Source: Podospora anserina
Taxonomy: Eukaryota
Direction: 5' to 3'
Length of the DNA stretch: 64,000 nucleotides
NCBI GenBank assembly: GCA_017654855.1
Contig: CM030333.1
Span: forward strand, 1,612,001 to 1,676,000
Part shown: positions 1 through 64,000 of the stretch, one piece after another
Position numbering within the stretch: position 1 is the first letter of the stretch
Layout: each line of letters begins with the position of its first letter
Notes under the pieces: generated by a model
What the model was told of the DNA's origin: nothing
What the model saw: the letters and a program-made list of their open reading frames with translations, nothing else
Database searches by the model: none
Made by a program: the position numbers and the translations under genes

Positions 1-2396
1 ATATCCGCCTTCTTCTTCAGCTTCTCTAGCTTCTGCGCCTGCTTAAACTTCTTCCTCGCCCTAGCCTCAGCCACCTTCTTGATCGGTCTGGCATTGTACG
101 CCCTCAGCTTCTCCTTGATCGCCTGCGCGGCTTCTTTGGTGATGGGCTTGTGCGGCTTGTCATGCTTCTTCTCGTCGTCGAGGAACCAGTCTGGGAGGCC
201 GTCGCGGTCTTTGAGGGCGTATTTGTTGTAGCCGTCGTCGATGACGTCGTGGACCGTCTTTTCGCCGCGGGCGAGCTGGTGGGCGAGCGTCATGGCTTCT
301 GCTGTGACGATGTCGATGTCTGTAATTCTCATCAGTATATTGTCATGACGGGAGCGAAAAGAAAACATACCAGGCTTGGCATCCTTCTTCTTCTTCTCCA
401 CCGCCTCCCAGTCAGAATCCGAATCCTGCTCCTCCGCCTTTGGCCGCTTGACAATCTCAAACGTATTATCCTTCTCCTTCTTCGCAGCCGCAGCCGCCTC
501 CTTGCGCATCTTCTTTTGCTGCTCGATGCTTGGAATATCGTCATCCGATGACTCAGCGGCCTCCTCATCTTGCAGCACTTGCACCTCCTCCTCTTCTCCA
601 TCCCCTTCCTCCTCCATCTCACCCAAAATGTCCGCAAAAACCTCATTTTCGAAGAACCGGTTCGCACGTTTCGAAAGCCCTTCCTTCCCCTTGCCCTTCC
701 CATCAAGATCGCTTATCAGCGGCTTCTCATCAACATCCATCTCATCCTCATCCTCCGAATCTGACCCGCTCTCCATCTCCAAATCGCTCTCATCATCACT
801 GTTCCCCTTCTCGTCAGCCGAGACACCCTCCCACTCCTCATCGTCGTGCTCTTTCCTCGCCTTCTTGGCCCGGTATTTCGCATCAGCCGCCGACTTGCGC
901 TCTTGATACTGATCATAAAGACCGTCCAGTTCCCTCTCCAACCTATCACCATCCTCGTCGCTCTCATCGTCCGTATCCCCCGAGGAGCCGATTCCAGAGT
1001 CGAATCCTCTCCTCTTCTGCTCGGCCTCCTTGATAACCACCATCTTGCCCTTGGCAATCTTGCGCAGCGCACCGTTTTCGTCAACGGCCTTGAGCTTAAA
1101 GATTTCGCCCTCACCTCTTGGACCCTCCTGCTCCATGCCGATATCCATAGGCGCCGTCATGTGCATTTGCATGCGCATAATCTCCTTGGTCTTGGCCTCA
1201 TTGGCGCTTCTCCTTTCCCTCTTCTTCTTGCCCTTCTCCTTGTCGGCGATTCTCTGGAGCTCCTCCTGGATTCTCATCTCCTCGTCCATCGGTTCCACCT
1301 CGGCCACTTCGTCGGCCAAGCTGGCCTTTGCTGATTTCTTGGTGGGGAAACCAAAGATCTCCCGGACCTTCAAACGCCATTTCAAGAGGAGCTTGAATTC
1401 TTTTCTCCCGAGAACTTTCAAATCGGCGCAGCATGTGCGGATTTCTTCGGTGGTCTCGGGGAGTTTGTCCAAAGCCGCCAGGGCCACATCGCCGTTTGTC
1501 GCTTGCTTGAAGGTCAAGGCGTTGTATTGACCAAGAATGGCGATCGGATCGGTAGTCTGGATGAACTCGCTCGCGGCAATCTCCTTGTACTGGGTGTAAT
1601 CACCCTCCTCGTAACCATCTCTCTTCCTCTTTTTGATCTCGGGGTTGTAGACCTTGGCCTCGTTGTTGGGAGCCGCATCGGCGACATCTTCGAAGACGGT
1701 GCGGGGGTCGAGCAAGCGGGGATCGAGCTTCTTGGGCGCCTTGTAACCCAAGCAAACAACGAAAATTTCGGCCGAGACGTTACGCGAGGAAGGGGGCTTG
1801 GTGGCTTCGACCTTGGTGAACAGCTGCTTGAGAACCCAGAGGAGAGAGTTGTAATCTTTCGATCGGAAAACTTTGGTGACAAAGGCGCCGCCCTCGATCA
1901 AGAATTCGGTGGCGAGCTTCAGAGAGTGAAGCGCAAGCTCGGCTTGGTTGAACGAATCCTGCACCCAGGCGGTACCGACGTTGGGCGCACCGTCGTGGAG
2001 GACACAGTCGGCTTTCCAGGTCTTCAAGTGGGTTCGGATCGTGGCGCGGCACTTTTCGGTGGTAATGTCGCTCTGGAAGGTGATGACCTTGGGGATGGGC
2101 TTGATGGGAGAAAGATCGACACCGATGATGATGCTGTCTTTGGGCATAGTCTCTGCAGCTACTTGACACCACGACTATCTCATCGTCAGCGCATACCAAA
2201 GAGGGCCTGACGTCAAAAAAAAACATACACCGGGCGCGGCGCAAAGATCGAGCACGACCTTGCTCTTCTCGAGGAAGCCATATTTCTTGTTGAGCTGGAT
2301 GAGCTTGAAAGCAGCACGAGCTCTGTAACCCTTCTCCTTGGCGAGCTTGTACCACTTGTCCAAACGGCCTTTGCCGTGCTTCTTCTGGATCGCCAT
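1..2396 (-). CDS. SPB1: AdoMet-dependent 25S rRNA 2'-O-methyltransferase Spb1 (3' end runs off the window start)
   Basis: N-terminus [53 protein letters not shown], then [10 protein letters not shown] and [11 protein letters not shown] (FtsJ/RrmJ fold) and an acidic C-terminal region. GT-AG introns at 2175-2228 and 320-370 restore the frame. Confidence 0.96.
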
Positions 2397-2487
2397 GACT
2401 TCGTGATGATTCCCGGGTTGGCGACAGCGACGACGAGGGGACCCACGGGGATTTTGGAGTCGTGGTTGTGTCGCTGCAAGGCTTGGG

Positions 2488-2526
2488 AAATTTTTTGGAG
2501 GAGACTGCAGCCCGATAAGCGATAAG
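2488..2526. promoter_or_regulatory. Candidate ribosome-biogenesis promoter motifs (RRPE-like AAATTTTTT plus tandem CGATAAG x2) upstream of SPB1
   Basis: AAATTTTTT at 2488-2496 and CGATAAG at 2513-2519 and 2520-2526, about 100-130 bp upstream of the SPB1 ATG. They resemble yeast RRPE and PAC (GCGATGAG); function is inferred. Confidence 0.4.
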
Positions 2527-2610
2527 CGAAAGCCACTTGTTTCCTTGACGTTGGGGCCCCGCTCTGCTGCACAGCTGCAGGCACTTCAGTGGCTGGGTGG
2601 GGCCCTCTTT

Positions 2611-2747
2611 ACGCGCAATTGGCACGCGTGATTGGCCTGTCGCGATGGCTGGAGGTCGCTGGAGCTCAGCACTGACGTCTGATAGGACTCTTTTATACGC
2701 ACGACCGGCGCGTCCAGCCTGAGAGCACATGGAAGCGTGTACCGCGT
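2611..2747. promoter_or_regulatory. Cluster of MCB-like (ACGCGT/CGCG) cell-cycle elements in the SPB1/cdt2 divergent promoter
   Basis: Perfect ACGCGT at 2624-2629, near matches ACGCGC 2611-2616, GCGCGT 2708-2713 and CCGCGT 2742-2747, with ATTGG (CCAAT) boxes at 2618 and 2631. cdt2 is an MBF target in S. pombe. Confidence 0.55.
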
Positions 2748-2882
2748 CTTGCAGGCAAGTGCCCGCCAGAAAGAAGACGCAAAATGTTGGCAGCCCCCGC
2801 TCGCCTACTCTTCTGACATCAGCAAACCTCGGATGAACTCTCTTCGACACAATGGTTCCATTTTCTGCTTTGTGAAAGATTA

Positions 2883-2923
2883 TCTCCTGTCTCTTGTCTC
2901 TTGTCTCTTGTCTCTTGTCTCTT
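2883..2923. repeat. (TCTCTTG)n heptamer tandem repeat, about 5-6 copies
   Basis: Direct reading of tctcctg tctcttg tctcttg ... upstream of cdt2. Confidence 0.85.
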
Positions 2924-3058
2924 GAGACTGTGCCATTACCGTCCCGGTCCTCCCTTCGAGCCACGTTCCCAGACATATCTCTCTGTATATCAGTTCAGTT
3001 CAGCCGCCCCCACCTATTACCGCCATTTTGTCGACGACAGGCCATCGACCAGCCCACA

Positions 3059-5387
3059 ATGACAGACTCAACCCCTTCTACTCGAGCAGCAAAGGCTTCG
3101 GAGTCCACAGAGAACAATGACCCCTTGTTGTCTTCACCACCGAGATCCACCATTGGCAAGGAGCGAAGAGTGCCATCAATTACCCCGAGAAAGTTTCAAA
3201 GATTCTTCACCCCCCGATCACGGGTCTCTTCGAAACCCAGTGCCGTTCGAAAGGCCCTCCATGATCTCACTGCTCCCGCCCTTAACCGCGACCAGGCCCC
3301 TGCTTCAAGCCCGCTCAAACCCATCTCGGAGGAACAACTCGGGGCTCCCATTGAGGATGAATTGCCTGACTATAGGACCGCCAAGCGAAGAAAAACTCAA
3401 CACACCCCGAGCAGGTCGCATCTTCCCTCACCCCTGCCAACATCTCCAGGTCTTCTTGCAACTCCTGATATCAGGCCAGGTCTGAGCAGCCCGATTCGCC
3501 ATGTCAAGTTCCGACCGAATCGACGGATGGATGTTGATCACCATGATGGAGTATCAGAGGATGAGGACGATGAGCCCCCATTGCCATCGCCAAAGTTGAA
3601 GAGGATTGTACCATTACATACCCGGGGGTTGGGTGGTCAATTGGTCCAAAGAATGTCAGGCGATGCCTGTTTGGGTCGTCCGGTTCCTGGTAGGCATAAC
3701 CTCATGATACCGCCTGGTATATTCCTGCTAACATGTATCCTAGACTGGAGGACTGATACTGCCAAATTTTATAGCAAACCGGAGGACGTTCACCTTTCAT
3801 CAAGTCACGAAGGGGCGCGTCGTGCCATTCCTTTTTGTACCACTAGCTCTCACAGTATGTTGATATCCTGGCACAACACATCAGTCCAATAGCTAACGCC
3901 CCACAGAAAGTGATCTTGTAGCAGTCGGTGATGAAGAAGGCTATATACGCCTCCTTGATGCAAGCAAGGAGTTCTCCAAGATTCACCTGTCTTTCCAAGC
4001 TCACGGAAATGCTGTGATCGATTTGGCTTTCTCCGGGGACGACAAACTGCTTGCTACTGCCTCGGGTGACCAGACTGGAAGAGTCATTGACGTGGAAACA
4101 CAGACCCCTCTCAACGTTTTAGGCCATCACACTGCCTCGTTGAAGCAGGTCCGCTTTCAACCAGGCCGGGGACAGGACTGTGTCCTTGCCACCTCTGGCC
4201 GTGATGGAAGTATCCAAATCTGGGACCTGCGGTGCAAAGGTGGACCGGTTCAGGACATGTCGATCATTAACGAAGACCGCCTGCGTCATGGTGCCCCCAA
4301 GCCCGTCAACCCTGGCTGCGTGGTAAACAGCATCTATTACGCCCACGCCCGCACCCAGCGGCAAACCAAGTCGGCCAAGAACTCCTCCACCACCGACGTA
4401 GCCCGCACGGGTGAGGTGCCCGGCCGTATGGGCGAAGTCTCGGTAACCTCGTTACAATTCCTCCCCCCTGGCCGCGAGCACCTGCTGCTCTCTGCCTGTG
4501 AGGCCGATGCCTCGATCAAGCTGTGGGATATCCGCGCCGTCCACACCCATCGCCACCACAAGACTTCCACCCCGATCTCGTTCACTTCCCCCCCACCAAG
4601 CCACGCAGCCTGGAGACCATTCGGCATCGCCAGCATGACGATGAACACGTCCGGCTCGAGAATCTATGCCCTCTGCAAAGACAACACTGTTTACACCTAC
4701 GCCACGTCCCACCTCATCCTCGGCATCGCAAATGAACTCAAGGCCACCCTCCCCGGGCAGGAACCCGAAAGACGGAGACACTACCCCCATGTAGCACATG
4801 AGGGCCTGGGTCCGCTGTATGGTTTCCGCCATCCCTTGTTCCACGCCACGTCGTTTTATGTCAAGGCTGCTCTCCGGCCTGCCGCGAACGGAAACAGTGA
4901 GATGCTTGCTGTGGGCAGTAGTGATGGTTGCGCGGTTTTGTTTCCTACTGATGAGAGGTACCTCTCCTTTTCCACCCCGGGCAGCGAGGAGGAATCCTAC
5001 TTTGTCGGGGAAAGCACCGCTCTTTTACCGACTGCGACGCCTTCTAGGCCGGGGTTGAGGTCGGGCGGTCCGCCTGGCTTGGTGAGAACGAACAGCAGCT
5101 CTTTGTTTGGTCGTCAGCAGCACGACATGGGTGTTGCTGTCACCAAGAGGGGAACTCCGTTGGTGAGGGGTCATGATAAGGAGGTTGGGGCGCTGACTTG
5201 GACGGCTGATGGGAGGAAGCTGGTGACGGTGGGGGATGATTACCTTGTGAGGTGCTGGAGGGATGGCGACGAGGAGGCGAAGGATTTGAGGAGGGGGGGT
5301 GAGGGGGAGGGGAGGAGATGGGGGTGTGGGTGGGGGGATTTGGGGGATGGGTGGGAGGGGGATGGGGGCGAGGAGGAGGATTGGTGA
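3059..5387 (+). CDS. cdt2: WD40-repeat CRL4 substrate receptor Cdt2/DTL homolog
   Basis: ATG 3059 (MTDSTP..); introns 3690-3743 and about 3856-3907. Motifs VAVGDEEGYIRLL, HGNAVIDLAFS..LATASGDQT, LATSGRDGSIQIWDLR, SFYVK and GH.KEV..LTW are typical of Cdt2/DTL. Confidence 0.85.
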
Positions 5388-6143
5388 TTATTTTTCGAGG
5401 GTTTCAAAAAGAGGGGGGGAAGGGGAGGGTGAAAATTAATTTGGAGGAAATCGAGAAGGGCGACATGACAAAATAACGGAGGAGGTAAACAAAAGGATGG
5501 GGGGAATACCAAAGGGGGAGCGAGGTAAACAAAGAGGAGTCATCGGCATGGGGTAGAGCGTTTTGTTTACAATCAACACTGACATTTTTTTTGTCGCAAG
5601 AGGAGGAAATACCACCGGGGAAAAAGAGAAGAGATTGTTTTGGGTCTTTGTAAAAAAAAAATGGCATAGCACAGCACAGCACAGCAGCACTGCATTCATT
5701 TCATCATAGGACAGCACAACACAATAGCTTCCCCCCCCCCGCGCGCCCTATGGAGTTTAGTTGGGCGGCTGTTGTTAAGGTAGTTTAGGTAAGGTAGCAT
5801 TTTGAAAGCATTAAGAATAGTATTTTGTTTTTCGGAGTAGGATTAGTTGCTGTTGTTGAAGTAGTCCAATGAGGTCATCAGGGACTTGGTCATTACTAGA
5901 TTCTGCTCAAGTTAATTGATCCGATGGAATAAATGGTGTTTACACTGTGCCAACAACACTCATCAGGGTTTCTTCCTACAGCTACTCAAGAAGACAATGC
6001 CTCCGAACCAAGAAAGGACTATCACCTTACCTAGGAAAAGTCATCTCCGCACTTCATTCCCAACTCCCGTCACATCTAGCATGACACATCTAGCATAACA
6101 CATCCACACAAGCGGCCCAAGAATATACACAACTCATGTGTAT

Positions 6144-6278
<135 letters not shown>

Positions 6279-6620
6279 ACTCACTCCCACCGCCAGCTGT
6301 ACTAGCGATAAACAAATCAGCAGCAGTTTCCATCTACTTGTACAAACCCAAAAAAAAAGCTAAAAATAAACAGTCATAAGACATTGGGGGTATATACTCG
6401 TGCCCCCCTTTCCCCTCACACCTCCCTCCCCTCCTTGCTTTACCATCCATTTTCACGCTTTGCCCAACTTCCCATAAACTCCTTGCTTGTTCTGTGCGTG
6501 TGCTGGAAAAAAAAAAAAAAAAAAAAGCCAAACAACAACAGTAAACAACTGAAAAGTCATGGCCGTTTCGTCACTACAGTCCACCCGGTCATCCAGCAGA
6601 TCGAGTAACAACAACGACAA

Positions 6621-8717
6621 TCAAGCCTTAACCAAATACCCCAACCCCGCGTCCCTCAACACCCCCTCCACCCGCTCCTTCACCTCCCGACTCGCCCTCC
6701 CCCCAGGCCAAACCTCCCCCCTCCCCACCCCAAACCTCTCCCGATCATCCTCCAACTTTCTCCTCAACCCCCTCACCCCCTCCAAAACCCCATACCCCAT
6801 ATCCAACAACCCCTCCAGCTCCTCAATCTCCCTCCTCTCCCTTTCCTGCTCCTCCTCATCAACCCACACCCCCTCATCCTCATCCTCCTCACTAGCAGCA
6901 GGCTGCTCAATGACCGTAACCTCCGGCCCACCACCAACACCCTTCCTCCCCCTCTCCTTATACCCCCTCACCTCCCCCTTCAACAGCTCCAAGTGCCTCT
7001 TCAGCGCCTCATTCTCCACCTCCACAGCCCTAACCCTCACCTCAGCAACCATCTGCTTCTCCTCCATCATCTGATTCAACCTCCTCACCTGAGCCTGATA
7101 CTCCTCCAACCTCCTCTCCTGCTCCACCATCCTCTTTTTGTATTCCGCCTCCCCACCGCTCCTCTCCGCCACCGTCACACTCTTCTTCTCATCCAACCTC
7201 ATCTGCAACAACCTCACCTCCTCCTCCAACCCCGCAATCCTCTCGTCCCTCTCCTTCATACTCATCATGTCCTGATTCACCACCGCCCTCGTCCTGATCC
7301 TCTTCGCCTGATCCGCATACCGCAGCGTCGAGAGCGTCTCCTCGTAATCACCAGGACTCACACACGCAATCATGGCCGTCTTGCTGTTCCCCCCCAGACT
7401 ATCCTTGAGCAACCACGTCAGGATCGAGTCCCGGTACGGCACCACGCTCGTCCCCCCCCGGTTGTTCTTCTTCGGATCCGCCAACGCAGCGATAACCCTC
7501 CCCAACGTGGTCAACGACTTGTTGATATTGCTCCCTTCCCTCAACCTCACCCCCGTAGCCTCTGTGCTCTTTGCCCTCTCCGACCCAGCCAAATCCACCA
7601 ATCTGATCCGGGAAGACCTCTCCGTCGTCTGGTCCGTCTCAAAGTCGTGATACACCTGCTTGAGCATGATCGTGAAAACGGCGTGGCTTCTGGAGGAAGT
7701 ATCATTCATCCTCGTCGACGCCACCGTCCTGTTCCCATCCCCTGCTCTCATCAACCTGAGTATCTCGTCCAGACTGCCCACCCCGACCTCCGTCAAATCT
7801 TTCACGTACGGCCCCTCGGTCGGGGACTCCCTGATCTTCAGATAATACGGCCCCGTCGCCGCCGCGTCGACTTTGGGAGCCACGAGCAAGTCCCGGACGT
7901 GCTCGTTGTACACCTCAAAGTACGAAACCTTGACCTTGTAGGAAATGTTGGGCATCTCCCGTTGCGCCTCGTGGATGCGCTCAAACAAATCCTCGCACGT
8001 CCGTGGGATCAGGCCCGGCTGGGAGGGGGTGCCCATCATGGTGTAGGATTTTCCCGAGCCGGTCTGGCCGTAGGCGAAGATGCAGGTGTGGTAGCCTTCA
8101 AAGTTGTGGTCGAGGAATTCTTCGCCGAGGGTGTCGTAGATGTGGGCTTGGGTCGCGTAGTGGGGGGAGGAGGGGCTGTGGGAGTAGTAGCTGTGGTCAA
8201 AAGTAAAAGATTTGGATTCGAGGATCTTGCGGGATTTGCGCTCGGAGGAGGAGGAGGAGGAGGAGGAGGAAGAGGAGGAGGAAGGGGGGTGGAGGGTGGT
8301 GGTTTGGGATTCGGGGTCCATTTCGATGAGGCATTCGGCGTTGCGTTTGATTTCTGTTTATCATCTGTCAGTTTTGATCGAATTCAAGATGGAGAGAGGA
8401 AAAAACGAACCTCGAGGCAGAAACGCCCGAACTCTCACGACGACCTTGACATTGGCCCCGGCGTTCTTCTTTGCGAGCAGAGGCAGCACGTTTGGGTCTC
8501 TACTCCGAAGTGAAGGTGTGCTCGCGAAGGAGCGGGAGCCACCACCACCACCCTGTTGATGTTGATTCATCCTGGGCGACAATGACGACGACGACGACGA
8601 CGGACAGTAATAACCGGCAGAGTCGGGCATCAGTTCGGGGTGGATTGCGATGCCGATTAGGGTGTCTTTGATATCGGCGATGGCGTCGCGGGAACGGCGG
8701 TCTAGGCTGTTGTACAT
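6621..8717 (-). CDS. Short fungal kinesin-3 (NcKin3/UncB-type) motor protein
   Basis: Exon 1 ..[16 protein letters not shown], intron 8354-8410, then P-loop [13 protein letters not shown], switch [23 protein letters not shown] and [12 protein letters not shown]. Short coiled-coil tail with no FHA/PH domain seen. The start could alternatively be a downstream Met. Confidence 0.92.
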
Positions 8718-9180
8718 TTAGAGATTGGGTCGATTCAATCAGTTAAACGTGACGGGGATCCGCTTGCCAGACGCCAGGGCCCTGCAAGTTGAGTGGGTTG
8801 GACCTGTTGGTTGGACTGTTTACTTTTTGGTGGGGTTGTTGCTCAGTTGCCTGGGGTGAAGAGTTGGTGCCAAGGCGGGTTGGTGTGGCGCCTGCAAGGG
8901 GGGGGGGGAAGGGATTTGACGTGTTTTGGTTGGGTGCAACGGTGGAAGAGACGTTGGGAGCGTTTTTTGGCGGTTGGTAGCGGGGTTGTTGTTGTTGTAC
9001 TGGCACCGTTGTAAAGTCTTGTCGATAGCTTCAATATCACTGACATGTGCTCATGTAAATGTATCAAATGAATTACTACGTCCAAGTTACCAACCGGCTG
9101 ATAAAGGTCTGTATCTCCTCCCGAGAACTCTAAGCTCCCAATATAATAATACAACAGCACAAAACCCCATCTCTTAACCC

Positions 9181-11153
9181 TCAGGCCTTCCTCAACCCCT
9201 TCCCAAGCAGCTCCCCAACCTCACCAACCAACCCCTTCAACCCCCCAAACCCTTCCACCATCCCCTTCCCCTTCACCACATCCCCCGCCTCCATAATCAC
9301 CAACAACTGCTCCATCTCCCCCATCTCCTCCCCCTCCTGCGGCAACAAATAAACCAACAGCCCCAACGCATTCAACATCCCCTCCAACGCCTCCGCACTC
9401 TCCCTCTCCCCCCCAATCGCCTCCAACACCGACCCGGCCAAAGCAGCCTGCTCCTCTCCCGGGAGGGCATCCCCCGGTCCAGCCCTCCGTTTCTTACTAT
9501 TCGCCAGCGCGAGATTATACAACAATCCCGCCGAGGAAACCCTCAACGTGGCCGTCTCGCTCTCCCGGAAGCAAGCTGTCGTCAGTTCCGTTATCGCATG
9601 CCGAAGTGCTTGATGAGAGAGGATAGCATCCTCGTGGAGATGTGACGAAAATAAGTTGCAGCTCATCTGAACAGTAACCAGACGCAACGGGTAAGGGCAG
9701 CTACAGCTTTCAACAGCATTGTTGACCAGCCGGAGGATAGACAGCACAGTTTTGCAATCTTGTTCCTCCGCCAGCACCGAGCTCACCCTCGGGTCAACAA
9801 GTGCGCACCGCAAGAGATCGATAAGGGGAAAGAGCTTATCAGCTTCGATCTTGGCGAGGGAGTCATTGACAAAGGAAAGAAACCCCGGGATGTTGGGTAG
9901 GGTGGCCTCCGCCGGGCCTTCCGCAGCACGAGTCTCGAGGAAGCGCTTCATATCCCGAACTGATGGGTTGGACGAGGTTTCTGCTGGCAGTTTGGCGAGG
10001 AGTTTGGCCAGAGGCGGGAGACGGGTGTACAGCACCGGCTTGGCGTTCCGGTTGGAGATTGTTGGTAGGTCAAGAGACTCGTGACGGTGCCGTGGCCAGG
10101 CCATCTGGACGAGGAGCTGAACGTTGCCTCGGAGGGTCGCGGGATCGGCGCCGGTCCATTGGTTTTCTTGCTTGCCTTTGAGGAAGGTGATGAAGGTGGG
10201 TGTTGCCCTGACGGAGTACCTGCTTCTGATATCAAACGCTTGCGAGATGTCTGCTTTGATGAGAACGCCCTTGTCCCCCACTTCGGCGGCGAGTTCGTCG
10301 TACAGGGGGTAGACGAGCTTGCATGGCGGGCAGGTTGCTGATGTAAAGAAGACAGCGGCGCAAGAGTGTTGGTGCCTTGCCAGCAGCTGGTCCAGCTCTG
10401 TCAGGGTGGCAACATTGTGAACCTTGCCTGTGTGCTGATGAAGCTGAAATTTTGGCTTGACTGAACTGCCGGGGGTGCTTTGCTGGATACCAAGAATGCC
10501 TCCTTGTCGCCTGTTGGAGTTGATTTGCTGGTTGAGCATGGGCATCAACATCTGGCCGAATGGAGAGTCCCTGCGTGTTTGTTAGCTACATCGGAGCAGA
10601 GCAGATAGCAGCTCGGAACGGCCCGCTTTGACCGGGGGCCGTCTGGGATGGGATTGCTTACAGGACGGTCTGTGGGAGATTCACAATGTGCTCAGGGATC
10701 CCCTTGCCGAGGAGGAACATGGCAAAGTCGTTTGAGAAGTTGTTGCAGTTATGTTTCCAAAGGTCATAGGCCTGGGATGTCTTAGCGATGGGTTGTTTGC
10801 CTCCTTTCATGGGCAAGTCATGTTCGCACCTGCACGGTATAGATTTCTCGTAATGAGTCCAGATACTCCTCGATCACCTCCATGGGTACTACGAATTGTT
10901 AGTAGGGTTCTGGACTCTTGGACGTTGGATATTTCTTACAGTCAGTTGTCCCCAGATGTAGCTGTTGCTCCGGCTGGCCAAGATGTGAAGAACCAGGCCT
11001 GATTGCCACCACATTCCCGTCGTAGACATATTCCAGCCCGTTGAGTTTGATCGAGGTGTGGTAGATGGCATCTATCTGAAAACCAAGCAGACCAGCTGAC
11101 ATCTGTCTGGCCAGCCCCCGAGAGAGGTCGTAGACAAAAAGGGTCACGTCCAT
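9181..11153 (-). CDS. PPPDE/DeSI peptidase - thioredoxin - PUL domain protein
   Basis: N-terminal MDVTLFVYDLSRG..IYHTS and HNCNNFS (His/Cys dyad of PPPDE), thioredoxin-like TCPPCK, C-terminal PUL-like helical region. Three introns (about 10888-10939, 10772-10829, 10571-10661). Confidence 0.9.
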
Positions 11154-11818
11154 GTCGTTGCGAGAGGCTCTAGGGTATGAACTCTATAGGGAGAAGAGCG
11201 GGTTGAGGGGTAGTGATTAGATTGTTAAATAAATGTCTTTTTACAATGCAATATATTCGCCTCCTCCCCTAGGCAGACGAGATGATGTAGGTAGTGAAGG
11301 TGCTGGTTCTGGAAAGCTTAGGAATCACTTTTGGTGCCTGGTACCGGTACCTCGCGCCGCTGCGAGCCCGGCCTGGTTTCTCCCCGATACCAACCCTCCA
11401 AACACACATTCTGGGACACGTAGAAGGTGAAAACACAGTCGAATCAAGCTCATTCCAATGTTGCAGTACTTGCATTATCCATTACCTAAGGCCCCTGTCG
11501 TGCCCTATCAACGCCTGCAACAGCGGGACCCATGGGAGTCCTTGGCACGCTGCGGCGTCATCCCGCCCAGGGGGTTTGTTCAAATCCAGGCCCCCCAAAA
11601 AAGGGAAACACATTTCAAGCAGCGCCGCCCCTTTTTTTTTTTTCTTTTTTTTCTTTTTATCCATCGCCCATCGCCATCCAGCGGCCGTTGAAGTTACAGT
11701 TGCAGTTGCAGTTGCAGTCGCACACAATTCTCAATCCATGTCCTTCGTTTAACACCGATGTGCCACACGGTCTACACAGTCTAGACCTCTCTCTCTCACC
11801 TCTCACCCCTCCCTCCCT

Positions 11819-13529
11819 ATGAGACGCACGTCGGTATCGCTGCCCACCAAGCACGTTGCTCGCGATCCCCACGAGAAGCCCGACCGCTACGGATTCGACC
11901 ACCGAGAACCCGGCCTCGTCGCGAAGATGCAGTCCGCCTGGGCCCAGCAGTCCCAGCGGGCACGCTACATCAAGACCGGTGCCATCGTCTTCACCGTCCT
12001 CTTGCTCTTTTACTTCTTCACCTCCTCCGGCGACAGCTACATCGGCGGCCAGGGACAAGTCCCATCAGACTCCTCCTACGGAACCGACAGATGCTCCCGA
12101 TCCTACTCCAAAGACAAGCCCATCGTCCAATACGTCTCCATGATCGACGCCGGCAGCACAGGCTCCCGCATCCACGTCTACAAGTTCAACAACTGCGGCG
12201 CCGCCCCCGAGCTCGAGGATGAAGTCCTCTTCAAAATGACGGCCAAGATCGAAGGCCAATCCTCCGGTCTCTCCGCTTACAAGGACGACCCCCTCAAGGC
12301 GGCCGAAAGCCTCGACACCCTCCTCGACGCCGCCCTCGAGAAAATTCCCGACAAGCTCAAGTCCTGCTCTCCCATCGCCGTCAAGGCCACCGCCGGTCTT
12401 CGTCTGATCGGAAAGGAAAAGTCGGACAAGATCCTCGAGGCGGTCCGCCACAGAATCGAAACAAAGTACCCCTTCCCCCTCGTCTCCCGCGAGGAAAACG
12501 GCGTCGCGATCATGGACGGCTCCGACGAGGGGGTGTATGCCTGGATCACGACCAACTACCTCCTCGGCAAGATCGGCGGACCAGACCACTCCCCCACCGC
12601 GGCTGTTTTTGACCTCGGGGGTGGATCCACTCAGATTGTCTTTGAGCCCTCGTTTGAGGGCCTTACAGACGGCGGCATGCCCGCCAAGCTCGCCGAGGGG
12701 GACCACAAGTACGCTCTTGACTTTGGGGGCCGCAAGTTCAACTTGTACCAGCACTCCCATCTCGGGTACGGCCTCATGTCTGCTCGTCAAGCCATCCTCG
12801 CCGAGCTCGTGACTGATCTGTACGAGGAGCACAAGGGTGACAAGTCCTGGATGGAGAAACCGATTGTCAACCCTTGCTACTCGGCGGGCATGTCCAAGAT
12901 GGCAAAGATCGTCTTGCAGGGTGACCACCCCCTCGGCTCCAAGCTGGAGCTGAACATGACTGGCCCTCACTGGGCCGCGCCGGCGCAGTGCCGGGCGTTG
13001 GCGGAGAGGATTTTGAAGAAGGAGTCTGCGTGCAACCTGGCGCCGTGCTCGTTCAACGGTGTGCATCAGCCGTCTATGGCCAAGACGTTTGCGAGGGAGG
13101 ATATTTACTTCTTGTCTTACTTTTACGATCGGACGCAGCCGTTGGGGATGCCGGAGAGTTTTACTCTTAGGGAGATGTCGGATCTGGCGAACAGGGTTTG
13201 TGGCGGGGAGAGGGAGTGGGATGTTTTTGAGAGTGTGCCGGGCGCGATGGAGGAGCTGAAGGATAGGCCGGAGCATTGTTTGGATTTGAACTTTATGTTG
13301 GCGCTGACGCATACGGGGTATGAGATGCCTATTGATCGGGAGGTGAGGATTGCGAAGCAGATCAAGGGGAATGAGTTGGGGTGGTGTTTGGGTGCTAGGT
13401 ATGTCTTCTTTGGTCCCCCGGTCATGATGAGAAATGATTTGATGCTAATGATGTGTGATGATGAACAGCTTGCCGTTGTTGAGCAAGAGTTCGGGGTGGC
13501 AGTGCAAGATTAAGGAGGTTCATAAATAG
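11819..13529 (+). CDS. GDA1: Golgi guanosine diphosphatase (GDA1/CD39 apyrase family)
   Basis: N-terminal TM; apyrase conserved regions IDAGSTGSR, KATAGLR, MDGSDEG, DLGGGSTQ and ELGWCLGA. Intron 13399-13468, last exon SLPLL..WQCKIKEVHK*. Confidence 0.95.
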
Positions 13530-14081
13530 ACGAACCTTTTTGGAGCACAGCATGATACCGAGGAGAAAATGGAAGGAAAAGGAAGGGGTCATGGAAAAAG
13601 AAAAAAAACCACGCAACTTTTTTGATGTCTTCGCGTACATACATACATATACAACCTTTTAGTTATCATCATTTCTTTTTCTTTTTCGGTTGGTTGGTTG
13701 GTTGGTCTAGGGTATGGGAGATACTGTTGTACTCTGGTAAAAAAGAGACGGCGTTAATAGGGAGGGTTGAGCGGGTAGGGGGGCGGTGGTTGTTTTTCGC
13801 CTGGTAGGATAGAACAACATCATGAATCAGGGGGCCGGAAATGCAAAAAAGTGTATGAACGTTGACTGTTCTCATCACATCACGCTGTCGATACCTGTCT
13901 GGCTCTTATGATGTTTCAATGTTTTGAATGTTGAATTAATTGTTATCATAACCCCCCCTTTTTGGCCTTGGGGTACATACAACAACCATAAAAACTCCAA
14001 AAAAAAGGCCTTTGTCTTCCCATCTTCCCTTGAAAACTCATTCACTCCCCTTGAATATCACAACAAACTCCCCCCCCCCTT

Positions 14082-15320
14082 CTAAGCAGGAACCCCAACC
14101 ATCCCCAAAACATCCTCCACCACCTCCTCAACCCCCCATCCCCCCATCACCACACCCACCGCCTCCCCCTCACTCCCCCACTGCACACTCCTCTCCCTTT
14201 CCATCATCCCCCCCTCCCAAACCATCACAATCCGATGCCCATAAACCTTCCTAACCGCCAACCCGACCAAACTCGCCGTCACAAACCCCAACCCATGCAG
14301 CGCCGCCAAACTCTTGCACAAATACCCCAAACACCTCGTCGCCTGAGGCGTCACCCCCCCCACCACCGCCCTGTGAATCCTCAAATGGCTCACCACATTC
14401 ATCTGATACCTCAGCACATCCACATCCACACACGCCAGCGTCGTCAGCTGAGACAGCAGCGAGATGTCGTCTTCCGTCATGTGCGGTTGCGGAGCAGGTT
14501 CGTGGTCAGGCAAAGGCCCGAGACCGGACGACGACCGTTTGATGATGCTATCGCTCGACGCGACGGAAATGTTGTCGTCAGGACGAGAATGCTCCGCGTC
14601 GAGGTGGTCAAGCCCGTCTTTTTCCGCGTCGTGCCAATGACTCAAGTAGAAAAAGTCGTTTAGATGGGGTGTCACCCTCGCTTGGGTCGGGGAGGGGGCG
14701 CCGATTATGGCAATGAACAAGAATTGCTTCGGGGCGGTTTGGACAGAGGTTCGTGTAAAGATTCTTCGGGTTCGTAGCAGTTCGAGGGCTTGGATCTGGA
14801 CGGCGCGGGGGGCCAGGTGGAGGTTTTTGGCGAGGATGAAGTTGGCTATTTGGGGTTGTTGGACTGGTTGGTGGGTTGTTGTTGATGGGGAGGAGGGGAT
14901 GATGGCTGCTGGGCCGATTCGGGGGGAGAATGCGCCTGGTCGAGAGGGAGGGGCGGGGCTGGGGAAGTAGGATCCCCCTGATGAGGAGGGACCGCCGGTG
15001 GTGGAGGAGGGTTCATGGCGGAGATGGTAGGGGGAGGCAGAGCGGGTGTGGGTTGGTGATGGGGGACCACCGCGGGCTGGCTGGGGGACCAGGAGTCCGG
15101 TTGCGAACTCGTCGAGGGTGGCGTGGGAATGGCAGTTAATGATGGCGGGGGTGAGGTTGAAGGTTTTGGATGCGACGAGGCAAAGCTCTTCGGCTAGTTC
15201 GTCGACATAGTCTGGGAGAGTGCCTATTAGGCAGTGTTCGCGGGCGACAAGACACAAGAGAGTGGCTAGTTCGAGGTCGCTGAGAGACCGGATCTTGTCG
15301 AGGAGTTGTTCATCGGCCAT
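14082..15320 (-). CDS. Conserved fungal protein, probably Mtc2-like / degenerate MoxR-chelatase AAA+ with C-terminal lid
   Basis: 412-aa single-exon ORF with LSDLELA.LLCL..EHC, VQIQALELLRTRR and VTASLVGLAVRKVYGHRI. The family is recalled, not computed. Confidence 0.65.
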   Translation of the reverse strand: MADEQLLDKIRSLSDLELATLLCLVAREHCLIGTLPDYVDELAEELCLVASKTFNLTPAIINCHSHATLDEFATGLLVPQPARGGPPSPTHTRSASPYHLRHEPSSTTGGPSSSGGSYFPSPAPPSRPGAFSPRIGPAAIIPSSPSTTTHQPVQQPQIANFILAKNLHLAPRAVQIQALELLRTRRIFTRTSVQTAPKQFLFIAIIGAPSPTQARVTPHLNDFFYLSHWHDAEKDGLDHLDAEHSRPDDNISVASSDSIIKRSSSGLGPLPDHEPAPQPHMTEDDISLLSQLTTLACVDVDVLRYQMNVVSHLRIHRAVVGGVTPQATRCLGYLCKSLAALHGLGFVTASLVGLAVRKVYGHRIVMVWEGGMMERERSVQWGSEGEAVGVVMGGWGVEEVVEDVLGMVGVPA

Positions 15321-15941
15321 TGGCTTGGTGGGTGGTGGTGGTGATGTTTGCTAGAGCACGGATGTGTACCTTGATAGGTTGCATGTCGAGCGCCAGGATG
15401 CGACGTCGTGACGGGGGCAGGCAGATGCACCACCAAGCCAGGCCAGGGATCCAGCTTGGCCGAGTGGTTGTCGGTGCTTCGTTCGCTGCCGGTGGCTCGT
15501 GCTGTTTGTGTGTTTCGACAGGTTATGATGGTCTTCATCGTGGGCGCATGCAAGAAGAGTAAACCGACCCGTGGCTGGCCTGGCGCCCTGCCATTTCTTT
15601 CTCTTTCCCAAATGTCGCGGGCGCACAGTGATCAACTGGTGGAAACAGGCGTTGGAACTTGGAAGGCAGATGCTGTCACAAGGTTTCAAGAGTGGGGTGG
15701 GGAAAGCCCAAAAGGCACTGGTCTCATAGGTGGGCCAACTGAGGCTGCAGGGCTGTGATTGGCCCAGCCCTCAGCATCTGGTGCCTGCCCGCCCGCTCTT
15801 GATAGCTCTCTATCGCTGCTGGCTCCAGCCTTCGTCACTCCTCCAACAGCCGATTCCCTACCAACCCATCAGCCCCGTTCATTTTATCGGAGCCGCAAAC
15901 CTGGAAACCTCGAACCACTGCCCGTGTGCTACTGAGCGTAG

Positions 15942-16862
<921 letters not shown>

Positions 16863-17496
16863 GCAGGATACATGATGGCATGAGATGTAGTGAGGATGAT
16901 CCAGTTTGCTCTTTCCAGTTTTGGGTTTTTGGCTTTGTATGATATCATGCTGGGAGTATCTGGCGAGTTGTTTCTAATTCATAACCAGGGCTTGGCGCTT
17001 TTTTATCTGCTTTTGAGAAGGCCTCGATAGACCTGCATTGGTATCAAGGTGGAAAGGCATATATATATATATATATATCTATGGCGAAGCTCAACAAGAT
17101 ACCTCGGTGCTGGGTTACAAGATCTTACTGTGATTTATACATGTTTCACCGCATATCGCGGCATAACCCCAACCCTGCTGGCTGAGCCACCGTTATGGCG
17201 CCCGGTGGGCTTGGCGCCAACCTGGAACGAACGAACAAACGGTCGAGCTCCAGTGATCAGCGAAATCGACAAGATCCAAACTCCACACAACCCGGTTACT
17301 TTTTCAGGGGCCGACCTTTCCACAGTCCGCACCAACTCCGCCGAACAACAAGTGTCGAGTGTCCACAACCGAACGACCTCGAGATCCACGATAATTCGGC
17401 CCAACGAACAAATCCACCAGGCTTTCCCATGGTTTTGATCGAGCATTTGTCGCGAAAACGGGGACAGGGTCTTTTTGCGACTACTACCTCGGACTC

Positions 17497-17506
17497 CAAC
17501 AACAGC

Positions 17507-17547
<41 letters not shown>
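17497..17547. repeat. (AAC)n microsatellite in the 5' region of the transporter gene
   Basis: About 17 CAA units with one CAG interruption. Confidence 0.9.
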
Positions 17548-17624
17548 GGCTCTTTTGAAGCTAAGGCGATAAGTTTGGAACCAGTCCATCTTGCACAAAG
17601 CGAAGAACGCGAATACAGAAAACA

Positions 17625-19131
17625 ATGGCACCCCCAGAACCACTCCTCCCAGCAGCGCTGGCGCCGCCAGATCACCATCACCACACCCACCACCGACCAT
17701 CCGGTGATTTCGGCAGATCCAACAAACACAATACTACAGACGACGAAGAAGATGATATCTCCCCCCGATCCTCCTCCTCGGACAGGCGCAGGTCGCAACA
17801 CTACGGAGCGAGGGTAATGCTAGGTGGAATGTCGGCCGACCACTCCCCTGCCTCGGCAGGCCGATTATCACCACACACTGAACAACCACAAAAATCAAGA
17901 CTCCTCGGCGGGGTAGCGAGGAAAACACTAGGGATATGTCTCCTGCTGGTGGTCGTCTTTTTCTGGACAGTCTCCAACTTTCTCGCGTCGTACATCTTCT
18001 CGGACGGGACATACTCGAAGCCTTTTTTTTTGGTTTACGTCAATACTTCGATGTTTGCGATCAGTCTTGCTCCCATGACGGGGAAGTACATCATACAAAA
18101 CGGTTGGCGCACGACGCTTAGTCAAGCAAGAGAGTTATGGAAGGGGCGGTCAGCGCCGCTGTTGAGAAACGACCGAGATGAAGAAGACGAGGAACGGCTG
18201 CTGGTGGTGGAAGACGAGGGGAGCTTGGAAGCGAACGACCTCCCCCCAAGAGAGGAAAAACTGTCCCTCGCGGAGACGGCCTGGTTGAGCCTGGAGTTCT
18301 GCATGCTTTGGTTTTTTGCGAATTATTTCGCCTCGGCGTGTCTGGAGTACACGTCTGTCGGGAGTGTCACTATTCTCACGTCGACGAGCAGTATATGGAC
18401 TTTGATCTTGGGAGCTCTTAAGGGGGTGGAGGGTTTCACGGTCCGGAAGCTGGTTGGGGTGTTGGCGAGCTTGGTGGGGGTGATCTTGATCAGTTCGGTG
18501 GATTTGTCGGGGGCGAATGATGATGGCAGGGGGAGTTTTCCGCACAAGTCAACGTGGGAGATTGCGGTGGGGGATTCGATGGCGCTGTTCAGTGCGGTGG
18601 TGTATGGGATTTATGTCACGGTTATGAAGCTGAGGGTGGGGAATGAGGAGAGGGTGAATATGGGCTTGTTTTTTGGCTTGGTGGGCTTGTTTAATGTTGT
18701 TTTTTTGTGGCCGGGGTTTTTGATACTGCATTTCACCGGGTTGGAGCCGGTGAGTACTTCTTCTTCTTCTATTCTGTTTGGTGAAGTTGTGGTTGGTGAG
18801 GGAGGGGATGCTGACCATGTGAAACAAACAGTTTGAGTGGCCGCCTACGGGGACGGTGTGGGCGATTATTATGCTGAATTCGGTGGCGAGCTTTTTTAGT
18901 GATATTATCTGGGCGTATGCCATGTTGTTGACGACGCCGTTGATTGTGACGGTGGGGTTGTCGTTGAACATCCCCGTGTCACTTGTCGGGGAGATGATTC
19001 AGTACTCGCAGTACTCGAGTTGGTTGTATTGGGTCGGGGCGGGGATTGTGGTGCTGTCGTTTGTGTTTGTTACGCACGAGAGCCAGGAGGGAGGGGAGGG
19101 GGATAAGGAACAGGAGCGGACGGGAGTATAG
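17625..19131 (+). CDS. EamA/DMT-family membrane transporter (SLC35F5 / Thi74 / YML018C-like)
   Basis: About 10 TM segments; YSKPFFLVYVNTS, FCMLWFFANYF, TILTSTSSIWTL and AMLLTTPLIVTVGLSLNIP. Intron 18750-18831. Confidence 0.88.
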
Positions 19132-19880
19132 GGTGTTTGATGTAGGGATATGTGTTACATATTTTGGGGGCTATCATCAATCGTGTATTTTGTTCGAGCA
19201 TCACCAGGGCGTTTTGCATCACATAGGGCGAACGAAGAAGTGGTGGACAATGATGTGTATAATTCACAACCACCAACAGTAAACAGTTCCGGGATGGTGC
19301 AAGTAGATGAGGCTTCAGTTCGTTCCCCAACGGCGCGCCCAACGGTCTGGAACCGACCGATCAGCGGGTATTTGCATGGTGCACGGATCGCTTACCGGCA
19401 GTGGGAATGTCTCAAGTCCGTGATCCGATTGGGGCCACTCAGCGGGACTTGTGCATTTTCTCCTCAGCAAATTGAAGACTTGCATTTGATGTCGAGGGTT
19501 CCTATTGCGGAAGGGGGGAAAAAAAGAAAACAATAACTCGATGGCGGTGTCCCCGAGGGAAAATCAACAATCACCTGCCAGGTTCACGCCGGTCAATATT
19601 GGATGCGGGGTTGCGGTTAGAGGCTTGGGACGAGGCAAGGCGTCATGGTTGCCACCTGCTTCCATGCATGGCATAATCAGGGAGACCCTGGTGGGTTATT
19701 GTCTCGACGATCGAGAGGTGAGTGTTGGGAGTGACATTGCAGCAGCTTATGTGGTGTTTTCATCCTTGTCTGTCTGTCTGTCTGTCTGTCTGTTGATAGA
19801 GTTTTCATTTTCCACCTTCCACATCCTTCTTTTTCTCCCCGCATACTTCCTCCGTGCAAGGCAGCCTCGAGTTGTTGCTT

Positions 19881-19882
19881 GT

Positions 19883-19918
<36 letters not shown>
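19881..19918. repeat. (GT)n microsatellite
   Basis: Imperfect GT run upstream of the heme oxygenase-like gene. Confidence 0.9.
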
Positions 19919-20457
19919 CTGTTGTTGGTGAGGCGGTCATCCGGGCGTTGCTTCTGTGTGTGAGTGTGTGATCAGGCTTGCTTGCTTCTTTCCTCATTTT
20001 GTCAACAACCACCACGTCTGGGCGGAGGGAGGTCACCGGCTTGCAGGGGTCAGACGGACAGCCTTCTTTCTTATCTGTAAGACTACCTGCCTTCTCTTGT
20101 TTCTTGCGGCCGTTAACATTCTACAGTTTTGCAAAGTACGGATATTGCTCTCTCTTTTTTGTTTCGGCCGGTATTTGGCGGTATTATCATTCCTCGACAC
20201 AACCGGCGGAATCCAACAGTTTGGTCAAGGGCTTCAAACGGTCAAAGGCTCTTACCTACCTTACCTACGACAGCGACGCCGCCACTTGGAGCATACCTAC
20301 GTGGTATATTAACCTTCAATCGTTAGCATCATCTTTCCCTAAGACCTACCTAGCCCCTGTCTCGCCTTCAACATCAGAGACATCTTTTCCAACGGCCTCG
20401 GGCGTTCGCATCACCGCTTCAACATCTCTCAACTTACACCTCTGAATAACCGTCAAC

Positions 20458-22119
20458 ATGGCACCAGACACATCCCCCATCACCAGCACCTCTCCCCTCC
20501 CCCACCTAGGCAACAGCATCAACGCCGCCACCCGAACCCAGCACACCAAACTCAACAAGTCCATCCTCCTCCGCCTGCCCCTTTCTGTCCCGCCCGTGGC
20601 ATACAACCCAACAGCTTACCTCACCGGCCTCCTCCACATGGCCCCAATTTACATCGCCTTCGAGTCAGCATGGGACAAGATCCTCGCTTCCCGCGACGCC
20701 GTCCTTGACCACCCTTCTAGCTCCCTCCTCGTCCTCCCGGAAAACCAAACCCTTCCCCCTTTCCCGTTTGGCACCACGGCAGACCCGATCGGAGATGAAA
20801 AGTGCGAGAGGGTTCATGCAGTATTGCATCACTTGAAGATTTCGGGGATGGCACGGAGCGGGAGTCTAAAGAGGGATATCAGAGCCATGTCGGGGTGGGA
20901 TGAGACAGAAGTGGAGGAGATGCTGGAACAAGTCAAAAACACGGGGAGACTGGGAGAATTTGTCCGCCACATCCACGCCAACATAGCCAGACAGCCCGAG
21001 GTGGTGATCGCCTATGCTTGGGTGCTCTACATGGCGCTTTTTAGCGGAGGGAGGTTTTTGGGTTCTTGTCTTGAGGCTGCGGGGGAGGGTTTCTGGATGA
21101 GGAAGTCTGATGCGGTGTTGGGCAAGATGTGCAAGGATCCGATTAGCATACGGGAGCTGCTCGCTTCTGAGGAGGAAGAGGGTGATGGTGGTGGTGGTGG
21201 TGGTGGTGATGATGATGGGTTGGCGAGGATCAAGGACGATGGGTTGCCGCTCAACTTTTTTAGGTTTGCCACTCCGCTTGATGGGGAGGAGATCAAGACT
21301 AAGTTTAAGAGCCGACTTGTCGAGCTGGAGGGGTTGCTGACTGCGGGGGAGAGGGAGCATGTGGTTAGGGAGGGGGTTTGTATTTTTGACCTGATGAATG
21401 GGATTGTGGGGCAGCTGGATGGGCTGTTTGATATGCACCCTGGGGATGATGATAAAGTGGAAGAAGAGAATGGGGCGGTGGATACTTGGGCTAGTATGCT
21501 TGTGCCTAGGGCTGCGATGGTGGCGGGGGGGAGGTTGAGGGATAGTGTTGCTGTAGCGAAGGAGAGGGGGATGAGGGCGCTGAGGAAGGCGACGTTTTCG
21601 GGCGGGGAGAGGAGCACGCTGGTTGAGGAGGGGAGGTCGCGTTCGCACACACACAGGAGGAAGAGTGAGGGGAACTTGGAGGGGTTGAACACGAGTTCTT
21701 CGCCTGCTACGGCTGAGACGAGTACCAGTGGGCTGCATGCTCATGGGACTATTACGTCCGTGACGGAATTGGTGGAGAAGACGAGTGTGAGCAAGGGGAA
21801 GGCGACGGCGGTGGAAGGGGGTGAGGCGGTCAAGGTGGTGAGATTTGGGGAGGAGATTGCGCTTATACAGCAGCGGAGAAACGGGGCGAAGAGTGTGACG
21901 GCGAAGGCGGAGGCGGTACAACAGGATATGTGGACGTCACCTAAGGGACAGTGTCCGCTTGCTAGGATTAGACGACAGGAGCGCGGGTCAGTCACAAAGG
22001 TTAGGGATGCGAGAGTAGAGGGGATCAAGAATCCGTTTACGTTTTGGAGCTTGGTCTTGCTGGTTACCCTGGTCGGCTTTGGCTGGGGATATGCGTACAG
22101 ATATATCACTGGGCGGTAG
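20458..22119 (+). CDS. Heme oxygenase-like protein (Hmx1 type), C-terminal membrane anchor
   Basis: Proximal-His helix SINAATRTQHTKLN, distal helix AYAWVLYMALFSGGR, EGVCIF, and C-terminal TM (FWSLVLLVTLVGFGWGY). Confidence 0.85.
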   Translation: MAPDTSPITSTSPLPHLGNSINAATRTQHTKLNKSILLRLPLSVPPVAYNPTAYLTGLLHMAPIYIAFESAWDKILASRDAVLDHPSSSLLVLPENQTLPPFPFGTTADPIGDEKCERVHAVLHHLKISGMARSGSLKRDIRAMSGWDETEVEEMLEQVKNTGRLGEFVRHIHANIARQPEVVIAYAWVLYMALFSGGRFLGSCLEAAGEGFWMRKSDAVLGKMCKDPISIRELLASEEEEGDGGGGGGGDDDGLARIKDDGLPLNFFRFATPLDGEEIKTKFKSRLVELEGLLTAGEREHVVREGVCIFDLMNGIVGQLDGLFDMHPGDDDKVEEENGAVDTWASMLVPRAAMVAGGRLRDSVAVAKERGMRALRKATFSGGERSTLVEEGRSRSHTHRRKSEGNLEGLNTSSSPATAETSTSGLHAHGTITSVTELVEKTSVSKGKATAVEGGEAVKVVRFGEEIALIQQRRNGAKSVTAKAEAVQQDMWTSPKGQCPLARIRRQERGSVTKVRDARVEGIKNPFTFWSLVLLVTLVGFGWGYAYRYITGR

Positions 22120-23224
22120 GCTTCGTCTTTATCAGTTTGGGGTTCTTTGTGGTGGGGGGTTTAATGGTGTTCATGCTGCAATGGTATCACGGGTATGGTT
22201 TTGTTCGGGAGGGTGTTCTGGGAGGGAGGGGGTAACCTGGTGTTTTCTTTTCGTTTCGTTTCGATACCTAGGACCTGTAGCGTTTACGACTTTCTTCTTC
22301 CTTTCCAGAGGTTGTTAGATGGGGGCATGAGGTCAGATCCTCTGATAGAGTGGAGTAGTGCATGAATACACCTATCAAACCTCAACGAAGTCGGCACTGC
22401 TGGTATTAATGTCACTTTGAGACTCGGAGCAAGAATCTTATGCTCGCGTAGGGTTGTTGCTCTTTAGTCGAACGGCCTGGCACCCTCGCCACAAAACAAC
22501 TAATAAACAGACGTAAGTTAAGCTACATCATGTGCGGTTGCTCCGGGGCCGCTTGGTCCCACCTTGTGTCAGGCCCACGCTTTGGCTGCTCTGGATTAGG
22601 GCTTTGTTGATTATATTTCACACGCTTGATAGCACTTCAGTTCATTGACAACGAAGTCTGCGCAATCAGAGTCGGATAGGCGTGGTCTCGATATGCCTCA
22701 ACGGCCTGTTGGACTTTAGAAGCATCTAATGACGACGGGAGAGTGCTGCTCCTCTGGGCTGTGGTGAAAATCCGATTGATCGACACCGATAGCTGTGAAT
22801 GAGAGGTTGGCGGAGTTGTGCGAAATTAATAAGGGCTCGATCTTGCGTAAATTGTGGTGTGAAGCATTAGCCGGCTGATCCGTGTCATGGAGCGATCTCC
22901 AGGAAGGAGGTCAAGATGCTCCGTAACGCTCGCTCGGCGTCATCGAGTGGTAAAGGAAGAGGGGAAAAAGATGATATAAAAGACGGGATAGGGTTCCTGC
23001 AGCAGCGTTGAACGTCTGGGGGAATTGCCACAAGTCTGGGGTTTTTCTGCCACTTCTGAGCTCGCTCTTGGTGCCACTGGCTTGTCGCGAACCATGAGTT
23101 GGATCATTAGCAATAGATGAACAAACCAAAGCTTCTTGACTGACTAGACAAAATCAAGAACCGGATCGGTTTTCCCTATATATCGCCATCGAACTCATAG
23201 GCATAAAATCGGGACCTGTCTGCC

Positions 23225-23344
23225 ACATACGACCATACCCAGCTGGAATTACGGCATCCCGTCCGATCTGCCCGAGTCAAACAGCTGAGGGGCTGAGCCA
23301 GTACTCAGGTGGGTGACCGCTGGGGAATCCTCGGTGTTGTATGT
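23225..23344 (+). rRNA. Dispersed 5S rRNA gene (divergent isotype)
   Basis: 120 nt from ACATACGACCATA to GTGTTGTATGT. 5'/3' helix I pairs, conserved ATCCCGTCCGATCT and AGTA/GAAT loop-E motifs are present, and a TTTTT Pol III terminator follows directly. Confidence 0.95.
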
Positions 23345-24762
23345 TTTTGCGCTTTTTATCTGGATCGCGTGTGGCCTCTTCATATGTCGGCATAAGCTGG
23401 GTATTTCCAGTTATGTCACTGGTTTCCTTCCATCTCGCTTCAAACATCCTTGGGGCAAGTATATTCGGCCGCCTGGGGTTTGGTGTTTGCTGTTTTGTCC
23501 TGGACTTCGACCGAGCGTGAATCTTGGTGGTGGTTCCTTCGTTGTTTTGGCTCTTTGCGGTTCTCTTGTTCTGAAGATTCCTCCTCGATTGGGGGGACTT
23601 TGTGAAGTATGGTTCACGGCTGGTGGAAAGAGGGCGCCCGTTCCTAGGCTGATGGGTTTGTGGAGGTGTTGAGGTGGCCGAGGTGCTTCCTTCTGGTTGC
23701 TGGATCTCATGCCACTTTCCACAATGTTGGGTCATCTTCGTGCGTTGGTTTCCCCGGTCCATCTATGGTCAGTGGATGAGGAGGAGCCAGCCTCCGGACA
23801 GCATACATATGGGGGGGCGGAAGGCCAACGGACTGAAAGCTCGAGGCTTGGTGGACGTTAAAGGTGAGAATGTTGTCTTTAATCTTATGATATTGTCTGT
23901 CTCAAGATTCTCTACGAGCAGGCCGAAAACGAAGAGTAGTGCTGCCTCGGGGGGAAAAATCTACCCATAACTATACTACAAAAGAAAGATATAAAACACA
24001 AAACCTCTTCCCAAAAAGAAAAACCGAATTTATTTCCCAATCCCGTCATTAATTCCCAATTCATCAGCAACGAGTCAATAGTGCAGAAGCTATCGCATGG
24101 GGTGTCACCCCAAAGCCAGTTCATCCTCCCACATCCGTCGCAATGTTGCGCACCGAATAACATATCTCCCATATCTAGACACCATTCCCAACCAAAAACG
24201 CCTTCCATAAATGCACCTTTATATCGCTGTCTCCTCGCGTGTCTATCTTTCTATTCCCGACCTGTGTATCAAGGGAAAACGAAAGACTCTTCCAGAGTCT
24301 AATCAGAAAGAAACGCCCAGTCCAACGCCAAACGAAAAGGGGTATCTCTGAATCGTGAAATGTCATCCCATAACGCCATATATGTTGCTATTGCTGTATT
24401 CGAGTATCGTTCATGTTGGGTCGTTGTTGTGCTGTGTTTTTTTTTTTTTTTTTTGAAAAAAAAAAGAAATGAAAAAAAGAAAAAAAAAGAAAAAAGAAGA
24501 AAAAAAAGAAAACCAAGAAGAGAATGCCGGGGAGATAGTGTTGATCTCAATGGTTGTAGTAGTCCGCTCAATGACGACGTTTCTTGTTGAACGGATCGGT
24601 GATGTCTTGTAGTAAAGAAAAGAGATCCATCTGTGCATGTGATGCCGGCTGTACGTTTCAACTGACAAATATAAACGCTTGTATGCCTGATGTAATGTAT
24701 GGGTTTTGTACAGCGTGGTGCTTTATTGTACACACCGGCGATGTCGTGTTTAAACATGGTCT

Positions 24763-26790
24763 TTAGAGGTCATGAAGGGCCATGTCGAGCTCATCAACCA
24801 GAAACACCCTACTTGACCGCAGCTTGCTCGCTCGCACATCAGCCTCCCCAACGCTCTTGACGCGGGGCCGCTTGGCGATCTTGAAGGTCATAGGCCTAGC
24901 AGACCTCTCCGAGCTTGACGAAGCCGGCAGGTCGGGAGCACTCTGGTAGGGAGCAGGGGAACTCCTCTTGTTGGCCCACTTGATTCGCGTGGTCTTCTTC
25001 GAAGTGGCAGACCAGGTCGAGTCGAGCGAAGTGTTGGAGCAAGACGAGGACGAGCGAGCAATCTCGAGGTTGCTGCTGGAAGTGCTTCCCGAGGGCGAAG
25101 GCACGCCGCTGCTCTCGGGACTGACCGACCTCTCCTGCGCTACCTCGAAGGTCTTCTCTAGGGCTTCGGGGGAGAGCTTCCGGTTGATGACCTTGATACG
25201 CGGCACCCGGTTTGGTGTCGTTGAGCGACTGGCAGAGTCGACAGGGGTGGTCGGGCGAAAATTGGTCACCTTAATTTTGGTGATCTTGGTGGGTGAGGCC
25301 GAACGTTTGACAGAGCCAGTTGGAGGGTTGCCACGTGAGTTGACAACCTTGATCTTGGTAATATTGCTGGGCGTGGCAGTGCGTCCAAGACTGTCAACAG
25401 GAGAGGGGGTGCGCGAGTTGATCACCTTGATCTTGGTGATTCGGGAAGGCGTCGCAGAAGCGACAGCCGGAGGAGATGGTGAACGCGAGCGAGGGTTCAC
25501 GAGAACAATGACCTTTGGCGGCGAAGGTTCAGTGGGAGTCCCTGACCGGGAGCTCTCCGGGGTCGACCAACCCTCGGGAATCTTGATCTTGATGACCCGG
25601 ATGCTTGTCAAACTCGCCACACTCGGCGACCGCTCCAGAGTTGGCATCTTAAACTCAAGGTCCGCTAGGGCGTCGCTAGAAGAGCCATCGGGATTCTGGC
25701 GAGCATGCTCCGCCAACATCTCCTTGTACTGGCGAGCGAGGTTGGTGGGCGGCGCGGTGTATTGAATGCGGATCTTGTTGGGCTGGAAATTCTCGTCCGA
25801 GACGGTGTCCATTCTGCGCTTACGCTTAACACGGAGGCTCGCCGTGGTGGAGGTCGAGGCATCCGTCTCGTCACCGCTGCCGTAGAAGTCCTGGGAGTCG
25901 GAAACAACAGTGCTGCTCTCAGCACCGCCAGCCTTGCCGGCACTGCGGCCGTCTTCGATCTCTTCTCCGGGAAGCTTGAACGGGCGACCACCGGGCAAAA
26001 TAACACGCCGACCATGACGGCGGGCTTGTGTCTCTGTGAGCTCAGTGGGGACTTCCAGCTCCGAAGTCGGCTTCTCGGTGATCTCTACATTGTCACCGAC
26101 TGGATCAGGCTCTGGGTTGCTGGCAAGTCTAGTCTCGAGATCAAGATCGACGCGAGCAAGCTGGCTCAGGAACTCAGGAAGCTTCTCCAAAAGGCCGGAT
26201 TGGCAAAGCATGGCGGCGTCGACTCGCTTGCTGGCTTCAGCATCACCACCAGACGATCGACAAGAGCGCATCTCAAGAGCTTCGTTGATCAGCTCGTCGG
26301 AAGCCAGTAGGGGCTCGGTGAATTCTGGGAACGGCTCAGAGGGGATGGCCTGCCTCTCCCAACGGCGAAACTCGCGAGGATCTCCCGACTCTGGCTCGGG
26401 CATGGCGGTCTGGGCTGGTGTTTGTTGTTCCAGCCGGGCGTGTGCTAAGGTTGCGAGTTAGTCAATAGGTTTCGGCCACAAGCTGGGGGGAGAGGGTGGT
26501 AACGAACCTTGGGTGTTCATGTTGAACAGGTTGGGGTACTGCTTGAGAAGAGCAGTTGGTCTCTTGAAGGCGTAGTTGTAGCCTTTATAATATCTATCCG
26601 CCCAGTTCTTTGCCTTGGAAGTCAACAACTTGATCTCGGCACGATCGGTTGTGTTGAAGTATTTGAGGGCGACATTGACGCCCTCGCGCAGGTGAACCTG
26701 CTCGCCTCGACGCGAACGGGGAAGTTGTCCAGCAGCGCCGGCAGGCCCACGAGGTAACTCGCCCGCACGCGAAGATACTGCGGTCGCCAT
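24763..26790 (-). CDS. Hypothetical Ser/Pro/Thr-rich disordered protein with 26-aa tandem repeats
   Basis: ATG 26790 (MATAVSS..) joins the 546-aa ORF in frame via intron 26445-26507 (GTTCGT..GACTAAC..TTAG). Coding-like codon usage; no family recognised. Confidence 0.8.
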
Positions 26791-29710
26791 TTCAAGCAAG
26801 CCGCGAGGAAACGAAAAGAAAATCGTGAGCGAAGGAAGAGATGGTGGGTGGGTGGTCGTGAGTGAACCAAGGAAGACTGATGAATCCGAAAAGTTGCTCG
26901 ATATGGTCTTGCTTGGTTCCAAAAACGAAAGATGGTTGGGAAGAAAAGAAACTCGACAGAGCAGAGAAAAGGCTTCTGATTCATACCTGGTCGGGACTTG
27001 TATGTTCTGAAGTCTGCTGTTGTTCTGACCCTTGAGTGGTGTTCCAAAGCAGATGGGGCTGATTGCGATGAAAACAGCCAATTGGTACCCGATGCCAGCT
27101 GTCAGGGTGGGAGTGAGATGGGATTGGAGCTTCTCTCATGAATGGCTGTGTGGAAGCAAGTGGGAAGTATTGTGGAGGAGTGAGAGCAAGTCGTCCAAGT
27201 GGGAACTGTGGGAGCAAAATGTCCTGCAGGTGATGGCTGTCGTGGCTGTCTGGGATGGATCTCATCGACCCAGCTATCAGCACAAGGCGGGCGAGATCAA
27301 CCAATGGCCTTGGACATCCGAGGGAACAATTGGACAATGACCAGTCTGAATAAAGCAACAAACAAAGAGTGGCCTTCAGTTGACAGAACTAGCACGAGAA
27401 GGGCCCGTTGAGTACAGCGGTTCGGCCCAGAGTTTCCACTGTTTGAAAGAAAAGAGGCTTGGAGAAAAAAGGACACCGGCTGAACCCTAAAACGCCAACC
27501 ACTTTGACACTGCTTCTGATATCGGAAAAGGAATTGAATGGGCAGATGATCTCTTCCATTGCATGAAGTGAGTGAGCGTGTAAGTGTGTAGTTCCCGTCG
27601 TGATGCCCCACACGTCAAATGACAGTGACAATGACACACCCTGCCCTGCCCTGCCTTGGCCTGCCATGGGACAGGCCCCGCATATGCCATGGAATTCACA
27701 TGGGGGATCCGGTGTGTAAGTTTGCTCAGAATGGCAACACCTTTCTGTTCGATGTCGAATCGAGGCCCAACCGATGCCCCGTGTTGGTGGGAACTGACAC
27801 GGAATACCAGGCCGTTGGGTAGCTCGAAAACCCGGAAAATGCAGGTTGCGGGCTGCCTGACCCGCACCAGATCAGCCCAAGATCTTTTTGCTTTGTCTCT
27901 CGGTATATACAGAGACAAGCAGTACGTTATGAGATGGCCAACCACGTAGCAGGCCTCGCTGCTGACCATGAATGGCCGTCGAATTCGACCCGACCCAGCG
28001 AGACGCAGAGGGCCTGCCAAGACCACCATGCCGCTGCCCCGCTACGATGCGAGCAGCCTCATCTCTGCCCCGCCATTCGCACATGTCTCTGCTCACTTTT
28101 TTTTATATGCGTCTGTTGTCCACAGGCTGCAGACCATTGTTCTTACGTGGACGCGCAGATGGCTTCTTATTCTGCTTCTTGTTTAGTCCGCCCGTTGCAG
28201 CAGTCACTGGCCTACTCACTACTCACTTACAGCAAGATCAGCAACGGCTCAGCCTCCGAAGCGCCCAAGACAGCGGAACAGCGGACAGCGGGTGGAGCGG
28301 GCACCAAAACCGCCCAGAACCAGCCCCACTGTCAGATGTTCCCGCCCCTGTTGAAACAAACAGCGTGTTGTTTCAGCTTGTGGGAACCGCTGACAGATTT
28401 CGTCATTGCGCTTCTCTCGACTATAATCATCACCAGTGACTCAGTTGATGACTTTGTCTCCTGGATTGTCTGCAGAAGTTTAGTCTGATGATGACTGGAG
28501 ATACCCACAGGTCCGGTAGGCACTCATCGATGAGATGAACGGCGCTCAGAGCTACTTAGCGTGATGCTTGCCTTAAAACGCCGAGATCCGCTCACACAAA
28601 GGCCCGGGCATCTCGACGACCACCTAACCACACCATCATGGCCGTCTTTCGGTGAGGTTCGGGAGATCCTCCCTTCTTACCGCCCAGCCAAGAAGCCATC
28701 AATAATTCCCCGACTCTTGCATGGAAACAGTCGACCAGACCTTCAGCCATCGACAAAGCCATATCACACGTTCGAAGACGTTTGGTCCCATACAGGATAT
28801 ATCCCGTATATCCCGTATCAAGCTGGCCTGGCTCTCGTGATTGGTCTGCCCATTGATCTCCAGATCCACTTGGATGTTTCGAGCCGCTCAACAAGGGACC
28901 CTCGTGCTTCGGGACGGTCTTCCACATGGCTTCCTTTGAAGGTCGATTCCGAACATCGCCCATTGTTTTCTGTCTCCAGAACTCTCTTGTCTTGATGCCT
29001 CAGTGATATCCGTTCTTTGCCTACCACTCGTCTCTTTGTTAACGGCTATCGCCACTGGAAACTGGCAGCAGCGGGTAAGCACCTCTAGCTGCATCCCCAC
29101 ATCTGCCACAACCACTTCAGCTGAGTGGGTGGTGGTCTATTGTCGCACACACCTCTTTGATTCTCCTTGGCCGGCCCCAACCCCTCGTTTCGACCCTTCA
29201 CCCCGACCGACAAGGACTCAACGTTCCATCGGGGTCGTCAACCGTTACCCCTGAACAGCGACCCGGCTCCCGAATCTGATCTTGGTGATCTTTCTTGGAC
29301 GGGGAAAGCAAAACTGCCATCCCATCTTACCGCCTCTTGAATCCCCAAGCTTTTACCAGGCGGGGTGGTGATCTTTCTTGAAACGACAGACCCGGTCCCC
29401 TTGACCTCTGCCCCTTTCGCCGCAGCCTCGCAGGAAGATCCGGCCAGCTGTCGAAGCTTTCTTTATTTACATACCCTTCTCCTGCTCCTTTCTTCGTTTC
29501 TGCTTTCCCTTCTCGCTACCACCCGCAGCAGCAAGCAATCCCCAACGCTGCCCGCCGAAGGAGACAGCTTCGCCTCTTACGAGTCCACTTGCTGAGCCGC
29601 ACAGTATCGGTCTACAGCTCGACCAGCACTGAGCCTCACGGTGCCAGTCCCAACTCGACCTCCAACCTCACCTTACCATACCTACCAACTCCCCCATCTC
29701 AACCATCACA

Positions 29711-30602
29711 ATGTCCCAACCCCCCAACCCCCGCCCAGGCCTAGGCCTCTTCACCCGAGGCCTCTCCTCCCTCTCCCAATCAACCACAGACCCCAACTCG
29801 CCCTCCGTCACCACCCCCGCCGAGCAACGCGACGACGCCAAACGAAACTTCCTCAAAGCCATGCGTCCCCTCCCCACCCAGCACTACTGGAACGTCTGGT
29901 TCGACCGCCCCCCCACCCCCACCAACCCAGGGGAGGAGTACCACTCCAACCTGGAACAACTCGGCACAACCATCGAGTCGGTCCAGGACTTTTGGCGCTA
30001 CGCAAACAACACCCCCGTCGACCAGATCCGGATGAAAGAGTCCATTTACCTGTTCAAGGTGGGGTTCAAGCCGATCTGGGAAGACAGGAGAAACATCCTG
30101 GGAGGGTCGTGGACGTTCAGAGTGCCAAAGGGGAACGGGCCGGATGTTTGGACGAGGGTGCAGTTGTTGGCTGTAGGGGAGAAGTTGCAGAGTGTGCTTG
30201 AGGAGGGTAAGCTCCCCTTTCCTTCCCAACAATTCCATACAAAATGTGCTGACGTGGATGAAACAAAATATAGGTGACCAAATCTGCGGTGTCGGCCTCT
30301 CGGTCAGATTCAACTCCCATCTCATCTCCATCTGGCACAGAGACTCCTCCAAGAAAAAGTCCATCGACGCCATGCTGGAGTGCGTGCTCGAGGAGCTCCC
30401 TCCTGAGCTCACCCCCAAGCCGGACAACTACTTTTACAAGAAGCACTCTGATCATGCCGGGTTCAAAGTGCCGCCCGAGTTGCAGGCCGTGATTGATTCC
30501 CAGAAGGCGAGGGAGAAGGCCGCTGCTGAGAAGGCTGCTCAGGGGGTCCAGGCTGTGGCTGGGGAGGCGCCCGAGATTAGGGAGGTGCCGCCTTCTTCTT
30601 GA
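29711..30602 (+). CDS. Non-canonical eIF4E family cap-binding protein (class II/III-like)
   Basis: LPTQHYWNVWFD, SVQDFW, YLFK.GFKPIWED..N..GGSW and ICGVGLSVRFNSHLISIW. Intron 30207-30273. Confidence 0.92.
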
Positions 30603-31137
30603 GGAATGGAATGGGTGACAAAGATGTTTAGTTTGGTCTAGTTTCGTGCATCTAGTGCGGCGTTTGGCATGATTTCGATTACGTGAAGAAATAAAAAAAT
30701 CCCGTGAAGGGTCGGTATTTTCCTCGTTTGAGAGGTGAATATGTACAGATAAAGCATTTGAAGTTATCTTCCGGTTCATCTCGCCAATATGGCTCTCCCC
30801 GGTACCAGCTTGTAGCTATGTGTAAGCTAGGCGTGTGACCCTCCCCAATCCCAATCCTCGGCACAGCTTTCATCAGCAGCATTCTTCGAGCTGTTGAGGT
30901 TTCTCGTTTTGCTCAGTGCCAACAGATGTCCCCAAGGTGCTGCTCCCTCCCCTCCTCGTATCTTCTTGGCTCGACCTTCCTTGCTTGCTCCCTGAAGAGC
31001 AGTTGCGTCTTTGTGGTCGGTCTCGCTTTTCATCAACATGCCCTCCAGAGCCTCTCTAATCCCAAGCCTCTCTCTCGGCCATCTCTGTCTTGAGCCTTTT
31101 TTCGCCTTATCTCCCCTAACCAACCCTCCCCCAATCA

Positions 31138-31778
31138 TCACCTCCAAACCCCCGCCCTCCTCATAACCCCCTCAAACTCCTCCTTCCTAACCCCCCTCCC
31201 CACCCCCGCACCCCCATTCGCCTCAAGTATCATATCCCTCAACACCTCCTCGCTCACCTCCTCCTCCATCTTCAACAACTTGGCCACCTTTTTCAAACTC
31301 GCCAACGTAATCGCATTCGACCCGTTGCTCGCAAAAAGCCCAAACGCCTCGTCCACCTCGGCCATGTGTTCCTCTGAAGAGTGCGACTTGTTGTGTATCT
31401 TGAGCGCGCAGACGGCGAAGAAGTTGGGAAAAGTGGCGTAGCCGAGCTCTTCGTCTGGGTCGAGGATAGAGAGAAGGTCCGCTAGTTCCGAGGGGGAGGT
31501 CGGGGGGAGGCCGAGGGCACTATGCACGTCAGCGAGAAGGGATGGGATATGGAAAAAGGAAACATACATCAACGCCCTCCTAACATCATGAGTAGGAATA
31601 ACCCCCTCCCTCCCCTCCCCCTCCATCGGCTCCGCAAACAGGCTGAACGCCTCTCTTATCTCTGCCTCTTCCTGAGGCGTGACGTTGTGCTCTTTTGCGA
31701 GGCGGGATTGTTTGGGTGGCTGTTCACACACCATCATCAGCACCGTTTCCAACAAAGAACAGGAGATATCCGTACCAT
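31138..31778 (-). CDS. Centrin/calmodulin-like EF-hand protein (degenerate EF loops)
   Basis: First exon is ATG only (31776-31778), intron 31720-31775, second intron 31520-31567. EEAEIREAFSLF, EVDEAFGLF, ITLASLKKVA, LRDMILEAN and EEFEGVM. Confidence 0.85.
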
Positions 31779-32507
31779 TTTGACTTTTACTCCCCCCTTT
31801 CCCACCTGTTGTAACGATATTAAAGGCAGTAACAATCTCGGAAATCGCTTGCGACAAACTCGCGCCTTGTCGCGATCACTCGAGCTCGCTGGCAGCGATA
31901 GCTTAGAGTGGAGAGCCACAATCGACAGTGGAGCGAACAAAGTGGGGCCAAAAATCGCGGTTTCCTCGCCTGGTCACGTGAAGCATCCACTAAACCAAAA
32001 AAAAAAAAAAAAAAAAAAAAGCGAACCATAAAATCCGAGTTTCTTTGCAAGCAGAATTCTCTCCTGGACATCAACAGACTTCCCCGGCCAGCAGAATTCC
32101 AAACGCAATGCTGGCTTCTCTAGAATCCTCTCATGTCGTTTACTTCATACCGATATTCAATCACAGGATCGTCGAGAAAACGGTAGGTCTCTCATTTTCT
32201 TTTTTTTATTTCTACTCAACAAAACGCTTCAAAATTTGCTAGAGCTTGTCGTCTCCAACATATCCCAGGACGAATCAAGTGTGGACAGTGAAGCAATATT
32301 AAAACACAAAACATGCCATTCCCGTTGGAATCGTATGTCCTGGGGCTCCTGCGTCTCGTCTCTTGAAAGGCGGGGTGATTGGGGTCAAAGGAGACATTTA
32401 TTTGCCTAGAAATCAATAATTTTGATTGCAACTAGAGTTTATGTGTTTGAGGCTCCCTACAAGCTATCAACTCCTGCTTGCCTGCTCGTGACTCGACTCT
32501 TGCCCAC

Positions 32508-33589
32508 TCACTTGAAGTTATTCTTCATCTCCCTGAGCTTCGTCATGATAGCAATCGGGTCCGTCTCCCCAGTTGCCTTTTGGATGGCGGGGTCTTGCGG
32601 TCTCATAAAGACGTTGTGTTGCTGGGCATGTTAGCATCCTGATTCATGTCTGGGAAGAGAAAACACACCTTCTCATCCCCAATCGTAAACTTCCCCTGCG
32701 TCTCCTTGCAATCATCCGCAAACGCCTCCAGCGCCCTCACAGCCTCGCTCTGGAGAACCGACACCCCGAATTTAACATTCGACTTGGTGTACTCATGTCC
32801 GGGCTGTCCCATCATTAGCACCCACCCCCAACACCACCCAGGAAGAGGCACTCACATAAACCCTAACATCATCCCCCACCCCCGCCAAAACCACATTCAA
32901 CGCCTCATGCATCTCCTCCCCCGTCCCCTCAAAAAACCTCCCGCAACCCCCGATGAAGAGCGTGTCCCCCGTGAAAATCACCTTGTCCCCCGTCTCCTTG
33001 TCCTCCATCAAGTAACAGATGCTATCCTGGGTGTGGCACGGCGTGTGCAAGGCCTTGACTTTGATGTTCTCCCCAATGGTAAAAGTCTCGTTATGGGCCG
33101 GGGTCTTGGTGACGTGGGCGCAGTCCCGGCCGCCGATAATAGGGAGTTTGGAGGGGAGCTTCGAGAGGAGGGCTTCGTTGCCTCCGGCGTGGTCACGGTG
33201 GCTATATGCTGGGGGTTAGTAGATGCCGGTGGAGTGTAAACAGGGAGATATGTACTGACTGGTGGGTATTGACGATAGCAGTGAGGTTAATCTCTTTGTT
33301 CGCGATAGCTTCTTCGAGGACGGGGAGGACTCTGCCTCTGTTGGTGGCTGTTCATGATAAAAAAGGGAGGGAAGGGTAAAAACGTACTCGGGGGGATTGG
33401 CCGGGTCGATAATGACTGCGTCTTTGGACTTATCGTCTACCACCAAATAGGCGTAGTTGTCGCCCCCTTTATAACCACACTCATCATCAGTAATTGCCCT
33501 CCCCTTCCACCGTCCCCCCGCCCCCAAAAAAAAAAAAAAATTCAACAAAGTTGAGGAGACATACACATAGGAATAGACCGGATATGCAT
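32508..33589 (-). CDS. GLO2: Hydroxyacylglutathione hydrolase (glyoxalase II)
   Basis: MHIRSIPMW|GDNYAYL, THHHRDHAGGN metallo-beta-lactamase motif, TPCHT, FTGDTLFIGGCGRFFEG, PGHEYT and EMKNNFK*. Five introns. Confidence 0.95.
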
Positions 33590-33969
33590 CTTGCGGTATG
33601 TTGGCTATTCTCAACTCATCAGTAACCTCCTTCCCATCCCATCTCTCACCCGCTCGAGAAACTCACAGTGTTCACCACCGGGAAAAAGCTCTTCTTATGG
33701 CTCTGAAAAATAACACGCCTTGCTGCGTTGAAAGCGTTCATGAGTGTGATACACAAACCAAAACACCGCTGAATTTGCAGTGAACATATAGCAGTGAAAG
33801 TTGAGAGACTCAAAAGTAAGAGGGGTACTTGACACTTCATGACGTTATCACCAATTCCCGCCCCTCTAATTGGACCGATTACCAATCCACTGAGAAACAC
33901 TGTCTATTTAGCAGCTTGCACGTGACCACCCTCTTCGTACTCATTTTTCCGGGGGGTATCAGTATCTAT

Positions 33970-34980
33970 TTACACAACCCCGATGGGCTTGGGAACCCAT
34001 TCCTTTTCGTCATACAACACCCAGCTTGGCGAAGACTGTTGCCGTTGTTGTTCTCTGGGCGGCTGCTGGATAGTTGTTGGCTCCGGTACAGCTTCCACCT
34101 CTGCCTCTGCCATCTTGACGTCCTCGGTGGTCCCGAGTACTGTTTCCCGCATCTTAGATATGCTGTCTGATCCTTCAACCACCAACCCCTCCCCTTGTTC
34201 CTCCAACAACCTCGAAAGCGCCATCCCCCGCCTAACAACCTTCCCATCCGACGTCCCCCCAGCAACCTTTTCCACCACCATTTTCACCACCCCCCTCTCA
34301 CACCCCCTGATCTGCTCCCAAAGTATATCCCGTCTAATCCTCTCCCCCACCGTGTCCCCCAGCTCCAAATACCTCTTCACCAGCCCCTCGACCTTTTCTT
34401 TCCCCCCTATACCCCCCTTCCCCTCCACCCCCTCCATCTCCATCTCCATCTCCATCTCCATCTCCATCTCCATCTCCATCTCCATCTCCTCCCCATCCCC
34501 CCCTTCCAACCTCCCCCAATAATACTGATAAATCCACCCCAACCCCTCCTCCACCCCCCTCCTCAACCTCCCCAACCCAGGCATACCCTCATGAACACCC
34601 GCATGCCTCAGCTCCACAAACTTCGCCGGCAACCCCACCCCCCTCGCAAGATCAAACATACTCTGCTTCCTAACCTTATCCTGACACCCATCCAGCAACC
34701 CAGTCACAAACCTCCCAAAAGCAGCCACATACGCCGCCCTCAACGTGCTAGTGTTCGTGTCCCCCGCCTGATCAGACAATATCACCGCCGTCAGAAGCGC
34801 AGTCGACTCCACCAAATGCGGGCACGAGCCGCGGTGCGTATAAAGCGCCACTCTGTCAACCGCTTCCTGCTTTTGCTGGGTGGCGATCTCGAGGGGGAGG
34901 GAAGGGGGGGGGTAGAATTGGGAGCGGAGGGAGAGGAGGGAGGAGCGGGAGGGGTAGGGGGTGTGGATGTATTGCACCAT
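33970..34980 (-). CDS. LAS1: Las1 HEPN endoribonuclease (ITS2 processing)
   Basis: Start taken at MVQYIHTPY. RGSCPHLVESTALL, RFVTGLLD, SMFDLA..GLP..FVELRHAGVH (HEPN RxxxxH), YYW and C-terminal WVPKPIG. Confidence 0.9.
   Translation of the reverse strand: MVQYIHTPYPSRSSLLSLRSQFYPPPSLPLEIATQQKQEAVDRVALYTHRGSCPHLVESTALLTAVILSDQAGDTNTSTLRAAYVAAFGRFVTGLLDGCQDKVRKQSMFDLARGVGLPAKFVELRHAGVHEGMPGLGRLRRGVEEGLGWIYQYYWGRLEGGDGEEMEMEMEMEMEMEMEMEMEGVEGKGGIGGKEKVEGLVKRYLELGDTVGERIRRDILWEQIRGCERGVVKMVVEKVAGGTSDGKVVRRGMALSRLLEEQGEGLVVEGSDSISKMRETVLGTTEDVKMAEAEVEAVPEPTTIQQPPREQQRQQSSPSWVLYDEKEWVPKPIGVV
34432..34488. repeat. (CTCCAT)n coding hexamer repeat encoding poly(Glu-Met) in LAS1
   Basis: About 9 units; the translation reads EMEMEMEMEMEMEMEMEME. 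Confidence 0.92.
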
Positions 34981-35502
34981 TTTTTTTCCCTTCCCCTTTT
35001 GGTTGCTGGAAATACGGTGTGTGAAATGATACGAGCGATGTAAGCAAAGAAGGATGTAAACGTTGGTTGAGAGATGGGTGATGATGGAGAGTGGTAGAGG
35101 TGGTGGTGGTGAGTGAGACGTGAGATGTAAAGTCAAAATTTTGCTCGCATGGCGGAAAATTGTGAGTAAAAGCGACGACCCCAATGGGAAAATGAGGTCT
35201 AAGTCGCTGCACGACACCAATACTCTCGACGCATGAAATTCAACTGAGTGAAAACAAAAAGTTTCACTTCTTGTTGAACAGGTCATGTACTTCTCATTGC
35301 AGCAAATGCTCTCACTCACATCACTCATCTCATCACTCACCCACTCAGCTCAGCTCAGCTCAGCTCAGCTCAGCTCAGCTCATGCATCATCAAATGAAAT
35401 CATCATTCATCGTCCGTCTATAAACATTGCTACCACTTTTTTTCTGTTCCCTTTCTACCCGTATCTCATTTCCGGGTTTCACTTCTTTTTTCGACCTCAT
35501 GT

Positions 35503-37064
35503 CTAAGAAATAGTCTTCTCAACCATAGTAATCCCATACTTCACCTCCAACTCCCTCATCAACGGCTCGCAAATCTCCCAGCTCATCGGCGCCAACACCC
35601 CCTTCTGGCTAATCTTCCCCTCCAACACCTGCTTCACCGCCACCGCGCAGGGCACACCCACCGTCTTCGCCATCGCCGAGTACCCCCCAACAACACCATA
35701 CTCGCACAGCGTGCTCGTCCTCGTCTCCCTGCTCCCATCCGCATGCTCAATCTCAAACTTGTGCTGCAGCATCACCAGATCCCTCTCCTTCTCCTCATAC
35801 TGCATCTTCTTCTCCAACGTCGCGCAAAGCGTATCCAACGGGTTGCCCTTGGGAGTGATAGCCTCATCAGAAAACAGCCCGATCCACTTCAACCCGCTCA
35901 CAATCCTCTTCTTGTCCTCCTCACTCTCAAAGCTCGCCTTGGCAAGAATGGTCTTCTCCAAATCCTCAGCAGACGTAGACGGCGCCCCAATGACAGCCTG
36001 CGTGGCCTCCTTCCAAGAAACAGGCCTGCTCAGGATATCAAGCGGGGTCTCCTCCAAAAACCCAATGTCCACCAACACCTTGATGAACTGAGGGAAACCC
36101 TGGTACCTCAGCGTCCCTCTCACCACCGTCTGCGCCTCGGGAATGTTGTACCTCTCCTTGTAAATAGTGCTGTCCCTGTTGGGATAAGCCACAAACGCGA
36201 AACCCGGATAGATAAAATACGGCTTGGCCGTCTTCATCAAATCCTTCCCCTGCACCTCCACCACCTCCCCGTCCTGCCACCACTTGCCCGTGTTCCTCAG
36301 CGCCAGCAGCACACCCCTCGACGACCAAGAGAACTTGTACCCCAACGGGTTATCACTATCCTCCGGCGCAGGGAGACCACCGCAGTAGCTCAAGAAGCTC
36401 AAAATCTTGCCGCCGGCCTTGTGAACTTCATCAATAGTCTTGATGGCGTACAAATGATCAATGCCGGGATCGAGGCCAATCTCGTTCATGACAGTGATAC
36501 CCGCCGCCTTGGCCTCGGCGTCGAGCTCCATCATGGCGGGGGAGACATACGAGGTGGTGACGACATTCTTCTTGTTGCGGATGGCCGACTTGATGACGGT
36601 GGCGTGGAAGGTGTAAGGAATCAGGGAGATGACGAGGTCGTGCTTGGCGACTTCGGCGTCGAGGGCCGTGGGGTCCGAGACGTCGAGGGAGATGGGGGTG
36701 GCGTTGGAGACGCCCGAGGAGAGGGATTGGGCTGTGGCCAGAGTGCGGCAGGCTAAGGGGAGACGGAAAAGTTAGAGGTTTGGTTTGGTGGGGAAGTTGG
36801 ATACGAGAGCAGACAGAAATAACATACCGACGGTCACGGGGATGCCGGCCTGGCTGAGGACGTCAAGAGTCGGGCGGGTGACGAACCCGGCGCCGAGCAT
36901 GAGAACCTTGCTACATTGAGAGTTAGTATTATGGCTTCAAATGATTGGGTTTATCACATCGTGATGTTTTGGTCGGTTGGAAGGCTGGGTAGGGATCACG
37001 AGGTGGTTCACGGTGGGGCAAACACAAGATATCAATGGTGTTGAACTTACTGTTGAGAAGCCAT
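35503..37064 (-). CDS. LYS9: Saccharopine dehydrogenase (NADP+, L-glutamate-forming; saccharopine reductase)
   Basis: MASQH|KVLMLGAGFV, ISLIPYTFH, TTSYVSP, NEIGLDPGIDH, SYCGGLP, GYKFSWS, YPNRDS and RGTLRY. Introns 36911-37050 and 36753-36827. Confidence 0.97.
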
Positions 37065-37161
37065 CTTGATCTTTTCCGTGGTAACTCTTGTGAGGTGTTC
37101 AGAGTTCTCCCCCAGTTGCTAAAACAAGACAAAAAGTTGAAGCTTGAGAAAACAAGTCGGT

Positions 37162-37168
37162 TGACTCA
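37162..37168. promoter_or_regulatory. Gcn4/CPC-1 response element TGACTCA upstream of LYS9
   Basis: Perfect TGACTCA about 98 bp upstream of the ATG of an amino-acid biosynthetic gene. Confidence 0.7.
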
Positions 37169-37833
37169 CTTGCCGTGTGTTACAACCTGCAGCTCTACCT
37201 TATCCACGGCGACTTGTTCCGATAACGGACGCCCAAGGTTTTATCAATTCAACTGAGGGGTTGAGGGGCAAACTTTCTGGGGACAGCTTCTGGGGTTGTG
37301 GGGTAGCAAAAATGGGCTGGCTTGCCATTGGTTGCCGACTTGTGTTTTTTCACTGTTCGTGTTTCCCCTTACCCCCTGAATTTTAGCTCCGCAATAGCCA
37401 AATGTTTGTAAGCAGCCATCATCATCACTTCTGGGGATCACATACGCATTATTTGGAACAATGGCTATTGCCGAATCAAACCTCTTAGTCCTTTCTTGAA
37501 TTTGTCGGCAAAAAAGGCCAAAAAGAAAAAAAAGAAAAAAAAGCCTAATGATACAAAGTCGTGTACACTAGGTACCTTTTACACATCTTGTGTGTATGCC
37601 CCTTCCTGTTCTTGTCTTGCCTTCCTCCCAGGAGTCGTGAGACTCAATCCCGATATCTCCTCTTCATTGAGTGTAGATGTTCCTCCCATTGCCTTCCCTT
37701 GCTATGCAGTTATACATGCCCGTTAAAGCCAAAACGCCGTGTAAATGCTACCCATATATGCTGTCCCAAAACCTTGCTTCGCTATGCAGTGATGAAATGT
37801 GAAAAGGGAAGAAAGAAAAAAAGTACAACAATA

Positions 37834-38967
37834 TTACTCGTCATCACCCTCGCCATCCTCCTCTTCCTCTTCGTCGTCGCTGGCAGGAGGCTCCCAGCTC
37901 TCCTCAAGCTTGAGACCTAGGCCCTTGTTCTCATCGGCAGTGGGAGCAGGCCCACCAAGCAGAGAGAAGATGGTAGACCGGTGCACGTCCGGCTGCGCGT
38001 GGCTGGGAGGGTCATACAGACCCATGCCGTAAAGAATCTCGCCTTCCTCTTCATCCTCGTCCTCCTGAACCTGCACCGCCTGGGCAGAAACAAAGCTCTC
38101 CACCTTGGATGGTGTCGTCTCGAGACTCCCATAGTTGTTGAGGCTGAGCGGTGGAGGGCAGGCAAAGTCCTCTGGTGTGGGAGGAGCAGTGTGCCGTTGT
38201 ACAGGCATCATCATGATGTTGTTGTGAGTGGGACCGGCAGTAGGGTAAGCGTTCCAGCCCATGGCTCCGGTCGTGCCTGGTGGTGCGGGCTGGTACATGG
38301 GGGCCGGTTGCTGGGCCTGAACTTGAGGCGAGTAGAGGGGCTGCTGGGAGCTGAAACTCGAGTACGGAAGAGACAACGGCGAGAATCCTTCCGCGGGAGA
38401 TGCGTAGCCCGAGTAGACCGCCGGTGTTGGTGGCAACTGGTGCATGGTCGCCAGTATCTCGGCCTCGCTGTAGGCCGGGTAGGGCGAGCAGAGCACCGAA
38501 CTGGTTTGTGGTGGGTAAAACTGAGTCTGAGCCGAGTACTGGGGAGAAGGATGCCAGCTGACCGGCCTGGCCCGTCTGACCTCCTGTCCGTAGAAAGACT
38601 CGTTTGAAGCTTCGGGAACTGGGGTGGGAAGATAGGTCGGGTCGACGGCCTGTGGTTGTTGCTGAGGTGGGAATCGTCCGTGGAAACCTTCACCAATCAA
38701 TGTCCTCCTCCTGGACTGCATCGATGATCGGGGGCTGTTGTTGGCACTCCCAGGCTTCGATACCCTCATCGCGTTGTTTGGCCGTTGAGCATATTGTGGT
38801 ACGTGCTGAGAGCACCGTTTCGTGCTGCCGAGTTGCCTCGAGAGCTCGTTGAGCAGGGCCGAGTCAACTGGATAGTCGAGAGGTTGGGGCGCCTGAGGCA
38901 CCTGGTGTTGAGAGAGCTGGTGGGGGAGAACACCTCCCATGTGGGCGTTGAGCATAGCGGGCACCAT
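37834..38967 (-). CDS. Hypothetical Pro/Gln/Ser-rich protein with short conserved-looking motifs
   Basis: 377-aa single-exon ORF with strong start context (CAAC ATG G). Motifs RRARPVSWHP, GEILYGMGLYD and GLGLKLEESWEPP, acidic tail. No function assigned. Confidence 0.8.
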   Translation of the reverse strand: MVPAMLNAHMGGVLPHQLSQHQVPQAPQPLDYPVDSALLNELSRQLGSTKRCSQHVPQYAQRPNNAMRVSKPGSANNSPRSSMQSRRRTLIGEGFHGRFPPQQQPQAVDPTYLPTPVPEASNESFYGQEVRRARPVSWHPSPQYSAQTQFYPPQTSSVLCSPYPAYSEAEILATMHQLPPTPAVYSGYASPAEGFSPLSLPYSSFSSQQPLYSPQVQAQQPAPMYQPAPPGTTGAMGWNAYPTAGPTHNNIMMMPVQRHTAPPTPEDFACPPPLSLNNYGSLETTPSKVESFVSAQAVQVQEDEDEEEGEILYGMGLYDPPSHAQPDVHRSTIFSLLGGPAPTADENKGLGLKLEESWEPPASDDEEEEEDGEGDDE

Positions 38968-39655
38968 GTTGACTGGCTACCGGTAAGACATCAAGTGGTT
39001 GTGTTGTTTGTGTGTGGGTGTTGAGAGAGAAGACAAGTTATATCAGGCTGGTATGGTCTCGATATAAAAAGAGATCTGGTCTGGAAAAGGGAGGAAGAAG
39101 AGAGATTGTGATGGGTGTCAAGTTCCTTTTGCAGAGTCAAAGTCTGACAAGGGAATCAACAAGAACAGGGAAGGGCACAAATAGCCCAGGTGTAAATCAA
39201 ACCTAGTTTGGGAAAGACGAAGCTCCATGTTGGCATGGAGAGGGAGATGAGAATAAGAATGAGAAGCCAAACCGGTGCCGCTTTGGCACGCTGTGTGTGC
39301 GAGACTGCGTGTCAACCGAGCTTGTCCATGACTTTGGCTCCGGTTGTCCCTCTCGCAGGCCTGCGTCATATGTACGCGCAGGGATTGTTTAGCCTACCCG
39401 ACCCTTGGAGAGGGTCTGATGAAAGGGTTTCGGCCTCTTGTCTAGCTGCAAGCCGGAGGTGGTATGGAGACTCATGGGGGAGATGGGCAGATGGCCAGAT
39501 GCAGATGTGGGCAGGACCAGCCTTGGTTTGACTGAAAGTGAAGAGTGGTCCCGAGACAGGGTTGCAGGGGCAAAAGCCAAAACCTCATTCCTCGCCGTGG
39601 GCCGTGGGACGTGGGACATGGGGCCGTGGGTCGGGGCTGGTGGTAATGGTAATGA

Positions 39656-39693
39656 TGGTGGTGGTGGTGGTGGTGGTGGTGGTGGTGGTGGTG
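39656..39693. repeat. (GGT)n microsatellite
   Basis: About 12 GGT units, intergenic. Confidence 0.9.
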
Positions 39694-42600
39694 GCATCCC
39701 TCGCGATCATCCTCATCCATAGCACATGGTGGTATTGCGTGTCTGTATTACGGTATCAAACTCCGTACCAAGTATCATTTGGGTTAGGATGGGCGGTCAA
39801 GCGGAGTAGCAAATAGCGTAACCTCTGGGCGGGAGGTACTTGGTAACAGGACACAAGGGGTGACCCAGGAGTTGACGAGTGTAATGACGGCCCAGCGTCC
39901 CCGACAAGAGGAGAAGCGTGTGCGCCGCAGGTGGTCCAACAGGACGCCAGTGGACGCCTTTCCCTTCCCAGCGGCACCCACACCAGGGAGAAGGGAGAAG
40001 TGAGCCAAGCAAAACACCCCGGCACCTGTGGGAAGGTAAACCGAACCCCGGCCTTCCCCCGTTCCTTTCAACAAAAGGCGGCTGAGCGAAAACAGGAACT
40101 GCAGAAACTGGCACACAACCGCCATCAAAGGCACGGCCTTGGCTTGGTGCTAGACCAGGGTGTATCCTCAAGTAAGAAAGTACACACCTTGACAAATTCG
40201 TGGTGACCCCTTCAAAGAGAGAAGGAAAAAGGTTTGGCTCGTCCGTGACCGAGCAAGCTTTGACGCGAGCAGCGGCCAAGATACGACAGTAGCGTCATTA
40301 TCTGCTCTCTTCTCTTTTTTTTTCTCTTTTTTTTTCTCCCACTCCGTAGAGAGGGGTTCCATTCTCGTGCCTGCAGTGGTGGACAGCAGGATCGAAAAAA
40401 ATAAAAAGGGGATGGAAGCCCAGGCCATTCGGTACCTTTTACCACATAAGTCTTGATATCATGCCCACCATACCTTTTTCGGCTTAAAAGCAACCAGTTC
40501 CTCAGACGCTGTGGAGTGTGGAGACACGCACGGCGGCTTGACCCATGCACATGCCCGCCATCTGGCAACCAGGGGGCCATCCCTGCACCGCAAGAGAAGC
40601 GTGAGAAGAAGGCGGCTTGGAGGGAGCGCCGGGGCGGATTGCAGTGAGTGTTCCGAGACTCGGGCGGGCGCGGCGCTCTGTAGAGGAGGGGTGAGAGACC
40701 TCATCACAGATCAGCCAGGATCAGTTTGAGGTGTACGGTAGCGGTGGCGGTAGGGGGAGGGTGTACGCTGTGGTGAACTGTCTGGATGTAGGGGTGTGAG
40801 ACTCTATGGCGGCGCGGCTCACTCGTCGAAACACTTTGCAGGCGCACGAGAAGGTGACCTTCTCTGATCAGCCTGGCCAGTGACCATCAGAGAGACACAG
40901 CACGGCGAAAAGAAACCTGTCTTCCGGTAGAGACTGTGATGATACAGATCAAGTCAGCTGTTGGGTGCCACAGACGCCCACTTCGAACAATGTACCCTGT
41001 ACCCCGAATTGTGAGTCTTTTTACGGCTTGCTGCTAGGCTGTTTCTCGAATCGAAATCGGGTCGTTCGTGATGTTTCTTTGCTGACCAGTTTGCCCCACC
41101 GACGATGATAGCCTGGCATGGCTTCTGGACCACCGGAACGCCAGGGCTCGGGCTCGGGCTCTCGGCCAAAATGGAACATTCCCAAGGTTGGCCTGGCGCT
41201 GAGGCGCGTGGGCGCTGACCGGAAAGCTGTGGCTGGGGGGTTATCGTGCTGCTCCTGGTGGTGCTGGTTCGCGCTCTGTACTTGTCCGGCTGGCTGCTGA
41301 CCTATGGATGCGGCGTTTTCAGCAGCACTCTCCTCGAGCACTAGGGGGCCTTGGTACAGAGCGAGCATGACCATCGATCGTCATGGTCATTTTCTCACCA
41401 TGTCCCAGTGACGCGAGTATCAGTGATGAGTACGGATACACTACACACTCGGCAGTGTGCATTCCGTTTCGTCGGCTGCGCAGGAGAAGAAAGTCAGCAA
41501 GCCAAAAGCAACGAGCAGAAAAAAGAAAGACCTTGACAAGAATGGCCGGTCCGACCGCCGCGCTCCACAGAACCTCCACAGAACCATGCGACTGGGCGCC
41601 AGGTTGCAGGCAAAATGCCTGTTGAAACGGGGCCATGGAGAACAGTTCCATGTGACGTTTGACGGACAGATGAGTGAAATTCATTGAAATTACCGTTTCA
41701 ATGAGGACAACATCATCCCACACCCTTCCGCGGATGCTGGCGAGTCCTTCCCACCTCAGGGCATTGGAGGCATTGGAGGGCAACGGAATTGGAACGCAAA
41801 CTGCCGATGACCGGTTGGCCAGGGAGACTTTCGCAAAGAGGGGGGGTGCAAAAAATGAAACTTGGCGTTGCGTGGGTGGGCGTTGGGATGCAAATTTTGC
41901 TAAACGAGAGAGGGTCAAGACCCCGATTTTCCACTTAATCCCATGCTCGGCCCAGCCTGGGAGGGGCTTGGCGTCTCGATATTGGCTTGATGGAGACACT
42001 CCTTTTCACACACCCTGTTGCCCAGTGCACACGACGTTGAAGTTCCCTCGACCAATCAGAGAACACAGTGTCAAGGCCCATCCGTGCCATCTCAGATCCA
42101 TCTTTTTGTGAGATCGCTTCCCCACAAGGTTCAACCTGAGAAAGTGAACTTTGCCCAGAGCCAGCACCACCGAGCAGATAGTGCAATGTCACGACACAAC
42201 CCCGAAAAGCTGAGGTGGTCAGCAGATGGAGATGCAATTTTCTGCCTGCTTCCGGCTTCCACACTCGTGTCTGGCTGACAGTCACAGTCACAGTCACAGT
42301 CTCAGTCTCAGTCCCAGTCCCAGTCCCAGTTCCTCAGTTCCTCAGTCCCTCAATCTCTCCTCTTGGTTTCTTTTTCTCTCAAACAAAAAGTGTCATGCCG
42401 TCCACGTCTTCTCGAATCTCCAAGTACCTACCACCCCTTGATCGCCCGGTACGTACTTTGGTTACCCAAAACTTGATTCGCCGAATCGACAGCCGAGCGA
42501 CGGAGCTAGGAGCGGCCCCAAGATCGAACGGGCAAGACACTATTTCCGTCTTCCTGGTCGTCTTATTGGCCGCCCGACTATTCGACATGGAACAACGCTG

Positions 42601-45600
42601 TAAGCGCAGAACTATACGGAGGTACCTCCTGCACACGTCTCAGCCTCCTCCTCTCTGCAGTTGGAAGAGGCCATTCCATCATTTCTGAAGTCTCCGCATC
42701 GACACGCAACAACATTTCGAGTCAGCATCAACCATACTCCGTACCATCCACTCACTAGTACAGTAGCCGAAAGAGAAAGGGAAAAAAGTCCCTCGGTCAG
42801 CCGATTGATCCTACCTACAGAGTACTACCTGCGGGAATCGCGGAGCCCTTCCTCAGCACTATTGTCTCTCCTGCGTAAGAGCAATATCCACCCTGCTGTT
42901 GCATTCACGATACCGAAATACACTACACTTGTATAGTGTGCCGATCTGCTGAACACCCTGACGAAGTTTGCACTCGCTCACTCGCTTGCTGACATGGAAA
43001 GTTACTCCGTACCACTGCCACCACCCAAAACAGGGAGCCCCAGCCTCGTACCCGGTACGCAAGATTTGCATACTAGCACGCCCTAGCCACCAGTTCTCGG
43101 TACTTTCTGTCACCATTCACCGCTCAGGCCCGGATATTACGATAAATCTGGAAAGCAGCACCACATTTGCAGTCAAACACCGCACCGGCCCTGGCCCCGG
43201 CCGGCAGAAACCTCGATACAACAAGTTACACACTTCCACTTTGCAGCAGGCTGATGCAAGGCAGTAAGCCCAACTGGCAACCTGGTTTTGGATTTCTCCT
43301 TCCTATCAACGCCAATATGACTATCGGCCCCAAATCAGGAACGCTACCTACATGATCCGACCGGCCCCTTGTTGTGCCCCTCCTCTCGTCAGTCTTTTCT
43401 CAGAACGGAGTTCCCATTCCCATGGCTACAACGTACATAGGGCGGTCGACCAGGGCCTTGTGGTGAAGCACGGGCCGCGCTGCAAGTCTCGCGCTGTCAC
43501 CATCCGCATCCTCTCCAAAAAGCAAGGACCATCAGACGTTGGGGTGGCGTCTGCGAGAGCCCATCTTGATCCCTGCACCGGAGACAACATGGTTTGACGT
43601 CCTGCGATTGGGCCGTGGCCGATGGTCAAGAGCCATTTTGTGTGTGCATGCCGCCATCACAATGAAATCCCACAAGCCAGCCCCACGCTCCCTCACCGTC
43701 AACAGGAGCCTGTTTCGAGCCGCGAGTTTCCGTACAGGGTCGTTCAAATATTAATCAGACAAGCATCATCAGACCTGATCCGAGCACCGAACACAACGCC
43801 GAACAAACTCTCATATCGATGCAGCCCATATCACCCTCACCCGGGAGGTGCCCTACATGACTCGCCCAAGCAGCAGTGTTGTTTACCCCCTCTATGCTAA
43901 ATTATTAGTGACCAAAAGCCACTCATCAGGCTGGCTGGCTTGTTTCAAGCCAGGTCAGCTTCTTCTTGCGGTATAGGCATGCTCAGCAGCAGACTCGTGG
44001 CCCTCATATAAACGACGATCCCCTGAGTGGGACATGTTCGCCCTTGGGGTCCCTCGGGTGCGAATGCGGCAAAACCAATCAAGGCCGATGGCCGTGGAGC
44101 CGTGGAAGCCATCGTTGCCAGACCATGGATGGCTCACTGTGGCTCGGGGAGCTTACGCAGTACCAGATAGGAAACCAAACCCAGGCTTCGGCATGCCCAT
44201 CGGGGGATCGATGGAACACAGTCGAAAAAGGGCCAAACGAGAACATGCATTGACAAAGAGTACAGCTCTAGACATTTCTGTTTGAACCTCGCACCCTCGA
44301 TACATGAGCCAACCCGCTTGTGGCCACCGATACAACTCCGGCTAAGACGAGACAGGAGAAGCTCTGCCAGGTATTAATTGCTACGGAAGGCCTTCTGGTG
44401 CCACCGACTGTGCATGCAATGCCGCTCGCAAATCTGTTTTTGCCGCCGCGCAACATCGTCTTGGGCTCGCATAATGCATCCCCGGCCCCATGTTATGACT
44501 GATGAACAACTGTTCGGAGCAGCCTCCAGCTCCAACGGTGGAGGGTGGTGTCAGAGAGCACGGAGTACTGCGTCGTCGTCGTACACCCGTTATTAACTTC
44601 TTCCACGCCCTACATAGTTTGCGGTATCACTGATACATGCATACATGGCCCTGGCTTTTCCCGCATGACGCATCTCTAGGTATGCATGTACCGTTCAACC
44701 CAGGCCTTCCTAACAATGGATCCAACAAGTACGAATTGTTGGCCGACAGGGATGGTACAGGCTGGACTATCCAACTAAACCGAGCCTTGGGGGAGGGGGC
44801 TCCATGGCTGTGTTTTTGTCACTTCCACCTCCCACGGCTGCAACAAGCCCTAGGTTGCAAGAGGACTTTTCCCCCCCGTCCAGCATCTCATCGGCTTCGA
44901 AACAAGGGACAGCTCATTCAAACCTGCCGCCGCCTGTTGATCCTGCACGCTCGTCTCCCAAGACATCCAGACGAGTGGACGTCAGCCATCAGTCACAAGA
45001 ATGCGCATGCACAAAGCGTACCACGGCAAAAACGCCCAGGACGGCGGCGGAGGCGCGTGTTGGGCTTGACTTGACCAAAAGCCTGCGAGCTTGTCCATGC
45101 GTCGTGTTGGTCTAGTCGGGGATGCAGCAAACGTCTCTCCATTCACCGACGTTCGAAAATCGAAAAAGGGCGATCCGATAAAAGCGTCCCTCACAAGCCT
45201 GCAGCCGATATTTCTCCATTTGATCGCCTTGTCATCCACTCATCCACCCTCTTCTCTTCGCCGCCGCAGACGGAAACACTTTGCCGGTTTGGATGGCTTT
45301 TGATGAACCGCTCACTTCTTGCTTTCGTTCGCTGGCAAGATCCTCCAGGGGGGGACTTTTCCCACTTTGCTCGCACACTGCACTGCGCTGGCTGGCTGGC
45401 TCATTACTCCTGTCCTGCTCTGCTGGGGTGCGTGCATACAAGCTCCTACGGCACACGGAATTAGAGGGCAACGAGGGGCTGTTCTTGTATCGTTTCGAAA
45501 TGTGCTCGCGCTGTGAAATGGTGTATCTCATTAATCTGGCCGTGGCTGATCTGGGCAACAGTCGATTCACGTTGTTTTGACCTCCACAGGCTAAAGCTCG

Positions 45601-46610
45601 CGCCCGCTTGGGCCAACACGAAGAGGCAAGTGGTTGGCGGTCGGCGGATTGGAGGGCCAGCGGGAGTCTCTTGTCGCATTCATTTGCCCTCTTTGGTGTG
45701 AGTGTGTGCGTGCGCGTGTTGTGTGTGTGGTACCTATCCTGCTCACAATTCTGGAGACGGGAAGGGAGGTGTGGGGGTGTGGATGGCCATGTCATTGGCA
45801 TGCAGCTGTTACTGTCTCCGAGACCGCGCTGGCTGTGTGATTGCAGCAGGGCTTGTTGGAATGTGAGTGTGAGCCATCAGCCCATCCGGACCGCCTATGA
45901 AGTGGTGAGGTGCACGACTATCGCCCCCGTCCGCTAGCACTCTTTAGCAGGCAACGCAGGCCAGCAGCCCCCTCTTTGGCTTTCCGCCAGGTACTGAGGT
46001 ACGTATTCACCGCTCCTTTTTTGGACCCGAACCGCACCACCACCGCAACGCCATGGTAGGAAGGACGGACGGCTCATCTGGACGGGTCACTTCCGGCCAT
46101 TATCTCATCACCTCGGCGCTTGTGGCCGAGCCTTTTCAACATGCATTACTTATACGGATGCTCTTTTCGTCGTTTCAACAACCCCGCCGCGGGGAGTGCT
46201 TCCCGTCCAATAGGTGGTGGTGGTCACGAGGGGGTTGCCATGTCCTTTCTTGTTCCATCATGGCTAACCACCTACCTATCTAACCGCTCACACCTTACAG
46301 CTCACATCAGGCCGCGAACCAGGCGGTAGGGATTTTTGTCTCCTTTTTTTTTTTTTTTTAGACTCGTCAACCTTGGGGGGAAAAGAAGGAAAAGCAACAC
46401 GACGTTTGTTTGATATTCCTCAGCTGCCGCATATGACTGGGCGTATGCATCCACGTCATCCACACACACCACACCCATCCACTTCTCATCCTCCTCCTCC
46501 GCCTCCTCCTCCACTCATCCATCATCCACTCACTCCATACGCAGTGGTCAGCTACCCCAGATTGGGAGATGAGGAGACGCCGCAGGCGGGGGGGAAAACC
46601 AGCATGTGCG

Positions 46611-48487
46611 CTAAGGCTGTTGTTGCTGAGCTGCTAGATGAGCAAAGCCCTCGTCTTGAACCTTTTTGGTGGCCAGTTCCACAGCAAATGCGAGCTTTGC
46701 CTTTTGGGACGACGAGGAGGAGACATCCACCATGTGTAACGACGACGACGACAAGGAGGCGTACAGCACCCCAGCGATGAATGTATCACCCGCCCCGATG
46801 GTGCTGAATATCGACGGGGGCACAGCAAAAAGCACCCCAGCTGTTAGCCAAAAGAACCACAACCTTTTTTTTTGTCATTGTGTTGTGTTGTGTTGATCCC
46901 ATATCCGGACCGAATTAAGAGTTTATGTACTCTTTTTCTCGGCAGGAACGCAACCCGATAAAGTGCAATAATATGCACGCCGCAGTGCTTCCCTCTCTTT
47001 TTTTTCTGTCTGTCTGTACCCACGATGATTGCCTCTCTTACGCGTACCAATCTTTTACATACACCAACAGGGGGAGTGGTGGGTTGGCTCTCTCTTTTTC
47101 TCGGCGGCAATTATCACACTCGTGTTTCTTTTCCCCGGAGATGCAAGAGGTGTTTGAATTGCGGCAAGAGAATTCGAAGGGAGAGTGAGAGAGAGGAGAC
47201 TTACTCAACTACCTTTATAGGTTTCCCGTCTTTTGGAGTTGCAGGAGAGTGGTGGATGTATTTATCCTCCTCCTGCAGTTCTTTGGCACCGCTGCCGCCG
47301 CCGAGCTTCCTCCGTGTGAGCATACCTGCACCGCTTGCCCCCCAAGTGCATAGCATGAGGGAACTTATAGGTGGTTGGGAGCAGGGTTAGTGTGTTAGGC
47401 TTACCACCGCGTTCTCATAGAGAGGGGGGACATACGCTCTTGCTGAGGGTGCTTCTCCTCTTAGACAGGCTTCCGGGTTGTGATATCCCCGGCTCTAATA
47501 TTTGTTATACAGTGTCAGTTTAAGGGGTTGGGAGAAGGCAGGCAGGCAGACGTACTTCGGCCCAACTTGACGAGTAAAAGACCACGTCTGCCTCGGCTGC
47601 GAGGGAGGTTAGGCCTTCCCGGTTGGGCTTTTCGCATTCGACGCTGATTGTGGTGGTGTTGGGTGGGAGGTGGGTGCGGATGTAGTGGATGCATTGGAGG
47701 GTTGTGGATGGGATTCGGCCCTGACAGAGAGAAACAGTCAACGACCTTCCATGGCTGGTGTCCCTTTTTTTCTTTTTGGAGGTATGTATCTACCTCGAAG
47801 TGAAACCACCAGCTGTCCTCCTCCTCCTTGGAGTTGGACAGTAGTAGCGTATCCAGGATACGCTCGAACTCGTCGGGTGTCATCTCGGGCAGGTCGTTGT
47901 AGTTGACGACGGTTCTGCTGCCGGTCTCGAGGCTGCGGATGATGTAGCTGCTTACGGACTCGGTGTGCCCCTCGCGGTGGATGCATGGTGAGAAGTTGAT
48001 CTTGGTGGAGCCGGGGCCGAAGGAGGAGTGTATCTTCGCGATAGCGGGGGAGGTTTGGGCTGGGAGGGTGGATATCAGGTGGGTTTTGATGTTGGCTTGG
48101 TCTGATGGGGAGAATAGATGGTGGAGGACCTCGAGAGTGTTGGGGCAGTTGCCTCCTCGGCGGACTTGGAGGGAGGAGGCTCGTTGTTTGGCGTCTTCGG
48201 GTGGGTAGGCTGGGACGCTGGGGGGGAGGGTGTTAGCGGGTGTCATTCAGAGACATCATCATGGAGTGTTGAAGATGGGAACCAAGTCTTTGCATCTCAT
48301 CCCAGGGCTCCTCAAAGAAGATATCTTCTTCTTGAAAGATGTCGAGAGCTCACAACCGCCCCCGTTCATCATTCATTCACCACTTGTAAGTCCACACAAA
48401 GCAAGTTCATGAGTAAGATAAGTAAACATGCACTCACGTAAGAATCGTGTCCAAGGCGCAAGCCCCAGTGAGCACGAGATGTTTCAT
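46611..48487 (-). CDS. pfkB-family carbohydrate kinase (ketohexokinase-like)
   Basis: MKHLVLTGACALDTILT|VPAYPPED..RRGGNCPNTLEVL, SRTVVNYN, WFHFE|GR, SVECEKP.REGL, CTWGASGA and VVD|TIGAGDTFIAG (pfkB signature 2). Five introns, including about 48219-48437 and 46804-47204. Confidence 0.9.
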
Positions 48488-49056
48488 TTTTTTGTGTCAA
48501 AATAACACGCTGCTTTTCCTTCAGAAATCAATTGCGTTATTAGATGGATGCAAAAAACAAAACTCGATATAAATATATACTTTCATCTGTTCCATGGTTT
48601 CAGTTCTGTCCCCAATTATACCCAAACCATTATCTTCACTCCACAAGTGAGGGGGTTGCTTCCTCACCGAACCACACTATCACCATGTAGGCGTAAATGT
48701 TTGCTTTTAGCTTTGGCTTTTTTTCTTGTTCTCGAGTGAATTTGGAGTCTTGGTGCCAATGAGACAATGGCAAAGTGGTCCAGACCGGTCGGTGGTTTGG
48801 ACAAAGGTGGTCAAGTATGGGGTAGGTAGGTATCTACCCCACCATGACGCAAGGCGGGGAGCAACCCGCAAGGTACATTGCTGTTTGGGGGAGGGGTGTC
48901 TTGTCGTCACCATCAGATTTCAGATCGGGGATGTAGTAGGTGATGCGCTGACTGACTGACTGCCCCATAAAACATAATAACGAGTTTCTTATTTTTTTGC
49001 GCAAAAAAGGTTGAGGATATCGTCAACATTACACACGATTGACTGGCTGAGAAAAG

Positions 49057-49190
49057 ATGGCGGAACGGGACCTGATACTACCAAAACGGGTTTCGTTTGA
49101 TGATACGCGGCAACATGAGAGCTCGAGTGATGATGGGGATGCTGTTGAGGTTTGTTTCTTTTTTTTCCTCCCCCCCCCGTTCTCAAGCTG

Positions 49191-49227
<37 letters not shown>

Positions 49228-51032
49228 GCTGATTGTTATATTTGTGAGAAAAAGGTCTCCTTCGACCCATCAAACCCCTACCGTCGAAAATCCTCCCTCG
49301 TCACCTCCTCCCGCTCTCACATCTCCCCGGGTGTTATCCAGCGCATCCACCAACAGCAACAGTCTAATCCTAACCATAGACGCCCCTGCCGACAACAATC
49401 AAAGCCGGAATGCCTAGTTCATCAATTTCTCGAATCCCACAAACTCAACCTTGACGACACGGCACCACAGCCAGCAGCGGACGAGGATGTAGAGGTGGAG
49501 GATATCTCCTCTTCGTCTGGGCTGAATGAAGTGGTCGACTCCAAAACCACAATCCCAGTTAATAAACCCCCCAAGCGACGCCCACAACCACAACCCTCCC
49601 CCGAGGCAAAGTGCCAACTCTTATCCGCCACCGAAGACGACGAGCCCGCCACTGACGAAGGGCAGCCAGACCAGACGATATGGCAGAGGGAGATGTTGGC
49701 TATGCCGAGGACTACTTCCTCTTTATCACTTTCCCTCTCCTCCCCTAATCCTGAGGACAATCACGAGTTCCTCAACTCGAGGCTGCTGACGAAAAAGCAA
49801 TTGTCGGATATGGCCTGGGGGGTGAGGCAGCTGTCTAGGAGACTGGGGTCTGTCCGCCTGAAGTTCAAAATCAAGAATGTTTTTCTCTTGACAAAGATTT
49901 ATGACAAGGATCTGGTGGATAAGACGAGGGAGTTGGTGAAGTGGCTGCTTGATGAGGAGCACAGGGGGGAGAGGTATGTCGTTTTTGTGGATTCTGCGTT
50001 GGAACAGAATAAGAGGTTTGACAAGGAGGGGTTGCTGAGGGAGATTGCTGGGGACAGAAAAGAGGATGGGGACGTGAGGGGGCGGTTGAGGTTTTGGAAT
50101 GAGGACATGTGCAGACGGAGGGCGAATATGTTTGATTTTGTGGTTACGCTGGGGGGGGATGGGACGGTGTTGTATGCTAGTTGGTTGTTTCAGAGGATTG
50201 TTCCGCCGGTGCTGTCTTTTGCGTTGGGGAGTCTGGGGTTCCTGACAAAGTTTGACTTTGAGGATCATGAGGAGATATTGGGAGGCGCGTTTGGGGAGGG
50301 GGTGACGGTTAGTTTGAGGTTGAGGTTTGAGGGGACGGTGATGAGGAGTATTCCGCGGAGGCAGATAACCGAGGGGGAGGATGGGGAGGAGGAAGGGGAG
50401 AGGGATTTGGTGGAGGAGCTGATTGGGGAGGAGAAGGATGATGAGAGGACGCATAGGCCGGATGGGACGTGGGAGGTGCTGAACGAGCTGGTGGTGGATC
50501 GGGGGCCGAATCCTAGTATGTATCTTCTCTTTGGGGCTCAGGACATGTTGTGTATGCTAACGGGAGAAAAGCAATGTCCAACATTGAAATATTTGGCGAC
50601 GACGAGCACTTCACCTCTGTCTCTGCGGACGGGGTGTGTGTTTCCACACCTACGGGTTCGACAGCGTACAACCTCGCGGCAGGGGGGTCGCTTTGCCACC
50701 CTGAGAATCCCGTCATGTTGGTCACGCCCATTTGTGCTCATACACTGTCTTTTAGGCCGATTATCCTGCCTGATACGATTGTGCTCAGGATAGGGGTGCC
50801 GTTTGATGCCCGGACGAGCTCCTGGGCGAGCTTTGATGGGCGGGAGAGGGTGGAGCTGAGGCCGGGGGATTACGTGACGATTAGTGCGAGCAGGTTCCCC
50901 TTTGCGTGCGTGCAGCCTCATAGACCGCATGGGAGGCGGTCGGGGGATTGGATCAACAGCATCAGTGCCAAGTTGGGGTGGAATACGAGGCAGGCGAGGC
51001 AGAAGCCGATGAAGGGGTGGGAGGGTTCTTAG
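49057..51032 (+). CDS. ATP-NAD kinase (Utr1/Yef1-like)
   Basis: TLGGDGTVL, FALGSLGFLT, LNELVVDRG, ADGVCVSTPTGSTAYNLAAGG and TPICAHTLSFRP. Exon 1 49057-49149; introns 49150-49254 and 50516-50571. Confidence 0.93.
49191..49227. repeat. (AAC)n microsatellite inside NAD kinase intron 1
   Basis: About 12 ACA/AAC units flanked on both sides by CAAGCTGA. Confidence 0.88.
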
Positions 51033-51492
51033 AGGGCTCTTGGAGAAACCTAGAGAGGGCTTTTCACAGAGAGATTGGACTGGCGTTTGCGTGGTAGGTG
51101 ATCTTTGACATATCTCAAGACACTGATTCCAAGACGGTGTAAGGAGATGGGAAAAGTGGATTCTAGCGAGGCGTTAGGGTGATCAGCGAGCCTAGCGGGG
51201 ATATATCAATGATGTAACAAGTAATGAGAATGTCTTAAAAACAAACGCAGTTGATGATAGAGATGGAAGGTGTAATGTTGGAGATGATGTCAATGTGTGA
51301 GAGCGCACGGGCCATGTGGTGTTTGTCACTCGTTGCCTACACTCAGTCTACCGGTAACCTTCTTCTTCAGCAACACAATCTACAATTCAGCTTTGATACC
51401 GACATCTTCGAAATCTGTCCCTCTCAGGAAACCCATATCTCCATTTCTCAGTCGAAAACGGGTTTGCCTGAATAGAACCGGTGACAGTGACA

Positions 51493-52038
51493 ATGGAGTC
51501 AGCAGCAACCAGCAAAACAGCCTCCTTCTCCCTGCCCCTCCCACACTCCCTCGACAACAGAATCTATGTCAGACTGTCACTCAAGTCCAAAGCCCTGGTG
51601 GTGTTTTTGACGACGGCTACGTCTGAGGAGGCGGGCCAGGCTACACCGTTGGGGTCGTTTGTTTATGCTTTGCCTGATGTATTTTTTTTCTTTTTTTCTT
51701 TTCCGTTACTCTACAACATACACTTACTAACTTGGAGACAGCGATACAACCCCTCACAACCCCTCTCAACAGCACTCTGCACGGTGGAACCGACGCTAGA
51801 GTTCACGACGAGGATGGCGAGGCTGCTGGTGAGGAAGATGGGGAATGAGAGGCCGGTGTATGTGGGGAATTCGATCAGCTTTGCGAGCACGGGGTTGGGA
51901 GGGGTGGTGGAGGAGGAGATGGAGGGGTTTAAGGCTGTTGTGGTGGGGATTATGGGGGTGTTGAAGAGGTGGGAGGAGGAGGAGGGTGGGCAGAATGGGG
52001 TTCGGGAGGGGGTGGAGGGGTTGAGTGTTTCTTCTTGA
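51493..52038 (+). CDS. Small conserved protein, probably proteasome assembly chaperone 4 (Poc4/PAC4-like)
   Basis: SFSLPLP..IYVRL..LVVFLTT..LGSFVYALPD|R..PLST.L..EFTTRMARLL..PVYVGNS. Intron 51679-51741. The family is recalled, not computed. Confidence 0.72.
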   Translation: MESAATSKTASFSLPLPHSLDNRIYVRLSLKSKALVVFLTTATSEEAGQATPLGSFVYALPDVFFFFFSFPLLYNIHLLTWRQRYNPSQPLSTALCTVEPTLEFTTRMARLLVRKMGNERPVYVGNSISFASTGLGGVVEEEMEGFKAVVVGIMGVLKRWEEEEGGQNGVREGVEGLSVSS

Positions 52039-52055
52039 TGGGATGGTCTTTGGGG

Positions 52056-52191
52056 GTGAGAGGATATTAGGAGTGAGAGGCTATCAGGGGTGAGAGGCTA
52101 TCAGGGGTGAGAGGCTATCAGGGGTGAGAGGCTATCAGGGGTGAGAGGCTATCAGAGGTGAGAGGCTATCGGGAGTGAGAGGCTAGTGGGA
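52056..52191. repeat. 17-bp minisatellite, 8 copies of GTGAGAGGCTATCAGGG (4 perfect, ends degenerate)
   Basis: Head-to-tail units starting at 52056, 52073, 52090, 52107, 52124, 52141, 52158 and 52175, with no spacers. Confidence 0.95.
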
Positions 52192-53460
52192 ATGGGCTTG
52201 GAACAGTGGCAGCTGATCTTGTCATTTCATACAACTCTCTCATAAACCATTCGGACATGTGTCCCACGAACACAGATGGAAGGTCATTTGGTCTGGTCTT
52301 GACGCTGGCTGATACTACGACGGCACGGAAGGGTGGTAGCTACCAGAGATGTGATAGCTCCGGGAGCGGCAGTGAAATCTGGGGTATGAGCACCTCTTGA
52401 AACAAGGGCATTATAATTTTTGAGAGGAAAAACAAAACAAGTGAAATCATAACAGCTCTCATAGCTTGAAATATTTCCAGTGTCTCTGTCTATGAGTAGA
52501 TGTCTAGGTTTGAGAGCTTGATATGTGAACGTTGGTGAGATAAAGCCTCTGATTTCGAGATTCAAACAGTACTATATTCCAAGATAAGTAAACAATTCCA
52601 TTATCCGTCGAAAATAAATATCCATCTTCAACAAGAACGGTCGCAGAGCTCTCGTGAAGAACAGGATAATAAAGAAAGTCGAGAAAAGCAGGCACGCTGC
52701 AGCACGGAAGGTGGCTTGGCGTGGAGGGGTTGCCCTCTCTGGTGGGGCACGGGCACTCAAAAAGTGGCAGAGGAGGAGCAAAAGGCCAGAGGGGCAGGAA
52801 CAGCAGGGCACCGGCGGCGCAAACGGGTGAGCCACCAACTCGAAGCAGCAGCATCGCATTTTGAAACGAGGAAACTTGGGAAGAGAACACTCACCCGACA
52901 CCCGGACAGCATACAGTGTGCTGCTAACCAACAATAATAGCCCACACCTCAACCTGAGGTATGTCAGTCAAAACTCCATATCAGATCGAGCTTGAAGATC
53001 CCACAGGCCTGGTAGAGGCCGGGAGGCGGCATACGCCTCGTTTCGATTCTTTCTTTAGATAGCTCTAGTGCCACTTCCTCAGTGTCTTATCCGCACATGG
53101 AAACTTTGCGAAGAGCAATGCGGAGGCTAACAATAACGAGCTTCACACCCCACTAGCCCGGCATCAAAAAGAATAACCACAATAATAACACACACTACTT
53201 ACTCTACACCTCTGCTCTCTCTTCTTCTCTCTACTACTATTCCTCCACCGTACTTTCAACCCCCCCAATTCAACCCCCGCCCTCGCGATACACACGGTCG
53301 TCGCTTTTTCCAACCAGCGCATCGTCACCACTGACCACAGCAACCCATACCCCGCAGCCCAGGCGCAACACCAGCGATCTTACCTCCATCCTCATCATAA
53401 ACACCACCACCACCATTGCCCCCCAGAAAAACACTCAGCAGGACAGAGTCGCCGCCCGCC

Positions 53461-56431
53461 ATGAGCTGGCAACCAAACCAGGAGTCCCTCGGGACACTCG
53501 CGACATGTCTCCGGGACTCGCTGAGCGGCTTCAACAAGACCGCCCAGAAGCAGGCCGAAATTGTGAGTTGCGATGGTCGCTGTGGAAAAAAAACCAAAAA
53601 AAAAATAAAAAATATTGCTGGCGCGCCCAACTGACTGGAGATTGCCGGCGCAGATGCTCACGCAAGCGAAAGCGAGTCCCGATATCAACAATTACCTGGC
53701 ATTCATCTTTTCGAGTGCCACTCCAGCGCCGGGCACACCGGTGCAGCAGCCCACCGAATGGCATGTGGTCCGATCTGCTGCCGCCATCATGCTCAAGAAC
53801 AACATCAAGAGCAACCTCAAGGGAATCCCCGAAAGCAGTCTCCAGTTGATCAAACTGGCCATTCCTCTCGGTATCCAGGACACCAACTCTCAGATCCGCA
53901 GCTTTGCTGGCAACCTTGCGACCGAAATCGTCCGTTGTGGAGGACTTTACAGCTGGCCTGAGCTCCTCGAGGTTCTGCTCAAGATGATTGGCAACGAAGG
54001 AAACCAGTACTCGAACGAGGCCCAAGAAGGTGCCATGGCCGCCATGGCCAAGATCTGCGAAGACAACACCAAGGTTTTGGAACGGGAGCAAAATGGCCAG
54101 CGGCCGCTCAACATCCTTCTCCCCAAATTCATCGAGGCTACCAAGAGCCCCCTGCCAAAAGTCCGCGCTCTGGCCCTCAAGGCCATCAACGAGTTCACCC
54201 CAAGGAAAAGCCAGGCCATGCTCAACGTTATCGATACCCTTCTCCAGCATTTGTTTTATCTCTCCGAAGACAAGTACCCCGATGTGAGGCGAGAGGTGTG
54301 CCGCGCCTTTGTCCGGCTGGTTGAGACCCGGCCCGACAAGCTGCTGCCTCATATCGGAGGTTTGGTCGACTACATCCTTACCCAGCAAAAGAGCGACGAC
54401 GAGGAGCTCGCCACAGAGGCGGCTGAGTTCTGGTTGGCTGTGGGCGAGCACGACAATCTCTGGCAGGCCCTTGATCCCTACCTCGGCAAGATTATCCCCG
54501 TGCTTCTGGAATGCATGGTGTACAGTCCCGAGGATATTGCTCTCTTGGGAGGCGCGTCCGACGACGAAGACGAGGAGGATCGAGAAGAGGATATCAAGCC
54601 AAAGTTTGCCAAGAAGAACTTGAAGCGCGGCGCTGCTGGTGCTGAGGAGGGTGAAAGCCAGGAGGACAACGGCTACGAGAAGATGGCCGAGGAGGGTCTG
54701 GAGGAGGGCGAGATCGACGACGAAGATGAGGACGACGACGGCGATGAGAACCCAGATGAGAAGTGGACCCTCCGCAAGTGCTCTGCGGCAGCGCTCGACG
54801 TTTTTGCTGGCGATTTCGGCGGCAAAGTCTTCCACTCGATTCTCCCCTATCTGCAAACAAACCTGAAGCACGAGGACTGGCCACGCCGCGAAGCTGCCGT
54901 GCTTGCCCTCGGCGCCGTTGCCGATGGCTGCATGGGTGTTGTTGTGCCCCATCTGCCGGAGCTTGTCCCCTACCTCATCAGCCTCCTTGAGGACCCGGAG
55001 CCGGTGGTCCGTATCATCACATGCTGGACCCTGAGCCGGTATTCATCATGGGCTGCGAGCCTCACAGACGGGGCCCAGAAACAAAGTTACTTTGAGCCCC
55101 TCATGGAGGGCATCCTTCGCAGGATGTTGGACAAGAACAAGAAGGTGCAAGAAGCGGGTGCCTCGGCCATGGCCACCCTTGAGGAAAAGGCCGGCAAACA
55201 GTTGGAACCGTACTGCGGGCCGATCATCCAGCAGTTTGTTCTATGCTTCAGCAAATACAAGGATAAGAACAGATGGGTTCTCTATGACTGCGTCCAGACG
55301 CTGGCCGAGCATATTGGACCGGTTCTGGCTCGCCCCGAGCTTGCTGGCCAGCTCATGCCCACCATCATCGACAGATGGCAAAGAGTACCAGATCAGTCGC
55401 GGGAAATGTTCCCCTTGCTAGAGTGCCTATCCTACATCGCCATGGCGCTCGGAGATGCCTTTACTCCTTATGCCGAGCCGATCTTCAACAGATGTGTCAA
55501 CATCATTCACCAAAACCTCGAGCAGTCCATGCACGCCAAAACAAATGCCAACTTTGATCAGCCTGACAAGGACTTTTTGGTCACCAGTCTTGATCTTTTG
55601 AGCGCTATCATCCAGGCCCTGGACAACACCAAGGCGGCAGAGCTTGTTACAAGAAGCCAACCGGCCTTCTTTGAGCTCTTGAGCTTCTGCATGGAGGATC
55701 CTTCCGACGAGGTGCAGCAGTCGGCCTACGCCCTGGTTGGTGACTGCTCAAAGTATGTCCCCGAGCAGCTGAGGCCGTTCATCCACAAGATCTTCACCAT
55801 TCTGGTCAAGAAGCTCGACCTGGACGACATCTTGGACGAGGAGATTGACAGCAGCTTTAGCGTTGTTAACAACGCCTGCTGGAGCGCCGGCGAGGTGGCG
55901 ATGCAGTTCAAGGAGGAGATGGCGCCGTTCGTACCAGAGCTGCTGCGGAGGTTCGTCGAGATCATCTCCAATCCTGGTGTGCCTGGCGGCGTGGTCGAGA
56001 ACGCCGCGATCGCGTTGGGCAGACTGGGTCTCTTCCATGCCGCCATCATCGCGCCTCACCTTCCCAAGTTTGCGCACGAGTTCCTCACCGTCATGGACGA
56101 GGTCGACACATCGGAGGAGAAGGCGACTGCTTTTAGGGGATTCTGCAACGTCGTCGCTCAGAACCCGCAGTCGATTGAGAATGTGCTGCTGGCCTTCTTT
56201 TCGTCGATTGCGAGGTACCAGGACTTGAAGCTGCGCAACCCCATCAAGCAGGAGTTGCATGAGGCTTTCTTGAGTGTAAGTTTTCTTCCTTGCATTGGTT
56301 GTTATGTTAGATGCTAATGAACACGACAGGTCCTCAAGATCTACCAGCAATTGATTCCGGGGTTCGTCGACTTCCTCAACAAGCTCCCGCCACAAGACCA
56401 GCAAGCACTCAAGACGACATATGGTCTCTAG
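53461..56431 (+). CDS. KAP104: Importin beta-2 / transportin (karyopherin Kap104)
   Basis: MSWQP.., RSAAAIMLKN (IBN-N), EAAEFW, acidic H8 loop (EDREEDIKPKF..DDEDEDDD), WTLRKCSAAALD, NKKVQEA, NNACWSAGE and ENAAIALGR. Introns 53563-53653 and 56276-56329. Confidence 0.96.
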
Positions 56432-57010
56432 GATCAAGGTTATTGCCGTGGCAGAGTCTGAGCGCTGGCTGCATTGTGGGCTTGGATTCACCAACGGACG
56501 GTGAATGTCATCGGGGTTCGCGAAGGGTAGATTCTCACCATCATTGCTACTGCTGTTGCTACTGCTCTGATCGTGTATTCTTCATGACGAGAGAGAGATG
56601 AGTGGGGATTTAATAGAAACACAATGTGTCCCTGGCAGCAGCTCATAGGTCCCCCCATTCTTGTTTCCCGAATCATCAACCCAACAACACATGGCACGTT
56701 TCACGAATGAAAATCATGCCCCCCATCCCCTTAGCGGAAGAAACATCATTACATAAGTAGATAGTCCGGTTTTTACTCTTTTCTTTCTTTCTTTCTTTCT
56801 TTCTTTTTATTTTTTTCCAGCTTTGCGGACTTTTCAAAAGGAAAGAAGAAAGAGAAAGTGTATACCATACCCTTGCGCTCTTTTTTTGATGGTGTGTAAT
56901 GTGGAGTGATTGATGGTTTTGGTAGTAGGTAGGTTTCTTTGAGATTGTTGATATCTTGATGGATTTGTTGCGTGTTTTTCTTAGGTAAATGGTGTGTGAC
57001 TTTTGTGATT

Positions 57011-57050
<40 letters not shown>

Positions 57051-58091
57051 TGTGAGCTGGAGTGGGGAGAGGATGATGAGTTGGTTACACAGTGAGGGAG
57101 TTGAGTTGTGTTCAGCGGAGGCAGAGTCGGGGTTTGTTTATTTCCACCAAGTGGAGAGCAGGTGAGGGAACGATGAAAGAGTGGAAGCATTTGGGAAAGT
57201 AGCGAAGAGGGTTGGGAGTGTCATTACCGAGAGGGTGTGGACTTTTGAAGGTGGAATAGGAGAGGAGGGAGGACACTACAAAGGGAGTTGGGCTTGTGTG
57301 GAAATAGGCCTCATGAAAGGATGGGCAGAGGAGGTGGATAAAACATTGAAGGAAAGGTAATCAAAAGAGGAGGAACATTGACAAGGCAAAAGCATTTGTC
57401 ATGGGTGGTGGACCTGATTGGAAGGGTCAAAAAATGGTAGATGGTATTTTTCTTTCCTCGAGTCTTTAGATAGGAAACAACTTAGCATAGCACGACAACA
57501 GTAGATAGGTATATAGCGTTAGGTAGATAAAAACTTTTCTCGGTGTTTTGTAAATAGTACATGTAGTTCATCTACTCCAGATAATGTCCCTTTTCCCTCT
57601 GCGCTACTTTCCATTTAGGAATCCAACCCCTTTCTTGTTGCACATACCTGAGTAAATAACCACCTACCCATTCTTCTTGCCCTGGAGTTAAGACACATTA
57701 TCCACAGAGGCCCCCGAGTGATGTTGGTACCAGAACACGCCTTGGAAAGGTACTCGGTGTCCTACCGACCTCTGGCAGATAATGACTTTGGAGGTGTCTC
57801 TGCAAGTTCCACAAACCATCTACCAACCTTGTTCTGAGGATGGTCAGCCGACATGCCGTCCAACGGTCTGCTTAATACCAAGGGAAGCACGACAATCGCA
57901 TATCAAGTGGTGCAACAATATACAATATAGAACTACAATTTCCTACATTCCTATCCCCTTAGTATTCCCCTTACCTGAAAACAAAACCAAGTATTATACA
58001 AAGGTCAACAGTACCCTATCAAACAAATTCTATCATCCGGCATCCGGCATCCGGCATCCCTCGAGTCCATCACCTCAAATCCTGCCGTTGC

Positions 58092-59850
58092 TTATCCCGC
58101 TTCCCAGAACCTCATCATTCGCCTCATCCCCGCCTTCCACGTATGCAACAACATCTTCTCGACAATCTTCACACAAGTCCAGGCGCAGCCAACGGCGAGA
58201 GTCCAGGCCGAATCCTCATGGACATAGTTGTGAACGACTCGGCTACCTGTGCGGGTGTCGGCTTCGACGCCTGCATCGAGGTGGTAGAACGGGCGTCGGG
58301 ACAAACTTTGTGGCTTTCTCCTCCTCCACTTCTACCTCAGGGGAGTCAAGTATGAGGCTGAAACACCAGTTTTCACGCCGAAAGATGGATTCTATGATGG
58401 CGGTTCCGCTGTCTTGAGGAAACACAGATCCCCGAGCAGGAAATACCTACTTGTCGCCGGCGGGTGTTCGTGCTCCGAGACCACTAGCATTGACGATGAT
58501 GTCAGCTCGGAACTCACGCATGAGTTTTTCTTCCTGTAGATGAAGAATCTCCCTTGATCTCACGGGTCGCGGAGATTGCTTCCTTGAACCTGACGGTCTT
58601 CATCAAGAATTCCATAGCGGTATGAGTGTCTATAGCCGGCGCCTCGTGTCTGTAGCCCCATTTCAGCCTAACTGAGCCAAGATAGTTTGTTGCACTCAGG
58701 GCGTCCTCCCATTCTCGAAACTCGAATGTATTCCAGTCTTCAAGTGGAAGGCTTCGATAACCAGCCTTAAACTTCCCGCGGAAGTCTCCATACCCGGTGT
58801 CCAGGCGCGCAATAGCTTGCAACTTTCTGTGGTGTTCGCGCGCATTCTCCTGAGTTTGGCTGTCAGCCCCCTGCCTGTTATCCTTATGACTGTGATGGGA
58901 AAATTGATACAGTGCGATCATTCTGGCTCCGAACTCTTCCAGCTGACTTTTCTTGGCTAAGTGCTCATAGAACAGAAAGCTGTGCATCGCCCACAACCGA
59001 GCCTGCGCGGGCTCGGGGAACGCAACCGCAGGAGCCCGGTTCTCTGACAAGCGACGACCACTTGGGGGGTACTCCCACAGAGCTCCAGCAGTCTGAGAAC
59101 ACATAGAACCATCCTTGTTTGCATCCTCCCCGTACCATTCTTTGGCAGCAACCGAGACACGATAACCCCTATCCAGAAGAATCCAGGCTGTCATCAATCC
59201 ACTGACCCCACCTCCGATGATGAGGACCATCTTGTTGTTGTTGTTGTTTTCGGTGAATTCTTGAGCGAGTCGATTGGTAGCACCAATGATAGAATCTGCA
59301 TCATCTATGAGTTTCATCCCTCTGGTACAAACATCCTCGGCATTTCTCGAGGATACTTTGCTTCCGTCGATTTGAAGCCTCAAGCAAGCATCACAAGCCC
59401 CTTGGGTGGCACGCGTAATCCTGTGGGCGGAACTAGCGGCGGTGCCCAGCAGCTCCGCGTACTCCCGAAACTTGCAGAAACCGTAGGAGCCATAGTCATT
59501 GTAGTCTTGTAGTCACTAAATATAACATCATTGGCCCTGGCGACGATCGACTTGGAAATGTTGGTGGCGGAGTGGTGATAGTAGGTAGCGGGCTTGATCA
59601 GATGGTCAGTGCTGGCTCCCTGGAAATCATCCGGCTTGGACAGGAGTGTTTCTTGTTCAAACTCTTTGATGAATGTGTTGAGATAATCCATAGCCATACA
59701 AGCCTTACTGTAGACGGTCTGGGTGTCCTGCCACAATCCATGGGAATCACGGTCTTCTCTGGCGAGCTCGGCATACGAAATCGAGCCTCTGGAGAGCGAG
59801 AGGACACCTGTCCCGTCATTAGATGGGAGTGGAACTTGGATGATCGGCAT
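58092..59850 (-). pseudogene. Disrupted D-amino-acid oxidase/FAD-dependent oxidoreductase family gene with a long N-terminal extension
   Basis: VLIIGGGVSGLMTA (FAD), SQTAGALW, IIVNASGLGAR..D.*V.PARG and VVHNYVH..AWTLAVGCA lie in different frames. Lesions: 8-bp duplication 59499-59514, +1 frameshift about 58546, TAG at 58447-58449, and a further frameshift about 58290. Confidence 0.85.
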
Positions 59851-61115
59851 GGTTGCTAGGTTGGACTAAGTGGATGAAAGCCGTAGAGTGCCAATGTGGG
59901 GAGGCGTGAGTTGTGATGTTGAACGGTGGGTGGTTGTCGAGTATGCTTTTATGACCGATCCAGATGATCATCAGATACGACCAAAATAGAAATAAAGAGG
60001 TTGGTTCGAAGTTTGGGAGGAAGTCGTGAAAGTTTGTTTGAGGGAGAATTAATGAGGGTGGGTGGTGAGGTTGCAGGAGTGACTCGGCTCGACTCTTGCA
60101 AACCGTTAGTGATTTTGACGATGTGAGAGCCAGTTTTCGAGAGAAAAAAAAAAAAGGTTCTCCAGGAAGAATCAGGCATCAGTGCGAAATTGTTGCTCAA
60201 GCCAACAGTATTGCGCAATTGCTCTAGGGCTTGTGGGCATGTTTGTTCCTTCCCAGGTTGGAAACCAGTCAGTCGCTCTTTCCCTGTGGGAGCAAAGGGC
60301 ATGAAAACATGATCCGTCAAGTGGAACTGTGATCACACGGCTACCTGGACCGCTGCAGTGATACAGTTGATCTCACAGTGAGAGGTTACAGGTATCTTAA
60401 GATGGCCTTTCAGCTAAGGTCAGTGATGCGTATGGTGAAGGACATGAAAGCAGACATGCGTTAATAACACCGCAGTAAGACTTCGAGCCCAGGGACTCAC
60501 GCTATGGGTTCTTTCATATATCAACCCGAGCCCAAATTCAAGGCTATTCTTATTCACCGCAAGATTTGCGTACTCAGGGGCGGGCAAGCAAGTCAGTAAA
60601 CAAAGGAATACATACATAGCCCAATACTTGCCGATTCTGTTCAAGGTGCCATTAAGCGACTCGATAACCCAGTTCTTACCAATAAAAACGCATCTACGGC
60701 AAGAAATATTTCCAGATGTATGATAAGAATAGGAGATCGATAAAGGAAGAGATTTCAATGTTCAAGACCTCATCAAGCTTCTCTACAACCCAACTCTTGA
60801 CAACAGAACACACCTCCAGGGCAAGAACATCTACATAGCGAGCATTGGAGGTCAAGATTTCTGAGGAAGAGGTTCTCAACTGCACAGCTTAGAGCACTAT
60901 CAAGCATCTCAATATCCCAGCACTTACATATACACGGCAGGACATAATCTCCAATGTATGCCGCATTGGATGTTCAATGAGGAATATTTACATCTTGAGG
61001 GTTTATCCATCTCACGCTCCCAACTATCGAAAAAGAGGGGGCGGATGCTTTCGTTGAGCAAGCCCCACATATACCCAACTTCCAACCCCTGTTTACAACA
61101 GTCATCCAGTGAAAA

Positions 61116-61187
61116 AGCTGCGTGGCGCAGCGGAAGCGCGCCGGGCTCATAACCCGGAGGTCACTCGATCGAAACGAGTCGCAGCTA
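61116..61187 (+). tRNA. Initiator tRNA-Met (CAT), intronless
   Basis: AGCTGCG..CGCAGCT+A acceptor stem (A1:U72), D arm TGGCGCAGCGGAAGCGC, anticodon arm CCGGG-CTCATAA-CCCGG (three G:C pairs) and T loop ATCGAAA (A54/A60), all eukaryotic initiator hallmarks. Confidence 0.97.
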
Positions 61188-62650
61188 AATCTTTTGGTAA
61201 TATTTTTTTCTATCCCTAATTTTTTTCACCCTGATCTCCTCCACACAATCCGTCTCTCTCATTTCTGCTCATTTTTTAAGCATCACGAAATTGCAAAGGA
61301 ACTCATGTTTTGTCCAAAGTTTATTTCTTTATATTATTAATAATTAGAGATCCTCAGGCATCCGCCCCTTTCCGCTGTCAATGTCTACGCTATATCAACC
61401 ATGCTAGTCGTCATTCCGTGAAAGGGCAGAACAACAAAACATGATCAGCAACATGATAGCAGGGCAAGATGGCCTCTCTCCACACCCAAGCTAACTACAA
61501 CATTAATCAATACAGCTCATCGACCACACGCTATAATAGTGATCGCTGTACCCCACCCTTCCCAAGTCCACCACCCAATCCCTCAAGAGTATACGCCCGG
61601 TATTTTCCTTCCCTTTTGCTCCCCGCTGAAAAAGCCAAGCAGAGAAGCCAAATCAAAACAAAAAATCCAACAAGACGCCATTCCAATGCAGATCCTGAAC
61701 ACCGCAAAACCAAAAAGGCCGTGTACAGAAATGTTCCCTTATGGTTCCCTCCCAAAAGGAAATACAAGATTAATAGCCAGAGACCACACATACACACACA
61801 CAGAGAGAGAGATTAAAACCCTTCTTAAAACGATAAACAGAGTCCAAAAAAAAGCCAAAACAACAGATGCTATGCAGTTGGGTATCAGGATCCAAAACCA
61901 AAATGCCAAAAAAGGAGTGTGTGCCTATGCCGATTATATGCAGGGTTCGTAAAAGGAGTGTCTAAGTTGGGTATCAAATCCGTTCGATCCGGTAAAAGTA
62001 AAGGAATGTCTATAGTTCGATGTTGCTGGACCAGCCGGGACAAAGGAGCGTCGGTAAATATGTGTATCGTAAGGAGCGTCGTGCATGAAAAATGCAAGTA
62101 TTAGGTAAGTGTCGTTGCAGTCGTAAAGGAGCGTCGTGTGCATTGAGAAAAATGCCGTGGGATAAGCTGCGTTGTGAAGATCAAGGTTGTGATCGCCAAA
62201 CGAGTGTCGTGTACATTTGCGTCTGTGTTGAAGCGTGGAAAAACAAGCGAGAGTGCGCTCCGGAAAAAAGAAAACGAGAAACGGAAAAGCGAAAGTGGGG
62301 ATAAGGATGGGAGGTTGGGGGCAGATCATGGGCTACATCATCTTTCCCTTTCCCTTGATGTCATCCTGAGGAGCCGTGAGGGCGGGAATCACGGTGTTGT
62401 CGAGACTTGGAAACCTGGAATGTGCTGACATCACTGGCGTGGCAAGCAGCGGCGTGAGGGGTGATTCTGGAAGCGGAGGGTATTGAGCGGGTCCGGGACT
62501 CAGATAGGGCGAGTGAGCAAAAGACGAAGACGGAGCTGACATCCATGGCTGCTGGTCCTCCTGTGGCGTGTGGTCTAATGTTGTGCTCGAGTAGGAAGGC
62601 CTGGTCGTCATCTTGTCAATCACCTTTGACTTGTGGATTTCCAGAGGCTC

Positions 62651-64000
62651 CTAGGCCCACGTGGACTGGATTGGAGAAGAAACGAACCCGACACTGTAGC
62701 GGTGGCTGGCAGGACCCATGACGGGAGAGGCGGCTGAGTAGGGGACCGTCCAGTTTCCAGAATCTTCGAAGTCGCTGTGGCCGGCGTCGCCAAAGTCGCC
62801 ATAGACGCTCGAGACGGGACTGTAGGCGCCGTAGGGGCTAGGGATGTTAAGATACTGCTGGTTGCCAGAGTGAGGGAACGGGGATGACAGCTGCAGAGGG
62901 CTGACAGCGCTGTTGGGAACAGACAGGTCCTCGGTGCTGTAGCTGAATGACACGCTGTCTCCATAGAAGTACTCTGGAGAAGCAGCGGGAACCATGGCCG
63001 GTGAACCGTCGTTCATGTAGAAGGGCGGCGCCGTGTACTGATGGAATGCGGGCGTGTCAACAGGATGGGCCCAACCCATGCGGGAGCGGAACTCGTAGAC
63101 TGTGCCGAGGGGGTGATCCATGAAACTGAGAGAGGTCTGGCCCCTCTCCGAGCAGCTGAGACGTTGATGGATTTCCTCGATAGGCTTGACGGTAAGGCTT
63201 CCAAAGTAGGCTGCACCAATGTCGGGGAAAAGACGCTCCATCAGCAAAGCGGCCGTGTAGTAGTGAGCAATCACGACCAACGAGTTGGGGGAGCAACTGC
63301 TCTGCTGCAGCATATCGACAGGAAGCCAGAACAGCCAGGTGCGCAACGCCCTAAGGCGCTCAAACTGCTGGTGCAAAGGCTGGGTTAAGACGATCTTGCG
63401 AGAGCCCTTCATGAAGGCAATGAGCTGCGTGATGGGCTTGGGGCTCTCATGGCTCTGCTTCAGATGGTGCTCGAGCTTCTGCAGCTGCTTCAGAGTCCGC
63501 TGGTAACTGTCCATGTCGGCAGCGCATGGCTGGCTGGGCTGGTGGTCCGGGGTGGGCGACGGAGGGCCGGTAGGGAACGTGCTGCTCTCGGCGATGAAGT
63601 CGCCAAAAAGGGACTCGTGTTTCCAGGATTCCATGGCATCGATAATCTATTTCGTCCGAATTAGTCGGGCGGTCGCGGGGGCTTGGCACAACCTTTTTTA
63701 CTCACCGTTGAGGTTCCTTGCATGAGTTCGGTCCAGCTCTTCCTGTATCGAGGTCAGCCCTGGTCGGTTGTAGCCCGGATAGCTGCAGCATATTGCTTAC
63801 CAATCCGTAGCTTGCCACGACAGCACGAGCGAAGCCGCCAGGATGGCGTCGGAGTTCTCCCTCGAGAAGCAGCCGATGGCTTCCTGAAGGCGGTTCAGCG
63901 CAATGCCCCGGTGCTCGTAGGCCATGTTGCCCACCAATGGGCAGTCGGTCAGGTGCGCAAGGTGCGTGGCGGAAAACGCCAGCAGCGCATGCAAGACATA
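62651..64000 (-). CDS. Fungal-specific transcription factor (Zn2Cys6/Upc2-like, Fungal_trans_2-type middle domain), 5' part outside window
   Basis: HALLAFSATHLA..YEHRGIAL..LQEAI..FSRENSDAILAASLVLSWQ and LR.WLFWLP, Ser/Pro-rich C-terminus. Introns 63743-63800 and 63647-63705. The Zn cluster itself is not visible. Confidence 0.82.

Follow-up and report, generated by a model that had tools for sequence, protein, structure and literature searches.

Stop codons can be lost through A-to-I mRNA editing, and passages of one survey report stop-loss editing at canonical UAG codons in 403 genes (PMC13123824). According to the same passages, a conserved stop-loss site has two hallmarks: the TAG is kept across the Sordariomycetes and it lies within a hairpin. 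For DBF2 of F. graminearum, the TAG is described there as kept in 94% of Sordariomycetes, and the extension as poorly conserved. Premature-stop correction by editing concerns 'functional pseudogenes' such as PUK1, where the relevant passages describe conserved coding sequence 3' of an in-frame UAG (PMC4817773, PMC11156358). A further route to alternative C-termini is fungal intron retention: a short GT..AG intron, marked by a branch-like motif, is translated up to an in-intron stop if it is kept.

Here we describe a locus in a 64,000-nt stretch of Podospora anserina DNA (the window) that has traits of each. As in DBF2, a UAG with U at -1, possibly in a loop, is followed by a disordered in-frame extension; unlike in DBF2, the identity of the stop varies, the frame is not conserved, and the extension is conserved and spliced on in relatives. 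The locus shares with PUK1 the conserved coding sequence behind the UAG, but here an intron explains that sequence, and the stop is the conserved end of a conserved short product. It shares with fungal intron retention the short intron, its signals and the stop inside it, but differs from ordinary cases in that both ends are conserved coding sequence in many Sordariomycetes (a tail of ~10 residues in the intron, an exon of ~80–100 residues after it) and in that the predominant mRNA appears to be the retained form. We conclude that the last intron of this gene (62687..62601) is very probably alternatively spliced, and that the extension is the conserved last coding exon of the gene.

The gene lies on the minus strand, and its domains identify the predicted product as a Zn2Cys6/Fungal_trans_2 transcription regulator. 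The window does not include the 5' part of the gene, and the Zn2Cys6 domain (PF00172) is known from orthologues only; full-length ones have PF00172 together with a CxxC...C motif. The Fungal_trans_2 domain (PF11951) is matched by the window exon at 63797-64000 (E 2.1e-06, 27.3 bits against a Pfam cut-off of 21) and is also found among the precomputed matches of orthologues. Contigs of this organism from three studies (X1, X2 and X6) were taken as RNA-derived solely because they lack the two upstream introns; they have neither an RNA label nor a sexual-tissue label on record and probably do not come from sexual tissue. They differ from the window at 62111 and 62201 only. The features of the locus are as follows.

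63801..64000, minus strand: coding exon truncated at the window edge, contributing to the Fungal_trans_2 domain (YVLHALLAFSATHL...SWQATDW); from Pfam and RNA-derived contigs.
63743..63800, minus strand: constitutive intron of 58 nt, GTAAGC...CAG; spliced in X1, X2 and X6, unspliced in the DNA run X19.
63706..63742, minus strand: short coding exon (KSWTELMQGTST); from contig pieces 63706-63741 in X2 and X6 and from the orthologue alignment.
63647..63705, minus strand: constitutive intron of 59 nt, GTGAGT...TAG; spliced in X1, X2 and X6, unspliced in X19.
62688..63646, minus strand: large coding exon common to both isoforms, ending ...HRYSVG; from the ORF and homologue alignments.
62601..62687, minus strand: predicted alternatively retained intron of 87 nt; junction as in long-form orthologues, retained in X1, X2 and X6.
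62651..62653, minus strand: TAG stop of the short (intron-retained) isoform, with 62652 as the candidate editing A; from the ORF and the conserved stop position.
62336..62600, minus strand: terminal coding exon of the predicted long (spliced) isoform, G/PSYSSTTLDHTPQED...LPESP...KGKGKMM; from a profile match, homology to P0006 and dN/dS.
62333..62335, minus strand: TAG stop of the predicted long isoform; from the sequence and the ORF listing.
62000..62332, minus strand: 3' untranslated region, extending as far as 62000 or, probably, further; from RNA-derived contigs.

The large exon encodes a disordered Ser/Pro-rich region as well as the end of the helical domain, and its ORF has 452 homologues at E <= 0.001. 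Upstream of it, the junction in the RNA-derived contigs runs from 63800/63801 to 63741/63742; a minor variant in X1 keeps the intron 63743..63800. From 63646 the RNA-derived contigs are continuous to 62000, and the X2 contig reaches 697 nt past 62000, although a contig spanning two genes would not prove a single transcript. In a literature search, covering MYCTH_2302011 and conserved intron-retention isoforms of Zn2Cys6 regulators, we found no paper on this gene. The Zn2Cys6 passages of PMC3577648 concern EBR1 and have no bearing on this gene.

The basic layout of the original prediction holds. The minus-strand ORF 63646..62654 ends in ...SVGFVSSPIQSTWA (...GFVSSPIQSTWA) before the TAG at 62653..62651; 105 further in-frame codons (62650..62336, EPLEIHKSKVIDKMTTRPSYSS...KGKGKMM) lead to the TAG at 62335..62333; and the first TAG has U at -1, G at +1 and A at +3 (gcc-uag-gag). 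A stretch of 105 open codons is expected by chance in only about 1–3% of cases given the base composition (490 of 20000 shuffles of the stretch stayed open), and we therefore do not regard the sequence behind the TAG as random. By itself, an open frame is nevertheless weak evidence, because in three relatives (L022, L030 and L033) the frame behind the stop is open for 142–255 codons, yet the homologous exon lies in another frame.

What accounts for the frames is the intron. In the window its 5' site is GTTCGT and its 3' site CCAG/G (the slash marks the splice site), with a branch-like TTGAC 15 nt upstream of the latter. Such signals (GT..AG plus YTRAC) recur at 27 loci. All 28 fully tabulated introns have a YTRAC motif 7–26 nt upstream of a YCAG/G 3' site, and the 5' site is GTTCGT in 27 of them and GTTTGT in one. 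The 29 homologous introns that we measured are 78–143 nt long, and their length leaves a remainder of 0 on division by three in 2 (the window and L032), 1 in 8 and 2 in 19. This count includes L007 for length only, its exon running off the contig, and excludes L019, where the exon match is split over two frames and no intron was picked. At every measured locus, removal of the intron restores the conserved frame. Programmed frameshifting was dropped as an explanation, since the GT..AG junction accounts for every frame.

Across 44 aligned ORFs the stop position is identical (44/44), and among 36 sequences the stop at the end of the short form is TGA in 11, TAA in 9 and TAG in 16. At the 5' site, Gly is encoded by GGG in 36/36, and the tail codons differ at synonymous third positions, which speaks for coding constraint on the short tail. 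In most relatives the upstream frame hits the next stop after 2–36 codons. We considered 35 metagenome loci that carry the tail motif, and 30 of these have the homologous exon further downstream. Relative to the stop, its frame is 0 in 2 (L019 and L032), +1 in 8 and +2 in 19, with one extra f2 fragment in L019. Many of these loci are near-duplicates (28 exons, 23 unique), so the counts do not equal independent lineages. A pattern search of the distant loci L044-L080 (mostly 40–47% identity) found the tail motif in L053 and L054 only, and variants of the motif occur in L027, L037 and L061.

One could also argue that programmed readthrough of the UAG by near-cognate decoding makes the extension, given that the frame is open past the UAG in the window. 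We consider this to have almost no chance of being right. The stop is TGA or TAA in 20/36 sequences, the frame fits in 2/29, neither a readthrough context nor a conserved downstream structure was found, and no long-form orthologue has anything that corresponds to the 17 intron codons which would be translated after the stop.

In annotated long-form orthologues the extension is already joined to the rest of the gene, through removal of an intron with the stop inside it. In 12 long-form orthologues of 420–646 aa (11 of them 625–646 aa; the 420-aa model, P0017, is truncated N-terminally), ...YGVG is directly followed by PSYLSTTPDYPPPED...KGKGK, an end homologous to the extension in the window. 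The window junction ...SVG/PSYSS aligns with all 12. P0020 (Thermothelomyces thermophilus MYCTH_2302011) and P0006 (Cladorrhinum sp.) are long-form models of the same gene, with the junction ...VG/PS... and a homologous last exon. The last exon of the window, a split Gly codon followed by 88 full codons, shares 40% identity with the C-terminal 76 residues of P0006 (E 3e-10). The alignment reaches the final residue, with the KGKGKM ending in common, and the exon matches a profile of long-form C-termini at E 3.4e-25. Compared by itself with longer proteins, the extension had 124 candidates and no scoring match, a false negative due to the word index; a query with the read-through sequence recovered the 12 long forms covering the extension.

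Seven short-form orthologues end in GFVxPxQxxW[ITA], and in the window the first 11 codons of the retained intron encode the corresponding conserved tail FVSSPIQSTWA. Short annotations that end at the in-intron stop include P0004, P0024, P0028 and P0034, and P0002, the model of the closest relative (87% identity), is also short. A different 5' site, after ...IQT and with the last exon out of frame, is used in P0032, P0110 and P0120 (gene models and one Logan contig). Annotations are thus inconsistent between the short and the long model, and no listed homologue protein name marks isoforms.

In the spliced frame, the closest pairs have a dN/dS of 0.09–0.45 for the last exon, and the median across 47 pairs is 0.51; this exon is under purifying selection. 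The rarity of intron lengths divisible by three, the varying stop identity and selection on the last exon in the spliced frame together indicate that the long form arises by a conserved route of splicing, and not by editing or readthrough of the UAG. That stop and extension are in one frame in the window is coincidental: in this lineage the intron happens to be 87 = 3 x 29 nt long and to lack a second in-frame stop. In L032, where the intron is also divisible by three, a second stop follows 8 codons further on. The earlier reading was therefore right that the sequence behind the TAG is real coding sequence for a longer C-terminal isoform; its route by A-to-I editing or readthrough finds no support.

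In the RNA-derived contigs of this organism (X1, X2 and X6), 63647-63705 and 63743-63800 are spliced out and 62601-62687 is kept. The short form is the main mRNA in these assemblies, as the contigs keep the intron and show an unchanged TAG. No spliced junction over 62601-62687 was seen in contigs of the three, and no other letter at 62652 in those of any of 4 runs, but contigs lose rare variants; a missing junction is therefore no proof that splicing is absent in this organism.

Could the last exon be unused in this lineage, the downstream frame being a relic and the short intron-retaining protein the only product? The contigs of three studies show the retained form only, and the short model P0002 of the closest relative would agree. 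Still, we think this highly improbable: the exon is intact over 88 codons, with the profile match and the ending shared with P0006 described above, a 105-codon frame would rarely stay open without selection (the 1–3% given earlier), and all three splice signals equal those of L026, where splicing is shown. L028 is 99.9% identical to L026 save that it lacks the intron of 96–98 nt, and both are without the upstream introns and hence transcript-derived. A retained and a spliced transcript are thus found in one relative. L036 and the Logan-derived P0046 likewise read as spliced long forms. Among cDNA-like loci of relatives the intron is retained in 6/8, and on small jgi/lgn contigs there are 13 full-length short-form ORFs but a single clear long form (P0046). 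Transcript-derived sequences of relatives thus mostly keep the intron, and the long form may be rare. Given the conserved signals and the intact, conserved exon, we infer that splicing of the intron also takes place in this organism in certain conditions.

Alternative splicing could be accompanied by sexual-stage A-to-I editing of the UAG to UGG in the intron-retaining mRNA. Editing would then yield a third, lineage-specific isoform consisting of the short tail, W, 17 intron-encoded residues and the last exon. The intron-retaining mRNA is abundant in the RNA-derived contigs, the frame is open throughout the intron, and the UAG is flanked by U at -1 and G at +1; passages of PMC11156358 state that fungal editing prefers hairpin loops and a U at -1 and that canonical UAG stops are edited in hundreds of genes. 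The predicted hairpin is borne out only in part. When a 42-nt piece is folded, the proposed stem-loop has the minimum energy (-9.5 kcal/mol) and places the UAG in a 6-nt loop, but in the minimum-energy fold of an 81-nt context the A is paired. It is unpaired with a probability of 0.59, and the region is no better folded than shuffled sequence (z = +1.07; 174/200 shuffles at least as stable). TAG is present in only 16/36 sequences and the frame fits in 2/29, so that the hallmarks of a conserved site, as given in the passages of PMC13123824, fail. L032, the sole measured relative with an intron divisible by three, has its second stop 8 codons on. Position 62652 is unchanged in the three RNA-derived assemblies, which are probably non-sexual and in which rare variants drop out. 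A commentary has also argued that most stop-loss editing is non-adaptive noise (PMC13684035). For these reasons we regard editing at this site as very unlikely.

Under alternative splicing, the two products would arise as follows. If the intron is kept, its first codons would be translated and the protein would end at the TAG in the conserved short tail (GFVSSPIQSTWA in the window, for the motif GFVxPIQTVW[ITA]). If the intron is removed, ...SVG would be joined to PSYSSTT... and a conserved 88-residue Ser/Pro-rich exon would replace the short tail. The predicted junction peptide of the spliced form is ...HRYSVGPSYSSTTLDHTPQEDQQPW, and the peptide predicted to be specific to an edited or readthrough product contains ...STWAWEPLEIHK. 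Presumably the two C-termini have different functions. As the whole region is predicted to be disordered, their role would probably be that of short motifs for docking or phospho-regulation. An AlphaFold2 model of P0002, based on 34 aligned sequences, has a mean pLDDT of 65, and residues 423-559, which include the short tail, fall below 35; the model thus gives no sign that the short tail docks on the helical domain.

The GTTCGT 5' site is weaker than those of the other introns of the same gene (GTAAGC and GTGAGT). One tentative scenario, which we think possible but doubtful, is that, across the Sordariomycetes, the dual-coding intron switches the regulator between two C-termini, both selected and mutually exclusive: a hydrophobic one (...GFVPPIQTVWI-COOH) and an S-P-rich one (...PSPFLSPE...LPxPESP...KGKGK). 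The weak, codon-constrained 5' site GG/GTTCGT would keep splicing inefficient and open to regulation, for example by development. In the few lineages that combine an intron length divisible by three with a UAG stop, this one included, sexual-stage editing could provide a further, third way to make the long tail.

The long isoform is annotated in many Sordariomycetes, and intron retention is an ordinary mechanism. The interest of the locus is therefore modest and lies in a deeply conserved dual-coding retained intron that would yield two alternative C-termini. Recognising it removes a tempting false positive, as an unrecognised retained intron mimics stop-loss or premature-stop-correction editing. 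Surveys of fungal stop-codon editing and the debate about its adaptiveness hinge on not misclassifying such cases (PMC13123824, PMC13684035). With both ends under purifying selection across a fungal class, the gene would be a clean case in which functional alternative splicing of a fungal transcription factor can be tested.

The window-edge exon matches Pfam Fungal_trans_2 (PF11951, E 2.1e-06), and full-length homologues carry PF00172 (Zn2Cys6) as well as PF11951. Hence, the gene is predicted to encode a Zn2Cys6 regulator, with its 5' part outside the window. Its read-through translation, used as a query, finds 452 homologues at E <= 0.001. The coordinates of the TAG and its in-frame extension in the original prediction agree with our reading of the minus strand:

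63646..62654, minus strand: large ORF, ending in ...HRYSVGFVSSPIQSTWA, then TAG
62653..62651, minus strand: first stop TAG, directly after the large ORF
62650..62336, minus strand: in-frame extension of 105 codons, EPLEIHKSKVIDKMTTRPSYSS...KGKGKMM
62335..62333, minus strand: second stop TAG, closing the extension

An open stretch of 105 codons has an expectation of about 1–3% in random sequence of the same composition; the frame stayed open in 490 of 20,000 shuffles.

Our results show that orthologues end in two different ways. Among the 19 orthologues of alignment A1, seven have a short form ending in ...YGVG-FVxPxQxxW[ITA] (models of 559–574 aa). In the other 12 (P0006, P0009, P0017, P0019, P0020, P0021, P0025, P0037, P0044, P0076, P0081, P0090), ...YGVG runs straight into PSYLSTTPDYPPPED...PSPFLSPE...LPVPESP...KGKGK. 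Eleven of these long models measure 625–646 aa; P0017, without its N-terminal part, has 420 aa. The window extension aligns with the long-form C-terminus from PSYSSTTLDHTPQED on, and is 40% identical to P0006 (E 3e-10) up to the final residue (KGKGKMM vs KGKGKMI). A long isoform of the regulator was thus rightly anticipated. The 29 residues FVSSPIQSTWA-stop-EPLEIHKSKVIDKMTTR have a counterpart in none of the long forms, which defines an intron:

62687..62601, minus strand: GT..AG intron of 87 nt, the segment absent from long forms

It has GTTCGT at the 5' site, TTGAC 15 nt ahead of the 3' site, and a 3' CCAG/G. Its removal fuses ...SVG in frame to PSYSS. Three further sequences (P0032, a Logan contig, P0110 and P0120) use an alternative 5' splice site right after ...GFVPPIQT with the same 3' site, so that the last exon is out of frame (e.g., GYVSEHHHGLPAPRGP...). 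They could be a third isoform, which would probably be unproductive, or else model and assembly artefacts.

Is the extension reached by splicing, or by editing or readthrough of the TAG, as originally proposed? A scan of metagenome contigs gave 80 loci, 35 of them with the short tail and its stop. The stop is TGA in 11, TAA in 9 and TAG in 16 of 36 sequences (window included), and most of the 35 loci have another stop within 2–36 codons in the upstream frame. With a profile of long-form C-termini, 30 of the 35 prove to have the homologous exon downstream. Relative to the stop, this exon lies in frame 0 in two loci (L032, and L019, which has an additional weaker exon fragment in f2), in frame +1 in 8 and in frame +2 in 19. 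The 29 introns measured span 78–143 nt, with a length modulo 3 of 0 in two (87 nt in the window, 78 nt in L032), 1 in 8 and 2 in 19. In L032, the sole measured relative with an intron divisible by three, another in-frame stop follows 8 codons past the first. Of 28 fully tabulated introns, 27 have GTTCGT at the 5' site and one has GTTTGT; all 28 have a YTRAC motif 7–26 nt ahead of a YCAG/G 3' site. Near-duplicates reduce 28 exons to 23 unique sequences, and the counts are not those of independent lineages; despite this, every frame class and every stop codon is represented. Judging from these sequences, stop readthrough or editing would miss the conserved exon in most relatives, whereas splicing would reach it in all.

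In three loci (L022, L030, L033) the stop's own frame is open for 142–255 codons downstream, with the homologous exon in frame +2. A GC-rich coding exon read off-frame can mimic a readthrough extension.

One could also argue that UAG editing is a lineage-specific addition to splicing. Fungal A-to-I editing has a preference for hairpin loops and for U at −1, and hundreds of genes have their canonical UAG stop edited (PMC11156358). PMC13123824 gives 403 F. graminearum genes with edited UAG stops and, among the hallmarks of the conserved DBF2 site, TAG in 94% of Sordariomycetes. Our site shares the local sequence preference (U at −1, G at +1 and A at +3, as predicted) but lacks the stop identity and frame hallmarks of such conserved stop-loss sites. 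The proposed hairpin is borne out only in part: a 42-nt piece adopts it at minimum energy (−9.5 kcal/mol), but in the minimum-energy fold of an 81-nt context the A of the UAG is paired, and the region is no more stably folded than shuffles (z +1.07; 174 of 200 at least as stable). Most such editing has been argued to be non-adaptive, with a warning of misclassification where conserved sequence lies 3' of the stop (PMC13684035). We find no support for editing or readthrough as the route to the long form, and consider added editing improbable.

Transcripts indicate which form prevails. Contigs of runs X1, X2 and X6 (three studies) are without exactly 63647–63705 and 63743–63800 (CT..AC, plus strand), two upstream introns that are present in DNA run X19. 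Hence, we take the three assemblies to be RNA-derived, although none of the runs is recorded as such. All three are continuous from 63646 to 62000, 87-nt intron included. The dominant transcript keeps this intron, and the TAG is therefore in the mature mRNA. None of these contigs has an alternative letter at 62652, the A of the TAG, although contigs drop rare variants and minor spliced or edited forms could escape. They differ from the window only at 62201 (window C; G in all four runs, X19 among them) and 62111 (window G; T in X1 and X6). These changes are strain differences or window error in the 3' UTR and not of the A-to-I type.

A minor X1 contig (record 5, 115 nt, depth 97; spliced path about 1313) leaves 63743–63800 unspliced, so low-level retention occurs at this constitutive intron too. 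On the minus strand, RNA-derived contigs run far beyond both stops (61300–62332; X2 697 nt past 62000), implying a 3' UTR of about 1.0–1.3 kb or an overlapping neighbouring transcript.

Eight loci in relatives are cDNA-like (upstream introns absent), and six of them keep the last intron (L006, L012, L013, L022, L026, L033). L028 is 99.9% identical to L026, but positions 2239–2334 of L026, the predicted intron, are absent from it; one relative therefore has transcripts of both isoforms. L036 and the Logan-derived P0046 also look like full-length spliced long forms. Thirteen full-length short-form ORFs come from small jgi/lgn contigs; all are rows of alignment A3, whose end is the conserved tail, and two (P0014, P0015) were inspected individually. 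On this transcript-derived evidence, retention seems to be the more frequent state.

The two alternative ends are both coding sequence. The short-tail stop has an identical position in 44 of 44 aligned ORFs, and G316, F317, V318 and P321 are invariant. All 36 DNA sequences have GGG as the Gly codon, which fits its dual role as the G/GT of the splice site; the codons after it differ at synonymous third positions (ATT/ATC, ACT/ACC/ACA, GTA/GTG/GTC). In the spliced frame, dN/dS of the last exon is 0.09–0.45 in the closest pairs (median 0.51, n=47 pairs). Rather than being untranslated, this exon codes for a disordered region that is under purifying selection.

We propose an alternatively spliced, dual-coding terminal intron. 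With the intron retained, the protein would be short and end in a conserved hydrophobic motif; with it removed, an S-P-rich tail of about 88 residues would take the motif's place. Compared with the other 5' sites of the gene (GTAAGC, GTGAGT), GTTCGT is weak. The Gly-Phe-Val codons hold this site fixed, and this would make splicing inefficient and possibly regulated. In the close relative P0002, AlphaFold2 predicts residues 423–559 to be disordered (pLDDT below 35), and the alternative C-termini probably act as short linear motifs. As a mechanism, intron retention versus splicing is ordinary.

Distant relatives carry variants of the tail: GFVPQTVWI*, GFVPQTLWI*, GFVNPTTVW*, GFVPQLVG... and GFVPPIPVGWM* (L053, L054, L061, L037, L027). 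Behind the TAA stop of L054 the same frame continues to ...PPGKGKDRET. The arrangement may be older than the sampled group. Public annotations of relatives already include the long model; it is the deep conservation of both alternative ends, and the inconsistency among annotations, that is mildly notable.
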